DNA from: Candidatus Bathyarchaeota archaeon | GTDB taxonomy: Archaea; Thermoproteota; Bathyarchaeia; Bathyarchaeales; Bathycorpusculaceae | Assembly (NCBI GenBank): GCA_963815095.1 | Contig: CAWFFH010000003.1 | Location: 864,001 to 928,000 of the forward strand | DNA length: 64,000 nt | Direction: 5' to 3' | Part shown: positions 1 to 64,000 of the stretch, piece after piece | How positions within the stretch are numbered: the first letter of the stretch is position 1 | How the letters are laid out: the number at the start of each line of letters is the position of its first letter | The notes under the pieces: generated by a model | Seen by the model: the letters and a program-made list of their open reading frames with translations, nothing else | Databases searched by the model: none | Told to the model about the DNA's origin: nothing | Made by a program: the position numbers and the translations under genes

Positions 1-2
1 CC

Positions 3-107
3 TACTCCATTTTTGGCAAACTGTTGGATAAGCTGAAGTTCCAAAAAGCATTCGAGAAAACTATCGAAGAAGGATTAGCAAGGCTGAAAGAAATAACTGA
101 AAAATAA
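3..107 (+). CDS. 3' end of a gene truncated by the window edge, possibly SRPBCC/START-like family
   Basis: Frame 3 reads YSIFGKLLDKLKFQKAFEKTIEEGLARLKEITEK*, an amphipathic C-terminal helix typical of SRPBCC proteins. Confidence 0.45.
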   Translation, partial: YSIFGKLLDKLKFQKAFEKTIEEGLARLKEITEK

Positions 108-164
108 AAGGCACATACCATCTACAATTTTTTTATTGGTAAACGGTAAACGTGAGGAACGACA

Positions 165-512
165 GTGGAAAAAGAACTGATGACAAAGCTCTTAACCAAA
201 AATGGTCTTGCAGTACACGAAGTAGCAGTCTATATGTATCTTGCCCTAAATGGGCCAAAAACAGCAATTGAAATAGCCAATTCCCTAGAAATATACAGAA
301 GAAAAATCTATCGAACTCTCAAAAAACTCTCGCAAATGGAATTTGTAACAAGCACCACAAATTTTCCATCAACGTTTGCCGCTGTCTCCTTCGATAAAGC
401 CTTTGACCAATTTACAAAAGCAAACGCCGATGAAGCAGACCGTCTAGAACAAGAAAAAGAAAAAATTTTAGCATTCTGGAAGAGTAAACTCAATCAACTT
501 ATGGATCGCTAA
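165..512 (+). CDS. TrmB-family HTH transcriptional regulator (HTH only)
   Basis: GL..E..VY.YL...GPKTA.EIA..L.I.R.KIY..LKKL...FV...P..F.AV TrmB wHTH pattern. Confidence 0.8.
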   Translation: MEKELMTKLLTKNGLAVHEVAVYMYLALNGPKTAIEIANSLEIYRRKIYRTLKKLSQMEFVTSTTNFPSTFAAVSFDKAFDQFTKANADEADRLEQEKEKILAFWKSKLNQLMDR

Positions 513-528
513 CTCATTTTTGCTTCTC

Positions 529-2571
529 CTACTTTGGCGGATAAAACTCTATGATAACATCTCTGCCAAAAGCCCCATCAGTGCCAGGTCCAGAATACTT
601 CGACTTAGGATGGAGAAATGTAACAAATGCCTCAAGGATATTGCCTTCAGTTTTTAGCAAGTACCCTGAAGGGATAATCGCACGGTAGGCATTTGTTTTA
701 ATGTCGCCATAGCCTTCAAATTGTAAGCAAGAAGGCGGAATCGCATGTTTCCCGTACAGAAGAGTTATTGGAATTGTCCATCCCACAAACAATGTGTTGC
801 CATGTATGCAGGCTTCAAGCTCATTTTTCTTGATTAATTGAAGGTTCTCTTTGGCTGGGGTTCCTTCGAGTGCTTTTCTCCAAAAATCCATAGACTTAGG
901 ATTGTCTGTTATAACGGCACAGGGAACGAAGGCTTCGCCATCGAGAGTTTTAAGCCAAAGATGTACAATCATCGCATCTTCCGCTCCATAAGTTGAATGC
1001 TTCTCTATATGGTATGTATGGAACAGGGTGACTGGGAGATTGAATTGGCTGGGTGGATGAATAATTGCTTGCCCATTAACGGTATAAAAGGTAACTATGT
1101 CAGTTTCTGCTGGCGCATGTAGGTTTTTTTGGGCATTAATAATTTTTTCTATAACTGATTTCTCAGTCAGATTTTTTGAAGCTTCCAAATCTTCCATCAC
1201 AGTGTGCTTGAGCATTTTTTTGGTTGCCTTGTACACTACATGGTCTGAGGCAGATGCAATAGTGGCACCCGCAATGGAATCCAACGTTATGACTGAGGGT
1301 GCCTGAGCCTTCTTCCACATTTCCTCAAGCATTTTACTGGTTTTACCAACATGCTCAAGTTCACTCGTGTAGAAAATATCTTCAAACCTCGGCGCTTTCT
1401 CGTTATCAACAGAAATTTCAAATTGGAAGAGATACTTGCCATCAACCACGGTGGTTCCCAAGTAACCGTTTGAAACGTGCCTAATTTCTCCATAATTAGA
1501 TAGTTCTTGTACAGTTTCAAAGTTTCTTCTTGTTATGGGGGCCATGATTCTGGTAAATACGCCTGCCTTCTTCCAGGCTACAAGCTCGGCAGCGTGAAGC
1601 TCCATTAAACCGTCCACTGAAGTCACTATGACAATTTCTTTCTTGGCAGAATCTAATGTTTCTGAATACTTTTTGCGCGCAGCTTCCGGGTTTTTGATTA
1701 TGCCCGTCTGGACCGGTGATTTACCTGTCTCTATTTCGGATATTCGCAGATAGATATCGCGTGAATTCTGCCAAAGATCTTCAAAGACCCCTGTGAAGGT
1801 CTGAACTAAAGATTTGCAGTTTGTCCAAAGACAAACATTATCCTCGACGGATAGGTCTTCGATTCGGGGTCGAATAAAAAAGAGTGTCTCATCGTCATCT
1901 TTTATTATTAACTCGGGTGAGAGGGTTGAATGTAAATCGGGGTTTCTGCCCCTGAAGTTGAAGCCTGTTCGAGACATTTTTTTAAGTATGTTTTTGGTAG
2001 GGGTGAGGTTTTTGCTTGAGAACTCTGTTAGGAAACGGAATTGTATCTGTGTTTTAAGTGGGTGTTTGGAGGCGACGTCAAAGAGTCCTTCTTGTTCAGC
2101 TCTTAAGAGGTTCTGTATTGTTGTTATTGCGGAGAGCTGCGTTTTGCTTTCTGTTACCATCTGTGAGATTTTGGCATTTACTTTTTTTCTTCCATCGATT
2201 ACGATAAACTTTTCAACCTGTTGTGGGACTTCTTTTTTGTTTAGGGTTTTCCAGTATGTGAGGACTTCTTGTTTAGTTTTTTCTATTCTTTGGGCTTCGT
2301 TTCGTTTTGCTTGGATTAGCGAGTCGACTATTTCTCCCAGTGGAACAGGTATGTATCGGACGGGGGATTCTAAAGTTGTTTCCACTAATCCTTTGGTTTG
2401 GAGGCTTTTGAGTAAATGGTAGATTTGAGCTTTGTCCTTTTTTGTCTGTCGAGAAATTTCTGTGCCCTTTGAAAGCGGATATCTGGACAGATAGAGGTAG
2501 ATTTCCATCTCAGTCTCTGTTATGTTAAGATTCTTTAACATTTTTTTTAGTTCATCTTCACCCAAAAACAC
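529..2571 (-). CDS. Large TrmB-family regulator: N-terminal HTH, two PLD-like effector domains, unknown C-terminal domain
   Basis: N-term LNITETEMEIYLYL..KG.EIS...QIY..LKSL..KGLV...ESP.RY; two repeats ending FEDLWQNS and LEEMWKKA with IIKDD/VVDGK motifs. Confidence 0.8.
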   Translation of the reverse strand: MFLGEDELKKMLKNLNITETEMEIYLYLSRYPLSKGTEISRQTKKDKAQIYHLLKSLQTKGLVETTLESPVRYIPVPLGEIVDSLIQAKRNEAQRIEKTKQEVLTYWKTLNKKEVPQQVEKFIVIDGRKKVNAKISQMVTESKTQLSAITTIQNLLRAEQEGLFDVASKHPLKTQIQFRFLTEFSSKNLTPTKNILKKMSRTGFNFRGRNPDLHSTLSPELIIKDDDETLFFIRPRIEDLSVEDNVCLWTNCKSLVQTFTGVFEDLWQNSRDIYLRISEIETGKSPVQTGIIKNPEAARKKYSETLDSAKKEIVIVTSVDGLMELHAAELVAWKKAGVFTRIMAPITRRNFETVQELSNYGEIRHVSNGYLGTTVVDGKYLFQFEISVDNEKAPRFEDIFYTSELEHVGKTSKMLEEMWKKAQAPSVITLDSIAGATIASASDHVVYKATKKMLKHTVMEDLEASKNLTEKSVIEKIINAQKNLHAPAETDIVTFYTVNGQAIIHPPSQFNLPVTLFHTYHIEKHSTYGAEDAMIVHLWLKTLDGEAFVPCAVITDNPKSMDFWRKALEGTPAKENLQLIKKNELEACIHGNTLFVGWTIPITLLYGKHAIPPSCLQFEGYGDIKTNAYRAIIPSGYLLKTEGNILEAFVTFLHPKSKYSGPGTDGAFGRDVIIEFYPPK

Positions 2572-2587
2572 TGCCCCCTGACCTAGG

Positions 2588-2605
2588 GTGACATCGATTT
2601 GTCAC
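2588..2605. promoter_or_regulatory. Palindromic candidate operator upstream of the large TrmB gene
   Basis: GTGACA-TCGATT-TGTCAC perfect 6-bp inverted repeat 17-34 bp upstream of the start. Confidence 0.4.
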
Positions 2606-2762
2606 AGTAATTCCAATTTAAATCAAAGAACTATATTTTGTATTCGCAAAATCAAAATTAAAAAATGAAACTTTCACAAACGTAAAACGGCATCTTTGCT
2701 TAAAAAATGTTCAAAAAGCTTTTCAGCTAACAAACACATCGATAATTCTAAGGAGAGTTGAG

Positions 2763-2984
2763 TTGGAATCTATGCCTGCTCCCACTGTAAAAGATGGCAA
2801 ATGGTCTAAAGAACGTGAAAGAACAAAATCTGGAAGATGGCGAAAAAAACGTTCTGACGCAAATCAACCCAGACAGAAAAAATCGAACCGAAAGTACGCT
2901 ATCGCTATCGTAGCCGCAGGCATAATCGTCGTAGCCTTAATTGTGATTTACTTTTATTTCCCTAACCTGCTAAAATTGCAATAG
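2763..2984 (+). CDS. Small basic protein with a C-terminal transmembrane anchor
   Basis: GGAG RBS; Arg/Lys-rich N-terminus (RERTKSGRWRKKRSDA) then hydrophobic AIAIVAAGIIVVALIVIYFYF. Confidence 0.6.
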   Translation: MESMPAPTVKDGKWSKERERTKSGRWRKKRSDANQPRQKKSNRKYAIAIVAAGIIVVALIVIYFYFPNLLKLQ

Positions 2985-3321
2985 CAAACTGAACAATAAA
3001 TAACGATTCACGCGTGTTTTTTATTTTTTAATAGTTCGTAGGAGGTAAGTTCGGTAAGTCTCAGCCTTATTTGCAAAAAAGTTTGTTGATGCGTTATTTT
3101 CAGGCTTATTCAAATCAATTTTGCTCTCTTATTCATTGCAGTTTGAACCCAATTGGGTACAAATCCCGCCCGATCTATAATTTACGGTAAGTGTAAGCCT
3201 TGGAATTCAGGCGAATAGAATTCCAATTTGGTTAAAAAGAAAACAAAGCCAAAAAGTTCCTTGCGCTCTGAATATTTTTTACGATGGTCAGTACATTGAT
3301 ATGTACCAATATTTGAATTGA

Positions 3322-3579
3322 CTATAAATGGTCACCAAACCATTTTATAAACCATTTTTCTCTTGCTAATGTTCTCTCGTTCATAGCTTCACAGGTTGCT
3401 TTCCAATCAGGGTTTTCATATTCCGTATTAACCCATTTTTCTGTGAAAGGCGGCATTTCTTTTTTGACTTCATCTAAAATCTGTTTTATCTTAGCATTTG
3501 CAAGTTCAGGAGTACTGTACCCTTTATAAGATAATTGTTCAATTGGAATTAATTCTTCATAAAGTCTGCCTTTGCTCAT
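3322..3579 (-). CDS. Hypothetical protein (85 aa)
   Basis: ATG preceded by GAGG; no recognisable motif; AT-rich accessory context. Confidence 0.5.
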   Translation of the reverse strand: MSKGRLYEELIPIEQLSYKGYSTPELANAKIKQILDEVKKEMPPFTEKWVNTEYENPDWKATCEAMNERTLAREKWFIKWFGDHL

Positions 3580-4150
3580 ATTTTTGCGCCTCTTTTCCCT
3601 TATCTGTTTAAAATGATTTTAAGCATTTGTATTTATTCTTGCTCTATATCCACAGTCTTTCGAATGCCCTTTACTGGTATCCAAATGTAAATTAGGTAAT
3701 GCACAAAAATTTTTACGTGCTTAAACACAGATCGTGAAGATTTGGCAGAAGGGTCGAGAAAGCCTTTTAACAGTTTCTTTTGAGGCTCTGATTTTTCCTA
3801 AACTGCCGTTTTGCGCTGGCTTATCCCTAAATGTGTTATTTTTTGGTTCATGAGTCTATCTTGTGGTTTCTGTGAACCAGAGTTAGTTCGGACTGCATTT
3901 GCAGCGAAGGTTAATGTTATAAGTCAATTTGTAGTCGCAAAAGAAAGGAACTTTTACAACAGCAGGTTTGATATCGACCCACTATAATTCTAAACTCACA
4001 CAAGTTTTCCGAAATATTATAAATGCTACTTTTTTTAGTGATGTTACTCTTTTATTTATTTTAGACCTAACGCCCTTACACATAGATTAACCTGTTAACT
4101 ATGACCAATAATCCCGAATGAAAACTACGATCTTTTTTCAGGTCGGCAAA

Positions 4151-5029
4151 TTAGATTTTAAATAGTGATTCGCTGACTAATCTGGCGATATCATTTGGCT
4201 TCTCAGCAATCTTAACTCCAGCGGTTAAAAACGCTTCAATTTTGCTGTGTGCAGTACCTTGCTTACCCGTAATTATTGCTCCTGCATGTCCCATTCGTTT
4301 GCCAATTGGCGCAAATTTGCCAGCCACATAAGCTACAACAGGCTTAGGATAATGATTTTTAGCCAAGTATTCTGCGGTTTGCTCTTCCATATTGCCGCCG
4401 ATTTCGCCAATTAAAACCACAGCTTTTGTCTTTGCATCTTCTTTGAAAAGTTTCAATGCATCAATAAAATTCAAGCCAACCACAGGATCTCCCCCCACGC
4501 CAAAGCAGGTTGACTCTCCCAAACCTTTGACTTTTAGGCCAGCAGCTATTTCATAGGCTAAGGTGCCGCTTCTAGAGACCAAACCAACATCGCCTGGGCT
4601 AAAAATGTCGGAAGGCATTATGCCAAGTTTACACTCTGCGGGCGTAATGATTCCAGGCGTGTTTGGACCAATAATAGAAATGTTCGATTGAGCCGCGTTG
4701 GCGAGTATGTTTATTGAATCTTTTATTGGAATATGCTCAGTGATTACGACAATAGTTTTGATTTTGTTTGCAGTAGCTTCCAGTACTGCATCTTGAGTAT
4801 TTTTTGCAGGAACAAAAACGATCGAGGCATCAGGCGAATATGAATCAACTGCCTCTTCCACTGTATCGAAAACTGGCAGTCCCTCAATTGTATTCCCTCC
4901 CTTTCCGGGAGAGACGCCTGCTAATATTTTCGTGCCATAATCGAGCATTAGTTTAGTTTGGTAACTGCCTTGTTTTCCAGTGACTCCTTGAACAATTGCT
5001 CTTGTGCTTGCACCAATTAGAATTCCCAT
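4151..5029 (-). CDS. sucD: Succinyl-CoA synthetase alpha subunit
   Basis: VQGVTGKQG, IGPNTPG, SRSGTL, GGDP, RMGHAGA phospho-His motif. Confidence 0.96.
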   Translation of the reverse strand: MGILIGASTRAIVQGVTGKQGSYQTKLMLDYGTKILAGVSPGKGGNTIEGLPVFDTVEEAVDSYSPDASIVFVPAKNTQDAVLEATANKIKTIVVITEHIPIKDSINILANAAQSNISIIGPNTPGIITPAECKLGIMPSDIFSPGDVGLVSRSGTLAYEIAAGLKVKGLGESTCFGVGGDPVVGLNFIDALKLFKEDAKTKAVVLIGEIGGNMEEQTAEYLAKNHYPKPVVAYVAGKFAPIGKRMGHAGAIITGKQGTAHSKIEAFLTAGVKIAEKPNDIARLVSESLFKI

Positions 5030-6177
5030 TACTGTTTTGCTCCTTCCGCAAACTTTACCGCCTGTTTAGCTGCTTCTTCCATGCTATCCAAAGAAGTTAT
5101 TCCTGCGTCGGCGAGAATTTTTAGACCTTCCTTTTCGTTTGTTCCAACAAGCCTAACTGCCAAAGGCTTTTTGACCTTGACATCTTTGACGGCTTCAATT
5201 ATGCCTCTTGCAACCTCTTCACAACGAGTTATTCCGCCCAACACATTAACCAGTACAGATTTGGAATCTGGATCTTCAAGGACAATTCGAAGGGCAACTC
5301 TGATAGCTTCCACGTCTGCGCCGCCGCCGATATCTAAAAAATCTGCTGGTTTGCCTCCATAGTAATTTAGCAAATCAAGAGTTGCCATTACCAAGCCCGC
5401 GCCATTGCCAACTACGCCTATGTTACCGTCAAGTTTGACATAAGCCACCTTGTTCTTTAAAGCCAAAGTCTCCATCGACGAGAGCGCTTGAGGTTCTTTA
5501 AGCTCGTATTCGGGATGCCTAAAGAGGGCGTTGTCATCGATTATCATTCGAGCATCGGCAGCCACAAAACTCGTCGTCTCTGTCTCTATTAAGGGATTGA
5601 TTTCAGCCATTTCAGCATCGTTTTCTATGGCAGCTTGGTATAGTTTCTGTATGATACTTGATAATTCCGCAAGTTGATCGCCGCCATAACCTAATTTTTT
5701 CGCAATCGATAATGCATCAAAGGAACGAAATCCGGATTGAGCATCAACAGGGGCGCGGACGATGGCTTGCGGAGTTTTTTCTGATAATTCCTCAATATCC
5801 ATGCCACCCCTTTTAGAAGCTAACATAACATAGCAACGGTTGAATCTATCAACAGTAAAACCTGCGTACAGTTCTTTTTTGGCTGCAAGTTTTTCTTCTA
5901 TTAACACTTTCATAACGAGAACATTCTTTATTTTGGTTTCTAGAAGTCGGGTTACAGCATCTTGCGCATCATGGATTGAGTTGGCAGGAATTATCCCACC
6001 TGCTTTTCCTCTTCCGCTGACAGGAACCTGAGCCTTAATCATGTAAGGAGGCTTTAAGTTATTCAAAGCTGAAACGGTCTGATTGGAGTCAGAGATTAGA
6101 ATTCCCTTTGGAATCGGAATCCCATAATTATGCAGAATTTGCTTTGCTTCAAACTCACTTAAGTTCAAAATTATCAA
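5029..6177 (-). CDS. sucC: Succinyl-CoA synthetase beta subunit
   Basis: EFEAKQIL..YGIP, KAQV...GRGKAGG, EINPL, DDNALFRH, GNGAGLVMATLD. Confidence 0.96.
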   Translation of the reverse strand: MIILNLSEFEAKQILHNYGIPIPKGILISDSNQTVSALNNLKPPYMIKAQVPVSGRGKAGGIIPANSIHDAQDAVTRLLETKIKNVLVMKVLIEEKLAAKKELYAGFTVDRFNRCYVMLASKRGGMDIEELSEKTPQAIVRAPVDAQSGFRSFDALSIAKKLGYGGDQLAELSSIIQKLYQAAIENDAEMAEINPLIETETTSFVAADARMIIDDNALFRHPEYELKEPQALSSMETLALKNKVAYVKLDGNIGVVGNGAGLVMATLDLLNYYGGKPADFLDIGGGADVEAIRVALRIVLEDPDSKSVLVNVLGGITRCEEVARGIIEAVKDVKVKKPLAVRLVGTNEKEGLKILADAGITSLDSMEEAAKQAVKFAEGAKQ

Positions 6178-6313
6178 TAATACTTTACAGTTTGGAAGAT
6201 AAGAATTTTTTTGGTTTAGCTGGCATGTTCCCGGGAGCGTTAATTCAACCGGATGGTAACTCTACGCTTATCAGATTGAAATTCATATAAACACAATTCA
6301 ATCAGATAAAAAA

Positions 6314-7099
6314 ATGAGTTGCAAAGAAAAAATGTATGTTTCCCAAATCAGGAGTACATCAGATGTCGATTTCGTGTTCCCTGCTGATTTTTCTTTCTTT
6401 GAACCTTATCTTAATTATCATATCAAAGAGATTCTTGAAATAGGCGGCGAAGCCTATGTGTCCCGAACCTCTGATGGTACTATTTCAGGTATTTTCATAT
6501 ACGACGACTTTGAGAAAGGAGGAACAATTTATTCAAAGTCACAAGAAGTTTTTGACTATTTTTATGGCTTAAAACAGTTCAATTTTCTCTTCTCAGAGCT
6601 GAAAACTGAACTCGAAAATGAAATCTATGACCTCTATACGGTAGATATTGAACATCTTGCCCTTGCTCATCGATTCAGCTATGAAATTTCAACGATAGAC
6701 AAGGGGCGCGAAGAAGAGATTGAGCGATTCATGGTTTTAACCCATCCAGGAATAAACAAGAAGTGGGTGAATGTTGCACTGAAAAACGGAGAAAAATGTT
6801 ACATTGTTAGGCTAAACAACGAAATTGCTGGGTTGGGTTGGGTCTCACTTGTCAATGGTATTGGAAGACTGCACTCGCTTTATGTGAAACCTCAATATCG
6901 AAGAATAGGCATGGGAGAAGATATCCTCAATGCGCGACTTCTCTGGCTCAAGTCAAACCATGCCCGTTCAGCATTCACTGAAATTTCATGCTATAACATC
7001 CCGTCTTCAAATAATGTCATGAAAGCGCAAATGAAGTTGTCTGGACAGGTTTACCAATATTTTAAAAAGAAACAAACAAAAAAGATTGATAATGTCTAG
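6314..7099 (+). CDS. GNAT N-acetyltransferase with an extra N-terminal domain
   Basis: C-terminal LHSLYVKPQYRRIGMG acetyl-CoA-binding motif A; N..S motif B. Confidence 0.85.
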   Translation: MSCKEKMYVSQIRSTSDVDFVFPADFSFFEPYLNYHIKEILEIGGEAYVSRTSDGTISGIFIYDDFEKGGTIYSKSQEVFDYFYGLKQFNFLFSELKTELENEIYDLYTVDIEHLALAHRFSYEISTIDKGREEEIERFMVLTHPGINKKWVNVALKNGEKCYIVRLNNEIAGLGWVSLVNGIGRLHSLYVKPQYRRIGMGEDILNARLLWLKSNHARSAFTEISCYNIPSSNNVMKAQMKLSGQVYQYFKKKQTKKIDNV

Positions 7100-8160
7100 G
7101 TTCTTGGTGCTCCGCAAATTGGACAGGTCTCAACTGTTGAATCTATTAGAGCTCCACAGTAGCGGCACTTAACCTTCACAACTTCCTTAATCACAATCTG
7201 CTGCACTGGCGGTTGCTTAGGAGTCAGATTGAAATTCTCTGGAGGAGGTCCTGGCGGAGGAGGCATCTGTTGGTAGGGATGTTGGGGAAGCGTTTTTCTT
7301 CCACTTCTTGAAATTGCCAAAATCAGAACTACGATAAAAACAACTGCTACGAGGAATATGGCTGCTCCGACAATGTAAGCAAGATTGGGAATTAGAATGG
7401 GTGTGGTTATTGTGATGCTTGCGGCTGGTGTGGGTGTTTCTACGTTTGTACTATTTGGGGAAGCAGCAGTTAATTGATAGCTAGTTGAAGTCACATACAG
7501 GTTTTCGGTGTAAGTGAACCCTGTTCCTGAAGGAGTGGTATCGTGTTCGTCATAGGTATATCCAACGATATATCCTGTGGATGGATCAAAGTAGACTTTC
7601 CATGTATAGGTGGCACTGAATTGTCCGTATATATCATTTCGCTCGTAACTCGACTGCCCTTGAGCAAAGATCACATTCACATTTCTGGTCTGAGAGGGCA
7701 AATAGTAGCTGTAATTTGTGGATATGACTGTCATCTCTGTGTTCAAAAGAGAAAAAGTACCGCCTACCGTGATTGAGTTATCCATAACGAACCAAACAGT
7801 CGGGTTAACATATCCAGTCTGATCATCAGTGCCGTTAACATAAAGAAAAGTTGTCGGTGAAAAGGTGAAGTCTCCAGACGGATTCCCAGTTTCTGTAGTA
7901 CCTGAGCTGTTACTCCATGAATAGGAATAACTATAGTGCGCAGATACAGTTCCATCGGTATTGACGCCATTTATTGTTTCTACTCCGTTATACGTAGCAT
8001 GTTCGGTGTAACCAGTGTAATCGCCGGTGCCGCTTCCAAGATCTGTAACTTCATAATAGCTGAAGTGATCTTCGACATGGGGGACATAAGCTGAGGCTAC
8101 AGGAGCGACAAAAAGACCTATGAACAGTAAAATTATAGCAAAAAAGTACTTTGAATTCAT
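7096..8160 (-). CDS. Type I membrane protein: signal peptide, beta-rich extracellular domain, TM, Pro-rich linker, C-terminal zinc ribbon
   Basis: Hydrophobic N-terminus ending ASA; Y/T/S/G-rich ectodomain; TM LAYIVGAAIFLVAVVFIVVLILAI; PPPPGPPP; CRYC..CPIC. Confidence 0.8.
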   Translation of the reverse strand: MNSKYFFAIILLFIGLFVAPVASAYVPHVEDHFSYYEVTDLGSGTGDYTGYTEHATYNGVETINGVNTDGTVSAHYSYSYSWSNSSGTTETGNPSGDFTFSPTTFLYVNGTDDQTGYVNPTVWFVMDNSITVGGTFSLLNTEMTVISTNYSYYLPSQTRNVNVIFAQGQSSYERNDIYGQFSATYTWKVYFDPSTGYIVGYTYDEHDTTPSGTGFTYTENLYVTSTSYQLTAASPNSTNVETPTPAASITITTPILIPNLAYIVGAAIFLVAVVFIVVLILAISRSGRKTLPQHPYQQMPPPPGPPPENFNLTPKQPPVQQIVIKEVVKVKCRYCGALIDSTVETCPICGAPRT

Positions 8161-9722
8161 CCCATGAAACCTCCTACACCATGAACATGGGCAGGATGAT
8201 ACCCGCCGATGCCGCTAAATGTTGAATGGTAAGATGAATGCGCAATGATCAAAGGCGCATAGTAGAAGAAGAATACGTTTCTTGGGACATAAGTGAACTG
8301 CACTGGAGTCTTCACAATAGTTGCGGTTGGATCAAGTTGCTTGACGAGTTCATTTCTTATTCCATGAATCATCCTAACTGCAAGACTTACCACTTCCGAT
8401 CGTTCAAGATCTCTAACATAAGATCCCAACAAAAAAGAGGCCTTTTCCATCAAATCAAGAATCTCATTAGCTTCAAGAGTTGAAATTGAAGCAAGTATTG
8501 CAGAAGCCACAAGAGGATACTCCAGATAATTTCTAAGCCCACTCTCAATTATTGTTAACTTCGACCTCACATTTTCTGGTCCCAAATCTGAAATCGCTAA
8601 ATAAGCTGAAGCAAGTTCGGTATCTTCTGATACCTCGAACCCCCAGGAATTGAAAAGCAATCGGAATGATTGGAACCTGCTAGCCAACTGGTCCATAGGT
8701 ACATTAAAAATAGCGAGTATTGCAGCTGACTCATACGAAGAAGTCATTTTGGAAAACTCCCCAAATCGGTCCGTTGGAAAAGTCCCATCATATCTACGCC
8801 CAAACAAGATAGTAGCAGCAACGCCTGCTGAAAGCGGATTTGGAACGTGCGCATCATGCCTAAGCTGGTGATCTAGTTTAGTTAAAGTTTCCGACAAGTT
8901 CTGAAGATCAGAATTTGTCGCTGTTTGAGAGGGATCTGCCCTAGATGAAGCCATAATTTCGCCTGCCATCATCTTATTTTCAAGAGTGCAATCAAAATGC
9001 TTGAGAAGATCGAGTGCAAAAAGAAATCTTTGACCAATTTGATTTGGGTCACCTTGAAGCTTAGCCAAACCTATCGATACGCTCCAGAGCTGAGAAAGAT
9101 CCATTTCTGGGAAACTAACTTTCAAATTAGATACATGATAGCTGCTTATCTCCGCTATGGACCGCAATTCGCCGAACGTACCCTGTATTTCTTCAACAAA
9201 TTCGGAAAATTCCTCATCAGAAACCCTGTAATTTCTCACGATAAGATCGTTTAGAATCATTACTCCAATACCAGTGAGGGACAAATATTTTCCGTCATAT
9301 GGTACCATCCTGTCAAGTTTCGATTTCTTTTTAATTAGCTCGTTAATCGCGTTTTCCCTTCCAATTACCTCAGCTTCCATTTTTGAGACTAGAATTTTTT
9401 CGCTTTCTACTTTATTCCTTTCATCTTCTTTCTTCTCTTTGTCTTCAAAAAGAAATGTTATTGAATGGGTTTTTTTCTCATCTTCTTGTAGAGCTGCCTT
9501 TGCGCTTCTGTCAGCGTTCTGAGCATTTACTAAATCTGTAGTCATCTGGGTCAAGTTTGAAAGTTCAGCAGCTGCATGATCATACTCTTCTTTTTCCATT
9601 ACAGAAAGATACTCTTTGCTGCTGAGAAAATCCAGGTCGGAAGATTGAATTTGCATCGAAACGGATTTTTGAGAAATTTGAGATAAGAACATCCTTATGT
9701 CGTTGCATTTCATTTCAATCAT
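8157..9722 (-). CDS. Hypothetical protein: coiled coil, helical repeats, Gly/His-rich C-terminal tail
   Basis: ORF with ATGA overlaps on both sides; charged heptad segment at about aa 45-135; repeated S.ESAAILA / ELASAYLA / PLVASAILA helices; tail SYHSTFSGIGGYHPAHVHGVGGFMG. Confidence 0.75.
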   Translation of the reverse strand: MIEMKCNDIRMFLSQISQKSVSMQIQSSDLDFLSSKEYLSVMEKEEYDHAAAELSNLTQMTTDLVNAQNADRSAKAALQEDEKKTHSITFLFEDKEKKEDERNKVESEKILVSKMEAEVIGRENAINELIKKKSKLDRMVPYDGKYLSLTGIGVMILNDLIVRNYRVSDEEFSEFVEEIQGTFGELRSIAEISSYHVSNLKVSFPEMDLSQLWSVSIGLAKLQGDPNQIGQRFLFALDLLKHFDCTLENKMMAGEIMASSRADPSQTATNSDLQNLSETLTKLDHQLRHDAHVPNPLSAGVAATILFGRRYDGTFPTDRFGEFSKMTSSYESAAILAIFNVPMDQLASRFQSFRLLFNSWGFEVSEDTELASAYLAISDLGPENVRSKLTIIESGLRNYLEYPLVASAILASISTLEANEILDLMEKASFLLGSYVRDLERSEVVSLAVRMIHGIRNELVKQLDPTATIVKTPVQFTYVPRNVFFFYYAPLIIAHSSYHSTFSGIGGYHPAHVHGVGGFMG

Positions 9723-10888
9723 CGATCCAAGATTGGAAATTCCTTTGTTAAACGCTTTTCTCCTAATATGTTACCTATTACAAGATTAAGGCTTTGTCCC
9801 TCACTTGCAAGGTCGACAACTTCATCATTCTTGAGAGCATCTTTGAGAAGATATTCGAACTGGCCTTGCCTATCGGAAGTATCTCCAAATCTTGCAGATT
9901 TTTCGCGTTCTATCTGCTCATAAGCGTACATAAATTCGTATAATGATCTGTATATCTGGTCGTCTATCTTTTCCGAGATTTTCTTTTCCTCAACAGTTAT
10001 CCATTCTAAGCCCTCAAGGTCAACGAAGAAAATTGTGCCGTCAGGAGCTAGAACTGCGTCCTTATCTAGCCAAACATCATAAAAGTCCAATCCACTGAAA
10101 GTTCCATCCCTGTTAGCTTTTAATGTCCTTACAAAGAGAGTAAGATATGCAATTCCGCTCTTAACGAAATTTCTCAGAAACTCTAATGCTTTATCGTTAT
10201 TGTCTAATTGAAACATGTTAAAAATTGATTTTATATTACTGCCGATTGTGCTCCCTGAATGAAAATAAATTCGGACATTGGACGGAACCAATCTTGTTTC
10301 CTGAACCATCCGCCCTCTGAATTTACGGTACCAATATATTTTTTTGATTTCAGCTTCTAGATCTTCAGGTAGGAAAACAATTTTCACGAGGGGTGCAATT
10401 CGGAACCCATAAATTGAGGTGAGGTCCGCCATTTCTGAGACTTTCATCGAAGTGGTTGCATGCTCAAGTCCCTGTCCCCCATAAGAGGAACCTCTTAACC
10501 ATAATTCCCCTGTTAAGTATCGGGGAGCTGTTTCTGCTGAATTTACAATTTTTTCTTTTAATTTGGAATCTTTTAGTAGACTACATATTTCATTTTTCCC
10601 CAAAAGCTGATGAGAAAAAGGATTGGTTGTTGAACCAATTCCTTTAACTGAAAGATAAAAGTCAGTGCCATCCATCTTTAAAGAAGGCAAAGGGCAAACT
10701 GCTCCTCTATTATCATCCGCAACAAACTCTTTAGTAGCTTGAGGGTTGAAATCTGTGAAAGGAGTCATACTTTCAGGAAGGTGAATTTTTTCGAATTCAT
10801 CCATTTTGAGTTCCTTAAAATGCCTGTTTGTTAGCATTTCAGAAACTTCATAAGTATTCAGATTGATGGGTGAGCCTTTCAACTTCAT
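9719..10888 (-). CDS. Divergent SelO/YdiU-like protein-kinase-fold enzyme
   Basis: DDNRG..DGT...LSVKGIGS..PFS, RLVPSNVRI and LDKD....DGT...DLEG line up in order with SelO GDGRG..DGT...LKGAG.TPYS, RVAPSHLRF and NTDN...G.T.DYG; ATG at 10888 preferred over upstream GTG at 10924. Confidence 0.6.
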   Translation of the reverse strand: MKLKGSPINLNTYEVSEMLTNRHFKELKMDEFEKIHLPESMTPFTDFNPQATKEFVADDNRGAVCPLPSLKMDGTDFYLSVKGIGSTTNPFSHQLLGKNEICSLLKDSKLKEKIVNSAETAPRYLTGELWLRGSSYGGQGLEHATTSMKVSEMADLTSIYGFRIAPLVKIVFLPEDLEAEIKKIYWYRKFRGRMVQETRLVPSNVRIYFHSGSTIGSNIKSIFNMFQLDNNDKALEFLRNFVKSGIAYLTLFVRTLKANRDGTFSGLDFYDVWLDKDAVLAPDGTIFFVDLEGLEWITVEEKKISEKIDDQIYRSLYEFMYAYEQIEREKSARFGDTSDRQGQFEYLLKDALKNDEVVDLASEGQSLNLVIGNILGEKRLTKEFPILDR

Positions 10889-11133
10889 TGGACGTTCGTT
10901 TTTTGTATGTGGATGGTTTAACACTTAAGCTTTTTGCGCAACGTACCAATCAGTGTAAGCCACCAGTCGTCTATCTTGATTGGGTTTTTGGCTTTACAAA
11001 GTCGTAAAGATATTGACCTGACTAATAGAATTATCGCTTACCACGCTTGTTTGATTCTTCTCTGACACCCAACAAGTGATCGGGCATAAGCATATAAACT
11101 GATTAAATAGTATGTGGATGAAACGGAGTAGAA

Positions 11134-11541
11134 TTGAAATTGGAATTATCACTAGAAGATGCAAAAAAGATTATACAGGATGCTGAAGCAAAGGCAAAAG
11201 AGATTGGCGTGAAAATGAACATTGCAGTAGCAGATGTTGGCGGGAACCTAGTTGCTTTTGAAAGAATGGATAATGCATGGATGGGCAGCATAAACATCGC
11301 CCAAAGCAAAGCTTTCACAGCAGTCGCCTTCAACATGACGACTGAAGATTTAGGCAAAGAATCTCAAGCTGGCAAATCGCTTTTCGGCATACACACAACA
11401 AATAATGGAAAAATAGTGATTTTTGGTGGCGGCATTCCTCTAACAAGAAAAGGAGTATTGGTCGGCGCAATCGGCGTAAGTGGAGGAGCTGTATCTCAAG
11501 ATATAGAAGTTGCAAAAGCCGGCGCAAAAAACTTCAAGTAA
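11134..11541 (+). CDS. GlcG/HbpS (PduO C-terminal-like) heme-binding protein
   Basis: IAVAD.GG.L.AF.RMD.A...SI.IA..KA.TA, GGG.P, GAIGVSGG...QD..VA. Confidence 0.9.
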   Translation: MKLELSLEDAKKIIQDAEAKAKEIGVKMNIAVADVGGNLVAFERMDNAWMGSINIAQSKAFTAVAFNMTTEDLGKESQAGKSLFGIHTTNNGKIVIFGGGIPLTRKGVLVGAIGVSGGAVSQDIEVAKAGAKNFK

Positions 11542-11575
11542 GAGGATTCCCAAAAACTTCTTTTTTTAATTAAGG

Positions 11576-12346
11576 ATGATCTACCTTTTGACAGAACCCA
11601 GCTTGACAAGAAAATGCGTTGCAGAGTTTATTGGAACATTCATTCTTGTTTATGTTGGAGCAGGAGCAGCTGCAATAACTATTCTACTCGCAAACGGAGA
11701 ATCATCTAAATCCATTTTCTTATCAAACGGCATAGGCGCTCTGGGAGGTTTAGCCGATTGGCTCTCCATCGGATTGGCTTTTGCCTTTGCAATCGCTGGA
11801 GCATTCTACATTTTTGGCCACATATCAGGTTGCCACATTAACCCAGCCGTAACCCTTGCGTTGTGGTCGGTGAAAAGGATGCCTGGAAGAGATGTTGCTC
11901 CCTACATTGTTTCCCAGTTAGCAGGCGCCACTATTGCAAGTATCTCCTTTGTTAGTATAGTTGGTGCTCGTGCAGCAACGATTGGAGGCAGTGGTGCAAC
12001 TGCGCTATTCCCAGGTATAAGCTATTTACAGGGGCTTTTTAATGAAATTGTGATTTCGTTTATTCTTATGCTTATTATCATGGCGTTAGCGGTTTATGAA
12101 CGAGGATCTAAACTTTTTTCCGGCTTAATCATTGGCTTAGTGGTAGCTGCGGGAATAACAACCACGGGCAATATTTCAGGTGCCTCTTTTAATCCTGCAA
12201 GAACTTTTGGGCCCTATGTTGCAAATTCCTTGTTTGGTGGACCAAACTTTTGGATTCAGTTTCCAATTTATGTTATTGGTCCGATATTTGGAGCATTGCT
12301 TGCAGCTTTTGTTTACACTTTCTTGACTGAAGTAAAGACAGATTAA
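11576..12346 (+). CDS. MIP-family aquaporin/glyceroporin (AqpM-like)
   Basis: AEFIGTFIL, SGCHINPAVT and GASFNPARTFGP NPA motifs. Confidence 0.95.
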   Translation: MIYLLTEPSLTRKCVAEFIGTFILVYVGAGAAAITILLANGESSKSIFLSNGIGALGGLADWLSIGLAFAFAIAGAFYIFGHISGCHINPAVTLALWSVKRMPGRDVAPYIVSQLAGATIASISFVSIVGARAATIGGSGATALFPGISYLQGLFNEIVISFILMLIIMALAVYERGSKLFSGLIIGLVVAAGITTTGNISGASFNPARTFGPYVANSLFGGPNFWIQFPIYVIGPIFGALLAAFVYTFLTEVKTD

Positions 12347-12386
12347 ATATCAATTTGTTTTACCATTTCTAGTTGAGCGTCACTGC

Positions 12387-13250
12387 TTAAATTCGCATAG
12401 CCTTCTTATTTATTGCTAAGATCAAATTTATGGCACCTGAAGAGCGAAAAATTGGGTATCGGAAGTCAGCGTATTTTTGCAGTTTAGTATGAATTTTAAA
12501 TGAATTCGCCTCAGAGAAAATAGGATGGTTGAAAAGCGTAATCGGTAAGAAACCAACTGTTCTACTTTGAACAGAGACAAGGCTGGTTTTAAGAAGATAT
12601 CGTTTGAACTGCTTTGCCGAATAAAAATTGGGACCTACTGACACAGATGTAATTGGACTTAACCATCCAAACTTTCGAAGTTGATCATTAACCACCCATC
12701 GAAGCAGTTGAGCTACATCTAATCTTGAACCCCATCGGGTATCAACACTTAAAATCGCATACCCCCCAGGCTTCAAAACTCTTGTAATCTCAGTCATAAC
12801 TTTTCTCAAATCATGAAGCCAATGAACAACACCCAAAGCAACAACTAATTCAAAGGTGTTATCTTCAAAGGTAAATTTATGTGCATCTTCAATACTACAA
12901 TGAACTAGTTTTTCCATACCGGCCAACTTGGCTACCTGTCGAGTTTGCTCAACCATCGCTGCAGCATGATCTACCGCATCCACATTAAACCCCTTTCGAG
13001 CTAGTGCAACTGACATTACTCCGCCGCCACAACCAACATCGAGAACCCGCGCACCTTTTTCTAAAGGCAACGCATCAACATAAGTAAGCCCGGCAATCTG
13101 CCTCTGTCTCAAAATATGCGTGAGCAAAGTATTCTTCCCGTAAATATCACTCCAAAATTCCGACTCAGCATTAAAGCGATCATCTATTCTGTCCTGAATA
13201 TCAAAATGACCAAATTCAGACGAAGACTTACCGACAACCATGCCTGTCAA
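12387..13250 (-). CDS. Class I SAM-dependent methyltransferase
   Basis: VLDVGCGGG motif I, FEDNTFELV, RVLKPGG. Confidence 0.9.
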   Translation of the reverse strand: MTGMVVGKSSSEFGHFDIQDRIDDRFNAESEFWSDIYGKNTLLTHILRQRQIAGLTYVDALPLEKGARVLDVGCGGGVMSVALARKGFNVDAVDHAAAMVEQTRQVAKLAGMEKLVHCSIEDAHKFTFEDNTFELVVALGVVHWLHDLRKVMTEITRVLKPGGYAILSVDTRWGSRLDVAQLLRWVVNDQLRKFGWLSPITSVSVGPNFYSAKQFKRYLLKTSLVSVQSRTVGFLPITLFNHPIFSEANSFKIHTKLQKYADFRYPIFRSSGAINLILAINKKAMRI

Positions 13251-13252
13251 AC

Positions 13253-14380
13253 CTACTCGCTAAACACCAACGAACAAATAGACTTAACGATCCGATCTGT
13301 AGCATGTGGAGCTTCATCAACGTATTCGCTAATCAGTTCTTGTCTACTGGTATTTTCACCACAAAAGCTGTCCTTTGCTTGACCTACTGCCCAAATTACT
13401 TGTTCCGGAGAGGAAATGGTAACACAGGCTTCTCTAAGAAGCGTTAATTTATTGAGGTTACTGACAACCTCGTCGTTGTGTTTTTTCAGATCAAGAAAAA
13501 CTGCGGGTTTGTTGAGAGTAAGGTATTCAAGAATAAGTGAGCCATAATCCGCAATTAAAACGTCCGCCAAGTGCAGATATGGATAGATGTCATTATCATG
13601 CACAATCTGAAAGTTTTGCTTGTCAGCAAACTTTTCGAATTGGTTATAGTTTTGTGCTTGCGAAGAGTGCAAACCAAAATTAGAATTATCATGCATTTTT
13701 AACAGGACATTTGCTTCTAAAGAAAGTAACCGCTCAACTATTTTTGTTCCAAACGTTTCAAGGCAACCATGACTCCCCCAAGTGGGAGCAAACAGAATCA
13801 CAGGCAAATCATTATCGATGTTTAACCTCTCCTTCAACGAACTGTCGTTATATTGCCCGCTGGTTAGCTCTTCCAAGCGAGGAAATCCACCGTACTCAAA
13901 GTTTTCCCTAAATTCATCATCAAACAATTCGTTAAGCCGATCAAGCTGCTTTTTTGAAGAGAAAAATATTCTATCATATGATTTTATGATATCACGTAAC
14001 CGTTCCTTATCGTCCTCAAATAGATATTTTTTCTCGCTTATACCATGAGAAATCAAAACCATCTTTGGCTTTCTTAAAAGGGGAAACTTAATCGGCAGAA
14101 ATCTAAAGACCATGTTGCTCATTAACCGAGGCTCGAAAACATCAGCAGAAATATACAAATCCCACTTCATTAAGAATGCATTTCTTTTCTCAACAAATTG
14201 CACACTGGGAATCCCGAATTGTTCATAAAAATTATAGTCATTAATTGAGTTCATGAAATAAATATCAAAAATTCCACATTGTTTTAGACGATTATAGATT
14301 GGCTTAAAGACCATAAATTGTATAGGGGTTATTCCGTTGAAGAGTACGCGTTTTCTGGGATGTGTTAGGTTGGGTAGCAT
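13253..14380 (-). CDS. CDP-glycerol:poly(glycerophosphate) glycerophosphotransferase family protein (TagB/TagF-like)
   Basis: HG..K, GFPR.E, ILFAPTW, K.H, ADVLIADYGS...EY. Confidence 0.8.
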   Translation of the reverse strand: MLPNLTHPRKRVLFNGITPIQFMVFKPIYNRLKQCGIFDIYFMNSINDYNFYEQFGIPSVQFVEKRNAFLMKWDLYISADVFEPRLMSNMVFRFLPIKFPLLRKPKMVLISHGISEKKYLFEDDKERLRDIIKSYDRIFFSSKKQLDRLNELFDDEFRENFEYGGFPRLEELTSGQYNDSSLKERLNIDNDLPVILFAPTWGSHGCLETFGTKIVERLLSLEANVLLKMHDNSNFGLHSSQAQNYNQFEKFADKQNFQIVHDNDIYPYLHLADVLIADYGSLILEYLTLNKPAVFLDLKKHNDEVVSNLNKLTLLREACVTISSPEQVIWAVGQAKDSFCGENTSRQELISEYVDEAPHATDRIVKSICSLVFSE

Positions 14381-15220
14381 TTTTGTAGACGCTTCGAATC
14401 AACAATTAAATATGTACTGTAGTCTATTGGGTGAAAAACAGATCAAATTCAATATTCGTAATTTCTCGTTTAGCCAACCGGTAAACTGCAAGTTAGGTAC
14501 CCATATGACCCATAACTTAGCTGTCTTAATTTAACACTTTCCATTTATAATTTATTCTGAATCATATATTTTACCTCGAAAATTTTTAGAATCAATCATT
14601 TTGAATTCTTTGCTTCAAAATACTTTTCAACTTCATTTTGCCAAATTCTCGCAAAACTTTGGAGCTTCTAAACCCTTCATTTTCGATAAGCCAAGAGAGA
14701 TTTTTCACTCTATTACGCAAAACATAAAATCAAGATAATAGAAGCTTGACAGGTGTTCAAATTAACAGTTAATTAAAATTCCTTGACTCTCTGATTAACC
14801 TCAACTTGATAGCGTTTTGGATGAACATTTCACTTAATTGTATAAGTCAACAAGATTCTGTTTGGAACGAACATTTCAAACGTTTCAGGGTTGGGTTTTT
14901 CCGTTTGGTTTTTTCTTTGACGCTGAAATTCTTCCAAATCTTGGGCTTGGTAATTTGGTAAAGTGCACATGATTGTCCATTTTGAAGGTTCAGCTAATTA
15001 GGTTTTATGAATTAGTAGTTCACTCCAAAAGAAAAAATATTTAATGCGAATGAATCTCTTGGGCAAAGAATCATCCTTTTGCAGCTTCAACATCGCCAAG
15101 AAACTTTTTGCAAAGCTTTTCACTGATTCGTTTTGTTAAAGGAGAAATTCGAGTAGATGACCATTTTAAGAAACAAAATTCTAATATTAACCAATGCAAT
15201 CTCTTAATCAAACACCCTGT

Positions 15221-15298
15221 GGGCCGATCGTCTAGCCTGGTTAGGACGTTGGCTTTACACGCCAAAGGTCGCTGGTTCAACTCCGGCTCGGCCCACCA
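15221..15298 (+). tRNA. tRNA-Val(TAC), intron-less, CCA encoded
   Basis: Cloverleaf: GGGCCGA/TCGGCCC acceptor, TTGGC-TTTACAC-GCCAA anticodon arm, GCTGG-TTCAACT-CCGGC T arm, ACCA end. Confidence 0.96.
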
Positions 15299-15460
15299 CA
15301 ACTCCGCTCCTAATATGGTAAGTTCAACCCATTTTGTTTCCAACTGTAGTTCGACCGGAAGTTTAAGTGACAGTGAACTTGCAATCCGTTTTCTAGGGAA
15401 CAAACGTCTGTTGCAATTGAGAATAGTGGTTTTAGGTCAAAAACACCAAAAGATTTACTG

Positions 15461-15484
15461 CGAAATGTTTTTATGTGCATCTCG
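15461..15484. promoter_or_regulatory. ModE-like operator, copy 1
   Basis: CGAAATGT-N8-GCATCTCG; 13/16 arm positions identical to the site at 18428-18451. Confidence 0.5.
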
Positions 15485-15518
15485 GCAATTTCCAGATCAA
15501 AAAGGAGAAAAACTATCA

Positions 15519-16355
15519 ATGTCAACCAAACACTCGAACAAGCCCTATCAGGGATCTTTTGTCGTTCTACTTATAATTATGTTAACCGTCACAATTATCC
15601 TGGGTGCTTCACCTCAAGTAAAAGCGCAGACAGAACCAACTGTTCTGGTAACTGGATACAATGGAACAAGCATAAACTACACATTAACTCAGTTAGAAGC
15701 GATGCCCAGCATCACCATGTACGGTGGCTTCTATCAACCTAATCAACATGTAATTAACAGTGGTTTATGGGTTGGTGTATCGCTGCTTTATCTTTGTAAC
15801 CAAGTAGGCGGCATTACCTCAACCTGCAATGTGACAGTTACAGGTCAAGGCACCAACAATTTCACTTACGAAATGGTGAATAGCGGCACCAACTTCAACG
15901 CACAATACATAACCTACAATGACATCACAGGAGTAGAGCAAAATCAAGTCCAGCCAGTCACCCTCATATTGGCATACCAAGTTAACGGCACTAACCTCCC
16001 CAGTAGCTCACTACCAGCCCCAAGATTAGTAATAGTTGGTTCTGAAGGCTTACTGATGGATGGATCAGGAGGAAGAAGCATAACGCAAGTAAACATAACC
16101 AATACTGCCCCCACACCAACACCCACCCCCGCTCCAACACCAATTCCTACTCCCACCCCCACTGCAACTCCAACCTCGACACCAACATCTACTCCAGCAC
16201 CAACTGCATCGCCAACCCCATCAGCATCTCCATCACCTACACCCACAATCCCAGAATTTCCAGCAGCCGCTACCCTCATAATCTTACTAATGGCAACAAC
16301 GACAGCATTGGCAATTTATAAAAGAAAATCAAGTCAACAACTAACTTTAATCTAG
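15519..16355 (+). CDS. Surface protein with a sulfite-oxidase/MsrP-like molybdopterin-binding domain, PT linker and PEF-CTERM sorting signal
   Basis: AGGAG RBS before ATG 15519; signal peptide; V.G....YTL.QLEAMP, W.GV.L, ILAY..NG..LP...PRLV; IPEFP + TM + KRK. Confidence 0.75.
   Translation: MSTKHSNKPYQGSFVVLLIIMLTVTIILGASPQVKAQTEPTVLVTGYNGTSINYTLTQLEAMPSITMYGGFYQPNQHVINSGLWVGVSLLYLCNQVGGITSTCNVTVTGQGTNNFTYEMVNSGTNFNAQYITYNDITGVEQNQVQPVTLILAYQVNGTNLPSSSLPAPRLVIVGSEGLLMDGSGGRSITQVNITNTAPTPTPTPAPTPIPTPTPTATPTSTPTSTPAPTASPTPSASPSPTPTIPEFPAAATLIILLMATTTALAIYKRKSSQQLTLI
16104..16247 (+). repeat. Pro/Thr-rich low-complexity linker repeat
   Basis: Encodes TAPTPTPTPAPTPIPTPTPTATPTSTPTSTPAPTASPTPSASPSPTPT. 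Confidence 0.85.
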
Positions 16356-16363
16356 ATTTAAAA

Positions 16364-16921
16364 TTATATACTATCTTTCTTTTTATTAGCTCGATTTGGA
16401 AAATGTAAATGCTGCGTACGATTAACCACTATTGATGAAATTATGCCCCCCGCCCCTCCAAAAATCAGGCTTGACGTTCCTGCAACTCCTATACCGACTA
16501 AAAGTATGTGGGCATTTTGACCTATCATACTTGTTATGTAAAAGTTCACCATGGTTTTATCAAAACTTCCAAAAGCACCAAGAACGCAACCAACCAAAAT
16601 ATTGCCCAAATGACCTCTAAAAACAACAGCTAAAACATCCATAGTTATTCCCATCGCCGCATACTCAACCACCTCTAGAAATCCCTTATCAGCCATTCCG
16701 AGTACACCTAAAAGCAATCCTGAAAGCAACCCTATGTAAATGCCTGCACCAAACTTCTGTGTTAAACCAATTCCTATTATGAAAGGGATTACCCAAACAA
16801 TCGCAGTATGTGCGGGCAAGCCAATCGGCGTTTTGAAGAAAGCTTTGAAAACGTAAACAAGGGCAGCCATAACCGACAAAAAAGAGACCTCGTAGACCAA
16901 GAAATACTTCTGACGTTTCAT
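16364..16921 (-). CDS. ECF transporter S component (substrate unknown)
   Basis: 185 aa, about 6 TM helices, P.H..I.W and K.GAG...GL.SG motifs typical of S components; no A/T modules nearby. Confidence 0.65.
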   Translation of the reverse strand: MKRQKYFLVYEVSFLSVMAALVYVFKAFFKTPIGLPAHTAIVWVIPFIIGIGLTQKFGAGIYIGLLSGLLLGVLGMADKGFLEVVEYAAMGITMDVLAVVFRGHLGNILVGCVLGAFGSFDKTMVNFYITSMIGQNAHILLVGIGVAGTSSLIFGGAGGIISSIVVNRTQHLHFPNRANKKKDSI

Positions 16922-16930
16922 AGCCTCATC

Positions 16931-17710
16931 TCAACCAGGTACACTCGATTTCAGATCTAATTTGAAATTATGATCTATGGTACCGTTAACGGCAACTAAC
17001 AACACTAAATCATCCTGAACTCTGCCACCCGTAAAATCGACGTAAAAGATGCCACTTGTGTTGCTTGTTGAGGTGACGTTGCCGCTGGGATTTCTTGGGT
17101 TAGTTGTAAAATGGAGAGAATTCAATCCGCCACCATCCTTGCCAAATTTCATAAAATAAGTATTATTTCCAAAATCATTGAATGTAGCTCCTTCTTTGTT
17201 TGAAACCTTCACATATATCTGGTCAACGCCAGGCATCATCTGAGCATTTGCCATAATGCTTGATGACTCAGCAGCTAGCGTAGTTACATAAAAACCGCTC
17301 GCTCCAGTCCCCTCCACGCGATTCGTCCATGAAAATCCCCTACTATCTTTGATGTATCCGTAAACGTGGAAGGCCGCCGTCCCATGTAAACCACTAAACG
17401 AGTAATCCACTCTTACACATGGAAAGGTAGCGTTCAAATTAGATGTCGCATTCAAATCAACAAACATAACGTAAAATTTTCCGTTACTGTTTGCATCAAC
17501 GCCTGGCATAACAGGCAACTTAGAAGCATAAGGCACCCATGTTTGAGGACCATAAAGAAAGCTCCCTTGAGAAAATGTTTGATCCAGATAATAATTTCCT
17601 CCAATAGTGTCCGCCGGCTGGCTTAAGTAAACCCATTGAACAGTAAAAACTATTAAAATCAGCAAACCAAAAACCGCAAAAGCAGCCGCCAGCTTGTACT
17701 TAAACTGCAA
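16931..17710 (-). CDS. Membrane-anchored surface protein with a methanogen-type cell-surface domain
   Basis: N-terminal TM; motifs FLYGPQTW.P, MFVDLNA, SWTNRV.G.G.SG, GGGLNSLH, TGGR..DD..LLVAVNGTI. Confidence 0.65.
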   Translation of the reverse strand: MQFKYKLAAAFAVFGLLILIVFTVQWVYLSQPADTIGGNYYLDQTFSQGSFLYGPQTWVPYASKLPVMPGVDANSNGKFYVMFVDLNATSNLNATFPCVRVDYSFSGLHGTAAFHVYGYIKDSRGFSWTNRVEGTGASGFYVTTLAAESSSIMANAQMMPGVDQIYVKVSNKEGATFNDFGNNTYFMKFGKDGGGLNSLHFTTNPRNPSGNVTSTSNTSGIFYVDFTGGRVQDDLVLLVAVNGTIDHNFKLDLKSSVPG

Positions 17711-17712
17711 TC

Positions 17713-18405
17713 TTAAGCCCTCTTAAGTGCAATCCAATAATCCTCGTGTTGCTCCACAAAAAGCACTGCTTTGCCCTGAATGAAAGAGGGGGTAGCGTTT
17801 TTTGGAATCTGCACTTTGCCTTCAATAACTGTCTTTCCTCGAAGTGTTACTACTTCGTCTATGCCTGCGTTAATGATCTCTGAAATTAATCGAACTCCTG
17901 AGAGTTCTCTATTTTTGCCTTTCAGAAGGAACCTGCCATCATTCTTCAAAGAAGCTAAACCGATACCTGCGATTGCGCCTATTATGCCACCTTCAGTTCC
18001 GCCTAAACCCTCAAAACGGATTTTGCCATTTTTTGCTACTTCTATAGCCCTCTTTTGCGTAACAACGATTGCCTTAGCATCTAAACCAAATGCCACTAAT
18101 CCAGGCGTTATCAGGTTACTCTCGGTTATAGCTAATCCTGGATCGCTTCCTTCAATAAAATCTTCCAGCATCAGCTTTTTTGTGGTGCAAAATATTTCTT
18201 CAATGGCTGATTGTGATGATTCTATATGGACTACAGCACAGCTGTTATGTGACGTAAAAGGTATTTCTGGGTGTACCAGAAGTTGGTGGCGTGTGACACC
18301 GAATATTTGGTATTTCTTTGAGAGTTCGGCGGCGATATTTCTGGCAAGCCTGCCGGTGCCTCTAGAACCCAAAATGTCAGTGTCGTCTATTCCTACATAA
18401 ATCAT
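17713..18405 (-). CDS. TiaS N-terminal-domain-like protein lacking the OB fold and Zn ribbon
   Basis: IYVGIDDTD...GTG, RHQL...IP.TSHNS, SDPG, G.G.IGA.A..G; only 230 aa. Confidence 0.7.
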   Translation of the reverse strand: MIYVGIDDTDILGSRGTGRLARNIAAELSKKYQIFGVTRHQLLVHPEIPFTSHNSCAVVHIESSQSAIEEIFCTTKKLMLEDFIEGSDPGLAITESNLITPGLVAFGLDAKAIVVTQKRAIEVAKNGKIRFEGLGGTEGGIIGAIAGIGLASLKNDGRFLLKGKNRELSGVRLISEIINAGIDEVVTLRGKTVIEGKVQIPKNATPSFIQGKAVLFVEQHEDYWIALKRA

Positions 18406-18425
18406 TTATGTGCCTCAAGTTAAAT

Positions 18426-18453
18426 ACCGTTATGTATTTTTAGGCATATCGTT
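18426..18453. promoter_or_regulatory. ModE-like operator, copy 2, just downstream of a minus-strand TATA-like box
   Basis: ACCGTTATGTA-N6-GGCATATCGTT resembles the ModE box (CGTTATAT...ATATAACG); TTTAATAG on the minus strand at about 18458-18465. Confidence 0.55.
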
Positions 18454-18720
18454 TGAACTATTAAAGTTGTTGGAAAAAACCCTACAAGCATACGAAAAAG
18501 ACTACAACTTAAGCCCCCAACCACAGAACTTACGCCAAAAGAATTACGCTCTCTAAAGAGATTCCCTCATAAAGGTCACTATAAAACGCATAAATGTAGT
18601 CATCTCTTATTCTCTACAAGCCGATTATTCGCTTGACGCGCAGAAGGTATCATATTTACCTTAGAAAAAGAGTTAAACCTAAAAGCTGATTATGGGTAAA
18701 AAAATGATTTAAGAAAAAAA

Positions 18721-19989
18721 CTATTTATGACGTTTTCTACGCAAAACAACTCCGACCAAGGCTAATATTATAACAACTAATACTGCAGCTATTGCGTAGT
18801 AAACAATGTTAGGTATCGCTGAACTTGAATTGTTTGCTGTTTGCCCAATTGCGTAAAAGTTGCCATCATATGAGCCGAAGTAGGCAATTCCGTCAACTAT
18901 AGCAGGCGATGAATAGATGTTGTCACCTGTTTTGAAGCTCCAGATTAAGTCGCCTGTTTGGGCATTAAGAGCATATGTTGTGTTAGCTAAGGTGGAACTA
19001 ACATAGACTCTATCACCTATTATTGCGGGGGCTGAAGTTATTCCTGCATCCGCACTGTAAGTCCATTTTGTAGCGCCAGTAGCTGCATCTAGAGCATAGA
19101 CATTCTTGTCAAAAGCGCCTCCAGTGAAAATTACGCCGCCTGCAAAACCAGGCGAAGCCTGAACGCATTGATCATAACCTGTGGTTTTGCTCCAAACTAA
19201 AGCGCCAGTATCAGCATTTAAGGCATAGGTTTCGTTATCAAAACTTCCAATGTAAACATTGCCATCTGCTACAACTGGGGAGGAAGCCACAACGCTTCCG
19301 GTTGTGAAATTCCATTTCAAAACACCTGTTATAGCATCAACAGCGTAAACTTTGTGGTCGTACGAGCCAAAGTAAACTATGCCATTAGATACAGCTGGAC
19401 CAGAGGTAACATAGCCACCCGTTGTAAAATTCCAAATTGGCATGCCAAGCGCGTCATCAAAAGCGTACAGTTTGCCATCATTTGAACCCGCATACAGTAT
19501 ACCATTTGAAACTGTTGGAATGCCCTCTGCTTCCCCGTCAGTAATGCACTTCCAAAGATACGCACCTGTAGTTGCATTTAACGCGTAAATAGCATGGTCG
19601 TCGGACCCAAAAAATACCATACCGTCAGCAACAGCGGGAGAAGTATAAATTTTAGCGCCAACTGAATAATTCCAGATTTTTGAGCCATCTTTGGCATTCA
19701 ATGCATAAATGTCATTGTTTGAGACGCCGAAGTAGCCTTTGTCAGAAGAAGTAAAGTAAACTATTCCGTTGACGACTGCTGGAGATGATAATACCCAACC
19801 GTTTGTGTTGAAAACCCAAAGAGTTTGGTTAGTGCTGGGTCCCGTGGCGGCCGTGTAGCCTGTGTGGGCTGGATCTGAATGGAACATCGGCCAAGACTCT
19901 GCTTGTTGAGCGTTAACCTCTAATGAAACAGATACTATAACTGAGAGAAACAAAATTGCTAAAGTAATCGCTACCAAAAATTTTTTCAA
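18721..19989 (-). CDS. Secreted, membrane-anchored PQQ-like (BamB-type) beta-propeller repeat protein
   Basis: WPMFH.D..HTG then eight SSP...G.VY.GS.D...YAL.A.TG...W repeats; C-terminal TM + RRKRHK; TTG 19989 after GGTGG. Confidence 0.9.
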   Translation of the reverse strand: MKKFLVAITLAILFLSVIVSVSLEVNAQQAESWPMFHSDPAHTGYTAATGPSTNQTLWVFNTNGWVLSSPAVVNGIVYFTSSDKGYFGVSNNDIYALNAKDGSKIWNYSVGAKIYTSPAVADGMVFFGSDDHAIYALNATTGAYLWKCITDGEAEGIPTVSNGILYAGSNDGKLYAFDDALGMPIWNFTTGGYVTSGPAVSNGIVYFGSYDHKVYAVDAITGVLKWNFTTGSVVASSPVVADGNVYIGSFDNETYALNADTGALVWSKTTGYDQCVQASPGFAGGVIFTGGAFDKNVYALDAATGATKWTYSADAGITSAPAIIGDRVYVSSTLANTTYALNAQTGDLIWSFKTGDNIYSSPAIVDGIAYFGSYDGNFYAIGQTANNSSSAIPNIVYYAIAAVLVVIILALVGVVLRRKRHK

Positions 19990-20173
19990 AATTATCCACC
20001 TTACTCCAGAATAAATAAGTCTTTTAACACTTATATTTTGTCCCTGAAACGTAAGGGTTTCTTTGTTTTTTAATTTTGGTTGTTGGGTAGATGCAATCAC
20101 ATATTTTTAATAAGCCTTCAATCGCTGAGATAATTGTTTTTAACTATCCAGTTTTATGCTGGAGGTGAAATGT

Positions 20174-20344
20174 TTGGCTAAAAAAAATGTTAAAGAAGAC
20201 CTTAAAAGAACAGCTCCACGTGTTACGGTTCCTGAGCCTGAAATGACTAAGGATAAAAAATTCAAATGCCCCATCGATCAGGAAGTTTATGACAATCGTA
20301 AAGATTACGAGTCACACTGCAAAGAAGAACATGATGTTCTATAA
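20174..20344 (+). CDS. Small C2H2-like zinc-finger protein
   Basis: GGAGGTGA RBS then TTG; FKCPID....DNRKDY.SHC.EEH. Confidence 0.65.
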   Translation: MAKKNVKEDLKRTAPRVTVPEPEMTKDKKFKCPIDQEVYDNRKDYESHCKEEHDVL

Positions 20345-20404
20345 AACGGGCAAACTTGTTACTTGTGAAAGGAGAATAGGTAACTGTTGAAGCGTCGAAT
20401 GTTA

Positions 20405-20560
20405 CTATCGGATTGCTTCGTCTATTCTTTGGTCACGTTTTGTTCTTGTGACTTCTTTGAATAGTTCGAGGCATTCTTCTTTTGTTGGCGCTTCGATACC
20501 TATACTGCCATAAGCACCTATGTCGATTCTATATTTTCTTTTGTCGTCATTTTGGCTCAT
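20405..20560 (-). CDS. Small hypothetical protein (51 aa; absent from ORF track)
   Basis: MSQNDDKRKYRIDIGAYGSIGIEAPTKEECLELFKEVTRTKRDQRIDEAIR*, preceded by purine-rich GGGGAGAGGGG. Confidence 0.55.
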   Translation of the reverse strand: MSQNDDKRKYRIDIGAYGSIGIEAPTKEECLELFKEVTRTKRDQRIDEAIR

Positions 20561-20608
20561 ATTAGCCCCTCTCCCCTTTCAATAGAGTTTAATTATCTAT
20601 GTACACTA

Positions 20609-21391
20609 TTATAAGGTTAATCCATGTTCACTGAGTAATTCAAGGCTCTTTTTTGCATTAAAAACAACAAAAACCGAATTCCTCAAGTACCTGCCCATAA
20701 TACCGACCAATCCAGCAGCATTAGTGCCAAGTTTACATGTAAGGGCATGCTCAAACATGCCTAAAGTCTCAACCTCAAACACATCACGATTTAGGCGTGT
20801 CCGTTCAAGAACATTCTCGATCGTTTCCTTTGAGGCGCCCAAAATGATTAATCTGTCCAAAAGCGATTGCTGCCACAAATGAAGTTTCTCAGCTTGTTCT
20901 ACAGTCAACTCCGCCTGCAACTCTTCAACATCCTCAACGATTGCAGAAACTGCTTTGACACTCAACGGCGAGCGTTCAGCAAGTCCAAATATTTCTGCGA
21001 TTTTTTTCAAATCCAGTTTTCGTCCATTCGCCAATTGGGCCTGCAAACAAGACAAAGGCACAATTGCAAAAACTGTTTTAGGCTCAAAAATCCCAACATC
21101 CACAATCAACTCTTGCTTGTTTAAATCAAGTTTGGATATGTATCCCCTTAAAACAGGAAAGTTTTTGGCGTTTTCAAGGCTTGTGGGACAGGTGCCAATT
21201 TCCTTTTTGATATAGCTAGTAGCTATGGGTTCGTCTTCACCTGAAAGTGAAACCTGAACCCATCTGTTTGCTGAGGTGTTCAAAACCTGTACTTCGACAT
21301 CTAAATCTTCAAACTGGGTTCTAAGCAATTCATCTATTTGTTTTACTTGCCCAAGATTCGAAGCCTTAACTAGTAACGTTAACGTGGTCAT
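20609..21391 (-). CDS. DUF2110-family archaeal protein
   Basis: WV.V.L.GEDE..A, VD.G, DV..VE.LG..E....CK.GT.A.G; lies downstream of tfe and the HD gene. Confidence 0.75.
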   Translation of the reverse strand: MTTLTLLVKASNLGQVKQIDELLRTQFEDLDVEVQVLNTSANRWVQVSLSGEDEPIATSYIKKEIGTCPTSLENAKNFPVLRGYISKLDLNKQELIVDVGIFEPKTVFAIVPLSCLQAQLANGRKLDLKKIAEIFGLAERSPLSVKAVSAIVEDVEELQAELTVEQAEKLHLWQQSLLDRLIILGASKETIENVLERTRLNRDVFEVETLGMFEHALTCKLGTNAAGLVGIMGRYLRNSVFVVFNAKKSLELLSEHGLTL

Positions 21392-21920
21392 GGTTTATGC
21401 CTAGTAAACTGGTTATTTCATCATACAGCCTTCTAACTCTTTCTGCAGCATCCACCTTATTTTCCTTTTCAAGCCGCTCAATCTCCTTTTCTATAGGGAC
21501 TCTTTTGGACCGGTCAATTAGTTTATCCGAGTAAGAAACAATTTTCTCTTCCAGAGTTTGAGGCACGTAGACGTCTATGGGCCAACCAAACTTAGCCGCT
21601 TCTTCTGGCGTGATTCCTGCACCAACATGCCGCTTAATTATCCTAATTACCAAATCAGGCAAACCCATGGATTGCCCTATTTGGGCACCGACTATTCCGT
21701 GATCGACCGTGTGGTTTTTTGAGCGACCAATGTCATGCAAAAGAGCACCTGCCTCCACAAGCTCAACGTTAATCTTAAGTCCATTCTTCTGAAGTTTATT
21801 TGCAGTTTCAACAGCTAAGTCTGCGACACCTATACAATGGTTAATGACATTGGGTGGACAATTGTTTTTGCGAAGGAGTTCAATAGCTTGCTCCCTATTC
21901 GGAAGCCCACTATTCACCAA
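21366..21920 (-). CDS. HD-domain metal-dependent phosphohydrolase (TIGR00295-like)
   Basis: H...V, GALLHDIGRS, HG..G, RHVGAG, P.TLEEKIV.Y.D. Confidence 0.9.
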   Translation of the reverse strand: MVNSGLPNREQAIELLRKNNCPPNVINHCIGVADLAVETANKLQKNGLKINVELVEAGALLHDIGRSKNHTVDHGIVGAQIGQSMGLPDLVIRIIKRHVGAGITPEEAAKFGWPIDVYVPQTLEEKIVSYSDKLIDRSKRVPIEKEIERLEKENKVDAAERVRRLYDEITSLLGINHDHVNVTS

Positions 21921-22422
21921 GTTCCTTCCTTAAGATCTCAACTTTCTCAGAAAGTTTATCAATCATTCGCTCGTTTGCAAAATGCACCAGGTTTTTGCCG
22001 CATGTGGAACAGTGAAAAACCAATTCAACCGCTTCTTCAAAGGGAACCCGTTTGCATTCGGGGCTATCACAGTAGTAGAAATCATGGTTTTTTTCGTATT
22101 CTAACCTGACATTGAGTTTTTCTAAAACACGCCTTTTCTGACTTAAAATAAAACCTTCCAACTGGTCGGGTTGAAGTTTCCAGTGAAAAATAAACCATCC
22201 AGTTTTTGGATCTCGAGTCCTTCTTAGGCTTACAAGAGAGTGATCATAGAGTTTGTAGAGGATTTTGCGGACTGAATTGAGGCGGATACCTGTTTTATTC
22301 GCGATTTCATCATCCGTTATCTCTTCCACGCCTTTTAAGTGAGCTATAAGTTGAACTGCTTCTTCTCCCCCTAACGCCAATGCTACTTTCGTTAGGGTTG
22401 AATCATCAATAGTCGATAACAT
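21910..22422 (-). CDS. tfe: Transcription factor E alpha
   Basis: TDDEIA..TG...N.VRK.LY.L, R.RD..TGW..F.W, Zn ribbon with F.C..CG. Confidence 0.95.
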   Translation of the reverse strand: MLSTIDDSTLTKVALALGGEEAVQLIAHLKGVEEITDDEIANKTGIRLNSVRKILYKLYDHSLVSLRRTRDPKTGWFIFHWKLQPDQLEGFILSQKRRVLEKLNVRLEYEKNHDFYYCDSPECKRVPFEEAVELVFHCSTCGKNLVHFANERMIDKLSEKVEILRKELGE

Positions 22423-22488
22423 ACTCTAATGTTCCTTTTGAATACCCTAATAATTGAAACTTGAGGTAATAAAACCCTTCCCAAAACA

Positions 22489-23085
22489 TTAAGGAAAATC
22501 AATGTCGTTCTCATGACTTCTGATTTCTTTACCCCTCGCTTTAGGGACAATTTCAATTTTAGCTTTCTCGAAAGGTTTACCTAATTCTTTGCCTCCAAAG
22601 TAACGGTCCAAAAAAATAGCAAGAGAAGAACACTCCGAATGCGGCTGATTCCCAACAGCTACGTTAAAGTCTGAGACTTCATTTGAATAAAACTCTCCCG
22701 GAACCTTCTGACTACCGACAAGAAGCATCACACATTTGTTGACTGCCTTTATTCGGTTCATAACGTCGCTTGTTTGGATGTTTTCACCGTAAGCAGTTAA
22801 ATGCACAATGATGCCGCCTTTAGTTTTCCATTCGCGGACGGCTCTTTTCCAAGGGGTTCCCATTTCAAAGCGAAAGTTTCCTCCCCAGGCTTTAGTGATT
22901 TTAGTTACGGTTTCTTCAATGTGTGAATCAAGTGTATCTGAGAGTATGAAACCTGAAGCACAAAGAGCCCTCGCCGTTAAAGCAACATGTGTTGTTAACC
23001 TTACGTCACGTTGCGGTCTATGTCCCCAGCGCAGCACAAAAATCTGGGGTGCGTCAATTGGTTGGGATGATTTGGAATTTTCCAT
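22489..23085 (-). CDS. trm56: tRNA (cytidine-56)-2'-O-methyltransferase
   Basis: LRWGHRP.RD.R.TTHV.LTARAL, VHLT.YG, VG..KVP, NQPHSE. Confidence 0.95.
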   Translation of the reverse strand: MENSKSSQPIDAPQIFVLRWGHRPQRDVRLTTHVALTARALCASGFILSDTLDSHIEETVTKITKAWGGNFRFEMGTPWKRAVREWKTKGGIIVHLTAYGENIQTSDVMNRIKAVNKCVMLLVGSQKVPGEFYSNEVSDFNVAVGNQPHSECSSLAIFLDRYFGGKELGKPFEKAKIEIVPKARGKEIRSHENDIDFP

Positions 23086-24296
23086 TTAAGTCTTCCACTT
23101 TTCTTCTTACTTGGTCAATCAATGCTGGGGCAGATTCGAAAATCACTTCAACTGTCTCATTGGTGAAGGTTTCTTTTTCGATATGTGTTTTTTGATGAAC
23201 CCACGAAATAAATGGCATAGCTTTACCTGTTAAGGGGACAGAAAACTGGGCTCGCTGAAAGTTTTCTAGGATTCGCAAGATTTGTTTTCGCAGTTCGTCA
23301 AGGTTTGTTTTGCACTTTGCGGATAATAGGATCGGATTTTTGACTTTGTCTTTTAGAGCTTCGAGTTTTTGCTGCATTTCTTCTTCGGTCAACTTGTCAA
23401 TCTTGTTTAGAGCAGTAATAGTTGGAATGCCACATGCTCCAAGCCGCTCGATTGTGTCTAAGCAAACGTTGTTTTTATTCTCGATTGTTTCAAGGGGCTC
23501 GTTTAAGTCTATAAGTATTATAATCAAATCGGAAAAGATGGTTTCTTCAAGTGTTGAATGGAAAGCTTCAATCAACGATATAGGTAAACGGTCAATGAAG
23601 CCCACGGTATCAGTTATGAGGAATTTGCGGTTCGAAAACTCTACCATACGTGTCGTGGTCGAAAGCGTAGTAAATAATGCATTATCCACTTCAACGGTGT
23701 CCTGCGTTAATGCATTGAAGAGGGAGCTTTTTCCAGAATTTGTGTATCCTGCAAGCGAAACAGTGAGAAAACCCAGCTCCGTCCTCCTTTCACGTTGAAG
23801 AACCCTTTTTTCCCGCACGTGCTCGAGTTTTTTGAGGATAGTTTGAACTTGCCTTTTGATGGCGTCACGATAAACATCTGCTTCGTAAGCGCCAAGACCC
23901 ATAAACCCAGGTTGCTCACTTCCTTTGGAAAGTCGCACTTTTTCTCTTGCGTGTTTGAGTTCGTTTCGTACTATGGCAAGCTGAATTTGTAGCTGAGCTT
24001 CAGTTGTAGTGGCTCGTTTCGTAAAGATTTCTAAGTATGAGTTGGAAGCGATCTATGACCTCAACTTTTGTTGCTTTTGCAAGGTTGTAGACTTGAGTTG
24101 TGCGTAGTTGGTTGTCAAAAATTACTTTGCTCGCATCCGTTTCCTGAACCATTCGAGCAAGTTCCTCGACTTTTCCCGCGCCAATCTGGTAGCGTGAGTC
24201 AGGCGGACGGGTTTGCTCCATTGAGCCTACAACCGTGTATCCTGCAGCTTGCGCTAATGCTTTGAGTTCCTCTAAGGTTGATTCTTCACGGTTCAA
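23054..24296 (-). pseudogene. hflX: GTPase HflX split by a single-base frameshift near 24034
   Basis: N-terminal ORF (IG.GK..E, VIDRFQLIL) continues as EIFTKRATTTEAQLQIQLA in another frame into GYTNSGKS, LFTTLS, DTVGF, NKID. Confidence 0.85.
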
Positions 24297-24307
24297 CCTG
24301 CGCTGAG

Positions 24308-24877
24308 CTATGATGGCTTTCGTTTTATGGGCGCCTCCCCGCTTTTCTCATCAAACTCGACGAGGTCCCCTAAAGTCATCTCTTCACTCGCTACTCTACC
24401 GATATGGGCGTTTGCTTTTTCTTCAGCGATAGGAACCATCAATTGAATTCTCAGAGCATGCTCCAATTTAGAAGCTAATTGGTTATTGGGTCCCACTTTG
24501 CCAGTTTCGATATGTCTGAGCAATGAGGCTTTTTCGTTAATTTTTTTGCCCAAATCCTCATGGCTTAAAGCAAGTTTTTCTCTTGCAACTCTAATTTTGC
24601 CTGCGTACCCTTCGACGAGCTCTGTGGTTAATTGTACTTGGGCAACTGGTGGTTTTCTTTGGATAACTGGTAAATGCACGTACGATTTGGTGGAGGATGA
24701 GGCTGCCGATGGGTGCACAGTTTGAGATTTCGGCGGAGCAAACGGTAGGTCATGTTCTTCGTGGATAATTACTCTTCCATGTTTGGAGCATTCTAAACAT
24801 ACGGTTAGTTTGGCTCCTTCAATAACTGCCCGAACTGGTTCATCATGGATTTTGCGTCCACAAACTTCACATCTCAA
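24308..24877 (-). CDS. mbf1: Archaeal multiprotein bridging factor 1
   Basis: CEVCG...IEGA.L.VC..C Zn ribbon, then HTH IR.ARE...LS..DL...INEK.S....IE.G, TLGD; TTG 24877 after GGTGA. Confidence 0.92.
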   Translation of the reverse strand: MRCEVCGRKIHDEPVRAVIEGAKLTVCLECSKHGRVIIHEEHDLPFAPPKSQTVHPSAASSSTKSYVHLPVIQRKPPVAQVQLTTELVEGYAGKIRVAREKLALSHEDLGKKINEKASLLRHIETGKVGPNNQLASKLEHALRIQLMVPIAEEKANAHIGRVASEEMTLGDLVEFDEKSGEAPIKRKPS

Positions 24878-24958
24878 GAAACATTCACCTTTCACTGTGT
24901 TTATTATGTTGTTGTGTTTATACTTGTCGAAACGACACACCCCAAACGATGATGACGC

Positions 24959-25426
24959 ATGGAAAACAACCTGAGCAAAATTAGGAGTATTGCTGATTAC
25001 CAATTCGGCAAAGGCGTAGGCGCACTACTATTTCCGGATAACATCGAAATCCAGTATTCTCCGCGGACAGGCAGAATACGATACATTAACTTAAACGGCG
25101 AACGATTGGCCACCCTACGTCCAACGGATGGTGTGCTTTCCTTGAGCCTTAAAGCCGCCCAATTTATGGCTAAGAGTACACCTTTTGCTAAATGTTTCGT
25201 AACCGTACAAAACGAGGTTTCCAAGTTCATTGCCGCTGGAGGAGATGTTTTTGCAGTCCACGTCGTTAAAGTCGATGCGGAAGTTGGCGCCAAAGATGAG
25301 GTCATTACACTTGACGAAGATGGGCAAGTTCTGGCCGTTGGACGCACAGTTCTATCCAGTGATGAAATCAAAGCTTTCAAAACCGGCGTAGCTGTCAAGG
25401 TCAGACACGGCACTCAAGAAAGTTAA
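24959..25426 (+). CDS. PUA-domain protein (archaeosine TGT C-terminal-like)
   Basis: ADYQFG, S..TGRIR, TLR..DG...L, G.DVFA.HV, GVAVKVR. Confidence 0.85.
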   Translation: MENNLSKIRSIADYQFGKGVGALLFPDNIEIQYSPRTGRIRYINLNGERLATLRPTDGVLSLSLKAAQFMAKSTPFAKCFVTVQNEVSKFIAAGGDVFAVHVVKVDAEVGAKDEVITLDEDGQVLAVGRTVLSSDEIKAFKTGVAVKVRHGTQES

Positions 25427-25468
25427 GTATATCAAGTTCTAGCGCAGAATACTTGTTGGTGCAACTAT

Positions 25469-25834
25469 ATGAATAGACACATGAATCCTCGAGAGCAAAA
25501 ACGCATGATGCAACGCATGGGAATGAACATGGACTCAGTCCCCGACGTTCAACAAGTCATCATCCGAACCAACACCAAAGACATCGTTATCGATGAACCT
25601 GAAGTGGCGATTTTGCAGGTTCAGGGACAAAAAATGTACCAAATCATAGGCGGCCAAGTCAGCGAACAAGCACCCTCACAGCGAGACGCAACTGCAGCTA
25701 CGGCACCAATGTTTTCCCAAGAAGACGTACAGTTAGTGTCTGACCAAACAGGCAAGAGCTTAGAAAAAGCAAAAGAAGCACTCCAAGAATGTGGCGGCGA
25801 CCTAGCAAAAGCCATTTTGCTGCTTCAATCTTAA
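25469..25834 (+). CDS. nac: Nascent polypeptide-associated complex protein
   Basis: MNPR...RMM..MG, V.QVII, GQK.YQI.G, C-terminal UBA-like EDV.LV..Q....E.A..AL....GDLA.AI. Confidence 0.95.
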   Translation: MNRHMNPREQKRMMQRMGMNMDSVPDVQQVIIRTNTKDIVIDEPEVAILQVQGQKMYQIIGGQVSEQAPSQRDATAATAPMFSQEDVQLVSDQTGKSLEKAKEALQECGGDLAKAILLLQS

Positions 25835-25923
25835 TCACTTTTCTATATATTTTAATTTTATTTTAATCTAAGAAGTCAAAATTGGATCTTATCTGTAACA
25901 AATTAAGGGGCAAAAACATTATG

Positions 25924-26166
25924 TTAAGCGACTTTAGCCGTGCGCTAACATCCAATAGGACGCAAAAGCCTTCCGAAACGTCTTATTTGCGTTAGCAGCC
26001 AAACTCGCTCAACAATTGTTGGCTCTTTAGCTTTCCTTGTTTTATTATGTTAGGTTCGTTAATAATATAAAATGATGTTGTCACAACTATGAACCAACAA
26101 TTGTCAAGGCTATTGCTTTAACCAAACCTTCACTTGCCCTTAGGCGTCGGTTGGGTGCTGAGGTTT
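25924..26166. other. Non-coding element of three consecutive imperfect hairpins
   Basis: Nested inverted repeats 25924-26012; perfect 11-bp IR ACAATTGTTGG/CCAACAATTGT at 26012-26104; AAACCTT...GAGGTTT stem 26124-26166. Confidence 0.45.
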
Positions 26167-26326
26167 AGAAATTTTATATTCAATATTAAATCGTGGTTGT
26201 ATCCCGATCTTTAATTTTCATGGAAGAATACCGTAGGGGCCATATTACCGAAAAAGCAGCGCGTTAACCTGTCTAAAATTTAGTTACAATAAGAGAGGAA
26301 AATAGGTCTCTTTGTGAGAAGCCTAC

Positions 26327-27673
26327 TTATCGCAGTTTCATTAGCACCATTTCAGCCGCGAGTACCATGGGTTCCCATGTTTCGCAGAGCGGGGGCGCAT
26401 ATGCTGTATCAGCTTTGGCTAATTCGCGTACAGTCATGCCTTTTTGAATGGCAAAGCTCAGGCAGTTTATGCGTTGGGTAACTTCTTCTCCGCCTATGAC
26501 TTGTCCGCCGATGATGCGTTGAGATTCTTTTTCTACGACGAGTTTGATTTTTATGGGTTTGGCGCCTGGGAAGTAGTCTGCTTTGGTTTTGCTACTTATT
26601 GCCCCTGTTACAACTTCAATGCGGTTGCGTGCTGCGGCTGTTTCAGTTAAGCCAGTATTACCCGCTTGAATCTCAAACAGCATTGTTACCGCAGAAGCCA
26701 AAACGCCGCTAAACTGCGAGTAATCGCCTCCAGCATTTGCACCTGCCACTTTACCCTGGCGGACTGCAATGGTTCCGAGTTGGGCACAGGTGGGTTTGTG
26801 GGTGATAATGTTTGGAGCTTCAGCACAGTCGCCCACAGCATAAATGTCTTTTATGTCGGTTTCCATTCTGCCGTTAGTTTTAATCGCGCGGGTTTCGCCT
26901 AAAGGTATACCTGCGTCAGCGGCAAGCTTCGTGTTGGCGCGTACACCGAAGGCACTTATGAATAAGTCAGCCTCAATTTTTTCGCCACCTGCCATAACCG
27001 CAGTTACTTTTTCTTCGCCTAGGAATTCTTCGACACCCTTGCTGGTGAGGATAATCATGCCTTTTTCTTGCAGGTGCTCTTGGACCATCTTTGCCATATC
27101 CGCGTCGAGTAACTGAGGCAAAATCTGCGGCAACATTTCAACGATGGTAACTTTAAGTCCTCTCTCCATTAAGCCAACGCCGACTTCCAAACCGATTAAG
27201 CCTGCACCCATGATTACGGCTGATTTTGCGCCTGCTTTAACAGCTGCATCAATTTTTTCGCCATCTTCTATGCCCCGGAGAGATAAAATTCCTGGCTTTT
27301 CTTTGCCTTTAATTGGCGGCATAAAGGAGTCTGCACCCGTAGCAATTACAAGGCTGTCGAAAGTCAACACTTCAGTTGATCCTTCCTTAGTGGCTACAGT
27401 TACGGTTTTCTCTTTGGTGTTAATTGCTGTAGCTTTAGTTTCGTTGCGCAAGTTGAGTTTGAGCATTTGGAAGTATGCTGGTGGGTAAACAATTAGGTCT
27501 TTAAAATTTGCAATCTGTCCGCCAATCACGAAGGGCAAACCGCATCGGGAGTAGCCTGCGTTTTTCTCGCTAGTTATGAGGGTGATTTCTGCGGTTCGGT
27601 CTTTTTTGCGTGCGGCTGAGGCTGCTTCTACGCCTGCAGCGTTAGCGCCTATAACGATTACGCGTCGCGCCAT
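26327..27673 (-). CDS. CoA-disulfide reductase / NADH oxidase family flavoprotein
   Basis: IGA.AAG FAD motif, single redox Cys in YSRCGLP, ATG, G.G.IG.E, YAVGD, YAPP. Confidence 0.9.
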   Translation of the reverse strand: MARRVIVIGANAAGVEAASAARKKDRTAEITLITSEKNAGYSRCGLPFVIGGQIANFKDLIVYPPAYFQMLKLNLRNETKATAINTKEKTVTVATKEGSTEVLTFDSLVIATGADSFMPPIKGKEKPGILSLRGIEDGEKIDAAVKAGAKSAVIMGAGLIGLEVGVGLMERGLKVTIVEMLPQILPQLLDADMAKMVQEHLQEKGMIILTSKGVEEFLGEEKVTAVMAGGEKIEADLFISAFGVRANTKLAADAGIPLGETRAIKTNGRMETDIKDIYAVGDCAEAPNIITHKPTCAQLGTIAVRQGKVAGANAGGDYSQFSGVLASAVTMLFEIQAGNTGLTETAAARNRIEVVTGAISSKTKADYFPGAKPIKIKLVVEKESQRIIGGQVIGGEEVTQRINCLSFAIQKGMTVRELAKADTAYAPPLCETWEPMVLAAEMVLMKLR

Positions 27674-27685
27674 CTATTTCGCCTC

Positions 27686-28102
27686 TTACTTAGATTGTGC
27701 TTGAGCTTTATGCCACTCTACGGATTTGTCAAAATCCATAAGGTTAGCTAATTCAGCTTGTAGGTTTGAAGGTTTAACAACGATTAACCAGCCTTTCACA
27801 TATGGATCTTCGTTGAGTGTTTCTGGTTTTGATTGGACTTCATCGTTGACTTCTTGAATAGTTCCGCTAACGGCTGCAACAAGGTCGGAGACAGCTTTCA
27901 CAGATTCAAGTGTTCCATATGGCTCACCCTGTTTAACTTCAGAGCCAACACTTGGCAATTCAGCATAAACGATTTCCCGCAGCGACTTCTGAGCGTAGTC
28001 GGTTATGCCCATGCGGATTTTGTCGCCTTCGATTTTTATCCATTCAAAATCTTTAGAATAATAGAGGCCTTCAGGCACTTCGTATGCTTCAACTTTTACC
28101 AT
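27686..28102 (-). CDS. gcvH: Glycine cleavage system H protein (lipoyl carrier)
   Basis: GITDYAQ..L..IVY.ELP, ESVKAVSD lipoyl-Lys, N.DPY..GW. Confidence 0.95.
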   Translation of the reverse strand: MVKVEAYEVPEGLYYSKDFEWIKIEGDKIRMGITDYAQKSLREIVYAELPSVGSEVKQGEPYGTLESVKAVSDLVAAVSGTIQEVNDEVQSKPETLNEDPYVKGWLIVVKPSNLQAELANLMDFDKSVEWHKAQAQSK

Positions 28103-28183
28103 GCACTTGAACCTTCTTTAATTTACAATAGTATCCAGAATAGAATCATACATAAAAGGATTAATGAAAAGAAAAAAAGGTTT

Positions 28184-29269
28184 TTAGCGTTCGCGTTTGC
28201 CGGCTATCCAATCTTCCGTCCATTCTCTAGCTTGTGAATCTGGCACTTGAACTGGCGGATGCTTAAACGCATAACTCGGCATGCTTATGAGTGTACCTGA
28301 GATTTTGCGGTCCAGAGCGATTTTGGCGGCGCGAATAAGATCTATGACTACGCCAGCGCTGTTGGGTGAGTCTTCCACTTCGAGTTTTGCACTGATGGTT
28401 ATAGGTCGGTCACCGAAGGCGCGGGTCTTGATTGATAAGTAGCATATTTTCTTGTTCTTTAGGAAAGGCACGAAATCTGAGGGTCCGATTCTTGTTGGCA
28501 GAGGGTAGGGTACAAGGCTTGTGACTGCCTCGGTTTTGCTTATGCGTTTGGATGTGAGGCGGTTTTCGACGGTCATGTTTTGGAAGTCTGTGTCTCCACC
28601 TAGGTTCAACTGGTAAGTTTCATCCACGATAGCGCCGCGGTCTAGGCAAAGCCTGATTAAGGTACGGTGCAAAATCGTTGCGCCAACTTGGCTTTTGATG
28701 TCATCGCCCAAAACTGGCAATCCTGCAGCCTCGAATTTTTTGGGCCATTCTTTGGAAGCGTCAGAACCAATGAATTCAGGCATGCAATTCACAAATGCAC
28801 ATCCCGCGTCGATAGCACATTGGGCGTAGAAGCGAACTGCGTCGTGGCTGCCGACTGGAAGGTAGTTGACGAGAATTTGTGCTTTGGATTCTTTGAGAAC
28901 TTTGACGACGCTATCTTTGGGAGTTTTGCTGTCGTCATAGACATTGAATGTTTCCCGCATATGGGGTGCGGTGCCGTCCATGATTGGGGCGGGTGAAACT
29001 TTGACGCCGAGTTTGGGGACGTCGGCGAATTTTTCGCAGCAGTTCGGTTTTACCCAGATGGCTTCGGAGAGGTCTTTGCCGATTTTGTCTTTGTTAACTT
29101 CAAATGCGGCGACAAATTTTATGTCACTGATGTGGTAGCCGCCGTAATTCACATGCATGAGTCCGGGAACAGTTTCAGTTTCTTTAGCGTTCTTGTAGTA
29201 TTGGGTTCCTTGAATGAGGGCTGATGCGCTGTTGCCAACGCCTACTAATGCTACGCGAATTTCAGGCAT
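28184..29269 (-). CDS. ino1: Myo-inositol-1-phosphate synthase
   Basis: VGVGN.AS, NYLPVGS, GDDIKSQVGAT, QLN.GG..DF, SK..SKT, DSPNSAG. Confidence 0.95.
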   Translation of the reverse strand: MPEIRVALVGVGNSASALIQGTQYYKNAKETETVPGLMHVNYGGYHISDIKFVAAFEVNKDKIGKDLSEAIWVKPNCCEKFADVPKLGVKVSPAPIMDGTAPHMRETFNVYDDSKTPKDSVVKVLKESKAQILVNYLPVGSHDAVRFYAQCAIDAGCAFVNCMPEFIGSDASKEWPKKFEAAGLPVLGDDIKSQVGATILHRTLIRLCLDRGAIVDETYQLNLGGDTDFQNMTVENRLTSKRISKTEAVTSLVPYPLPTRIGPSDFVPFLKNKKICYLSIKTRAFGDRPITISAKLEVEDSPNSAGVVIDLIRAAKIALDRKISGTLISMPSYAFKHPPVQVPDSQAREWTEDWIAGKRER

Positions 29270-29570
29270 GAAACATTAACCATCCAATGAATCTGTTTTA
29301 GTTTAGGCTTAATGTGTGCCTACGCTATAACTTTTTCTAAAGAAACAATATTTTCTCTGGTGGTTGTTTATAAAAGGTTGTTTCGTTCAACAACTTCAAA
29401 AAGTTACTGGTTTATTGTGTTTTGTTGTTTGGGTTTCATTCTATTAGCCCCGAGAGTTACATGTGAACTTGAAACACTACTGAGATTATTCATTGAAACT
29501 GTTGTTTTGCTCTATAAGTGACTTCGATAAATTTGCCCAAGAGCTATAGCTGCACGTTTTTGAGTTAGAT

Positions 29571-29771
29571 CTATGCTGCTATTACTAATACCCATTTAAC
29601 TGAGCCGCATTTCCGGCAGGGTGGAAAAGTCTCAGTTTTTGACAAGGGGATGCGTGACTTTTCACCTTTACTTTTGCAGAAATGTTCGTACAATCCTGAT
29701 TCTGGGCATTTCTCGCCGGTTCGGAAGAATTTTTTGGTCGTTTTTTTGTATGCGGCTTTTTTCTCTGGCAT
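29571..29771 (-). CDS. Small zinc-ribbon / YjzC-like protein
   Basis: F.TGEKCP.SG.Y...C....I.L...ETFPPC..C....W. Confidence 0.7.
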   Translation of the reverse strand: MPEKKAAYKKTTKKFFRTGEKCPESGLYEHFCKSKGEKSRIPLSKTETFPPCRKCGSVKWVLVIAA

Positions 29772-29859
29772 AACTATCAGACAAGTATTCTTTTGGTATG
29801 GTTTGGCATTATAAGCTTTGCTTACCCTTCAACTCACAATAAAGCAATTAAATGGTTGG

Positions 29860-30474
29860 TTAGAGGACTTTTCTAAGTGTTTCCATGTTAAAAACTGTGC
29901 ATGCACAGCCATTTTTTAACAAGGGTATACCTTGCCCAGTTATGTCCATGCCTTTGATAAGTGGACCCATAATTTTCATCTCTTCCCCACATGCAACCCC
30001 AACTATACCTTCATAGTTACTGTTTTTGATAATCTTGGGTATGCAGGAACCCCCGGGTAACAAGTAAACGTCGTAACCCTTCTTTCTCGCATACTGGTCT
30101 GCTTTGTTTACCATGCAATCATCTGAGCAATGCGCACACGTATAACATGGAATTTCCGAGTTGAACTTTGCTTTACAATTGCCATCCATATATTTTCGCG
30201 AGCAATGTGGAAGGAAAAGTGCTCTCTTCTTGGTTTGTAAAAACTTACCCCTCTCAATGCTGTTAATGGCTTGTAAGTCAATCAAATCCTGAATCAAAGC
30301 AACCGCATCTGAGAGGTTTAGTCCAGTTGCCTCTTGAATCTTAAACTTAATAATTAAATCATTGAGCGTTGTGAGGAAACTTTTGTGCATGCCCTTCTGA
30401 TAACTAACCAAAGCGATTTCAGTGAAGAAGAAACGCGGGACCTTAGACAGGTCAAAAGTGAATTTATAGGGCAT
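29860..30474 (-). CDS. DUF116-family Cys-rich protein
   Basis: LFLPHC.R, C..C...C, PGGS, GVAC..E, P L...GC. Confidence 0.88.
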   Translation of the reverse strand: MPYKFTFDLSKVPRFFFTEIALVSYQKGMHKSFLTTLNDLIIKFKIQEATGLNLSDAVALIQDLIDLQAINSIERGKFLQTKKRALFLPHCSRKYMDGNCKAKFNSEIPCYTCAHCSDDCMVNKADQYARKKGYDVYLLPGGSCIPKIIKNSNYEGIVGVACGEEMKIMGPLIKGMDITGQGIPLLKNGCACTVFNMETLRKVL

Positions 30475-30534
30475 AACTTAGCATAAGTTACATGCGTACT
30501 TAAAAAAATTGCTTATCACTAGTTAAGATTTGCC

Positions 30535-30813
30535 TTAACTCTTTTTTTCCAGATTTGAATCTAAAAGCTCTCGAATGGATTTGAGGTCTTCCCGCAACCG
30601 TTCTACTTCCGCTTCAAGGTTGCTTGCTTTTGTCTCAGCATCCGTCTTCAAGTCCTCAAGGCTGTTTTGTAATTCAGGTTTTGAATCAAGCATTTCCATA
30701 TTCTGATGTAGCTTTTTGAGGTTTTGTTTGAGTCCTGATTGGATTTCTTTAAGTTTAGCAATTGATTCTTTAATATTTGGCAAGTTTGAAGTTTCTACGT
30801 CGGAATTAACCAT
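30535..30813 (-). CDS. Small coiled-coil protein
   Basis: Continuous heptad pattern; directly downstream of tfb. Confidence 0.65.
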   Translation of the reverse strand: MVNSDVETSNLPNIKESIAKLKEIQSGLKQNLKKLHQNMEMLDSKPELQNSLEDLKTDAETKASNLEAEVERLREDLKSIRELLDSNLEKKS

Positions 30814-30840
30814 AAATAGAGCCTTAAAAGGGAGGGGAAG

Positions 30841-31821
30841 TTAGATGCTTATTTGGAACATTAAGCGTTCCACGAGCTCTTTGTACCTGTTCCGGATAGT
30901 AACTTCAGTTACTTGTGCAATCTCGGCGATTTCTCTCTGCGTCTTGCGCTCACCTGTTAATACGGATGCAACATAACTTGCTGCGGCTGCAATTCCTGTT
31001 GGTCCTCTGCCTGAGGTAAGTTTAAGTTCTTTTGCTGCACCCAGAATTTTGTGGGCAATTTCCTCCACTTTACCTTGCATGGTGAGTTGGTTGGAGAACT
31101 TTGTTATGTATTGGCTTGGTCTTAGCGGTGGGATGGAGTAGTTTAGTTCTCTGATTAGAAAACGATAGCTTCGTCCAACTTCTTTCTTATTAACTCCCGA
31201 TGCCTGAGCTATTTCGTCTAAAGTTCGAGGTAAACCGCATTGCCTGCATGCTAAATAGAGAGCGGCTGAGGTAACGCCTTGAATGGATCTGCCTCTGATT
31301 AGACGCTCTTTTACTGCTTTACGGTAAATTACTGAGGCTGTTTCAAGGATGTTCTTTGGAAGGTTTAGGTTGCTGGAAATCTTTGTGATTTCGGAGAGTG
31401 CAAACGCCAAGTTTCGTTCGGTTGCGTCTGAAACCCTGATGCGTCTCTGCCACTTCCTAAGTCTGTAAACTTGTGCTTTCTGACCAGGTGAGAGGCTTTT
31501 CCCATAGATGTCTCGATCGTGCCAGTCGATGGTTGTTGATAATCCCTTGTCATGGATTGTATAGGTTAGAGGCGCCCCAACACGTGTTCTCTTTGACCTT
31601 TGCTCATCATCAAAAGCTCGCCATTCTGGTCCACGGTCGGCAAGTTTTTGTTGCACGACAATTCCGCAGTCCATGCATACTATCTCGGCTGCTTCAGAAT
31701 CATGCATAAGTCGCAGACTGCCGCATTCAGGACAGACCCGCGCTTTCTGGGGTTCTGCTTGAGGTGCAGCTTGATCTGGATTGACTTTTGTTTGTTCATG
31801 TAACTTGATAGCTCTACTCAT
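30841..31821 (-). CDS. tfb: Transcription initiation factor IIB
   Basis: CPECG...C.DCG Zn ribbon, GPEWRAF B-finger, two cyclin repeats, [13 protein letters not shown]. Confidence 0.98.
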
Positions 31822-32075
31822 GATCTATTGCTCCGTTTTGTTTTCGAGAGAAGCAAGTAGACCGGTTTATTCACTAGTTTCTCAGGTTCCCTAACGCTTG
31901 ATTTAATCACTGCATAAGGTGCTGAGACAGGACCTATGATATCAAAAACTTTGCCCACAACATTTAAGTTCTCGTCGACAACTTCAAAGCCCATTTTCGG
32001 GGGATTTTCTGCTTTAACCACCATATTTCGCGATGGAGTTACATTTGAAACCTTGCCCAATCTTTGCAAACGCAA
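31818..32075 (-). CDS. gar1: H/ACA RNP subunit Gar1
   Basis: LG.V, VG.V.DI.GPV..PY; conserved position upstream of tfb. Confidence 0.9.
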
Positions 32076-32229
32076 TTCCCCTCTCGAAAAACATGTAGGA
32101 ACCCGTAACAGTTTATATAAAGTTTTCTAAAAGCTTTATAAGCTGAAAGTAAAAGTCCAGCTTTTTGGGGAGAAAGATTCTTAAATGAGATGTGCGGATA
32201 AGACTGTGCCTTAAAAGGGTGAGGCTAAT

Positions 32230-32610
32230 ATGTCAAAACCATTCTATGTAAAATATGAAGTCCCAAAAGAAATCGTAGATGCAGCCTATGAAGCCCTAAC
32301 GATTGCTTCAAAAACAGGATCTGTTAGGAAAGGAACAAACGAGGCAACAAAAGCTGTTGAACGCTCACAAGCAAAACTTGTCGTAATAGCTGAAGATGTT
32401 GACCCACCAGAAGTTATAGCACACCTACCACTACTCTGCGACGAAAGAAAAATTCCATACGTATTCGTACCCAGCAAAGAACAACTCGGCAAATCCATCG
32501 GCATCGACGTTCCATGCGCAGCAGCATGCATCATAAGAGAAGGAGAAGCAGCAGGCTTACTCAAAGAAATCGCAACTCGAATCGATCAGGTTAAACGAGG
32601 AACTCAGTAA
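32230..32610 (+). CDS. rpl7ae: 50S ribosomal protein L7Ae
   Basis: [32 protein letters not shown]. Confidence 0.98.
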
Positions 32611-32828
32611 TGAGTAAAGAAGCAGCTGAAGAACTAATTCCGTCAGAAGTAATACAGGTCATAGGTCGCACAGGCGTAACAGGCGAAATTACACAAGTCC
32701 GCGTCCGCATCATGGAAGGCAAAGATAAAGGCAGAATCATCACACGCAACGTTAAAGGACCCGTAAGAGCACAAGACATTCTGATGCTGCGAGAAACAGA
32801 AAGAGAAGCAAAGAAAATAACTCGATAA
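32610..32828 (+). CDS. rps28e: 30S ribosomal protein S28e
   Basis: [39 protein letters not shown]. Confidence 0.98.
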
Positions 32829-32848
32829 AATAACCTGGAGAATTTGTC

Positions 32849-33046
32849 ATGCCAAAACCTAGAAAATGCTCGTTCTGTGGTGCTGATTTCCCAGCTGGCA
32901 CAGGCATGATGTTCGTTAAAAACGACGGATCAATCCTTTGGTTCGATTCAAGCAAATGCAAGAAAAGTAGCATATCCTTCAAACGCGACGCACGCAAACT
33001 AAAGTGGACCAAGTACTTCGGTAAAGAAGAGAAAGGTAAAGGGTAA
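32849..33046 (+). CDS. rpl24e: 50S ribosomal protein L24e
   Basis: CSFCG...PAGTG.M.V..DG....F.SSKC, R.LKWT. Confidence 0.97.
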
Positions 33047-33161
33047 ACCAACAAACAATCTTCTAGTTTTCAACCCATTTTTCCTTATTTTATTGTAATT
33101 TTAGTATTCGCTTTTTGACTGAAACCTTATCTGTTGGCTTGGGCAATGAGGGTTTGCGGTA

Positions 33162-33488
33162 TTGAATTTGCCCTGGTTCCTAGCGAAGAAAGAAGTATTC
33201 GAATGGTTAATGCACGGTCAAAAAACAATCGATGTTCGAAAAGGCAATCTTAAACCTGGTGAAATAGCTGTTTTCCAATCAGGGTCTCGTATTTTGCGCT
33301 TGAAGATAGTGAAGACAGAGAGCGGTCGGCTTACAGAGGTTTTGCGTTTGGACAATTTTAAGTTAGTTATTCCTACTGCATTAGAGCTTGGGGATGCGGT
33401 TAATTATTTAGAGAGGATTTACGGGGTTTGCGATGAGGTTTTTACTGCTTATTATATTGCACCGTTGCTTGTTTCCGAAAAATGCTAA
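33162..33488 (+). CDS. ASCH/PUA-like domain protein
   Basis: F.....G.KT.D.R.G....G....F pattern. Confidence 0.7.
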   Translation: MNLPWFLAKKEVFEWLMHGQKTIDVRKGNLKPGEIAVFQSGSRILRLKIVKTESGRLTEVLRLDNFKLVIPTALELGDAVNYLERIYGVCDEVFTAYYIAPLLVSEKC

Positions 33489-33606
33489 TTGATGCTTGAA
33501 TTTGACTTATTTTGAAATAGTATTTACGTTTTTAGCAAAAAATATATGGAAAACGTAACGCTTAAATATTTCGCCAGCCAATGTTGCCATCTAAGAGGAA
33601 AATAAA

Positions 33607-34644
33607 ATGGTGACATTCAGCGGTTGTTACACTGCACTAATAACCCCCATGAACCGTAATCGCCAAGTCGATTACGAAGGATTACAGCAACTAGTAGATT
33701 TCCAAATAAAAAACGGAGTCAAAGGTGTACTCGCCGTCGGTACAACCGGCGAAAGCCCAACCTTAGACTGGAACGAACACAGCAAAGTCATCGAGAAAGT
33801 ACACGAATATTCCAGCAATCGGGGCCAAACCATAGCAGGCACGGGAAGCAACTCAACACAAGAAGCCATAGACGGCACACAGCACGCCCAAGATTTCGGC
33901 GTAAACTGCGTTCTCCTCGTCGACCCATACTATAACGGGCCAAGTTCAATGGAGATTCGCAGAGAATACATCGAGCCCATCGCAAGTCAGTTCCCAGAAG
34001 TTCAAATAATCCCCTACATCATCCCGGGTAGAACGGGTACTCAGCTTTATCCCCAAGACCTCGCAATACTTCATCAACAGTACCCAAACGTTCGCTGCGT
34101 AAAAGAAGCCACAGGTGACCTAAAGAATATGGAGTTAACACGACAGGTCTGTGGTGCAGACTTCGACATACTCTCCGGTGACGACGACAAAACATACACA
34201 ATGATGATTTCACCCGACATAGCTGCAACCGGAGTTATATCGGTAGTCTCTAATGTTGCTCCAAGCGCAGTCGTAGACATGGTGCACTACATCCTCGACG
34301 GCAATGAAGAAGCTGCCAGCGTAATCGCTCAAGCACTCCAACCGCTCTTCAACATAGTTACTGTGAAAACCCAAGAACAAACACCTTACGGGCCAGTCGC
34401 GTGCAAAGCACGTAATCCACTCGCCTACAAGACTCTGATGAACATCTTAGGTATGCCATCGGGACCTTGCCGGCAACCGTTAGGAAAAATGACTCGCAAC
34501 GGATTAGACGTAGTCTTGGTAAACGCTAGAAAAATCTATGAAAGCAACCCACAAATCCTAAAGCCAGTCGCCGACTACTTTGGCGTCGACCTAAAGGAAC
34601 GACTCTACAACGAAAAGTATCTGGAGGAACTCTTCTACGCTTAA
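33607..34644 (+). CDS. dapA: 4-hydroxy-tetrahydrodipicolinate synthase
   Basis: TALITP, GTTGES, GTGSNST, PYYN, P.RTG, KEATG, LSGDD. Confidence 0.95.
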   Translation: MVTFSGCYTALITPMNRNRQVDYEGLQQLVDFQIKNGVKGVLAVGTTGESPTLDWNEHSKVIEKVHEYSSNRGQTIAGTGSNSTQEAIDGTQHAQDFGVNCVLLVDPYYNGPSSMEIRREYIEPIASQFPEVQIIPYIIPGRTGTQLYPQDLAILHQQYPNVRCVKEATGDLKNMELTRQVCGADFDILSGDDDKTYTMMISPDIAATGVISVVSNVAPSAVVDMVHYILDGNEEAASVIAQALQPLFNIVTVKTQEQTPYGPVACKARNPLAYKTLMNILGMPSGPCRQPLGKMTRNGLDVVLVNARKIYESNPQILKPVADYFGVDLKERLYNEKYLEELFYA

Positions 34645-35431
34645 GCTCTGTGTTGCAGGCGCTGCAGGCCGAATGGGCAACGCTATCATTAGTGAAGCAA
34701 CATCAAAAGGACACCAAATCATAGGTGCCACAGAAGGACGCAACTCACCCTGCATAGGCAAAAGCCTTCGCCAACTAAACATCACTAATTCCGACACAAA
34801 AATTCTAAGCTCCGACAAACTAAGCGAAGCAGCCAGAGACGCTGACGTTTACATAAGCTTTACAATACCCGCTGCCGAACTAATCAACATCCCAATCGTC
34901 GCCAACCTCAGAAAACCCATAATCCTCGGCACCACAGGCTTCACCCCAGAACAATACAGACAAATTGTATCTGTAATGTCGGGAAAAGTCCCAGCTGTGT
35001 TCTCGCCAAACTACAGTGTAGGCGTCAACATACTCTTCAAGATAGCCGAATCCCTCAAAGCCTTTCCACAAGGCTTCGATTTCAGCCTAAGCGAAATTCA
35101 CCACACCGGCAAGAAGGATGCACCAAGCGGAACAGCAAAGAAACTTGAACAAATAGTTTCCCAAGCTCGTGGTTACTCAAAGACTGTTTACGGCAGGGAA
35201 GGTATTAGCCAACGTCAACCGGCAGAACTTGAATCGGTAGCACTTAGGGCAGGTGGAGTCCCAGGAATCCATGAAGTCATAGTTGCCGGACCCTACGAAA
35301 TGCTGCGAATTGAGCACATAGCTTTCTCTCGGAACGTGTTTGCACAGGGCGCTGTGTATGCAGCTGAATGGTTAAGCAAGCAAAATGAACCTAAAGTGTT
35401 CAGTATGGCAGATGTTTTAGGTTTAACTTGA
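34637..35431 (+). CDS. dapB: 4-hydroxy-tetrahydrodipicolinate reductase (apparent ACG start)
   Basis: (T)LKLCVAGAAGRMG Rossmann N-terminus lies upstream of the first ATG; GTTG, SPNYS.G, E.HH..KKDAPSGTA. Confidence 0.92.
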   Translation, partial: TLKLCVAGAAGRMGNAIISEATSKGHQIIGATEGRNSPCIGKSLRQLNITNSDTKILSSDKLSEAARDADVYISFTIPAAELINIPIVANLRKPIILGTTGFTPEQYRQIVSVMSGKVPAVFSPNYSVGVNILFKIAESLKAFPQGFDFSLSEIHHTGKKDAPSGTAKKLEQIVSQARGYSKTVYGREGISQRQPAELESVALRAGGVPGIHEVIVAGPYEMLRIEHIAFSRNVFAQGAVYAAEWLSKQNEPKVFSMADVLGLT

Positions 35432-35498
35432 CCACCAAAACCATTAACTTTTTTATCGAGTATATACAAAGTGAAAAGAGCAAAGGAAGAAAAAGCCC

Positions 35499-36557
35499 AT
35501 GCCCAATAAACGTAAAGTCGCCATCATAGGCGCAACTGGAACCGTTGGACAACGGTACATTCAACTCTTGCAAGGTCACCCATGGTTCAAGATTGAGGTG
35601 CTTGCCGCTTCAGAGCGGTCAGCAGGAAAAAAATACAAAGATGCATGCAACTGGCTTATGGAATCGGAACTGCCTACAGAGATCGCTGAAATGCCTGTAG
35701 TCAACGCTGACGTGGTATCTGTAGAAAAGGCAGGCGATATAGACTTGGTTTTCTCCTCAATGCCAGGTGATTTAGCTGGACCGGTTGAATCTGAGTTTGC
35801 AGCATTTTATCCGGTGTTTAGTAAGGCAAGTGCTCACCGAATGGGAAAAGATGTGCCCCTTATTATTCCAGAAATCAATCCTGACCACGCCGAGTTAATC
35901 AAGGTTCAGCAGAACGCTCGGGGTTGGAAAGGGTTCATTTCAACCGACCCAAACTGCAGCACTATCCAAATGGCGATTACCCTAAAACCGCTAATGCAGT
36001 TCGGTTTAAAGCAAGTTATAGTTACTACAATGCAAGCGCTTAGTGGTGCAGGCTACCCAGGCGTAGCTTCAATGGACATCATTGACAATGTCGTTCCCTT
36101 CATCTCTGGCGAAGAAGACAAGATGGAGTCAGAAGCCCTGAAAATATTGGGAACTTTCAACCGAGGCATCATCCAGAATGCAGATTTCAAGCTTAGCGCT
36201 AGTTGTAACCGAGTCAACGTAAAAGATGGCCACTTAGAATCCATATTCGTAAAACTAGACCAAGACCCTTCAATTGAGCAAATTGAAGCAGCGTTTGAAG
36301 ATTTCAGAGGAGCACCACAATTGCTCAAGTTGCCCTCTGCTCCAGAGAACCCAATTATCGTTCGTCACGAAAAGAATCGTCCTCAACCACGTTTTGACCG
36401 TGACGCTGGTCTCGGTATGAGCGTAGTCGTCGGGAGAATCCGCAAGGATCCAATAATGACTTTCAAGTACATGTGCCTTGGGCATAATACGGTTCGGGGA
36501 GCCGCAGGTGGAGGCATTCTGAGCGCAGAGTTGTATGTGGCTAACGGTTTAGCTTAA
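35499..36557 (+). CDS. asd: Aspartate-semialdehyde dehydrogenase
   Basis: GATG.VGQR, PNCS catalytic Cys, QALSGAG, DGH, HNTVRGAAG. Confidence 0.97.
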   Translation: MPNKRKVAIIGATGTVGQRYIQLLQGHPWFKIEVLAASERSAGKKYKDACNWLMESELPTEIAEMPVVNADVVSVEKAGDIDLVFSSMPGDLAGPVESEFAAFYPVFSKASAHRMGKDVPLIIPEINPDHAELIKVQQNARGWKGFISTDPNCSTIQMAITLKPLMQFGLKQVIVTTMQALSGAGYPGVASMDIIDNVVPFISGEEDKMESEALKILGTFNRGIIQNADFKLSASCNRVNVKDGHLESIFVKLDQDPSIEQIEAAFEDFRGAPQLLKLPSAPENPIIVRHEKNRPQPRFDRDAGLGMSVVVGRIRKDPIMTFKYMCLGHNTVRGAAGGGILSAELYVANGLA

Positions 36558-36596
36558 ATGCTGTTCCGATAGTAACTGTAGAATCTGGTGTAGTTG

Positions 36597-37886
36597 ATGG
36601 TTAAGAGAAAGCTTCGCGAACCCTTAGAAGACCGAAAAGGCAGCCTCTTCTTTGACGGTTTCTCAGTTAAAGATTTGGCTGAAAAATATGATACGCCACT
36701 ATACGTGTTAAGCGAGAAACGAATTAGAGACAACTACAACCGTATCCACAATGCCTTAATTAGCACCTACAAACACCTGCGAGTTTACTATGCCGCCAAA
36801 GCCAACAGCAATCTAACTGTACTGAAGATTCTCCAGTCCGAAGGCGCATACTTAGACACCGTTAGCCCTGGCGAAGTTTTCATGGGCTTAAGCAGCGGAT
36901 ACACGCCAGACCGCATCCTGTTCACTGGAACAAGCGTAAGAAACGACGAATTAAAGTTCCTATCCGACGCCAATATCACGGTTAACGTGGATTCACAATC
37001 AGAGCTCGATAGGTTACTAAAGATTGAAGTTCCACAAACAGTTTCCATTCGTGTTAACCCCGAAATCGGCGCTGGACACCACAGTCATTGCATAACAGCT
37101 GGTCCCGAATCCAAGTTTGGGTTATGGGAGGAAGAAGCCATACAAGCTTACGCAATTGCCAAGCAAGCTCGTGTTGAACGCTTTGGCATCCATATGCACA
37201 TTGGTTCCGGCATCCTTGAGATTGAACCTTATGCTTTGGCGGTTGAAAAGCTTCTATCCATAGCTAAGCGTGTGCACGATGAAGTAGGCATAGCATTTGA
37301 GTTTATTGACATTGGTGGCGGATTTGGCGTTCCATACAAGTCCGAAGACAAAGACTTAGACCTTACAGAATTTGCCAACAAAATTGTGACCCCATTTAAG
37401 AACAAAGTTAAGGAATATGGTTTGGGTAAGCCGTTTTTGTGTGTTGAACCAGGACGGTACCTTGTATGCGACGCAAGCATTCTCCTAACAACTGTGAACA
37501 CAGTTAAGACAACGCCTTCCAAAAAATTCGTCGGAGTAGATGCAGGCTTTAACACACTTGTTCGTCCCACAATGTATGGTTCATACCATCCAATTCTGGT
37601 TACCAACAAAGTTGCGCAGGCTGGTAAGGAAACCTATGACATAGTAGGTCCGATCTGTGAGTCAGGTGATGCATTGGCCAAAGACCGCCAATTACCAAAG
37701 GTTGAGGAAGGTGATTTGCTGGCTGTTCTAAATGCTGGCGCTTATGGGTTCAGCATGAGTTCACAATACAACTCACGACCCCGAGCTGCAGAAGTGATGA
37801 TTCGACAAGGCAAGGATGTTTTAGTCCGCAAGCGTGAGGAACTAAGCGATTTGATGGCCAGTCAACGGATGCAGAGTGGGTCTTGA
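36597..37886 (+). CDS. lysA: Diaminopimelate decarboxylase
   Basis: YAAKAN PLP-Lys, SKFG, HIGS, EPGRY, GPICESGD, S.YNSRPR. Confidence 0.97.
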   Translation: MVKRKLREPLEDRKGSLFFDGFSVKDLAEKYDTPLYVLSEKRIRDNYNRIHNALISTYKHLRVYYAAKANSNLTVLKILQSEGAYLDTVSPGEVFMGLSSGYTPDRILFTGTSVRNDELKFLSDANITVNVDSQSELDRLLKIEVPQTVSIRVNPEIGAGHHSHCITAGPESKFGLWEEEAIQAYAIAKQARVERFGIHMHIGSGILEIEPYALAVEKLLSIAKRVHDEVGIAFEFIDIGGGFGVPYKSEDKDLDLTEFANKIVTPFKNKVKEYGLGKPFLCVEPGRYLVCDASILLTTVNTVKTTPSKKFVGVDAGFNTLVRPTMYGSYHPILVTNKVAQAGKETYDIVGPICESGDALAKDRQLPKVEEGDLLAVLNAGAYGFSMSSQYNSRPRAAEVMIRQGKDVLVRKREELSDLMASQRMQSGS

Positions 37887-38717
37887 TGCGTTTTTGGAAG
37901 ATGCATGGTTTAGGCAACGACTATATTGTTATTGATAATAGGGACATGAAAATCAGCGATGATGGGGCAGCCGAATTAGCTAAGACTCTTTGTGAGAGAC
38001 GTTTCTCAGTTGGCGCCGATGGACTTCTTCTTGTATGCACTTCTAAAGTAGCCGATGTGAAGATGAGGATTTTCAACTCTGATGGTAGTGAAGCTGAAAT
38101 GTGCGGAAACGGCATACGCTGTTTCTCCAAATACTGCTACGAAAATGACATTGCAAAGAAAGCTGAGTTTACAGTTGAAACCCTCTCTGGCATAAAGCAT
38201 GTATGGTTAACCCTAAATGGCAAAGAAGTCGCAACCGTGAAAGTTGATATGGGTGCACCCAACTGGCAGCGAGTGTCGCTTCCAATGATAGGTGAAGGTA
38301 CTTGCATTAATGGTGACTTAAGTTGATGGTGAACCCTACAAAGTTACTTGCTTGTCGATGGGGAATCCCCACTGTGTTATTTTCGTGGAAAACATTGATG
38401 AATTTCCAGTTGACTATGTTGGTCCAATAATAGAAAATGATAGAGCTTTCCCCAAAAGAACTAACGTGGGTTTCGTTCAAGTTCTAACCAAAAATGAACT
38501 TAAGGTTCGAGTTTGGGAACGCGGTTGCGGAGAAACCCTTGCGTGCGGTACTGGCACCTGCGCAGCAGCGGCGGCTGCTAACAAGCTCGGAAAAGTTGGC
38601 ACCAAAGTCACAGTTCATATTCTTGGCGGAGACCTGCAAGTGGAAGTCAGCAAAACCCTCTTCCTAACCGGAGCCGCAGAGAAAGTTTACGAAGGAACAT
38701 TATTCAAGGAGCCATAA
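37886..38717 (+). pseudogene. dapF: Diaminopimelate epimerase split by a frameshift near 38321
   Basis: KMHGLGND...EMCGNG in ORF 1; GNPH, FP..TNV, ERG.GETLACGTG in ORF 2; VDGEPYKVTCL bridges them in the second frame. Confidence 0.88.
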
Positions 38718-38720
38718 CAC

Positions 38721-39881
38721 ATGACGTTTGAGTACGCAGACCGAATAAAAAGATTACCACCCTACCTATTTGCAGAACTAGAAAAACTTACACGAGAAAA
38801 GAAACTTAAAGGAATCGACCTTATCTCACTGAGTATCGGTGACCCTGACCTTCCCCCGCCGCCCTTCATCATCGAATCACTAAGAAAAGAAGCGGGCAAC
38901 CTGAAGAATCATAACTACTCTTTTAGTCAAGGCGAACCAGACTTCAGAGAAGCAGTGACGGCATGGTGCAAGAAACGGTTCAATGTTGATTTGCAACAGG
39001 ACCAAGTTGTTGCACTTTTGGGATCAAAGGAGGGGATAGCAAACATTGCTCGAGCATTCATTAATCCAGGCGACCGAGTTTTGGTACCGGACCCAGCTTA
39101 CCCAGTGTATGCTCAGGGCAGCACAATCCTTTGCGATGGTATAACTGTGCCCCTGCCCTTGCTTGAAGAGAATGGTTTCAAGCCCAACTTTGATGCAATC
39201 GACGTCGACAAAGCAAAGATGATCTTTCTTAATTATCCAAACAACCCTACTGCCGCGACGGTTGATAAGAAATTCCTTAAAGAAGCTGTTGATTTCGCCA
39301 AAGACCACAATCTGATGTTGTGCTATGACAATGCATATTCAGAAGTCACTTATGATGGCTATCGCGCTCCGAGCATACTTCAAGTTGATGGCGCAATGGA
39401 TGTTGCAATAGAGTTTCATTCGCTTTCCAAAACCTTCAACATGACTGGAGACCGCATTGGGTTTGCTGTTGGAAACAAGCAGCTTGTGAGCGGTTTAACT
39501 AAAGTGAAAACCCAAATAGACAGTGGACCACCCGTGTACACTCAGAAGGTCGCCGTGAAAGCTTTAGGTGCCTACACTAGTAGTGAACCGCCAGAGTTCC
39601 TGCAGAAAAACAACCAAATCCTCCAAGAACGTCGCGACTTGCTCGTGAACACGCTTTGCAAGCTTGGTTATGAAGTTGAAAAGCCAAAGGCTACCTTCTA
39701 TGTTTGGGTCAACTGCATGTGCGACTCAATGAAATTCGTTGCAAAACTTCTCGATGTCGGTGTGGCAGTGACGCCAGGGGATGGTTTTGGCAAATACGGT
39801 GAAGGCTACGCACGCATAACATTCACGCAGCCCAAAGAACTCATAGTGGAAGCTTGCAAGAGGATAGCCAACGCCTTTTAA
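38721..39881 (+). CDS. dapL: LL-diaminopimelate aminotransferase
   Basis: LPPYLFA, IGDPD, GSKEGI, NYPNNPT, SLSKTFNMTG.R.G; located in the dap operon. Confidence 0.88.
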   Translation: MTFEYADRIKRLPPYLFAELEKLTREKKLKGIDLISLSIGDPDLPPPPFIIESLRKEAGNLKNHNYSFSQGEPDFREAVTAWCKKRFNVDLQQDQVVALLGSKEGIANIARAFINPGDRVLVPDPAYPVYAQGSTILCDGITVPLPLLEENGFKPNFDAIDVDKAKMIFLNYPNNPTAATVDKKFLKEAVDFAKDHNLMLCYDNAYSEVTYDGYRAPSILQVDGAMDVAIEFHSLSKTFNMTGDRIGFAVGNKQLVSGLTKVKTQIDSGPPVYTQKVAVKALGAYTSSEPPEFLQKNNQILQERRDLLVNTLCKLGYEVEKPKATFYVWVNCMCDSMKFVAKLLDVGVAVTPGDGFGKYGEGYARITFTQPKELIVEACKRIANAF

Positions 39882-39958
39882 CATCCCTCTTCTTGAAACT
39901 TTGTGTACCTTCGCAAGTTTATTATTCCATTAGTTGCCATTATTCTATCGGTGTCCTT

Positions 39959-40987
39959 TTGGGCGTAAATTTCAAAGACCTCATACCAAAAACCCCCGTG
40001 AAACTCGAAGACCTAGGCGGCAAAATCATAGCCATCGACGCATACAACGCCATCTACCAGTTCCTCAGCATAATCCGTCAACCAGACGGCACACCACTCA
40101 AAGATAGCTCAGGAAAAATCACCAGCCACCTAAGCGGACTCTTCTACCGCACAAGCAACCTGATCGAAATGGGCATAAAACCCGTCTACGTCTTTGATGG
40201 CGAATCCCCAACTTTGAAGGCAGCTGAAGTCGAGCGGCGCAGACAAGTAAAAGTTGTAGCAACTGCACATTATGAGAAGGCTGCTGCAAAAGGCGACACA
40301 GAAAAAATGTTCATGTACGCTCAGGCATCGACAAGCATGAAAGATTACATGTTAGACGACAGCCAAAAACTCTTGGAGCTAATGGGCTTACCGTGGGTAC
40401 AAGCACCAAGCGAAGGTGAAGCTCAAGCGGCACACATGAACAAGAAAGGCGATGCAGACTACTGCGCAAGCCAAGATTATGATAGTCTCCTTTTTGGCGC
40501 ATGTAAGCTCCTTAGAAACGTGACCATTTCAGGAAGAAGAAAAAGAGGAAAAGTCACTATTGAAGTAGTTCCAGAAGTTGTTGAGTTACCCAAAACGCTT
40601 CATGAATGCGGTTTAACACGTGAGCAGTTAATTGATGTTGGTATCTTAATTGGTACTGACTTTAACCCAGACGGCGTAAAAGGGATAGGGCCTAAAACAG
40701 CGCTCAAACTCATAAAGCAATACAGCACCCTCAAGAACGCTCTGCCTCACATAGAAAATGTAACTTTTGCTGACAAGATTGATGAAATCCAGCAAATTTT
40801 TTTGCACCCAAAAGTCACTGATAGCTACAAGATACAGTGGAAAGAACCTGATGAGAATGGTTTGATCGATTTTATGAGTCGTCAAAAAGAATTTGGCGAG
40901 GAACGCATCAAAAAATCCATAGAGCGGATGACTGCAGGAAGCAAGAAGCAGAAGGGAAAAGTTTCGCTGGAAAAATGGTTCGGCTAA
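39959..40987 (+). CDS. fen1: Flap endonuclease 1
   Basis: GV....L, AIDAYN..YQFL..IRQ.DG, VFDG, APSEGEAQ, SQDYD, GIGPKTA, PIP-like SLEKWF. Confidence 0.97.
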   Translation: MGVNFKDLIPKTPVKLEDLGGKIIAIDAYNAIYQFLSIIRQPDGTPLKDSSGKITSHLSGLFYRTSNLIEMGIKPVYVFDGESPTLKAAEVERRRQVKVVATAHYEKAAAKGDTEKMFMYAQASTSMKDYMLDDSQKLLELMGLPWVQAPSEGEAQAAHMNKKGDADYCASQDYDSLLFGACKLLRNVTISGRRKRGKVTIEVVPEVVELPKTLHECGLTREQLIDVGILIGTDFNPDGVKGIGPKTALKLIKQYSTLKNALPHIENVTFADKIDEIQQIFLHPKVTDSYKIQWKEPDENGLIDFMSRQKEFGEERIKKSIERMTAGSKKQKGKVSLEKWFG

Positions 40988-40993
40988 TCCATT

Positions 40994-41137
40994 CTATTGG
41001 GTGAATTTTTGGCAGGTGCAGCCTTTGATGGTGCATTGTTGGTCTTGTTGATGGGTTCCTCTTGGGTGTCCGCAGGTAGCACATGATTTTAGAAGTGTTG
41101 CACTTAGGATTGCATCTTGAGTTAAGATATCACTCAT
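40994..41137 (-). CDS. Tiny Cys/His-rich metal-binding protein (47 aa; absent from ORF track)
   Basis: MSDILTQDAILSATLLKSCATCGHPRGTHQQDQQCTIKGCTCQKFTQ*. Confidence 0.65.
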   Translation of the reverse strand: MSDILTQDAILSATLLKSCATCGHPRGTHQQDQQCTIKGCTCQKFTQ

Positions 41138-41235
41138 AAATGAAAGAATACATACTTAAAACTTAAAGAATTTTCCCCATTAAACCGACTTTCTATTTCT
41201 TATAAACTAACAAAACAAAAGAAAGAAAAATGAGA

Positions 41236-43065
41236 TTATTTTACAGTTACTGACTTTGCCAAGTTCCTTGGCATATCAGGGTTAACGCCTTTCTCTAAAG
41301 ACACATAGTAAGCCAGTAACTGCAGCGGAACCGCAAATGGAATCGGCGATAGTACGCTCGGGATACCTTTTGGAACCTCGATGTATTCTTCTGATAAGGA
41401 TTTGATTTCTTCATCGCCTTCCTCTATAACGGAGATTATGTGGGCACCGCGGGCTTTCATTTCCATGATGTTGCCGATGACTGTTTTGTGGGTGTCGTCT
41501 CTGGGGCATATGAATACTACTGGGAAACCCTTTTCGATTAGGCTGATTGGACCATGTTTGCTTTCTCCTGCGGGGAAGGCTATAGATGGGATGTAGGCGA
41601 TTTCCATGAGTTTTAGTCTGCCTTCAAACGCAGTGGCGGTGCTGATGCCTCTGCCTAAGAAGAAAAAGACTTTAGAAGCCGCATATTTTTTGGCGATTTG
41701 CTTAATTTTTTCTTCCTGTGTCCGAACAATGGTTTCGACGTCTTCAGGCATCTTTTTTAGGTTCACTTCTAGGCAATCCATTTCGTCTTGAGATATTTTG
41801 CCTCTCTTCTTGGACAATTTTAAGGCGAGTTGGGCTAAGACAGAAAGTTGAGAGGTGAAGGTTTTGGTTGCGGCAACGCCGATTTCTGGACCTGCCTGCG
41901 TGCCAATGTATACTCGGGAAATCCGTGTCAAAGTGGAGCCGATAACATTGGTTAAGCTTAACACAGTTGCTGCACGTTGCTGTGCACAACTTACCGCTGC
42001 TATGGTGTCTGCGGTTTCGCCTGATTGGCTCACAGCCAATATGGTGCTGTCGATGTTAACGGATTTGCCATATTGCTCCAAAAACTCAGATGCGTAAACT
42101 GGGTAAGCGGGCAAGAAGGCCAGTTTAGAAAACATGTAGGAAGCTGCTAAACATGCGTGGTAGCTTGTTCCGCAGGCAACCAAAAAAACTTCGTTAGCGC
42201 GGTCAAGGAAAGTAGAGAGCAGATCCAAATAGTGGTCTTGGATGCGCAAGGTGTTGTACAGAGTTTCGGGTTGCTCATGGATTTCTTTGATCATAAAGTG
42301 TGGATAACCCTGTTTTACCGCCATCTCTGCGGTCCACTCTACAGTTATGGGGTCGCGTATAACTGGACTGTTATCGGAGATTTTATGGATTTCGTAGCCA
42401 CCTGCTGTGAGAATGACGAGTTCTCCGTTGTTTATCATGACGGCTTTGTTGGTAACTTCCAAAAACGCAGGAATGTCGCTTGCGCAGAAGATGCCTTTGC
42501 CGTTGATTCCTAAAACGAGGGGACTTTCGTTTCGGGCGCAGATTATCTTGTCTGGTTCGCGTGTGGATATTATGACGAATGCGTATGAGCCTTCTATTCG
42601 TTTGAGGCTGGCTAAAACGGCTTGTTGGAGGGTTAGGTTGGGGTTTTGTTTTAGGTTTTCCTCAATTAGGTGAGGCATGACTTCGGTATCTGTTTTTGAT
42701 ACAAATGTGTGGCCTAGGTCTTCAAGTTCCTCTTTTAGTTCCATGAAGTTTTCGATAATACCGTTGTGGACGACGACGATTTGGCCTTTGCAGTCCGTGT
42801 GGGGGTGAGAGTTAACCTTCAGGGGTGCTCCATGTGTTGCCCAGCGAGTGTGTCCGATGCCTATACTGCCGGACATGTCGTCAAGGTTGACGATTTTGTC
42901 TACTTCATCGATTTTGCCTGCGTCTTTTTTTATAAAGATTTTTCCGTCTGATATTGTTGCTATGCCGACTGAGTCGTAACCTCGGTATTCGAGATGTTTT
43001 AGGGAGGAATGGATAAGCGGTGCAGCTTTTCCTTCCTTTAAAATACAGCCAAATATTCCACACAT
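41236..43065 (-). CDS. glmS: Glutamine--fructose-6-phosphate transaminase
   Basis: MCGIFG, EYRGYDS, GHTRWATHG, SQSGETADT, PRNLAKSVTV. Confidence 0.98.
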   Translation of the reverse strand: MCGIFGCILKEGKAAPLIHSSLKHLEYRGYDSVGIATISDGKIFIKKDAGKIDEVDKIVNLDDMSGSIGIGHTRWATHGAPLKVNSHPHTDCKGQIVVVHNGIIENFMELKEELEDLGHTFVSKTDTEVMPHLIEENLKQNPNLTLQQAVLASLKRIEGSYAFVIISTREPDKIICARNESPLVLGINGKGIFCASDIPAFLEVTNKAVMINNGELVILTAGGYEIHKISDNSPVIRDPITVEWTAEMAVKQGYPHFMIKEIHEQPETLYNTLRIQDHYLDLLSTFLDRANEVFLVACGTSYHACLAASYMFSKLAFLPAYPVYASEFLEQYGKSVNIDSTILAVSQSGETADTIAAVSCAQQRAATVLSLTNVIGSTLTRISRVYIGTQAGPEIGVAATKTFTSQLSVLAQLALKLSKKRGKISQDEMDCLEVNLKKMPEDVETIVRTQEEKIKQIAKKYAASKVFFFLGRGISTATAFEGRLKLMEIAYIPSIAFPAGESKHGPISLIEKGFPVVFICPRDDTHKTVIGNIMEMKARGAHIISVIEEGDEEIKSLSEEYIEVPKGIPSVLSPIPFAVPLQLLAYYVSLEKGVNPDMPRNLAKSVTVK

Positions 43066-43287
43066 TTTTTTAGTGCCTTCGAGTGATAATTATGTTGATG
43101 TCTTATGAAGTTTGAGTTTTATTAATAAGGATTTTTAATATACTAGTTTGACTGCTAAAAAGTTTTTTTTAATGGTTATCGTCAAATTTGCATATAAACA
43201 GAAGTTTACAAACTGTATTTTGACTGATTTCTTGAACCACTACAAATAAATTTTTTATAGTGCCATTGCTTAATCCTATCGAACAAT

Positions 43288-44250
43288 ATGCAAAGAAAGC
43301 TTCTCCTTCAAGACCACAACAACACTCAAGAAGTAAAAGAAATAACCGTCTTAACTGACTCCCAAAAATTAAAAATGATACTCGGTGATCTCAGCTGGAA
43401 AATCCTCACAATGCTCTCAAAAAAAGAAATGTACCCAATAGAAATCGCCAAACAACTTGGCATGCATGAACAAAAAATTTATTATCATATAAGAATACTC
43501 GCCAAAGCAGGCGCCATCGTGGTCACGCGTGAAGAAAAAAGGAAGGGTGCAACAGCAAAATATTACAAAACTGTTTCGCCCGCCTTTGGAATCGAATTCC
43601 CAGAAGGTTACACGCCAATCCAAAACTTATGCGCTCAAAGCCTCGATGAGCCGCTGCAGAAATTCTTCAAAGAATTCATCGACAATGGTGTTTTTGATGG
43701 AAAAATAGTGGTAGGCAGCCCTCAGCCGCATGGACCGTTCAAAACCAGCGCCAGGGACGGTCACTACGCAGCGCATTTGTCTCTTTTCTTGGGACAATTC
43801 GCAAAGATGCCCACCGAGTTTGCAGTGAAGTTGGACGTTGATGTGAAGGTTGAGAAGGAAGAAAAAACTAACCTCATTCTCGTCGGCGGCCCTGGAACAA
43901 ACCTGTTGACACAGGAAATTAACGATTATTTACCCATCAAATTTATAATGCAATCCTCCGGGCAAGGGTTTTTGCTGGGAGGTTTATCCTCGAAGAAAAC
44001 TGGGCAAGTTTACACTTCAGACCTCTCAGGGGTTGTGGCCAAAATCGTAAACCCATGGGATAACACTAAACGAATAGTAGTTTTGGCTGGAAACAAAGCA
44101 GTAGGAACCAAAGCGTGCGTGTTGGCGTTGACGAATTTTTGGAAGAAAACCTTAGAAAAATATCATGGCGAAGACACTTTCGCCTCAGCTATTCATGGTT
44201 TCGATTTGGATGGGGACGGAAAAGTGGATTCAATAGAGGTTACTGAGTAA
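43288..44250 (+). CDS. ArsR-like HTH regulator fused to a C-terminal alpha/beta domain
   Basis: W.IL..L...EMYP.EIAK.LG..EQK.YYHI..L; C-terminal NLILVGGPGTN and DLDGDGKVD. Confidence 0.8.
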   Translation: MQRKLLLQDHNNTQEVKEITVLTDSQKLKMILGDLSWKILTMLSKKEMYPIEIAKQLGMHEQKIYYHIRILAKAGAIVVTREEKRKGATAKYYKTVSPAFGIEFPEGYTPIQNLCAQSLDEPLQKFFKEFIDNGVFDGKIVVGSPQPHGPFKTSARDGHYAAHLSLFLGQFAKMPTEFAVKLDVDVKVEKEEKTNLILVGGPGTNLLTQEINDYLPIKFIMQSSGQGFLLGGLSSKKTGQVYTSDLSGVVAKIVNPWDNTKRIVVLAGNKAVGTKACVLALTNFWKKTLEKYHGEDTFASAIHGFDLDGDGKVDSIEVTE

Positions 44251-44685
44251 TTGAGCCCCAAACAAAAAACAGAAGTATTCTGGGCGCTAGGACACTCCAA
44301 CATTCAAGCAAATCACCCTACTACATTGATGTTTACTAAGGATATTCATGTATCAAAGAACGGCGATTGCATAGTTGCCATGACCGCTGACAAATCGGTT
44401 ACCGATCTAAGCGCCCAATTCAAGGAGGAACTTAGAAAGCCAAATGCTAAAGTGATCGTAACTATAGAAGCGGGCGATTTCAGAGAAGAAATCAAAGCGA
44501 TAGGTTCTCCTAAGCTTTGTTTATGCCACCCAACTGATATCGTAATAAGGAAAAGTGATTATGTCTGCAATAGAACGTTGGCGATTTGTGCTGATAAATC
44601 CTCAATTGATTTGTCAAGAGCGCTTGTAGAGAAACTTCAGGATCCTAACCAAAAAATCAAAATAACTTTAAGTGTTGAAAGCTAA
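44251..44685 (+). CDS. DUF371-family protein
   Basis: GH.NI.A.H.TT..FTKD....GDCI, IVIRKSDY...RTLAI.ADK. Confidence 0.9.
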   Translation: MSPKQKTEVFWALGHSNIQANHPTTLMFTKDIHVSKNGDCIVAMTADKSVTDLSAQFKEELRKPNAKVIVTIEAGDFREEIKAIGSPKLCLCHPTDIVIRKSDYVCNRTLAICADKSSIDLSRALVEKLQDPNQKIKITLSVES

Positions 44686-45752
44686 ACGATTTTGACATCT
44701 AACACAACTTGAGACTCAAACGGCGCAGTCTCCCGAATACTTTTTGCAAATAGAAATTCCTCAACTTTCCTTCCATTCTTTTCTACCTGGCTAATGAAAT
44801 GTTGTTTTAGGTCCCCTATTGTTTCAGGTGAACGCACAAAACTGTAGAAATGCGCTAATCCACCCTGGGGCTTAATTGTGTTGCAGGCAGCGTCGACGAA
44901 ATCGATAGCGGTTTCGGGCAAATTCATGATGACTCGGTCAGCGATGCCTTTTAGTTTAGTCGCGGCGATTTCTCTCGCATCCGCGAGTATCGGTAACACC
45001 TGATCTTCAACCATGTTAACCCTTACGTTCACTTTAAGCAGATCAACCGCGTCGGGGTTAAGATCAACAGCGTAAACTTTAACGGTCGGATTTCTCTTTC
45101 CAATCAATACTGAAAAGGGTCCAACTCCCGCGAACAGATCCACCACAGTTTCTCCATCTCGTACCTGCACGGCCACTCGTTCATGTTCATGGGATAACCG
45201 GGGAGAAAAGTAAGCTTTTGCTATGTCTACATGATATTGGCATCTGAATTCGCGGTGGATGGTTTGGGTTTTGTGTTCACCAGCGATGTAGTCGTAATCG
45301 CGGACGCGGAAGACGCCGCTTATATCACTTGCTTTTGCAAGAACGGTTATTACGTTTTTTTGTGTTTGTAGAATTGCTTCGCCAATTTGGTTCTGGTATG
45401 ATTTGAGTTGAGGTGGAATGTCTATAATAACTATGTCGCCGATGATGTCGAAGGATTGGGGCACCTTTGCAAGCAAATCAGGGGGCAATTTGTCTTGAAG
45501 CGCTTGGGTTAGAGTTTCTGGGGGAAGTTGTTTTTCGCTGAAAACAGCGGTTAAAATGGTGAATTTGGAGATTTGGTTTTGCAGGGTCGTTAACTCAATA
45601 CCTTGAGGTTCTCTAATCAGGGGAATAATGAGGCTGTCTTGATCTCTTTGGATAACCAGCGCTTTGTCGGCGAGCCCAAATTTGGTGGCTAACGTTAATG
45701 TTTTTTCGCCTTGACTTTTCGGCACTTTAATGCAAACTGATGGTCTTGGCAT
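44682..45752 (-). CDS. trm5: Trm5/Taw2-family tRNA methyltransferase (Met-10+ like)
   Basis: SFDIIGDI, G.FR.R, YFSPRL..E, VVDLFAGVGPF, D.NP.A, DRVIMNLP. Confidence 0.88.
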   Translation of the reverse strand: MPRPSVCIKVPKSQGEKTLTLATKFGLADKALVIQRDQDSLIIPLIREPQGIELTTLQNQISKFTILTAVFSEKQLPPETLTQALQDKLPPDLLAKVPQSFDIIGDIVIIDIPPQLKSYQNQIGEAILQTQKNVITVLAKASDISGVFRVRDYDYIAGEHKTQTIHREFRCQYHVDIAKAYFSPRLSHEHERVAVQVRDGETVVDLFAGVGPFSVLIGKRNPTVKVYAVDLNPDAVDLLKVNVRVNMVEDQVLPILADAREIAATKLKGIADRVIMNLPETAIDFVDAACNTIKPQGGLAHFYSFVRSPETIGDLKQHFISQVEKNGRKVEEFLFAKSIRETAPFESQVVLDVKIV

Positions 45753-45757
45753 GTTGT

Positions 45758-46792
45758 TCAGCTTTTTTCTATTCGGTAGAGGTTATTTGTTTTTTGGATG
45801 TTGAATTGGACGTTTAACATTTTTCCCATAAGCCAAACGTTAGACTCGATATGATCGGAGAATGTTCTTGATAGAAAAACTGATTTGCCTTGCCCCAATG
45901 CTATATAAGGAACAAGCATATCTGCAAGAAAAATATCCACAGAAGGCTTAACGGACAGTTCAGTCACAAGCCTCTGTGAAGCTTCTTTTCCAACAACTTC
46001 GCTCATTTTTCTTAGTTCTCCTATGGCATCAGCCCCGATAATAACACCTGTATCAGTTTCAGCCCACAAAACGATAGAACTCCCTTTCTGAAAAGAATTT
46101 GACTTGTCATTTACGACTTGAATATCAGCTTTGAAACCATTCTGTGAAAGGTACTTTTGCGCTGCTTTTGCTTGTCTTTCAGCCACCTGTTTATCTGAAA
46201 GAAATGTACAAAGAGAAACACCTTTTACACTTTTTAACATGCCAAAACTTTCCAACGTGATCGGTTTTAAGTAATGGTTTGGCTTAACTATCAAAGTTGC
46301 TTCGCCCATGCCTTTCGGGTAGTAGCCATATTTTTGGACAATTATTTCAGCGTCAATACCCATCTGCTTTAGCGTTGGAAGGAATACGTACTTGAGGTAA
46401 TTGATGGTTGGGGCGTGAGTTGTGTCTGTTCCGCCCTTTGCGACATGTAAACGCACTGGATTCTTGGCGAACAAACAAATAGGCAATGTAGCCAGCAAAA
46501 GCATTGGAATGCTTCCTGCGGTTTCGATTGTTGCTTCAATATTGCCGCCTTTAATTTCTTCGGGTGAAAACCATAGTTCCCTTGAGCCTAATTTTGCTCC
46601 TTGGATTTTGGCGTTGCAAAGCTTACCTGCAGTCAAAACAGCCTCAAGATGCTGAGGTTTCAGTCCTGGCTGCGGACGGTTTTGTCTTATGTTAGTTATA
46701 TGCAGAGGTTGATTGGTGATGGCGGCCAAAGCTATGGATAAACGAAGTATTGTTCCGCTTCCACTTTTTTGGCTTCCATCAATTTCTATCAT
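45758..46792 (-). CDS. rtcA: RNA 3'-terminal phosphate cyclase
   Basis: IDGS..SG.G.ILR, IR..R..PGL.PQH, GGTD, GYYPKG.G, H..SN. Confidence 0.93.
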   Translation of the reverse strand: MIEIDGSQKSGSGTILRLSIALAAITNQPLHITNIRQNRPQPGLKPQHLEAVLTAGKLCNAKIQGAKLGSRELWFSPEEIKGGNIEATIETAGSIPMLLLATLPICLFAKNPVRLHVAKGGTDTTHAPTINYLKYVFLPTLKQMGIDAEIIVQKYGYYPKGMGEATLIVKPNHYLKPITLESFGMLKSVKGVSLCTFLSDKQVAERQAKAAQKYLSQNGFKADIQVVNDKSNSFQKGSSIVLWAETDTGVIIGADAIGELRKMSEVVGKEASQRLVTELSVKPSVDIFLADMLVPYIALGQGKSVFLSRTFSDHIESNVWLMGKMLNVQFNIQKTNNLYRIEKS

Positions 46793-46869
46793 GAAAATTT
46801 TTCACTATCTCAATTTGCAAACAATTAATAAGCGTCTGGGATTATTTAGGAGTTTAAGAGGAACCACTT

Positions 46870-47313
46870 GTGAGCGTTGACAAGGAAAAACTCAATCAGC
46901 TTCTGCAAAGAGTTGAAGAAATTACCGTTACTTTAAACAAGGTTTCAGAGGAGTTGCGGTCGGTTTCTGCGTCATTAAAGTCACTTGCTGTAGGACAAAT
47001 TACTCAGCCCAAAACTACTTCTACACCAGCTTCTACTTCGATTCCAAAGACCACATCAGCCCCTTTAACCACGTCTCCCATGATTGAACCCTCAAAACAA
47101 AGATCTCTCGATGATATCCGCATGTCCTTCCCAGAGGAACTCGAAGCTCGATTAAGTTTCGACGAAAAAGGCGACTACATCATCATAAAGCCCAAACAGT
47201 TCTTGGGATCTGAGAACTTCGCTAAAATCGCTTCTGCCGTACGAGGCATGGGCGGTGAATACATCAGCGCTGGAAAAGACTCGCATTTTAGGGTCCCAAA
47301 GAAAAAAGCTTAA
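46870..47313 (+). CDS. Hypothetical protein: coiled coil, low-complexity linker, conserved-looking C-terminal domain
   Basis: C-terminal KPKQFLGSENFAKIA..VR.MGGEYISAGKDSHFRVP. Confidence 0.7.
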   Translation: MSVDKEKLNQLLQRVEEITVTLNKVSEELRSVSASLKSLAVGQITQPKTTSTPASTSIPKTTSAPLTTSPMIEPSKQRSLDDIRMSFPEELEARLSFDEKGDYIIIKPKQFLGSENFAKIASAVRGMGGEYISAGKDSHFRVPKKKA

Positions 47314-47318
47314 CCAAA

Positions 47319-47591
47319 TTAAAGCACTTTAAAACTAGAAAATTCGCCCTTAAAACGTCCATAAGTAACATCCAGATTAGTCACTCTTGCAGCGGAGGGA
47401 CCCTGACGACAATAATTAACGAGCATTTTAACCTCATGTTCTTCGCCTTCAAAAACCGCTTCCACACGCCCATCGATCAGATTTCGCACCCAACCAGTGA
47501 CCTCTAAGCTTTGCGCCTCAACTAGAATGCTCTGTCTAAAGAAGACTCCCTGAACTTTTCCAGAAATCAATATGCGTGCTCTAACTTTCAT
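47319..47591 (-). CDS. acyP: Acylphosphatase
   Basis: G.VQGV.FR, GWVRN..DG.VE...EG, GP..A.V. Confidence 0.96.
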   Translation of the reverse strand: MKVRARILISGKVQGVFFRQSILVEAQSLEVTGWVRNLIDGRVEAVFEGEEHEVKMLVNYCRQGPSAARVTNLDVTYGRFKGEFSSFKVL

Positions 47592-47662
47592 GCTCGTTCT
47601 TCGAAGTAAAAGGAAGGCTGATGCTTAAAAATATAATTTTAACAAAAAGGAAAAATGGCTGT

Positions 47663-48121
47663 TTACCATGGATCGATTTTTTCGCCCACGGTGTACAAGA
47701 AGAGGCTTGCGGAAGGTGGACCTAACCACTTGAACGTATTTACTAAATCTTTGATTGCATTAGCGTAGTTGTTGGATTTGTCGAGGCTATCGAGATATTT
47801 TTGGAATGAACCGTAACGTTTTTCGATGGCTACGAAGTTTTGTGCGTCTTGAATGATGGCTTTGATTTTGCCTTTGTTCCTAACGATGCCTGGGTCATTC
47901 ATAAGGCGTTGAACGTCTGCGTCAGTAAATGTTGCCACCTTTTTGATGTTGAAATTTTCAAATGCCGTCTTTGTGGTTTGCCATTTGCCGTCTATAACTT
48001 TCCAGTTTAAGCCCGCTTGAAAAATCACTCGGCACATGTTCTCAAAGTAAACGTTATCGTTAGCTGGTTTTTCTTTTCGGCACCACCAGTCAGGCATCTT
48101 CCATGTTTCGTGTTCCTGCAT
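47663..48121 (-). CDS. tag: DNA-3-methyladenine glycosylase I
   Basis: FE......FQAGL.W, F..F....VA, L..D.GI.RN..KI.A, FK..GP. Confidence 0.9.
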   Translation of the reverse strand: MQEHETWKMPDWWCRKEKPANDNVYFENMCRVIFQAGLNWKVIDGKWQTTKTAFENFNIKKVATFTDADVQRLMNDPGIVRNKGKIKAIIQDAQNFVAIEKRYGSFQKYLDSLDKSNNYANAIKDLVNTFKWLGPPSASLFLYTVGEKIDPW

Positions 48122-48130
48122 AAATTTAGC

Positions 48131-48556
48131 CTACTTCCATTCCCAGATTGTAATGTTTAATTCCATCCACATTGAGTCAGCCGCTTCAAAAGTAACTAGA
48201 ACGACAGTTTCGTTCAGCCAAGCCAGTTTATCGGACATCGTCATAAAACTCCATAAGCCCACGCTTGTGGGTTTTGCCCCTGGCACCATCTTCATTAGGT
48301 CAAAACCTTTTAAAATTGCCATATCCCCGGTCATAGTCATCAGCATTCCTTGATCCATTGATGATGCTATGCCTTTTGGGGGAGTCATGCTCTTGCCTGT
48401 TACGTTTAGGTTGCAGTCTACGCCGCTAGCTTTTCCCATGCCTTTCATCTGGGCGGTCCAAGTATATACTGATGTTACACCATCCATTCCGACGGATTTT
48501 ATGAAACTTGCACCACTTTTGCCTTTGCCTTCCCAAAGTTTTTCACCAATTGCCAT
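48131..48556 (-). CDS. Hypothetical beta-rich protein
   Basis: ATG at 48556 after GAGG; MAIGEKLWEGKG...KLAWLN...WEWK. Confidence 0.7.
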   Translation of the reverse strand: MAIGEKLWEGKGKSGASFIKSVGMDGVTSVYTWTAQMKGMGKASGVDCNLNVTGKSMTPPKGIASSMDQGMLMTMTGDMAILKGFDLMKMVPGAKPTSVGLWSFMTMSDKLAWLNETVVLVTFEAADSMWMELNITIWEWK

Positions 48557-48738
48557 TCTATTTTCGCCTCTACAAAAGAAAGGAGCTTTTGTTGGGAATT
48601 TAAGCAGTTGTGGTTGGACTAGTACAGCAACAAGCAAGCAATTTAGGTTCACTTTCACCTAACCCTCCGCTCCTTGGAGAGGTCGGCGTTTGGGTTGATT
48701 TAAAAGAGTTTTTCATAGATTGGTGATTTGGTGCAAGT

Positions 48739-49077
48739 ATGTTTAAGGGTAACTTTGGGAAACTGATGGTTTACGCTTCGGTAGGCATTCCAAGCGGGAA
48801 ACGGTTAGAATCAGTTAGAGCTGCTGCAAAAGAAACTGCTAAAAGTTTGAATTTAGATTTTGAAATGGTACGATTAGATCGAGCATCGTCACCCATTTAC
48901 GTGTATTACGAGGAAAATAATGGGGATGACCCAATCCCTCTCTATTGTGATGAAGGTAAAATGTCAGGTTTGGACGAAATCAGCGGTAAACTCAGAAATA
49001 TGATGTTTGTGTTGTCTTTTCATCCAAACCATTCGGCGTTAAGAGAAATGAGGAAAGAGATTCTCAAACTTTCCTAA
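48739..49077 (+). CDS. Hypothetical protein
   Basis: GGTG RBS; IYVYYE....PIPLYCD...MFVLSFHP.H. Confidence 0.7.
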   Translation: MFKGNFGKLMVYASVGIPSGKRLESVRAAAKETAKSLNLDFEMVRLDRASSPIYVYYEENNGDDPIPLYCDEGKMSGLDEISGKLRNMMFVLSFHPNHSALREMRKEILKLS

Positions 49078-49387
49078 AGCGGATCGCTTGGTTTTCAAGC
49101 ATAACCTCGTAAACTTGGTTAACATCGAAATTTATTCCTAAGTTGTCGTATTCTTGTTCGGTTAGAAACAAAATTATTTTCGGTGTTGCCATCTGTGTGC
49201 GTTGGGGCAAAAACGGCATTTGTGTTTGAAGTGCTTGCATGATGTCTTGAGCCATTTTAGCTTCGTCAGATTGGGGTCTCACTATGTAAGGGTTAACTTC
49301 TCGTTCTTCGAGGAGCTCAATTCTTTTTCCAAGGTTACCGTCTAAGTCGCGGGTAGATTCGATTTTGCTAACTCTAACACGAAACAA
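49064..49387 (-). CDS. Arcadin-1-like protein
   Basis: V.......D..G....I.L.EE.E, ..Q.D....M...MQ..Q..MPF, P.I.L.LTE.E...G..DV....E...EN..I resemble Pyrobaculum arcadin-1 as recalled. Confidence 0.65.
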   Translation of the reverse strand: MFRVRVSKIESTRDLDGNLGKRIELLEEREVNPYIVRPQSDEAKMAQDIMQALQTQMPFLPQRTQMATPKIILFLTEQEYDNLGINFDVNQVYEVMLENQAIRFRKV

Positions 49388-49479
49388 ATTATTTTCACTC
49401 TCTCAATAGGATTAGACAGTCACAGATTTAATTCTTTACACCAACTAAACTGGTTGTCGCGAAATAACGGTTTCTCAAT

Positions 49480-50076
49480 TCAGCTAGCTTGCGAGGTCGA
49501 AGATTCAGGTTTAGCTTCTTTTTTGATTTCTGTAATTCTTTGGTCTAGATGTTTAAGGCGTTCACGCATGGTTTTGACTGCTTCATAGATATGGTTTCGC
49601 TCGTGCTCTAACTGCTTGAGTGTACGGTTATCACCTGCTTTGTCTTCAAGAAAAGCTGAGAATGGCGAGGGTATATTTGGCATTGAAACATCGGTTGGTT
49701 CAACATTTAAGACGTCGCGGGAGAACTCGCGAAAGAGGGCACCTATGTTGTTGAATATTTCTGTTTGTTTTACAATGGCGTGTCTTAGGATTAGTTCTCC
49801 TGATTCGGTTATTTTGTATACCTTGAGTCTTCTGTTTTTCTGAGTTTCCCAATGGCCTTTGATGTAGTTTGATTTTTCTAGGTCGCGAAGGATTGGGTAT
49901 ACGCCACCTGCAGTTGGTTGCCAGAAGCCTTTGGTGCGACAGTTGATTTCTTTCATGATTTCGTAGCCGTGAGACGGTCTTTTGTTGAGTAGGATTAGGA
50001 CCCCCATTCGTATGTAGCCTTTTTGGGCTTCTTTCATCCAGTTTGCAGTTGTCTTGTCTTCTGAGTCTGTTATCAT
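49480..50076 (-). CDS. PadR-family transcriptional regulator
   Basis: HGYEI......GFW.P..G..YP.L..LE...I, K.Y.IT..G. Confidence 0.92.
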   Translation of the reverse strand: MITDSEDKTTANWMKEAQKGYIRMGVLILLNKRPSHGYEIMKEINCRTKGFWQPTAGGVYPILRDLEKSNYIKGHWETQKNRRLKVYKITESGELILRHAIVKQTEIFNNIGALFREFSRDVLNVEPTDVSMPNIPSPFSAFLEDKAGDNRTLKQLEHERNHIYEAVKTMRERLKHLDQRITEIKKEAKPESSTSQAS

Positions 50077-50089
50077 TATGTTTCAAAAC

Positions 50090-50145
50090 TATATTGTATT
50101 TGGGTAATACTTATATTTTACCGCAATATATTGCACTGAATACTA
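50090..50145. promoter_or_regulatory. Candidate PadR operator array in the divergent promoter
   Basis: Three TATATT half-sites, including TATATT-N7-AATATA and the palindrome GCAATATATTGC. Confidence 0.45.
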
Positions 50146-50167
50146 TTCAATCAACGTGGAATCCAAA

Positions 50168-51187
50168 ATGGCAAACGAATCCATTATTCAAGTTGACCAT
50201 CTAACCAAGATGTTCAAAAAGTTTACGGCTGTAGACGACATTTCGTTCGATGTTAAGAAGGGCGAAATTTTTGGACTACTGGGACCAAACGGGGCAGGCA
50301 AAAGCACCACCCTACGCATGCTCTCCACCCTATCAAGACCTACCAAAGGAACAGCAACAATCGGCGGCTACGATACAGTAAAAAACGACACAGACGTCCG
50401 CAAATTAATTGGCATCGTGTCAGAAAAAATGATCATTTACAACCGCTTAACTGCGAAAGAGAACCTGTCGTTCTTCGGGAGCCTCTTCAACATCCAAAAA
50501 GACACGTTAAACAAACGAATCGATGACTTACTTGAGCTTGTTCAATTAACCAAATTCAAGGACGCTCAAGTCGGGACGTTCTCGACTGGTATGCGCCAAA
50601 GAATGAACGTGGTCCGAGCCTTGCTTAACATGCCTCAAGTACTATTTCTTGATGAGCCAACTTTAGGTTTAGATCCCCAATCATCAGTGGAAATTAGGGA
50701 GTTCGTGAGAAAACTCAACCAGGAACAAGGAACTACTGTCATCATAACTACACACATGATGCTTGACGCTGACTTGTTATGCGACCGAATAGCTATTGTC
50801 GACCACGGAAAAATCATAGCCCTTGACACTTCAACTAATCTTAAAAAGATAATTTCAGGCGGAGACACAATGATAATTAAACTTGAAGTAGCAAACCTAA
50901 CAGCCAACATGGTAGCCACTGTAAAAGGGCTCAGTTGTGCCGATGCGGTTACGCAGGAAAACTCCACAACCCTGCACGTTATAGTTCATGGTGAAGAAGC
51001 TTTTGACTCTATTATTGATTCTATCAGAAAGTCAAATGGAAAGATAACTTCAATGGCGAATCTGCAACCTTCACTTGAAGACGTATTCCTGCACATCACA
51101 GGCCACGAAGTCCGAGACAGCGCAGACCAGAAAATCAAGCAGGAGAATGGACCAAGGTTTGGTGCAGCTCCAAGTAGAGTAAGGTGA
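50168..51187 (+). CDS. ABC-2 (DrrA-like) exporter ATP-binding subunit
   Basis: GPNGAGKST, FSTGMRQR, LDEPT.GLD, TTH, PSLEDVF. Confidence 0.95.
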   Translation: MANESIIQVDHLTKMFKKFTAVDDISFDVKKGEIFGLLGPNGAGKSTTLRMLSTLSRPTKGTATIGGYDTVKNDTDVRKLIGIVSEKMIIYNRLTAKENLSFFGSLFNIQKDTLNKRIDDLLELVQLTKFKDAQVGTFSTGMRQRMNVVRALLNMPQVLFLDEPTLGLDPQSSVEIREFVRKLNQEQGTTVIITTHMMLDADLLCDRIAIVDHGKIIALDTSTNLKKIISGGDTMIIKLEVANLTANMVATVKGLSCADAVTQENSTTLHVIVHGEEAFDSIIDSIRKSNGKITSMANLQPSLEDVFLHITGHEVRDSADQKIKQENGPRFGAAPSRVR

Positions 51188-51193
51188 TAGAAC

Positions 51194-52393
51194 ATGACCG
51201 CACAAACTATTCTTCAACACAGCTATAGAATCGCGAAAAAAGACTTAACCGAATTGTTCCGCAACCGCCTAGGCTTAGTTCTCTTAATCGTCATGCCTTT
51301 GTTCATGATGGTTATGGTGGGCTTCATCTACCCGTCTAACGGCACAATCACGGGTTTGCAGATAGGCTTGGTCAACGAGGACTCAGGCTTCAATGGAGCA
51401 TTTATGTCTAACACGACTCATGGAGGTTTTATCCAGAGTTTGGAAGTAATCAATGATCAAACACACATGCTCGTGATAACTAACGTCTCAAGTACAGCAA
51501 GCCTCAGGGATATGGTGCAGCGTGGAGAACTGGAAGGCGGTGTAGTCATACCCAGCAACTTCTCCCAAAGTATGCTAACTGGGCAACAGGGCACCCTCAT
51601 AATAGTCAGCGATGAATCAAACCCCCAGATATCCGCGACAATCCAAGCTGCCTTAAGCGGTGTGTTCAATGCAATGGGTCAACAAATAGCCATGCACAAC
51701 GTTCAGACATTGAATTCAACAGTTACAAATCCCCTTGCAGTTATACAGCCCTTTAATGTGCAGACTCAAGGTGTAATTTCAGGTCATCCAAGTTACTTTG
51801 ACTTCATCGCGCCAGGCATCATGGCTATGACTGTTATGATGAGTGTCATGACAGGCTTGCCAGTTGCAATTTCACAAGAGAAGGAAATCGGCACGATGGA
51901 TGGCATGATGGTTGCGCCGGTAAATCGCCTTTCAATCCTTCTGGGTAAGACTGCAGCGCAGACGGCCAGAGGCTTAATTCAGGGTATCATAATCTTGGGA
52001 TTAGCCATCGGCATATTCGGAGTTGCTGTGCAGGGCAGCTTGCTGCTGGTGTTTGCACTGCTTTTGCTGGGCGTATTTAGCTTCGTCGGCTTAGGCATAG
52101 TCATAACATCGTTCACTAAAGACCAAGAAACCGCACAGATGCTCATGATGACACTGATGTTTCCAATGATGTTCCTCTCGGGAGTATTCTTCCCTATACA
52201 GCAAATGCCAGGCTTCATGCAGACTATAGCACATTTCCTGCCGCTAACCTACGCAAGCGATGCACTGCGAAAAGTCATGGTGCTGGGCGCAGGAATACCT
52301 CAAATATCCACTGACCTCATAGTATTGATAGTGTTCGGCGTAGTCATGATCGCAATCGCACTGCCAGTCTTCCGAAGAATGATGACACGGTAG
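51194..52393 (+). CDS. ABC-2 exporter permease
   Basis: N-terminal TM, ectodomain, PG..A, EKE.GT, LGK, FLSG.FFP, PLTY. Confidence 0.93.
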   Translation: MTAQTILQHSYRIAKKDLTELFRNRLGLVLLIVMPLFMMVMVGFIYPSNGTITGLQIGLVNEDSGFNGAFMSNTTHGGFIQSLEVINDQTHMLVITNVSSTASLRDMVQRGELEGGVVIPSNFSQSMLTGQQGTLIIVSDESNPQISATIQAALSGVFNAMGQQIAMHNVQTLNSTVTNPLAVIQPFNVQTQGVISGHPSYFDFIAPGIMAMTVMMSVMTGLPVAISQEKEIGTMDGMMVAPVNRLSILLGKTAAQTARGLIQGIIILGLAIGIFGVAVQGSLLLVFALLLLGVFSFVGLGIVITSFTKDQETAQMLMMTLMFPMMFLSGVFFPIQQMPGFMQTIAHFLPLTYASDALRKVMVLGAGIPQISTDLIVLIVFGVVMIAIALPVFRRMMTR

Positions 52394-52403
52394 GATAGAG
52401 AAA

Positions 52404-52559
52404 ATGAGCACACTCTGTTCCAAATGTCCCTTCTTCCAACTTGCCCCCCTTTTGAGGCGCAAGAACGCACGCAAACGATGCCGCATCGAACCCCAAAGAC
52501 AACTCCGAATCTACGAATGCAAAGACTATCCCGAAAAAAAGGGGCTCTTCAAAAAATAA
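52404..52559 (+). CDS. Small 4-Cys basic protein (51 aa; absent from ORF track)
   Basis: MSTLCSKCPFFQLAPLLRRKNARKRCRIEPQRQLRIYECKDYPEKKGLFKK*, 10 bp after the permease stop and followed by a T-rich tract. Confidence 0.5.
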   Translation: MSTLCSKCPFFQLAPLLRRKNARKRCRIEPQRQLRIYECKDYPEKKGLFKK

Positions 52560-52765
52560 TTCTTTTTTTTCATTTATTAGTCACTTACCTTTCTTCAAGC
52601 CCTCTCCTACGTTTTTTAACCTTTGGAAATGAAATTTAGGGCTTTTTTTCGACTTTTTAGTTGTTTTTTAGGATCTTTTACGCTATTCGACAGTTTGTTT
52701 TAGTGGATTATTCCCGTTATGGTTTTATATTCTACAAGCATACAACTGAAAAGAAGAGAATCCTC

Positions 52766-54208
52766 ATGTCTGATACTGGTATAACCGTAAAGAAATGTGA
52801 CGACTTCAGCGAATGGTACGTCCAAGTGGTTTTGAAAGCTGGACTGGCAGATTACGCGCCCGTTAAAGGCTGCATGATTATTCGCCCCGACGCTTACTCG
52901 GTTTGGGAGAAAATCCAAGAAGTAGTCAACCAAAAAATCAAAGCTACCGGGCACCACAATGCCTATTTCCCCATGTTTATCCCAGAAGCATTCCTCAAAA
53001 AAGAAGCCGAGCACTTCGCAGGCTTCACCCCAGAAGTCGCATGGATTACACAGGGTGGCGACACCCCGCTTGAAGAGAAGTTGGCGGTTCGACCTACCAG
53101 TGAAACCATAATGTACGCGATGTTTAGCAAGTGGATACGCAGCTGGAGAGATTTGCCCTTGAAAATTAATCAGTGGTGCAACATCGTACGTTGGGAAACC
53201 AAGGCAACGAAGCTGTTTTTGCGGACACGCGAGTTTCTCTGGCAGGAAGGCCATACCGCACACGCAACCGCTCAAGAAGCCGAAGCTGAAGTTATGTACG
53301 CGCTCGGTGAGTACAAAGACATTATGGAAAATTACTTAGCTATTCCAGTGGTTGTTGGCACCAAGAGTGACAGCGAAAAGTTTGCTGGCGCCATTTACAC
53401 AACAGCGCTTGAATCAATCATGCCTGACGGCAAAGCTTTGCAGATGGGAACTAGCCATAACTTGGGACAACACTTCGCTAAAGTCTTCGATGTTAAATTC
53501 ATCGGCGAAGACAAACAAGACCACTTTGTATGGCAAACCAGTTGGGGCATTACCACACGGCTAATCGGTGCAATGATTATGGTTCACGGCGACGACAAAG
53601 GCTTAGTGATGCCGCCAAAAGTTGCACCAACACAAGTTGTAATCGTCCCCATTCCATTCAAAGGACTCGAAGCAGAAGCAATCGCCGCTAAAACCAAGGA
53701 AATCGCAGCCACCCTCAAAACTTACGGCATCAGCGTAATTCTCGACGACCGCAACGAGTACACGCCAGGATGGAAATTCCACCAATGGGAACTAAAAGGC
53801 ATCCCAATACGCTTAGAACTCGGTCCAAGAGATCTCAAAGCAGGACAAGTCGTTATGGTCCGACGCGACACAGGCCAAAAAACCCCAGTAACCGATGCCG
53901 ACATCCCAGCAACAGTCGAGAAGCTGCTACAGGAAATCCAAGACAACATGTTTGCAAAAGCCAAAACCGTCCTCCAAGACAAAACCACCTCTGTGCGAAG
54001 CTATGAGGAATTCAAGAAAGTGCTAGAAGAAAAAGGCGGATTTGTCAAAGCAGCATGGTGCGGTAGCCCAGACTGCGAAGCAAAGGTAAAAGACGAAACA
54101 GGTGCCACTATCCGCATTCGACCATTCCAGATAGAAGAGCCAACCTCAAACTGCATAGTTTGTGGAGAGAAAGCTAAAGAAACAGCTTATTTCGCCAGGT
54201 CATACTAA
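52766..54208 (+). CDS. proS: Proline--tRNA ligase (archaeal/eukaryal type)
   Basis: FSEWY, RPTSET, FLRTREFLWQEGHT, GTSHNLGQ.F, C-terminal ARSY. Confidence 0.98.
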   Translation: MSDTGITVKKCDDFSEWYVQVVLKAGLADYAPVKGCMIIRPDAYSVWEKIQEVVNQKIKATGHHNAYFPMFIPEAFLKKEAEHFAGFTPEVAWITQGGDTPLEEKLAVRPTSETIMYAMFSKWIRSWRDLPLKINQWCNIVRWETKATKLFLRTREFLWQEGHTAHATAQEAEAEVMYALGEYKDIMENYLAIPVVVGTKSDSEKFAGAIYTTALESIMPDGKALQMGTSHNLGQHFAKVFDVKFIGEDKQDHFVWQTSWGITTRLIGAMIMVHGDDKGLVMPPKVAPTQVVIVPIPFKGLEAEAIAAKTKEIAATLKTYGISVILDDRNEYTPGWKFHQWELKGIPIRLELGPRDLKAGQVVMVRRDTGQKTPVTDADIPATVEKLLQEIQDNMFAKAKTVLQDKTTSVRSYEEFKKVLEEKGGFVKAAWCGSPDCEAKVKDETGATIRIRPFQIEEPTSNCIVCGEKAKETAYFARSY

Positions 54209-54213
54209 CCGAC

Positions 54214-56040
54214 TTAGCTCAACATAAGCTGACTTGCCACGTCAGCTAGTCCCAACTTTTCCAAAGTTTCTTTTTTCGGAACCCCATTCTTGTCCCAGCC
54301 ACGCTTCTGATAGTAAATATCGAGCATAGCGTCGTATTTTTCTATGTCAAGCACTGCGCCTTTTAGGGGACCTTCGGTTAGGGGTTCTTTGAACCATCGC
54401 ATTGGAGGAACATCTAATCTCCAGCTCCATTTCTCGCCGTATTCTCGCACCCAGAAAGCGCGGATTAGGGTTAGAATTCGGTCGCCAACTTGGTTTAGCT
54501 GTTCCATAGAAAAGTTCACTCCAGTCGATGCTCGCAGGTATTTTTGGTACCATTCCATCTCAAAGCCTAATGAGCCGTGGGGAAAACGGCAGACGGTAAG
54601 TGCTTCGAAGACTCCGCCTCGTAAGAGCTGGGTCTGAATTAGGTGGTCCACTTTTGCTTCGTCATATTTTTCTCTTCCAGTTTTCTGTTCCCAGGTAATG
54701 ATCCAGGCGTCTTTGTGGTGGGCGCCAATTGAGCTTGTGCCATAAGCTAATGCCATGCCTGGTGCAATGTGGCAATCATAGGCGGATACTTCTAAGCCTT
54801 TAACATGCATCGCCCATTCACTTGAGCCTTTGCCAATGGTTTCGGCTGCGGAGCGCACGCCTTCAGCTAAAACCGCGCCTAAACCACGACGATAGGCAAT
54901 ATCGTAAATCAACGCTTTGATCGCTTCAAAGTCACCCCAGCCGATCTTCTGGGGGATTAGACCTTTTTCGGAGGCTTCCATCGCAAAGCCAATGACGCTC
55001 CCGAGAGAAATGCTGTCGAAGCTAAATTCGTCTGCCAAACGGTTTAGGGTAGCGACTTGAGCAAGATCACCTAAACCGATGTTCGAGCCAAGCATAACTA
55101 CGTTTTCGTAGTCCAATTCGGATTCTTTGCCTTCGCTGTCTTTGACGACGTTGCCGCAGGTCATGTTGCACTGCGGGCATCCTCGGTTGGAAATCTTCAA
55201 CTTCTCCATCGTGAAACCGTTTATTCCTTCGGCTTTGTCGAAAACGCCTTGTCTATAGTTGTGAGTGGGGAGGCAGCTGTTTTCTTGACACCACTCAACC
55301 GTTGACATGGTGCCTTGCCGTTTCCAAAAAGAATAGAGTGGTTTTGCTAGAAGTTCTTTGTAACCGTCAACTGCCAGTTGTTTCATTTCTTCGGCGTTTG
55401 CAAGCGGAATTGGCTGGGTGCCTTCGACTACGACGGCTTTAAGGTTCTTGGAGCCCATGACCGCGCCCATGCCCGGCCGCCCGCCAGCACGCCCATTCTG
55501 CGAAACCACTGTAGCAAACCTCACAAGGTTTTCACCAGCAGGACCAATAGAAACGATGCCAGCTAACTTGGAGTATTTTTTCCTAAGTTGTGCTTCAACT
55601 TCAAACGTGCTCTTGCCCCATAAATCCGCGGCATCCAAAAACTCACAGGTTTTATCTTTGATTTGAAGTATGACAGGTTTGGAAGCTTTGCCTTCAATAA
55701 CAAATGCGTCATAGCCAGCTTTACGTATGTTCACAGCCGCCCAACTTCCAGAGTTGCCGTCGCCGTAGCCGCCGGTCAAGGGACTTTTTGAAGCAATGAC
55801 AAGTTTACCGCTGTTAGGCAACCCGATGCCCGTGAGCGGTCCAGTGGCCAAAATGAGTTTGTTTTCAGGCGAAAAAGGGTCTGTTCCCTGCTTGAGAGTG
55901 TCCCAGAGAATTTTGATTGCAAAGCCTCTGCCGCCCAAAAAATTTAACGCCAAATCTTCACTGTACATTTCAGCGACAGCCGCGCTTTTGGTTAAATCTA
56001 CCTTTAAGAAAAACCCTGTCCATCCCTTCATTATAGTCAT
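54214..56040 (-). CDS. aor: Tungsten-containing aldehyde:ferredoxin oxidoreductase family protein
   Basis: GGRG, KSPLTG, IGPAGE, GR.G.GAVMGSKNLKA, C..C...C, DYE, HVKGLE, YY..RGW. Confidence 0.93.
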   Translation of the reverse strand: MTIMKGWTGFFLKVDLTKSAAVAEMYSEDLALNFLGGRGFAIKILWDTLKQGTDPFSPENKLILATGPLTGIGLPNSGKLVIASKSPLTGGYGDGNSGSWAAVNIRKAGYDAFVIEGKASKPVILQIKDKTCEFLDAADLWGKSTFEVEAQLRKKYSKLAGIVSIGPAGENLVRFATVVSQNGRAGGRPGMGAVMGSKNLKAVVVEGTQPIPLANAEEMKQLAVDGYKELLAKPLYSFWKRQGTMSTVEWCQENSCLPTHNYRQGVFDKAEGINGFTMEKLKISNRGCPQCNMTCGNVVKDSEGKESELDYENVVMLGSNIGLGDLAQVATLNRLADEFSFDSISLGSVIGFAMEASEKGLIPQKIGWGDFEAIKALIYDIAYRRGLGAVLAEGVRSAAETIGKGSSEWAMHVKGLEVSAYDCHIAPGMALAYGTSSIGAHHKDAWIITWEQKTGREKYDEAKVDHLIQTQLLRGGVFEALTVCRFPHGSLGFEMEWYQKYLRASTGVNFSMEQLNQVGDRILTLIRAFWVREYGEKWSWRLDVPPMRWFKEPLTEGPLKGAVLDIEKYDAMLDIYYQKRGWDKNGVPKKETLEKLGLADVASQLMLS

Positions 56041-56183
56041 CAAAACCAATTTGTACTTTAGGCGTTCGGGAATAAAAATGTGCTGAGGGCATTCTTAGGG
56101 TCCAATTCCCACAAACTATTTGTCCAATTTAGGGAAGATTTATTTTTTGGGCTATCAAGTGTTCTGGGTACAGGTAACACAGC

Positions 56184-57422
56184 TTGGCGCACGTTAAGGT
56201 CACGAAGAGGGCAAGCAACATCGAGTATGCAATAAGAGACGTTATAGTTCATACTCAGGAGCTCATTAAGAACGGCAAAAAAATCTATTACCTGAACATC
56301 GGCGACCCCGCTGCGTTCGACTTTAAAACGCCACAATACGTCAAAGATGCCCTCTGCAAAGCAATTGACTGTGACGACAATTACTATTCGCCGTCCGAGG
56401 GCAGGTTGGAACTTCGCGAAGCTATAGTACGTAAAGAAAAAAGAGTAAACGATGTTGACATAACAGCCAACAACGTTTTGATTACTGAGGGCATTTCGGA
56501 GGGCATCCAGATGATTCTGGCGGCGCTGGTTGAGAAGGGCGACGAAATCCTCTTTCCTGGACCAACTTATCCACCCTACATTTCATACACCAAATTCTTT
56601 GAGGGTACCCCGGTCGCTTACGAAACAATCGAAGAGGAAGGTTGGGTGCCAAATATTGATGATTTACGCAGCAAAATCTCAGCTAAAACCAGAGCTATTG
56701 TAATAACTAATCCAAACAACCCTACAGGTTCAGTTTACAGCGAAAAATACATTAAAGAAATGCTTGACATCGCAGGCGAAAATAACTTGCCTGTGTTATC
56801 TGACGAGATTTATGACCAATTAACCTACGAGAAACCATTCGTAAGCACTGCTCACCTCTCCAAAGATGTGCCCGTGGTTGGTTTAAACGGGTTCTCAAAA
56901 GTTTACCAAATGACTGGTTGGCGTTTAGGATACATGTACTTCAAAGGTGAAGGCAAACAGCTAGATGACCTCAAGATGGGTGTAGAAAAACAATGCCGCA
57001 TCCGCTTATGCGCAAACACACCTGTTCAAATCGCTGGAGCAGCCGCACTCAACGGACCCCAAGACTTCGTTAAAGGCATTGTCGAAAAACTAAGAGAAAG
57101 ACGTGACTACGCGTTTAAACGCCTAAACGAAATCGAAGGTATTAGCGCAACAAAACCTGAAGGTGCTTTCTACATATTCCCCAAAATCCGCGACATTGGA
57201 TCAAGGTGGAAAAACGATATGGAATTTGTCGTTCAAGTGCTCAAAGAAACGGGCGTTTTAATCGTGAACGGTTCAGGATTCGACCCTTACTATGGGAAAG
57301 ATCATGCAAGAATTGTTTTTCTGCCGCCCTGCGAAGAACTCGAAGAAGCCTTCAACTGCTTAGAGCAATTCATGAAGAAGAAACAAAAGAAAGAAAGCCT
57401 TGGCCATGTCGGCTACGGCTAA
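56184..57422 (+). CDS. Class I PLP aminotransferase (alanine aminotransferase-like)
   Basis: YAIR, LNIGDP, NPNNPTG, SDEIYD, GFSK....GWR.G. Confidence 0.9.
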   Translation: MAHVKVTKRASNIEYAIRDVIVHTQELIKNGKKIYYLNIGDPAAFDFKTPQYVKDALCKAIDCDDNYYSPSEGRLELREAIVRKEKRVNDVDITANNVLITEGISEGIQMILAALVEKGDEILFPGPTYPPYISYTKFFEGTPVAYETIEEEGWVPNIDDLRSKISAKTRAIVITNPNNPTGSVYSEKYIKEMLDIAGENNLPVLSDEIYDQLTYEKPFVSTAHLSKDVPVVGLNGFSKVYQMTGWRLGYMYFKGEGKQLDDLKMGVEKQCRIRLCANTPVQIAGAAALNGPQDFVKGIVEKLRERRDYAFKRLNEIEGISATKPEGAFYIFPKIRDIGSRWKNDMEFVVQVLKETGVLIVNGSGFDPYYGKDHARIVFLPPCEELEEAFNCLEQFMKKKQKKESLGHVGYG

Positions 57423-57429
57423 GAGAAAT

Positions 57430-58314
57430 TTAGATTTTTGTGCCCTGTTTTGGGTCTTCGATTACTTTCTGGAACCCGATCATTAGTTTCTTTGTAATTG
57501 TCCCAGGTTTTCCGTCGCCGATTATGCGTTTGTTGACTTCGCGGATAGGCACCATTTCCATAGCTGTACCCGTGAAGAATGCTTCGTCAGCGGTGAAGAG
57601 CATAAATGGAGTTAGGTTAGTTATTATGAGGTCTATGTCGAGTTTTGCACAAAGTTCAGCCACGACGTCTGCTGTGATGCCTGCCAATGCGCCTGTAGAT
57701 GTAGGCGGCGTAAAGACTTCGCCTTTTTTAACGATAAAGATGTTTTCGCCAACGCCCTCCGCTATGCAGCCGCTCGCTTCTAAGCAGATTGCTTCGTCGA
57801 CTCCGTTTGCGTTCGCTTCTATCTTTGCCAGCACGCTGTTTAGGTAGTTGAGCGATTTTATCTCGTGGGTGGTTGCATCAACTGGGTTTCTGCGTACCCA
57901 GCTAAACATGGTTGTAATGCCGACCTCTTTGGCGTTGCCTGCTTTGATGTTGATAGTATCGGTTATGATTATAATTGTGGGTTTGGGGCATTTACGTGGG
58001 TCCAATCCCAAGTCGCCAACTCCTCTTGAAACGATTAAGCGGATGTAGGAGTCCTTCATTTTGTTTTTTCTTAGCGTTTCAACTACTGCGTTTGCCATTT
58101 CTTCTTTTGTTAGTGGGATCTGGAGCATTATACCTTTGGCTGAACGGTAAAGGCGGTCAATGTGTTCTTTGAGCTTAAAGACTACACCGTTGTATTCGCG
58201 GATGCCTTCAAACACGCCGTCGCCGTAGAGGAATCCGTGGTCGTAGACGGAGATTTTAGCTTGTGATTTAGGGTAGAATTCGCCGTCTATGTATACTTGA
58301 TGTTCATTGATCAT
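57430..58314 (-). CDS. ilvE: Branched-chain amino acid aminotransferase
   Basis: DHGFLYGDGVFEG, KSLNYLN, EG.GEN.F, L.GIT, ADE.F.TGT. Confidence 0.96.
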   Translation of the reverse strand: MINEHQVYIDGEFYPKSQAKISVYDHGFLYGDGVFEGIREYNGVVFKLKEHIDRLYRSAKGIMLQIPLTKEEMANAVVETLRKNKMKDSYIRLIVSRGVGDLGLDPRKCPKPTIIIITDTINIKAGNAKEVGITTMFSWVRRNPVDATTHEIKSLNYLNSVLAKIEANANGVDEAICLEASGCIAEGVGENIFIVKKGEVFTPPTSTGALAGITADVVAELCAKLDIDLIITNLTPFMLFTADEAFFTGTAMEMVPIREVNKRIIGDGKPGTITKKLMIGFQKVIEDPKQGTKI

Positions 58315-58408
58315 TTGTTTTCCCCTTCTTGGATGACTGTTTCATATTGTACAATTGTTTGATATAGTTTATCCCAGTGATACATACGATTCGTTTACAT
58401 CTGATTTA

Positions 58409-60313
58409 TTAACCATGGAACTGCGGCCGTTTAGACATGAGTAGCGGCAATGGCAAAGCTTTGTAGGGCTTGCCAGCGATTTTCTCGGACACCTTCGCAA
58501 TCAACTCTTCTGCCGTCATGTTTTGCTGTTGACCCTTAAGCTCGCGAACTCTAACAGAGAGAGTGCCTGATTCGATTTCTTTTTCGCCCACAACGATAAT
58601 GTAGGGTACCCATTCCTGTTCAGCTTCACGGATTTTCTTCTGCAATGTCGAAGCAGAGTCATCGATGTCAACGCGGATGCAGTGGGCACTAATTTGTGTT
58701 GCAAGTTGCTCCATTTTGTCAAGGAACTTGTCGGAAATTGGAATAAGCCGTACTTGAGTCGGCGAAAGCCATAGCGGAAGCATCGGCGCTTTTCCTGTCA
58801 TCTGTTCGCGGTAAGCCTTCTCCAGTAACGCATAGATGTCACGCTCGATGGCGCCGCTTGGGCTACAATGGAGAATCAAAGGATATTGTTTTTCACCTTT
58901 CTCATCGACGAAAGTGATTTCATAGCGTTTAGCGTTTTCGACGTCGATTTGGTCAGTGCTGAGGGCCGCCGCTTTATCCTGGTTATCTATAAAGTTGAGG
59001 TCCCATTTTAACTCAAAATAGAAGAACCGTTCATTCCAAACCTCAGCCAAGATTGGTTTACCAAAAGCTGATGCTAACTCTGTTATGAAGTCTTTGTGTT
59101 CTGCGTAGAAATCTTTGGTGAAGCGCATGGCTATTTCGTAATCGTCTTTCACTAAACCAATATTACTTAAGACTTCGATGCAGAGATTGAATCGGATCAT
59201 GAATTCTTTTTTTGCTTGATCTAAGTCCGTACAGAATGCGTGGCAGTCGGGCATCGTGAACGCTCTTAGGCGTTTTAAGCCGACGACTTCACCGCTTTTT
59301 TCTCGGCGGAAACTGTAGCGTGTGAGTTCATAGAGTTTAATCGGCATTTGTTTGTAGCTGAACTGGGCGTCATGCGCCATAAGGAATTGACCAAAACATG
59401 CGGCAAAACGCAAGAAAAGCTCCTTATCCTCGGATTTGAGAGTGTATTGGCGTGCTGGGAAACGGTTGAGGTAACTTTTGAGGCTTGGGTGATTGAAGTC
59501 ATACATAAGGGGCGTTTCGACTTCCATGCCGCCGTAAGCTGCAACTTTTGCTGAGACGTATTGTTCAAGGAGTGATTTTATCATGCGCCCTTTTGGATAC
59601 CAGCGGATGTTTCCTGGGTCACTGCCGGGCTCATAATCGGCAATTTCTAGACGCTTCATGAGCGGCACATGTGGAGGCATAACTGTAACTGCACGGGTTT
59701 TCTTAATTTCGTAATTGGAGAACTTTTGCAGGTTTGCATGTCCTTTGAATTTGAATTCTTCGATAGGCACCAATGAACCGTCGGTTTGAAGTATGTGCCA
59801 GTAGGATTTCATGGTGTCTTCGGCTTTCAGAGCAGCGGAGATGGGTTCTTCTTCTTTTTTGGTTTCACATGGAGCTGCTGTATCTGTTGCGGCGGCTGCC
59901 TGTGTTGGCGCGTAGCTTCGGGACTGCTCAGCAAGCGGATGTCCCTTGATAGAAATTGTAAATTGTTTGTTCCAGCCAAACGGGGCACGGTTGGTTTCGA
60001 TGCCTTTTTCTTTAGCGTAGGCTTCCATGTCCTTGATTATTTTTAATGCCTCTGAGGGCTGGGACAGGTTGCTGCTTAAATGAGCGAATGGGTAGATGAG
60101 GATGCGGTTAGCCTTGAGTTTTCCCAAAAATGCCCGCACATCATCGATGGCCTTCTTTGCCATAGCGGAGTTGTCGCCTTCCTCAATCGCAGTGAATAGA
60201 ACAACGACTTCTTCAACGCGAGTTTCAACTTTTTCCGCTTCCTCAGCGGTTTTGATTTCTTTTTCGACAGGTTTGAAAACTATAAAGTTAGAATGTAACT
60301 GCAAAATTCGCAT
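58409..60313 (-). CDS. thrS: Threonine--tRNA ligase (archaeal type with N-terminal editing domain)
   Basis: MRILQLH, YPFAHLS, APFGW.K, GHPLAE, RFAACFG, MPDCH, HCSPSG..ER. Confidence 0.97.
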   Translation of the reverse strand: MRILQLHSNFIVFKPVEKEIKTAEEAEKVETRVEEVVVLFTAIEEGDNSAMAKKAIDDVRAFLGKLKANRILIYPFAHLSSNLSQPSEALKIIKDMEAYAKEKGIETNRAPFGWNKQFTISIKGHPLAEQSRSYAPTQAAAATDTAAPCETKKEEEPISAALKAEDTMKSYWHILQTDGSLVPIEEFKFKGHANLQKFSNYEIKKTRAVTVMPPHVPLMKRLEIADYEPGSDPGNIRWYPKGRMIKSLLEQYVSAKVAAYGGMEVETPLMYDFNHPSLKSYLNRFPARQYTLKSEDKELFLRFAACFGQFLMAHDAQFSYKQMPIKLYELTRYSFRREKSGEVVGLKRLRAFTMPDCHAFCTDLDQAKKEFMIRFNLCIEVLSNIGLVKDDYEIAMRFTKDFYAEHKDFITELASAFGKPILAEVWNERFFYFELKWDLNFIDNQDKAAALSTDQIDVENAKRYEITFVDEKGEKQYPLILHCSPSGAIERDIYALLEKAYREQMTGKAPMLPLWLSPTQVRLIPISDKFLDKMEQLATQISAHCIRVDIDDSASTLQKKIREAEQEWVPYIIVVGEKEIESGTLSVRVRELKGQQQNMTAEELIAKVSEKIAGKPYKALPLPLLMSKRPQFHG

Positions 60314-60328
60314 AGAGGGTGCCTCGCT

Positions 60329-60529
60329 TTAACCGTAACGCCACTTGTCGAGGGTTTTGTCTTTTTTGGTTTTCTTTTTGTATTCTTTGTAGTGTTCTTT
60401 GCAGAGGTAAGCACGTTTATCGGCGCTGCCGACACTTAATCCGGCAGCTTTAACTTTATCAGCTGATAATGAACGCTCAGCTTCTTTGCCGCAGACGCTA
60501 CATTTTACTCCTTTGTCTATACGTCCCAT
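60329..60529 (-). CDS. Small basic zinc-finger protein upstream of thrS
   Basis: MGRIDKGVKCSVCG...A.RS...YLC..HYK. Confidence 0.8.
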   Translation of the reverse strand: MGRIDKGVKCSVCGKEAERSLSADKVKAAGLSVGSADKRAYLCKEHYKEYKKKTKKDKTLDKWRYG

Positions 60530-60567
60530 AATCAACGCCTCTCAAGTTTAACTCGTTACATATGCAG

Positions 60568-61494
60568 CTATTGCTTAAGTTTCTTTTCGTACAAAGAATT
60601 GGCTCTTCGATAAATTTCCTCTTTTTTGCCAAAATAAGTAGAACCTAATCCCTCAACTACACAGGAAGCTGCAGCGGAACCAACACTGGCGCACCACAAA
60701 GATTCTTTTTGTTGGAGATATTCAGCTAAGAAACTGCCGACGAAGACGTCACCTGCACCTGTTGGATCAACCAATACTTGTGAAGGGCAAGCCTCAATAT
60801 TGTATAATGCCCCTTCAACAGAGAGAACTGAGCCTTTCGGGCCCAAGGTTACAATAACGGTTTCTACTCCAACATCATGAATTGCCTTAATTGCAGGTTT
60901 AAGTTCGGGTTCACCAGTTAAGGCGTAGATTTCATTTTGTGAGGACTTGTAAATGTTGATTAGACTAAAAATTCGATTATCTACAGAAAAGTTTTCAGTA
61001 ACGTTTCCTGCTTGGTCAAAGCTTCGAAGTAAACCCTGAGGGTCAAGCGACAAAACATCTGCACACCCTTTGAGGCGCTCAACTAGGTCATATGGGATTT
61101 CATCTGCAATTGGGGCAATATGAATGGCTTTGGCGTGAAAATCTTTGGGAACATCCTCTGCGTTTAAGGCTGGTCCTTTGCTCTTCAGCCTTAAGGTCCG
61201 TTCCGAAAGGTCTTTGTTATAGGTGAGCTCAAAACAAGTTGTAGGTTCATTAGCATGTTTCGTGACGGCTGTGATGTCGATACCTTCTTGCCTCAGCCAC
61301 CAAAGATAAGCTTCGGGAAAGTTCCCGCCGACTTTAGAGATAACTGCTGCCGATTCGTCGAGACATCTTGCCGCAAAAGATGTGTAGGTTGCTGCACCGC
61401 CTAAAACCACGAATGGCTTGGTTCTGCTTGGCAGGATTATGGTGTCGATTGAGAAGTGTCCAACCACTGCTATGTCAGAGTTTTGAGCAGCCAT
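60568..61494 (-). CDS. PfkB-family carbohydrate/nucleoside kinase
   Basis: GG...Y, VG..F, DPQG, VTLG..G, DPTGAGD. Confidence 0.92.
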   Translation of the reverse strand: MAAQNSDIAVVGHFSIDTIILPSRTKPFVVLGGAATYTSFAARCLDESAAVISKVGGNFPEAYLWWLRQEGIDITAVTKHANEPTTCFELTYNKDLSERTLRLKSKGPALNAEDVPKDFHAKAIHIAPIADEIPYDLVERLKGCADVLSLDPQGLLRSFDQAGNVTENFSVDNRIFSLINIYKSSQNEIYALTGEPELKPAIKAIHDVGVETVIVTLGPKGSVLSVEGALYNIEACPSQVLVDPTGAGDVFVGSFLAEYLQQKESLWCASVGSAAASCVVEGLGSTYFGKKEEIYRRANSLYEKKLKQ

Positions 61495-61631
61495 TTTTCT
61501 TATCCACTTGAATATTGAAATGAGTCATATATAGCGTTAGCTCAAGAACAAAAATAAATTCTTAATTGGAAATCGTACTTTTTGTTTTTTCTGCGGTAAA
61601 GTTTAATACAATTAATACTGCAGAATGACTT

Positions 61632-61694
61632 GGCTATGGCATTAGCCGTGGCATATGCCAAAACCGCAGCCGTGAGGATGCTGATAATGCCTAC
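61632..61694 (+). promoter_or_regulatory. Fluoride (crcB) riboswitch
   Basis: GGCTA-TGGCAT-TAGCC P1, AAACCGC, GCTGATAATGCCTAC 3' end with GGCATT/AATGCC pseudoknot; directly upstream of crcB. Confidence 0.9.
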
Positions 61695-61721
61695 CTAACA
61701 AAAAAGTTGGAAGGTATGCGT

Positions 61722-62111
61722 ATGAAGTGGATTGAGTTCATCCTCTTGGCAGTTGGCGCTATAATCGGAGCTTCTTTACGTTACAAACTTGTAGAGACGC
61801 CTGTTGCATTTTATGGGTTACCCGTTAATGTCTTAATCATAAATATCTTGGGCAGTTTCATTTTGGGCTTGTTTTCAGTTTTATCGATTGGGTTGAATAT
61901 TGATTCGCAGTATACTTTGCTTGTGGCGGTTGGTTTCTGTGGATCTTTCACCACGATGTCATCCTTCGCGTTGGAAACTAGCAACCTTGTTGATGCAAAC
62001 CGTTTTAGCCTAATGGCATTAAATATTCTAGCAAATGTGGGCTTGTCGCTAGGCGCGGTGTTTGGTGGAAGGCTAATTGGTAATGAAATAATTGAGAGGT
62101 TTATGCGTTGA
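61722..62111 (+). CDS. crcB: Fluoride channel Fluc/CrcB
   Basis: GA..GA.LRY, N..GSF.LG, GFCGSFTT.SSF..E. Confidence 0.95.
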   Translation: MKWIEFILLAVGAIIGASLRYKLVETPVAFYGLPVNVLIINILGSFILGLFSVLSIGLNIDSQYTLLVAVGFCGSFTTMSSFALETSNLVDANRFSLMALNILANVGLSLGAVFGGRLIGNEIIERFMR

Positions 62112-62419
62112 GACAGAAAATGTGGAACCTAACCATCAGAATAAAGAAAAATGATGAAGTTGGAGGTAAGCGACTTCAGGCGTTAATAATGGATTGCCTA
62201 ACGAAAGCCCATATTGAAGGTGCTACTGTTTGGACGGGGGTAAACGGCTTTGGCAAACGGGGAAAATCAACTTTGCATCTTGAGGGTGTATCAGTGAACA
62301 TGCCGCTGATTATTGAAGTGGTGGATGAGCAGGCAAAACTTGAACCTTTGTTGCCTGAACTGAAACTGATTGTTGGGGATAATGGTTTGATGACTATCCA
62401 AGAAACCTTTGTGATTTAA
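62108..62419 (+). CDS. DUF190-family (PII-like) protein
   Basis: GATV..G..GFG, P..IE.VD; typical partner of crcB. Confidence 0.88.
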   Translation: MRQKMWNLTIRIKKNDEVGGKRLQALIMDCLTKAHIEGATVWTGVNGFGKRGKSTLHLEGVSVNMPLIIEVVDEQAKLEPLLPELKLIVGDNGLMTIQETFVI

Positions 62420-62485
62420 GTAATCTTGTCCCTCAGACGTGACCTCCCCCTCGCTTATATAAAGGAAAAATCCAATAGCATAGCG

Positions 62486-63724
62486 ATGATGGAACAAAAA
62501 AATCAACCACTCGAAGCTATAGTCGTGGGGGGTGGTCCAGTTGGTTCATATGCTGCCTTAAACTTAACTAAACTAGGTGTAAAAACCACCGTTTTTGAGG
62601 AGCATCCTTCAATTGGTTTTCCTTCACACTGCGCAGGGCACATTAGCATAAAAAGTCTAAAAAATATAGGGCTATATCCTCTTCCAGAGGGCATCGTTGA
62701 GAATACGTTTTGTGCAGCCAACTTTTATTCATCATTCGGAACTAAGTTCTCGATTAAGCTTTCCTGTCCAGTCACAACAGCCTTGAATAGGGCACGGTTT
62801 GACCAATACTTGGCTAAGAAAGCTCAAGTTGCTGGAGCAAGCTATGTTTTGGGTTCACGTGTTCAATCATTGTTAACGAAAGGTGGTCTTGTAACAGGTG
62901 TTAATGTTGAGGGAAACGATGGCGTTGAAAGGCAAGTTAATTCTAAAATCATCTTGGATGCTGAAGGCGTTTCATCAAGGCTTTTAAGGCAAGCTGGATT
63001 AGCGGCGTTTAAGCCCAGCGGTTTGGTTTATGCGGTTGAGGCCGAAGTGGAAAACGTGCAGGATGTTGAGCTTAACGCGGTTGAAGTTTACTTTGGCAAA
63101 TCGTATGCGCCTGGCTTTTACGGTTGGCTCATCCCAAGACCCGATGGCTCAGCAAAGGTCGGTTTAGCAACAAACAAAGGCAACCCCCAAGAATATCTAA
63201 AACGCCTCATGACTAAACATCCAGTCGCGGCTAAACAGCTTGGGAAAGCCAAAATAACCCAGGTAGGCTATCACTCAATCACCTTAGGCGGACCAATCAA
63301 CAGGTCCTATGCGGATGGTTTTCTTGCGGTAGGTGATTGTGCTTCACAAGTTAAGCCTACAACGGGGGGTGGGGTAATCTTCGGGTTAACCTGTGCCAAA
63401 GTAGCGGCAGAAGTTGCGAGTCAAGCCCTAAAACAAGATGATGTTTCCTCTAACTCCCTGCAGAATTACCAGAAAAAGTGTAATAAACTGTTAAGTTTTG
63501 ACTTCCTTGTTATGCTTCGGCTAAGGCGCTTTTTAGGTTCCCTCTCAGACGAGAAAATCGATGAAATGTTAAGGGTATGCGGCAAGATAGGAGTAAACAA
63601 GGCGTTGAAGGATGTAGATGAGATTGACTTTCAGGGCAAAATGCTGTTTACAGCAATCAGAAAACCTGCAATGGCAGCGGCTTTGGCTTACTTTGGATTG
63701 CTTTACGTCTCTGCAAACCCTTAA
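62486..63724 (+). CDS. Geranylgeranyl reductase family (DGGR-like) flavoprotein
   Basis: VVGGGP.G, P..C.G, R..FD..LA, DAEG..S, YGWLIP, VGD.A.QV.P..GGG. Confidence 0.9.
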   Translation: MMEQKNQPLEAIVVGGGPVGSYAALNLTKLGVKTTVFEEHPSIGFPSHCAGHISIKSLKNIGLYPLPEGIVENTFCAANFYSSFGTKFSIKLSCPVTTALNRARFDQYLAKKAQVAGASYVLGSRVQSLLTKGGLVTGVNVEGNDGVERQVNSKIILDAEGVSSRLLRQAGLAAFKPSGLVYAVEAEVENVQDVELNAVEVYFGKSYAPGFYGWLIPRPDGSAKVGLATNKGNPQEYLKRLMTKHPVAAKQLGKAKITQVGYHSITLGGPINRSYADGFLAVGDCASQVKPTTGGGVIFGLTCAKVAAEVASQALKQDDVSSNSLQNYQKKCNKLLSFDFLVMLRLRRFLGSLSDEKIDEMLRVCGKIGVNKALKDVDEIDFQGKMLFTAIRKPAMAAALAYFGLLYVSANP

Positions 63725-63761
63725 AATCTCCAGTGCCAACTTAGATGGGGGATAATGCTGA

Positions 63762-64000
63762 ATGATTGAATTTGAATACAAACAAGTCCTTGTCTTCCGA
63801 ACCGACTTGCAGCTGAGCAAAGGCAAGATAGCTGCACAAGCCGGACACGCAGCAGTCTCCTCAGCCCAAGATGCTTACCAGCGCCATAAGAAGTGGTGGG
63901 ATGCCTGGATGCATGAGGGGCAAAAAAAAGTCGCTGTTAAGGTTGCAGTCGAAAAAGAGCTGCATGAACTCGAAGAGGCAGCAGACGATTTAGGGTTGCC
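63762..64000 (+). CDS. pth2: Peptidyl-tRNA hydrolase Pth2 (5' part, truncated by the window)
   Basis: MIEFEYKQVLVFRTDLQLSKGKIAAQAGHAAVS...W..EGQKKVAVKV. Confidence 0.93.
   Translation, partial: MIEFEYKQVLVFRTDLQLSKGKIAAQAGHAAVSSAQDAYQRHKKWWDAWMHEGQKKVAVKVAVEKELHELEEAADDLGL

What the first reader, a model, noticed from the sequence alone, without database searches (positions are those of the whole stretch)
6314..10924. Uncharacterised operon built around a divergent SelO-like kinase-fold enzyme, a coiled-coil/helical-repeat protein and a surface-to-Zn-ribbon membrane protein, with a convergent GNAT
Seen: three minus-strand genes coupled by 4-bp ATGA overlaps (9719-9722 and 8157-8160), and a GNAT whose stop overlaps the last gene's stop (7096-7099). 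Gene 1 has SelO-like motifs. Gene 2 has a coiled coil, helical repeats and a His/Gly tail. Gene 3 spans the membrane with an ectodomain outside and a Pro-rich linker plus CxxC-CxxC ribbon inside. Established: SelO/YdiU are pseudokinases that AMPylate proteins; GNATs acetylate. Inference: a membrane-sensor-to-protein-modification system (nucleotidylation or phosphorylation plus acetylation) for signalling, envelope stress or defence that matches no named system I know.
Basis: partly seen in the sequence, partly recalled or inferred. Interest (0 to 1): 0.8.

Follow-up and report, generated by a model that had tools for sequence, protein, structure and literature searches.

The report
SelO-fold enzyme, GNAT, membrane-protein module
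Four neighbouring genes in a soil archaeon form a tightly conserved, previously unnamed module built around an enzyme shaped like the AMP-transferring pseudokinase SelO, an acetyltransferase, a membrane protein and a helical protein with a strikingly conserved histidine-rich tail, most likely a membrane-bound protein-modification machine.

Summary

All four genes, GNAT included, travel together:
- 70 of 80 genome loci carry all four; 9 misses are contig ends and 1 is an IS110 insertion.
- There are three gene arrangements.
- In a deep sister lineage the gene 3 ectodomain and the whole GNAT protein are fused into one polypeptide.
- Among 41 relatives, exactly the same 5 genomes hold all four.

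Gene 2 is a coiled-coil hairpin plus a helical toroid-like domain. It ends in a near-invariant hydrophobic/His-cluster tail with a terminal Gly, and in three loci that tail is a separate gene.

Best reading (inferred, ~0.4): a membrane-tethered modification machine in which the SelO-fold NMP-transferase and the GNAT act on gene 2's tail. The closest analogue is the MceJ/MceI pair that modifies the microcin E492 C-terminus. I rate it a new variant of a known kind.

The parts
9719..10888 (-). Gene 1: 389-aa protein-kinase-like (SelO-fold) enzyme, the putative NMP/AMP transferase. The open frame runs on to a GTG at 10924.
10019..10645 (-). Gene 1 region spanning the conserved putative active-site residues K82, E128, R199, R206, D277 and D290 (numbering of the 389-aa protein).
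   Evidence: Column counts in the 39-sequence alignment A1: R61, R199, R206, D277 and D290 in 39/39; K82 in 38/39; E128 in 31/39. The spacing parallels SelO K113/E136/R176/R183/N253/D262 as quoted in PMC8097203 section 3.1.1.
8157..9722 (-). Gene 2: 521-aa coiled-coil plus helical-repeat protein with a conserved C-terminal tail.
   Evidence: ORF; 659 homologues. The AF2 model has pLDDT 81.3 and pTM 0.73. No Pfam family.
9312..9593 (-). Gene 2 antiparallel coiled-coil hairpin (residues ~44-137).
8367..9272 (-). Gene 2 helical-repeat (alpha/alpha toroid-like) domain (residues ~151-452).
   Evidence: Model. The best Foldseek matches are designed alpha/alpha toroids (8c3w prob 1.00, E 0.023, TMt 0.49; 9gvf TMt 0.55), with no natural protein among the leading matches and nothing at E <= 0.001.
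8160..8354 (-). Gene 2 C-terminal tail (residues ~457-521): hydrophobic stretch, His cluster H-x14-H-P-A-H-x-H, terminal Gly.
   Evidence: pLDDT is below 50 yet the tail is near-invariant. 58 of 61 archaeal and 17 of 17 fused-lineage gene 2 proteins end in Gly. The tail is a separate gene in L064, L069 and L073.
7096..8160 (-). Gene 3: 354-aa type-I membrane protein (signal/anchor, beta-rich ectodomain, TM, Pro-rich linker, Cys4 zinc ribbon).
   Evidence: ORF; hydropathy; Zn-ribbon Pfam hits below cut-off (23.9 vs 27 bits).
7396..8088 (-). Gene 3 ectodomain (residues ~25-255), family-specific, rich in Tyr/Ser/Thr/Gly with invariant acidic and aromatic positions.
   Evidence: Alignment A5. No PDB sequence relative. 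ESM Atlas scores only <= 0.84. It is the part that is fused to the GNAT in the sister lineage.
7318..7374 (-). Gene 3 transmembrane segment (residues ~263-281).
   Evidence: Maximum 19-residue hydropathy of 3.43, followed by basic residues, so the C-terminus is predicted to be cytoplasmic (inference).
7108..7176 (-). Gene 3 C-terminal CxxC-x(n)-CxxC zinc ribbon (residues ~329-351).
   Evidence: Pfam Zn_ribbon_3 at residues 329-351. The pattern is present in 53 of 58 family members.
6314..7099 (+). GNAT protein: unexplained N-terminal half (residues ~1-130) plus an acetyl-CoA-type GNAT domain (residues ~150-255). It is an integral fourth member of the module.
   Evidence: Acetyltransf_1 scores 30.1 bits against a cut-off of 20.7. 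The profile is closest to RimI (9mto, 1.6e-10), phosphinothricin acetyltransferases and archaeal NATs, all within profile positions ~116-253. The R/Q-x-x-G-x-G/A loop is present in 60 of 68. It is fused to the gene 3 ectodomain in 17 loci.

Best explanation
The block is one functional unit of four proteins (three where two are fused): a membrane-associated protein-modification machine.

Shown:
[quoted passage not shown] Its closest solved structural neighbours are two kinds of enzyme that attack the alpha-phosphate of ATP: the AMPylase SelO, then the NIS synthetases.
- The GNAT is an obligate partner with an intact CoA-binding loop.
- The GNAT is physically fused to the gene 3 ectodomain+TM in a sister lineage, where it replaces gene 3's Pro-linker and zinc ribbon.
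- Gene 2 carries a near-invariant tail (hydrophobic stretch, H...HPxHxH cluster, terminal Gly) that can exist as a separate gene, and then carries its own zinc ribbon.

Inferred:
- Gene 1 transfers AMP (or another NMP) rather than phosphate.
- Gene 3 holds the GNAT at the cytoplasmic face of the membrane, by fusion or through its zinc ribbon.
- The tail of gene 2 is the substrate (or metal-dependent control element) on which the two enzymes act. The chemistry could be nucleotidylation of a side chain, or activation of the terminal Gly carboxylate followed by GNAT-fold-assisted transfer or acetylation.

The logic parallels MceJ/MceI (MchC/MchD), where a remote SelO homologue and a GNAT-superfamily acyltransferase together modify the C-terminus of microcin E492/H47.

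For: Active site: R61, R199, R206, D277 and D290 are invariant in 39/39 sequences and K82 in 38/39. The R-x6-R pair and the 71-residue distance to D277 mirror SelO R176/R183 to N253 (70 residues), as given in PMC8097203 section 3.1.1.

Linkage:
- All four genes in 70/80 genome loci and 44/80 metagenome loci.
- Three arrangements (A: 46+26 loci, B: 24, fused: 17).
- No fifth conserved gene; the commonest flank family is in 21 of 160 loci.
- The same 5 of 41 related genomes hold full-length copies of all four.
- G018 has the SucCD flank but none of the four.

Fusion: one ORF of about 510-640 aa matches the gene 3 HMM (positions ~8-235) and then the whole GNAT HMM (~6-252). Its GNAT part passes Pfam's cut-off at 44-55 bits.

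Tail: near-invariant columns. A terminal Gly in 58/61 and 17/17 proteins. Split ribbon+tail genes in 3 loci that form one clade.

Precedent: PMC3281104 section 11, PMC7472721 and PMC7680869 passages, and PMC8339906 on the GNAT-like fold of the HlyC family.
Against: - No sequence-level link to SelO. PF02696 does not match, and hhalign of the family profile against E. coli SelO gives probability 4%. The active-site correspondence therefore rests on motif spacing, not on a residue-level superposition.
- TM-scores to SelO are only 0.3-0.42.
- The GNAT here is a classical CoA-type GNAT nearest to RimI/NAT enzymes. MceI belongs to the HlyC family, which lacks the CoA-binding elements, so the pair may simply acetylate and AMPylate independently.
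- Nothing shows that gene 2's tail is the substrate. It could equally be a metal site or a membrane anchor.
- In the fused lineage the tail's hydrophobic segment reaches TM-level hydropathy (1.96-2.38). If it crosses the membrane, the His cluster and terminal Gly would lie outside, out of reach of cytoplasmic enzymes.
- No microcin-like, exporter or siderophore genes accompany the block.
Confidence: 0.4

Rival explanations
1. Transmembrane signalling module. The gene 3 ectodomain senses an external ligand and controls the cytoplasmic GNAT and the SelO-fold enzyme, which then modify other cellular proteins (AMPylation plus acetylation, as SelO does in redox stress). Gene 2 is only a scaffold or adaptor, and its tail a membrane or metal anchor.
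For: Receptor-like topology of gene 3. The conserved ectodomain has invariant acidic and aromatic positions. The enzymatic domain is fused directly behind the TM segment in the fused lineage, as in receptor enzymes. SelO-type enzymes act on many substrates (PMC8097203).
Against: It does not explain why gene 2's tail is the most conserved element of a 521-aa protein, nor why that tail is kept as its own gene with a ribbon when split. No response regulator, transcription factor or other output gene is conserved nearby.
Confidence: 0.25
2. Small-molecule (for example metallophore-like) biosynthesis or tailoring. Gene 1 works like an NIS synthetase, adenylating a carboxylate and condensing it with an amine. 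The GNAT acylates the amine, as in aerobactin or desferrioxamine pathways. Gene 2's His-rich tail and the gene 3 ectodomain handle the metal or the product.
Against: Gene 1 is 389 aa, against about 550-600 aa for the NIS synthetases listed, and has no Pfam IucA/IucC match. No hydroxylase, decarboxylase, exporter or receptor genes are conserved nearby. A 521-aa coiled-coil protein and a type-I membrane protein are not usual parts of such pathways (general knowledge).
Confidence: 0.1
3. Gene 1 is a conventional phosphotransferase (protein or small-molecule kinase) or an inactive pseudokinase scaffold, and its resemblance to SelO is only a shared kinase core.
Against: SelO stands about 4.7 Z units above the best ordinary kinase, and the next four matches are also alpha-phosphate-attacking NIS synthetases. 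The invariant Arg pair has SelO-like spacing. Invariant K/D/D residues argue against an inactive scaffold.
Confidence: 0.08
4. Anti-virus defence or abortive-infection system with a membrane sensor and two modifying effectors.
For: Patchy distribution: 5 of 25 genomes of the genus, 0 of 16 genomes from other families of the order, and only G000 itself among 401 genomes drawn from the phylum. The module is a compact, self-contained multi-gene block.
Against: No PADLOC model matches any of the four proteins at E <= 1. The flanks are housekeeping genes (SucCD, HbpS-like, MIP, methyltransferase), with no conserved mobile or defence neighbours. The proteins are strongly conserved (73-93% identity for gene 1 across Bathyarchaeia). 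The gene 1 tree broadly follows taxon labels.
Confidence: 0.06

Closest known systems
SelO / YdiU (Pfam PF02696, UPF0061): protein AMPylase/UMPylase with a kinase-like fold and flipped ATP
   Different: There is no detectable sequence homology: no PF02696 hit, and hhalign probability 4%. Gene 1 is 389 aa against 478 aa for E. coli SelO. The second metal ligand is Asp, not Asn. There is no C-terminal Cys/Sec motif. It is always embedded in a four-gene membrane-linked module. Canonical SelO was not found in 201 genomes sampled from this phylum.
[quoted passage not shown]
   Same: A SelO-like protein is genetically paired with a GNAT-superfamily transferase, next to a protein whose conserved Gly-rich C-terminal tail is the obvious candidate substrate (PMC3281104 section 11; PMC7472721 and PMC7680869 passages; PMC8339906 passage).
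   Different: The acyltransferase here is a CoA-type GNAT (PF00583), not HlyC family. The candidate substrate is a 521-aa cytoplasmic or membrane-associated protein, not a small secreted bacteriocin. No exporter, immunity or siderophore genes are present. The hosts are archaea. Direct homology of gene 1 to MchC was not tested.
NIS synthetases (IucA/IucC family: AcsD, SbnC, AsbB, IucA, DesD) and the GNAT-NIS fusion DfoC
   Different: Gene 1 covers only the core of these proteins, whose chains run 548-595 residues. There is no Pfam match and no siderophore-pathway context.
RimI / NAT-type protein N-alpha-acetyltransferases and amino-acid (phosphinothricin/YncA) N-acetyltransferases
   Same: The GNAT half of the 261-aa protein is closest to these in PDB sequence space (9mto 1.6e-10, 1yr0 3.6e-10, archaeal NATs) and keeps the R/Q-x-x-G-x-G/A CoA loop.
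   Different: It carries an extra conserved N-terminal half of about 130 aa with no match. It is obligatorily linked, and in one lineage covalently fused, to a membrane protein's ectodomain+TM.

Membership tests
SelO / UPF0061 (PF02696) | Sequence match to the family model above its curated cut-off | tested here: not met
   No Pfam hit for gene 1 at E <= 1, nor for any of the 39 family members. PF02696 searched over the whole genome gives 0 matches, while the control finds it in 4 of 14 control genomes. hhalign of profile A1 against E. coli SelO gives probability 4%.
SelO / UPF0061 (PF02696) | Protein-kinase-like fold with SelO-type elaborations (closest structural neighbour is SelO) | tested here: met
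SelO / UPF0061 (PF02696) | Active-site set: beta3 Lys, Glu, two Arg holding the gamma-phosphate of flipped ATP, and Asn plus DFG Asp for the metal | tested here: inconclusive
   K82 38/39, E128 31/39, and R199, R206, D277 and D290 39/39. The spacing is R-x6-R, then 71 residues to D277, against SelO's R176/R183 and 70 residues to N253. No residue-level superposition was possible because no coordinates were available.
SelO / UPF0061 (PF02696) | AMP (NMP) transfer to protein hydroxyls with PPi release | not testable with these tools
   Needs alpha- versus gamma-32P ATP labelling or mass spectrometry.
SelO / UPF0061 (PF02696) | C-terminal redox Cys/Sec motif ([C/U]xx at the end; PMC3281104) | tested here: not met
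   The gene 1 C-terminus has no Cys near the end (translation; alignment).
MceJ/MceI (MchC/MchD) C-terminal modification pair | SelO-like protein genetically paired with a GNAT-superfamily acyltransferase | tested here: met
   SelO-fold gene 1 is found with the GNAT in every locus that has room for it, with identical presence and absence across 41 genomes.
MceJ/MceI (MchC/MchD) C-terminal modification pair | The acyltransferase belongs to the HlyC family (PF02794) | tested here: not met
   The Pfam hits are Acetyltransf_1/7/10 and the like, with no HlyC hit. The CoA loop is retained, whereas the HlyC family lacks the CoA-binding elements (PMC8339906).
MceJ/MceI (MchC/MchD) C-terminal modification pair | Microcin precursor, ABC exporter and siderophore-tailoring genes in the cluster | tested here: not met
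   No further conserved neighbour family; the commonest is in 21 of 160 loci. The window's neighbours are SucCD, HbpS-like, MIP and a methyltransferase.
NIS synthetase (IucA/IucC) | Sequence match to the family, and a full-length three-domain architecture of about 550-600 aa | tested here: not met
GNAT (PF00583 Acetyltransf_1) | Match above the gathering score, and the CoA pyrophosphate-binding loop R/Q-x-x-G-x-G/A | tested here: met
   30.1 bits against a cut-off of 20.7; 44-55 bits in the fusion proteins; the loop is found in 60 of 68 family members.
Known anti-phage defence systems (PADLOC-DB 2.0) | Any component matching a PADLOC model | tested here: not met
   0 families at E <= 1 for all four proteins. 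The library dates from 2023 and is phage/bacteria-centred.

The most novel reading that the evidence does not exclude
An undescribed archaeal protein C-terminal ligation or anchoring chemistry. The SelO-fold enzyme adenylates the invariant terminal Gly carboxylate of gene 2's tail, doing the job that E1 enzymes do for ubiquitin-like proteins and MceIJ does for microcin E492. The membrane-tethered GNAT-fold partner then couples the tail to an acceptor at the membrane (a lipid head group, gene 3 or a surface component). This would create a covalently anchored, metal-binding coiled-coil protein in acid-soil archaea.
Probability: 0.12. Interest if true: 0.85.

Novelty: new variant of a known kind. 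Interest (0 to 1): 0.62.

Why it matters
SelO-type enzymes overturned the idea that pseudokinases are inactive, but few family branches and few partners are known. Here a sequence-orphan branch of that fold comes with three obligate partners, a Rosetta-stone fusion and an obvious candidate substrate. That turns 'what does a SelO-like enzyme do in archaea' into a directly testable question: four genes, one tail peptide, and alpha- versus gamma-labelled ATP.

The module is confined to uncultured Bathyarchaeia, non-ammonia-oxidiser-type Nitrososphaerota and Thermoplasmata from peat, bog and soil (record titles). It may therefore mark a habitat-specific envelope or metal-related adaptation in lineages that matter for carbon cycling.

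It would also extend the MceIJ logic (kinase-fold enzyme plus GNAT-fold transferase acting on a protein C-terminus) beyond a handful of enterobacterial bacteriocins.

Tried and rejected
- Complex prediction of gene 1 with gene 2 (full length, own alignments) gave 'no answer', score 0.00. It counts neither for nor against binding.
- The look-up of sequencing runs (kind rna) listed no run ('no RNA holder listed').
- Gene 2 in the ESM Atlas returned only its own family. The gene 3 ectodomain gave scores <= 0.84, which are leads only.
- VIA search of the gene 2 model was filled by generic coiled-coil hairpins. Foldseek gave only designed toroids at E > 0.01.
- PDB sequence/profile searches found nothing for gene 1, gene 2 or the gene 3 ectodomain.
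- hhalign of gene 1 against E. coli SelO found nothing. I could not build a SelO family profile from this phylum because PF02696 was found in 0 of 201 genomes.
I repeated it with an 11-sequence subset.
- I first assumed the fused, mostly high-GC lineage was bacterial and then dropped that. The only named relative is labelled Thermoplasmata. The flanks (UvrAB, PckA, histidine kinase, PhoU-AbrB, DtxR) are not decisive. The records are not held for marker searches, the listing of cluster members gave no organism names, and no tRNAs were in the loci.
- I considered recoding for the in-frame stops before the split tails and rejected it. The stops are TAA, TAA and TAG, each followed by a conserved TTG.
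- The JACS 2007 MccE492 paper (PMC2522288) is not held. The primary MceIJ, ApxIC and SelO structure papers were not seen and are cited only through reviews. Supplementary files were not consulted; Table S2 and Figs S4-S5 of PMC3281104, which list and align the MchC proteins, could bear on whether gene 1 is nearer MchC than SelO.


Full report
**1. Observation**

The window lies in a 2.69-Mb, 98%-complete genome whose gene 1 relatives are labelled Candidatus Bathyarchaeia/Bathyarchaeota.

One search confirms the two ATGA stop/start overlaps on the minus strand (9719-9722, 8157-8160) and the CTAG palindrome (7096-7099) shared by the stops of the convergent GNAT and gene 3.

The only correction concerns gene 1. 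Most homologues are 389 aa, so it probably starts at the ATG at 10888, not at the GTG at 10924.

GC content is unremarkable across the block (0.38-0.42).

**2. What the four proteins are**

*Family scans.* Pfam, NCBIfam and PADLOC give nothing for genes 1 and 2. Gene 3 gets only a sub-threshold zinc ribbon, and the fourth protein a clear GNAT domain.

*Gene 1.* It belongs to a compact orphan family:
- 1341 relatives in the 5.8-billion-protein collection.
- Only 118 representatives at 50% clustering in an exhaustive HMMER scan.
- None of 39 diverse members hits any Pfam model.
- No PDB sequence is matched, even with a profile.

With the 39-sequence alignment, AlphaFold2 gives a very confident model (pLDDT 92.9, pTM 0.91).

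Foldseek against the PDB puts YdiU/SelO entries first (E 2.9e-4 to 4e-3, prob 0.93-1.00, TM 0.3-0.42), followed by NIS synthetases and then protein kinases.

An independent all-against-all structural search of 48,161 chains ranks them as follows:

|---|---|
| P. syringae SelO (rmsd 4.0, 263 residues) | 14.3 |
| SbnC | 12.6 |
| AcsD | 12.5 |
| AsbB | 10.4 |
| IucA | 10.3 |
| Best ordinary kinase | 9.6 |

So gene 1 has a protein-kinase-like fold. Its nearest solved neighbours are two enzyme classes that attack the alpha-phosphate of ATP.

The conserved residues fit an active enzyme: R61, R199, R206, D277 and D290 in 39 of 39 sequences, K82 in 38 of 39, and E128 in 31 of 39.

A review passage (PMC8097203, section 3.1.1) gives SelO's site as K113, E136, R176 and R183 (holding the gamma-phosphate of the flipped ATP), plus N253 and D262. 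Gene 1's R199-x6-R206, then 71 residues to D277, then 13 to D290, parallels R176-x6-R183, then 70 to N253, then 9 to D262. This rests on spacing only, because no coordinates were available for a superposition.

At the sequence level the relationship is invisible:
- PF02696 finds nothing in the genome, although the control works.
- The family profile against E. coli SelO scores 4% probability.
- Canonical SelO was not found in any of 201 genomes sampled from the phylum.

*Gene 2.* The model (pLDDT 81.3) shows four parts:
- a small N-terminal domain
- a ~90-residue antiparallel coiled-coil hairpin
- a 300-residue helical-repeat domain, whose only Foldseek neighbours with meaningful TM-scores are designed alpha/alpha toroids, none at E <= 0.001
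- a 65-residue tail of very low confidence

That tail is nevertheless the best-conserved part of the protein: a hydrophobic stretch, a His cluster (H-x14-H-P-A-H-x-H) and a terminal Gly.

*Gene 3.* It has an N-terminal signal/anchor, a ~230-residue ectodomain with no relative in the PDB or a named family, one strong TM segment, a Pro-rich linker (median 22% Pro) and a Cys4 ribbon present in 53 of 58 members.

*The GNAT.* Its domain is nearest to RimI, phosphinothricin/YncA acetyltransferases and archaeal NATs. It keeps the CoA loop in 60 of 68 members. Its N-terminal ~130 residues match nothing.

**3. The four genes are one unit**

*Close relatives.* In four same-genus genomes the block GNAT-gene 3-gene 2-gene 1 is intact, and in one of them (L008) the SucCD flank is not found next to it.

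*Named genomes.* In 80 loci from named genomes (the best 80 of 267 confirmed relatives), all four genes are present in 70. Of these, 46 have the window's order (arrangement A) and 24 have the order gene 2-gene 3-gene 1-GNAT, all on one strand (arrangement B). Nine of the ten partial loci end at a contig edge. The tenth (L033) has gene 3 cut by an IS110-family transposase.

*Metagenome loci.* I retrieved 80 loci with a profile of the distant relatives (the best 80 of 503). Of these, 44 carry all four genes. By my reading of the coordinates, the other 36 are either cut by contig ends or, in L102, L116, L117 and probably L163, hold a gene 2-sized ORF too diverged for the archaeal HMM. In L102, L116 and L117 that ORF ends in a His/Tyr/Gly-rich tail with a terminal Gly; in L163 it runs off the contig, so its tail is not seen.

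*The fusion.* In 17 of these loci a single ORF of about 510-640 aa, just upstream of gene 1, matches the gene 3 HMM over the ectodomain (positions ~8-235), has a TM segment, and then matches the whole GNAT protein, N-terminal half included. The GNAT part passes Pfam's cut-off. This fusion replaces gene 3's linker and ribbon. It is the strongest evidence that the 'convergent GNAT' belongs to the system and works at the cytoplasmic face of the membrane.

*No fifth gene.* The commonest flank family occurs in 21 of 160 loci, mostly near-identical relatives.

*Presence and absence across genomes.* Among 41 related genomes, full-length gene 1, gene 2, gene 3 and the GNAT are found in exactly the same five: G000, G001, G015, G019 and G022. 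The extra gene 3 hits are only to its generic ribbon tail. G018 has SucCD but none of the four within 12 kb upstream.

*Rarity and phylogeny.* The module is rare. The family profile hits only G000 among 401 genomes drawn evenly from the phylum. A quick maximum-likelihood tree of 141 gene 1 sequences separates:
- the fused lineage (15 rows, SH-aLRT 98)
- the unfused lineage (125 rows, support 100), which holds Thermoplasmata clades, one arrangement-B clade (28 rows, mostly Nitrososphaerota labels) and a Bathyarchaeia clade of 82 rows

Long branches make the deep joins unsure, as the tool itself warns.

Record titles point to peat, bog, palsa and soil samples.

The domain of life of the fused lineage is unresolved. 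One relative is labelled Thermoplasmata, and the flanking genes are not decisive.

**4. The tail of gene 2**

Of 61 archaeal gene 2 proteins, 58 end in Gly and 56 have H-P-[AGV]-H-x-H in the last 40 residues. All 17 complete gene 2 proteins of the fused lineage also end in Gly, and most of them carry F-H...H-P-V-H-x-H-Y-x-Y-G.

In the fused lineage the hydrophobic stretch reaches TM-level hydropathy (1.96-2.38). In the window it does not (1.33).

The three archaeal exceptions (L064, L069, L073) form one clade. In them gene 2 stops at an ordinary TAA or TAG. A separate ORF of ~127-130 codons follows in the same frame, probably starting at a conserved TTG. It encodes a CxxC...CxxC ribbon, a linker, the hydrophobic stretch and the His/Gly tail.

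So the tail is an autonomous module. When it is detached, it carries the same kind of zinc ribbon that gene 3 carries, and that the fused lineage dispenses with once gene 3 is joined to the GNAT. I infer that the ribbon is a docking handle for the enzymatic partners. This was not tested.

**5. Mechanism**

*Shown:* the fold, the conserved catalytic-type residues, the GNAT identity, the topology predictions, the obligate four-gene linkage, the fusion, and the conserved, separable tail.

*Inferred:*
- Gene 1 uses ATP at the alpha-phosphate, transferring AMP/NMP to a side chain as SelO does, or adenylating a carboxylate as NIS synthetases do.
- The GNAT is held at the membrane by gene 3.
- Gene 2's tail is what they act on.

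*Closest precedent.* The 2012 SelO paper (PMC3281104, section 11, read in full) reports that MchC/MceJ are remote SelO homologues that work in a complex with the HlyC-family acyltransferases MchD/MceI. Reviews state that this pair links the siderophore moiety to the Ser/Gly-rich C-terminal region, at the C-terminal serine carboxylate, of microcin E492/H47 (passages). They also state that the HlyC family has a GNAT-superfamily fold without CoA-binding elements (passage).

The present module repeats that triad: a SelO-fold enzyme, a GNAT-fold transferase, and a protein with a conserved Gly-ended tail. The cast differs in three ways: it has a CoA-type GNAT, a large intracellular protein rather than a bacteriocin, and a type-I membrane protein instead of an exporter.

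*Rivals:* receptor-type signalling with gene 2 as scaffold (0.25), NIS-like small-molecule synthesis (0.10), an ordinary kinase or inactive scaffold (0.08), and defence (0.06). The evidence for and against each is given in the Rival explanations section.

*From recall, not from a call:*
- The analogy of terminal-Gly adenylation to E1/ubiquitin-like and Atg8-type chemistry.
- The statement that NIS synthetases adenylate carboxylates.
- The statement that PhoU-AbrB fusions are common in archaea.

**6. Novelty and limits**

Literature searches found no description of this family or module. They were:
- 'SelO-like', 'kinase-like', 'archaea'
- 'protein kinase-like', 'novel families', 'SelO', 'acetyltransferase', 'uncharacterized'
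- passages of a 2026 preprint on new kinase-like families, which mentions neither SelO nor GNAT

Subscription papers and supplements were not searchable.

I file it as a new variant of a known kind: a sequence-orphan SelO-fold family in an MceIJ-like pairing with new partners.

What remains open:
- the chemistry
- the substrate
- the ligand or role of the ectodomain
- whether the tail crosses the membrane
- who binds whom (the single complex job gave no verdict)
- expression (no RNA run was listed)

Noticed in passing
L064:7273-7662, L069:6645-7025, L073:6634-7017: Split form of gene 2. The body ends at TAA/TAG after '...IYGQ', and a separate ~127-130-codon ORF encodes a Cys4 ribbon, a linker, the hydrophobic stretch and the His/Gly tail. 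The three loci form one clade in the gene 1 tree.
   Followed up: partly
L064:~7700-8000: Downstream of the split tail gene, L064 has a short ORF with a TM-like stretch and another CxxC...CxxC ribbon. No gene 3 ectodomain was detected, so this may be a minimal gene 3 without an ectodomain.
   Followed up: no
L033:4585-5415 (-): An IS110-family transposase (PF01548, 41.7 bits) interrupts gene 3 after about 110 residues. This is the only genome locus with room for the module but an incomplete set.
   Followed up: yes
G001:C4:399173-399934: The GNAT orthologue in relative G001 carries one in-frame TAG. It could be a pseudogene, a sequencing error or a read-through.
   Followed up: no
G000:C7:40303-40494, G000:C3:758148-758258 and similar places in G001, G007, G009-G011, G021, G022: Many ORFs of about 50-220 aa elsewhere in these genomes share only gene 3's C-terminal linker and zinc ribbon (E 1e-4 to 1e-7). 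The ribbon tail looks like a recurrent module on small archaeal proteins, several of them ~190-220 aa.
   Followed up: no
window 4151-6177 (-): Succinyl-CoA synthetase SucD/SucC lies next to the GNAT. This adjacency recurs in 12 of 160 loci (close Bathyarchaeia relatives only), and SucC was not found at high identity in 4 of 5 near-complete same-genus genomes that lack the module.
   Followed up: partly
window 11134-14380: On the other side of gene 1 lie an HbpS-like (GlcG) protein, an MIP-family channel, a class I methyltransferase and a CDP-glycerol glycerophosphotransferase-like protein. The HbpS-like and MIP genes recur next to the module only in L010.
   Followed up: partly
window 8238-8483, 8997-9254, 9274-9522 (+): Antisense ORFs of 81-85 aa inside gene 2 give tblastn matches in relatives. 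This is a by-product of conservation of the gene 2 coding strand, not evidence of genes.
   Followed up: partly
L109:11787-14009 (-): A 741-aa protein with an ice-binding-protein-like domain (NF045625, 217.7 bits, below the 400-bit cut-off) flanks one fused-type locus.
   Followed up: no

Follow-up and report, generated by a model that had tools for sequence, protein, structure and literature searches.

A candidate ModE-controlled ECF-type system for molybdenum or tungsten acquisition in a Bathyarchaeon

Two short convergent transcription units, each carrying a similar 24-bp dyad close to its start, lie together in a 64,000-nucleotide stretch of a Bathyarchaeotal genome (the whole stretch is here called the window), and they raise the question of whether they serve a common function and, if so, which one. 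The first-pass annotation of this DNA had taken them for a ModE-regulated system that scavenges molybdenum (Mo), tungsten (W) or their pterin cofactor. Both dyads are present and the four genes are arranged as it described (Table 1). Its interpretation stands in part: the ModE-type operators, the S-component fold of gene B and the sulfite-oxidase-like nature of gene A have found support, whereas the description of gene D as a truncated TiaS and the salvage of a pterin cofactor have not. The best reading of the locus is a ModE-repressed, starvation-induced, ECF-type system for the acquisition of Mo or W. That both convergent units belong to the ModE regulon and together encode such an accessory system is judged to be slightly more probable than the contrary, and the cluster, which is rarely carried among archaea, probably represents a route of molybdenum or tungsten acquisition that has not been described so far.

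Table 1. Features of the two convergent units (positions are those of the window)
Feature	Positions	Strand	Length	Description
Gene A	15519-16355	+	278 aa	Sulfite-oxidase-like surface protein
Gene B	16364-16921	-	185 aa	ECF-transporter S component, divergent YkoE-like type
Gene C	16931-17710	-	259 aa	N-terminal TM helix and extracytoplasmic beta-sandwich domain
Gene D	17713-18405	-	230 aa	Stand-alone TCKD-type (TiaS kinase-domain-like) protein
Box 1	15461-15484			ModE-type dyad CGAAATGT-TTTTATGT-GCATCTCG (spacer N8), overlapping gene A's core promoter, which is A/T-rich
Box 2	18428-18451			ModE-type dyad CGTTATGT-N8-GCATATCG; putative operator of the D-C-B operon
TATA-like element TTTAATAG	18458-18465	-		6 nt upstream of box 2

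Box 1 is separated from the ATG of gene A by 34 nt and box 2 from the start of gene D by 22 nt. The D-C-B genes are tightly packed, with gaps of 2 and 9 nt, and 8 nt separate the stop codons of the convergent genes A and B. As read from the sequence, both boxes are imperfect dyads in which 6 of the 8 arm positions are complementary; box 2, in the orientation of its genes, is CGATATGC-CTAAAAAT-ACATAACG. The TATA-like element recurs, in the form (A)CTTTAATA or AATTTAATA, across the upstream regions that were aligned and is presumably the core promoter of D-C-B; if this is correct, the box 2 operator would cover the transcription start. The synteny of A with B-C-D is held in the three genus genomes that have D (3/3), and, of 7 further Bathyarchaeota-type loci, 6 have gene A next to D-C-B.

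The pattern shared by the two boxes (CGWWATGTN8GCATMTCG) gives 2 matches in the window when up to 2 mismatches are allowed, against 0.12 expected, and 1 of 100 shuffles reached this number. The two boxes are its sole exact matches in the 2,692,925-bp genome, where 1 mismatch adds one site and up to 2 mismatches give 14 sites in total. The same arms and spacing characterise the archaeal motif RTTATGT-N8-RCATAAY, which has been validated by EMSA for the ModE of Methanosarcina acetivorans (PMC12327845), and the boxes can accordingly be classed as ModE-type, as the first-pass annotation had done. Box 2 departs from the published motif at 1 position and box 1 at 4, the spacing being identical in both. 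The single exact match of this motif in the genome is found in the moaD/AOR intergenic region (0 in the reversed genome used as control), and 5 sites, the D box among them, are found with 1 mismatch (2 in the control). A scoring matrix built from the two boxes alone, with the reversed genome again as control, puts the moaD/AOR site in third place (21.0 bits), the tupA promoter in fourth (18.4 bits) and the moeA promoter in seventh (15.5 bits), and gives 13.2 bits to a candidate site at moaA, which sits inside the end of the upstream gene. The control reaches a maximum of 19.1 bits and contains 19 matches of at least 13 bits, so that by score alone only moaD/AOR exceeds it, and the moeA and moaA sites are individually at noise level. 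The genome-wide scan that the first-pass annotation had called for has in this way located the box at tupA and moaD/AOR, besides candidate sites at moeA and moaA.

One box is found 25-65 nt upstream of tupA in 16/16 genus genomes possessing this gene (26 nt lie between box and start codon in the present genome), the box upstream of D is retained in 9 of 10 related Bathyarchaeota-type loci, and a box of at least 13 bits precedes the A orthologue in all 7 related loci where the region is readable. Against the preferred reading, the M. acetivorans motif is nearly absent from the 80 D loci outside this lineage (2 sites with at most 1 mismatch in 913,733 bp). By computation on the sequences, the boxes are identified as putative ModE operators and are conserved. 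Related to this, the earlier interpretation had been staked both on the presence of the box at other Mo/W genes and on the presence of a ModE-like regulator, and the latter is also encoded: a ModE homologue of 200 aa, with a HTH and one Mop domain, is the last gene of a tupABC-modE operon (ModE_repress 80.2 bits, E 8.8e-23, below the cut-off of 98.5; Mop 72.5 bits, above the cut-off of 55).

It is very improbable that the dyads are instead core-promoter elements (BRE/TATA) shared by two neighbouring genes, the four genes having no common function. Some features do agree with such elements: both N8 spacers are rich in A/T and look like TATA elements (TTTTATGT and, in gene orientation, TAAAAATA), a CGAAA read from the sequence resembles a BRE, and the left half and spacer of box 1 are identical in several relatives. 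However, a general element would be frequent, whereas the shared pattern has the few genomic matches given above; its downstream arm, GCATMTCG, is foreign to archaeal core promoters; the next-best sites of the genome are those of moaD/AOR and tupABC-modE; the arms match a motif validated by EMSA (PMC12327845); and the association of A with the other three genes is maintained across relatives.

The family memberships and gene neighbourhoods of gene D and its partners have been established computationally. D is composed of a TCKD part and an extra C-terminal domain of ~80 aa. It matches PF22641 (E 3.9e-4), as 34 of 47 members of its family do, and TIGR03280 (methanogenesis marker 11; E 2.6e-14), over the C-terminal half of the latter. 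The D-family profile matches the TiaS structures (4rvz/3amt) at E 1e-12 in positions 2-149 only. Invariant throughout the family are a DDTD motif and T17, the counterpart of TiaS Thr18 in the alignment. Contrary to its earlier description, D is not a truncated TiaS; it belongs to a large stand-alone TCKD family of 837 clusters (at E<=1e-3). The full-length TiaS model NF040849 gives D 26.7 bits against a cut-off of 600, and a separate TiaS of 465 aa is present in the genome (C4:174133-174603). D is a cytoplasmic protein that presumably uses ATP.

Neighbourhoods of the D family were sampled at 80 loci, counting Mo/W-specific neighbours within 6 kb. They provide a link to Mo/W that does not rely on the box: such neighbours are present in 41/80 loci, the types among the 80 being TupA/B (26), MFS_MOT1 (13), WtpA/ModA-like binding protein (6), Fwd/Fmd subunits (9) and SUOX-like proteins (5). 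A homologue of the Mo-storage protein beta (2ogx_B, E 2.6e-60) occurs in 20 of the 80 loci. C and/or B lie beside D in 22/80, belonging to Bathyarchaeota, Methanomicrobiales, Methanocellaceae and Ca. Argoarchaeum, and in 10 of these 22 they are followed by fused EcfAA' and EcfT (CbiQ); one Methanoregula contig carries a D-C-B-EcfA set 6.7 kb from a second, D-TupABC set. Besides, 5 loci have SUOX-like secreted proteins adjoining WtpA-like oxyanion-binding proteins, and 14 have a small winged-helix-like protein (cluster c8) near D. On the opposite side, neither a Mo/W neighbour nor B/C was found in 19 of the 80 loci, several of which are short contigs. A binding protein of the TupA or ModA/WtpA type is likewise encoded in the 5 D-bearing Bathyarchaeia genomes examined (5/5), which implies that the ECF-type system would not be their sole Mo/W route. 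The window itself encodes, as had been annotated, a tungstopterin-type AOR (AFOR_C match at C3:918247-919365, window 54247-55365, minus strand).

Because D accompanies three kinds of Mo/W transporter (Tup, MOT1 and ECF) as well as the protein of cluster c8, it might be seen, with C/B, as a sensing or regulatory device which, for example, informs ModE or the transporters of the Mo/W status, its invariant Thr, matched in the alignment by the autophosphorylation site Thr18 of TiaS, acting as a switch. Recombinant ModE of M. acetivorans neither binds Mo nor responds to molybdate in vitro, and 'other factor(s)' have been proposed as the sensor (PMC12327845). This role is nevertheless regarded as improbable: no DNA-binding or receiver domain was found in D with Pfam and NCBIfam, its C-terminal domain has no likeness to Mop/TOBE (hhalign probability 0.04), and the EcfAA'T operon context of the 10 loci is that of a transporter.

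B had been annotated as an S component. Its AF2 model (pLDDT 82.4) consists of six long helices and a short C-terminal helix, and the top 13 Foldseek matches in the PDB are all ECF S components (5edl, E 7.1e-4; 4hzu_S, TM 0.68), so the S-component fold is computationally supported for the model. Among solved structures, those closest to B are S components of the thiamine type (YkoE-type 5edl, then ThiT), with 16-20% identity, and not the cobalt-type ones that would have spoken against the annotated role. B reaches 17.8 bits with PF09819, under the cut-off of 25.2, and Pfam and NCBIfam gave no match to any other S-component family; as it passes no curated S-component model, it would represent a divergent new subfamily, whose 128 homologues include archaeal sources that are all named Bathyarchaeota. 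B had also been called a lone S component, which holds in this lineage and fails in methanogens, where D-C-B is followed by ecfAA' and ecfT. The present genome has a stand-alone ecfA-ecfA'-ecfT operon elsewhere (C3:397605-400058).

The fold matches of B, headed by 5edl and ThiT, also agree with a vitamin-like (thiamine/HMP-like) ECF importer with D as a salvage kinase, the ModE boxes being due to cross-regulation or coincidence. The weak PF09819 match points the same way, as do the precomputed PF09819 matches in 5 of 120 homologues among the matches listed and one source that labels a B homologue as a thiamin/HMP permease subunit. Such an importer is nonetheless unlikely, since the identity to thiamine S components is low, the box is kept at D and A in relatives and recurs at tupA throughout the genus genomes that have this gene, and the surroundings of D-family genes are, in 41/80 loci, of the tup/MoSto/MOT1/fwd kind.

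Gene C has a transmembrane helix at residues 2-29 and an ectodomain of 230 aa (AF2 model pLDDT 83.4), for which neither a Pfam or NCBIfam match nor a specific fold match was found (Foldseek best E 0.014; VIA best Z 6.4). The interface between B and C is supported by computation: the complex prediction has an ipSAE of 0.68 against 0.00 for the best control (of 80 solved complexes, 58 attain this mark; of 110 mismatched pairs, 2), at least 84% of the contacts agree between runs, and the partner pLDDT is at least 80. C is thus predicted to be an accessory partner that docks on B.

The N-terminus of A (starting MSTKHSNKPYQGSFVVLL...) is a hydrophobic Sec-type signal or anchor in which no twin arginine was found; a sulfite-oxidase-like domain (~residues 40-193), a Pro/Thr linker and a PEF-CTERM-like tail follow. 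TIGR03024 (PEF-CTERM) gives 14.8 bits, under the cut-off of 23, the motif ...IPEFPAAATLIILLMATTTALAIYKRKSS is visible in the tail, and PEF is kept in 4 of 8 aligned proteins, the window's own A included. A 201-nt identical contig (15893-16093, within gene A) was observed in two soil metatranscriptome runs. PF00174 was not detected by Pfam on A itself; the annotated likeness to sulfite oxidases holds at the profile level, where hhalign aligns the A orthologues with PF00174-positive small secreted proteins (probability 98.9, E 2.1e-17, 159 columns), and the profile of the latter matches solved sulfite oxidases (1ogp, E 2.5e-8). The Mo-coordinating cysteine is conserved in molybdoenzymes of the sulfite-oxidase family, and a Tat signal is expected if a protein is exported with its cofactor. 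Neither the 8 A orthologues nor 5 related SUOX-like proteins share an invariant Cys. The absence of this ligand and of a twin arginine suggests that A would reach the surface without cofactor, and A is probably a cofactor-free binding domain at the cell surface.

A protein with the Moco-binding fold of sulfite oxidases that lacks the Mo-ligand Cys and the twin-arginine signal would also suit the salvage of pterins, by which A captures free Moco/Wco, molybdopterin or cPMP, B and C import it and D re-activates it, for instance by phosphorylation. Vitamins or cofactor precursors are the ligands of solved S components of B's type, and a kinase is often encoded together with an S component in salvage operons. 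On the other hand, free Moco is very labile, moaA, moeA and moaD are present in the genome, the recurrent partners of D (TupABC, MOT1, WtpA-like proteins and the Mo-storage homologue) handle oxyanions and not pterins, and the SUOX-like secreted proteins themselves stand beside WtpA-like oxyanion-binding proteins. This variant of the annotated function found no specific support and is considered unlikely. An oxyanion is more likely as the substrate than a pterin cofactor, and the ligand would most likely be an oxyanion or a sulfidic form of it.

For Mo/W acquisition the following mechanism can be proposed. The ModE-like repressor (HTH and one Mop domain, encoded behind tupABC) would bind CGWTATGY-N8-RCATAWCG dyads that overlap both core promoters, that of gene A and that of the D-C-B operon, in the same way as at tupA, so that both units would be off when Mo/W is sufficient and on under limitation. 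B would act as the membrane S component of an inward transporter and share the EcfAA'T module, whose genes stand alone at another place in the genome. C, anchored by its one helix against B, would hold its beta-sandwich ectodomain over the outer face of B as an accessory capture or loading subunit, a role comparable to that of CbiN or NikK/L in metal ECF systems. The cofactor-free sulfite-oxidase-like domain of A may concentrate or condition the ligand outside the cell, and D may handle the imported Mo/W species as a cytoplasmic TCKD-type ATP-using protein.

Several known systems share parts of this arrangement. The ModE of M. acetivorans is a repressor (PMC12327845), and the Bathyarchaeal homologue may be one too. 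Both have a single Mop domain and a gene behind a Mo/W ABC transporter, the half-site core and N8 spacing of the operators are the same, and the sites are at a similar distance from the start codons of transporter operons, which is 24-33 bp in M. acetivorans (PMC12327845). The arms described here add an outer CG (CGWTATGY), and the predicted targets include an ECF S-component operon and a SUOX-like surface protein that do not appear in the M. acetivorans table of that report (PMC12327845).

The N-terminal 150 residues of D align with the TCKD of solved TiaS, with the DDTD motif and the Thr invariant. Unlike TiaS (~420-470 aa), D is without any tRNA-binding parts, and it scores better against the C-terminal half of TIGR03280. 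Gene A, whose domain is homologous at the profile level to PF00174-positive small secreted proteins, differs from SUOX-fold molybdoenzymes in having no conserved Cys, dimerisation domain or twin-arginine signal.

Extra components are known from metal ECF transporters (CbiN, NikN and NikK/L). Like CbiMNQO and NikMNQO, the system would join an S component to a small accessory subunit anchored in the membrane and draw its energy from EcfA/EcfT-type proteins, and in methanogens D-C-B forms one operon with ecfAA' and ecfT. It differs from them in the 230-aa beta-sandwich ectodomain of C, in the cytoplasmic TCKD protein of the operon and in an energising module that, in this genome, is supplied in trans; moreover, B, which resembles the YkoE/ThiT types, is without the N-terminus of CbiM proteins (MHIPDG...) that the CbiM of this same genome has.

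As for the MoSto system of Azotobacter, 14 methanogen loci encode a homologue of its beta subunit immediately upstream of D, and tupABC typically comes next; most such loci show only one subunit-like gene beside D, the window contains no such homologue, and D is not known to have a counterpart in the Azotobacter system. Finally, the known Mo/W importers of prokaryotes, TupABC, WtpABC and ModABC, belong to the type I ABC importers; their binding protein is soluble or lipid-anchored, and they involve no S component. Tup is the genomic partner of D in 26/80 loci and a WtpA/ModA-like protein in 6/80, and the same operator is found at tupABC-modE in this genome, beside which the ECF-type system would be a second, accessory route.

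Two 24-bp dyads frame the cluster studied here, exactly at the positions where the first-pass annotation had placed them (see the table below). Box 1 precedes gene A, which encodes a SUOX-like surface protein, and box 2 precedes the D-C-B operon, coding for a stand-alone TCKD protein (D), a membrane-anchored beta-sandwich protein (C) and an ECF S component (B). A and B are convergent, with their stop codons 8 nt apart. The pattern common to both boxes has 2 matches in the window against 0.12 expected, with 2 matches reached by 1 of 100 shuffles, and in the whole source genome (2.69 Mb, nine contigs) it is matched exactly by boxes 1 and 2 only, with one more site at one mismatch and 14 sites in total at up to two mismatches. 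The window corresponds to C3:864001-928000 of that genome, and the close homologues of its proteins carry Candidatus Bathyarchaeota as source name.

Features of the cluster and related sites (window positions, unless genome:contig or locus is given; G000, source genome; G022, a genome of the same genus; L037, fetched G022 locus)
Feature	Position	Strand	Remarks
tRNA-Val (TAC)	15221-15298	+	220 nt 5' of gene A
Box 1	15461-15484		CGAAATGT-TTTTATGT-GCATCTCG
Gene A	15519-16355	+	ATG 34 nt beyond end of box 1
Gene B	16364-16921	-	9 nt after C
Gene C	16931-17710	-	2 nt after D
Gene D	17713-18405	-	start 22 nt beyond end of box 2
Box 2	18428-18451		CGTTATGT-ATTTTTAG-GCATATCG
PQQ-like beta-propeller surface protein	18721-20100	-	459 aa, C-terminal membrane anchor; directly upstream of D promoter
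Third AOR of the genome	54247-55365	-	AFOR_C E 2e-122
moaD/AOR intergenic site			matrix rank 3, 21.0 bits
tupA promoter site			matrix rank 4, 18.4 bits
moeA site	G000:C3:411550-411573		matrix rank 7, 15.5 bits; 13 nt before moeA
moaA site	G000:C3:1470390-1470413		matrix rank 25, 13.2 bits; abutting moaA start codon
Paralogue of A	G000:C1:140344-141150		268 aa
D orthologue in G022	G022:C2:270262-270952 (L037 7263-7953)		two pieces

The tRNA-Val gene beside gene A marks no integration site, since a tRNA adjoins the cluster in none of eight related loci, and a tRNA-linked island was rejected. On the other side, two Methanoregula loci (L071, L119) have homologues of the PQQ-like protein (28-33% identity) in the neighbourhood of D, which may be a coincidence, such proteins being common.

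The genome-wide distribution of the operator points to molybdenum and tungsten (Mo/W) metabolism. The sole site at one mismatch from the shared pattern, CGTTATGTGAAATTGTGCATAACG, lies between the divergent genes of a MoaD-family protein and an aldehyde:ferredoxin oxidoreductase (AOR), the latter followed by a ferredoxin gene, and one of the sites at two mismatches is located 26 nt from the ATG of a tupA-tupB-tupC operon whose final gene encodes a 200-aa ModE homologue (G000:C8, L004:7020-7622; ModE_repress E 8.8e-23; Mop 72.5 bits). To guard against circularity, the scoring matrix was derived from boxes 1 and 2 alone; on the reversed genome it reached a maximum of 19.1, with 19 hits at 13 bits or more. 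The moeA and moaA sites score inside this range and are therefore suggestive by position only. The box abutting moaA sits within the 3' end of a moaB-like gene.

The single-Mop ModE of Methanosarcina acetivorans requires the motif RTTATGT-N8-RCATAAY in EMSA, and the Mo ABC transporter, Fmd and Fe ABC operons of this archaeon have sites located 24-33 bp away from their start codons (PMC12327845). This published motif has one perfect match in the source genome, the moaD/AOR site, and five sites at one mismatch, the D box among them, compared with none and two, respectively, in the reversed genome. The other four (C3:760589, C3:830550, C7:75972 and C8:81861) have no Mo/W neighbours. From its sequence, the operator would be a further example of the known archaeal ModE box. 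Near the AOR encoded in the window there is no ModE-type box of at least 13 bits, unlike the AOR at C3:1436822.

The boxes are also conserved in related genomes. TupA is present in 16 of the 41 genus genomes searched, and all 16 have one box just upstream of tupA that contains a TATA-like spacer and that the two-box matrix scores at 12 bits or more. Orthologues of D are restricted to 3 of the 36 other genus genomes (G019, G028 and G022), where the A / B-C-D arrangement is retained. When these three loci were considered together with seven Bathyarchaeota-type loci from the species collection, a box of at least 13 bits was found upstream of D in 9 of the 10 (the exception is locus L054) and upstream of A in all seven loci with A adjacent and a readable region, the sequence flanking the boxes being diverged. 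Also conserved is TTTAATA, an element located 6-10 nt upstream of the D box. With either this element or the A/T-rich spacer as TATA box, the operator would overlap the core promoter, which suggests repression. Motif identity, regulon coherence and this phylogenetic footprint bear out the regulatory half of the first-pass annotation, which had proposed ModE control. The box-based link to Mo/W is demonstrated for this lineage only: near D in other lineages, just two sites at up to one mismatch were found in 913,733 bp.

Several observations accompany this comparison. The D orthologue of G022 is split by an internal TGA (frameshift or stop), A, B and C being apparently intact. In a locus belonging to a different family of the same class (L041, G233:C31:1-3222), a short C-like ORF and B are divergent from D, and the D/B intergenic region contains a similar dyad, CGTTATTT-N7-GCATATCG, whose spacer of 7 nt is one base shorter; this hint was given no weight. 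The whole A / B-C-D cluster with both boxes is also present, at 62-68% identity to the window, in a 5.7-kb contig labelled Candidatus Sulfotelmatobacter (Acidobacteriota; L052, DATGZD010000068.1), which is probably a mis-binned archaeal contig. Support for expression is minimal: two soil metatranscriptome runs gave one identical 201-nt contig within gene A, with no RNA cover anywhere else in the stretch, and such contigs give neither strand nor transcript starts.

Protein B (185 aa) is predicted to consist of six long helices and a short C-terminal helix (pLDDT 82.4). All of the top 13 Foldseek matches of this model among PDB entries are ECF S components (5edl with E 7.1e-4, then ThiT, PanT, 4hzu_S with TM 0.68, RibU and BioY), and the only family match, PF09819, is below cut-off. 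Sequence profiles of A, B and C had no meaningful match in the PDB. The genome contains a stand-alone ecfA-ecfA'-ecfT operon and, separately, a cbiMQO operon. Judged by its model, B is an ECF S component of a new subfamily, with an energiser available in the genome. A vitamin-type substrate is possible for it, the nearest solved relatives being of the thiamine type.

Protein C (259 aa) has no family match and 147 homologues (56-93% identity among the 120 listed). Its model, one N-terminal helix followed by a beta-sandwich, is that of a generic beta-sandwich. No specific fold was assigned (best Foldseek E 0.014 with TM <0.3; best VIA-align Z 6.4, in the noise range); the weak Foldseek rows include the copper-binding surface proteins MopE and CorA. 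Complex prediction supports the binding of C to B, with an ipSAE of 0.68 (runs 0.68, 0.57 and 0.69), where the best of three controls reached 0.00; 58 of 80 solved complexes attain this mark, as do 2 of 110 mismatched pairs. At least 84% of the contacts agree between runs, with partner pLDDT of at least 80. The predicted contacts place the helix of C on B 97-152 and the C loops 90-97, 208-209 and 226-231 on B 135-149.

Protein A (278 aa) does not reach PF00174 alone, but the profile of its orthologues matches PF00174-positive small secreted proteins (probability 98.9, E 2.1e-17), whose own profile matches solved sulfite oxidases. No cysteine is invariant among the A orthologues or among these small secreted proteins, and the signal of A has no twin arginine. 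A is thus no canonical molybdoenzyme, and more probably a surface domain that carries no cofactor. A PEF-CTERM tail is visible, scoring below the model cut-off. A paralogue elsewhere in the genome passes PF00174 (51.6 bits) and keeps a Cys (LYCDG) 9 residues before a W-G-G-V motif, with a half-box-like site 116 nt upstream. Three more PF00174 proteins are encoded in the genome.

Protein D (230 aa) had been called a truncated TiaS. This was not borne out: a 465-aa TiaS is encoded elsewhere in the genome, and D belongs to a family of proteins of about 230-250 aa (837 representative clusters at E<=1e-3; 527 at E<=1e-10), named 'ABC transporter substrate-binding protein' or 'TiaS' in the sources. 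Alone, D has a weak match to the TCKD domain of TiaS; the family profile reaches E 1e-12 over positions 2-149 only, and the family's invariant DDTD and T17 align with D8-D11 and Thr18 of TiaS. A Mop/TOBE domain in the C-terminal 80 residues was rejected after hhalign comparison of the family with the TOBE domains of TupC-like ATPases and ModE (probability 0.04).

The neighbourhoods of this family were surveyed with an alignment of 5 sequences in one genome per species; of the 599 stretches matched, 529 were confirmed as relatives. The analysis covered the 80 best of these, with 6 kb on either side (Bathyarchaeota, Methanocellaceae, Ca. Argoarchaeum, Methanobacteriaceae, many Methanomicrobiales, two Spirochaetota and one Anaerolineae). 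ORFs were called and clustered, and the clusters were named by Pfam and PDB. In these 80 loci, which come from related genomes and are not independent samples, TupA or TupB was found within 6 kb of D in 26, the molybdate carrier MFS_MOT1 in 13, formylmethanofuran dehydrogenase subunits in 9, a WtpA/ModA-like binding protein in 6 and a SUOX-like (PF00174) protein in 5, with at least one of these in 41. The SUOX-like proteins adjoin WtpA-like binding proteins. A homologue of the Mo-storage protein beta subunit (E 2.6e-60) occurs near D in 20 loci, directly upstream in 14; C and/or B adjoin D in 22, and EcfT is in the locus in 10, in D-C-B loci with fused EcfAA'. Overall, a Mo/W neighbour or B/C is near D in 61 of the 80, and the 19 with none of these neighbours include several on short contigs. 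On one Methanoregula contig, a D-C-B-EcfA set and another D gene, the latter with tupABC behind it, are 6.7 kb apart. D-C-B with ecfAA'T occurs as a natural operon in Methanoculleus or Methanoregula.

Some arrangements recur. In methanogens, an operon of the MoSto-beta homologue (E 2.6e-60 to 2ogx_B), the D-family TCKD gene and tupA-tupB-tupC is present in L073, L084, L085, L088, L103, L105, L112 and other loci, most of them with a single MoSto-like gene beside D; D might be a partner of the MoSto-like protein. In Methanobacteriaceae (L060-L082), a MotA/ExbB-family protein and DUF2149 precede D in 11 loci, a formylmethanofuran dehydrogenase operon follows on the other strand in 7, and a FecCD/Peripla_BP_2 ABC importer is nearby in 9. 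A 117-aa protein with no Pfam match (cluster c8) lies beside D and MOT1/MoSto genes in 14 loci (L078, L080, L092, L093, L097 and others); by eye it looks like a winged helix, a candidate local regulator.

The functional half of the first-pass annotation, scavenging of Mo/W or of their pterin cofactor, stands at the level of a Mo/W-linked ECF-type importer. Its support is that B is an S component with an energiser and a predicted docking of C, that B is encoded with EcfAA'T in other lineages, and that D, the first gene of the operon, is among the most Mo/W-associated families counted. The putative substrate would be an oxyanion, either as such or in a sulfidic or complexed form, and salvage of the pterin cofactor is rated well below it, because D has transporters and a store for oxyanions as neighbours, and SUOX-like proteins are found beside WtpA-like ones. 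A role as the carriers' only Mo/W importer was rejected: a conventional Mo/W binding protein is also encoded in all five D-bearing Bathyarchaeia genomes tested, so the ECF system is accessory, which fits its patchy distribution.

A wider proposal, to which we give somewhat less than an even chance, is that this is the first ECF-type importer dedicated to Mo/W, for an oxyanion or a sulfidic or complexed form unusable by ModA/TupA-type proteins. Its parts would be an S component of a new subfamily, a beta-sandwich capture subunit docked on it and a SUOX-like domain at the surface, coupled to a hitherto unrecognised family of stand-alone TCKD enzymes. Next to TupABC, MOT1 and storage proteins of the MoSto-like kind, these enzymes would serve methanogens and other anaerobes in an ATP-dependent step of handling Mo/W, which might be activation, the loading of a store or the sensing of Mo/W on behalf of ModE.

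Mo and W limit key anaerobic reactions, such as those of formylmethanofuran dehydrogenase in every methanogen and of AORs and formate dehydrogenases in sediment archaea, and both are poorly available in sulfidic habitats. To our knowledge, the only prokaryotic importers known for them are three ABC families (Mod, Wtp and Tup) and MOT-type carriers. The literature searched covers few subscription journals; within it, the papers found on ECF transport appear to be general ABC/ECF work, one of them on CbiMNQO, and none appears to describe an ECF route for Mo/W, and nothing was found that joins TiaS, tungsten and methanogens, or molybdenum storage protein, methanogens and tungstate. If true, the proposal would add a fourth route of Mo/W uptake, a function for a widespread 'hypothetical' or misnamed protein family and candidates for the Mo-sensing partner of archaeal ModE, and it is directly testable, the genes being carried by cultured methanogens, such as Methanobacterium oryzae DSM 11106, Methanoculleus sediminis S3Fa, Methanosphaerula subterraneus EG and Methanocalculus spp. 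Compared with known ECF transporters, what is new here is the S-component subfamily, the large docked ectodomain subunit, the cytoplasmic TCKD protein and the associated SUOX-like surface protein, all of them under predicted Mo/W control.
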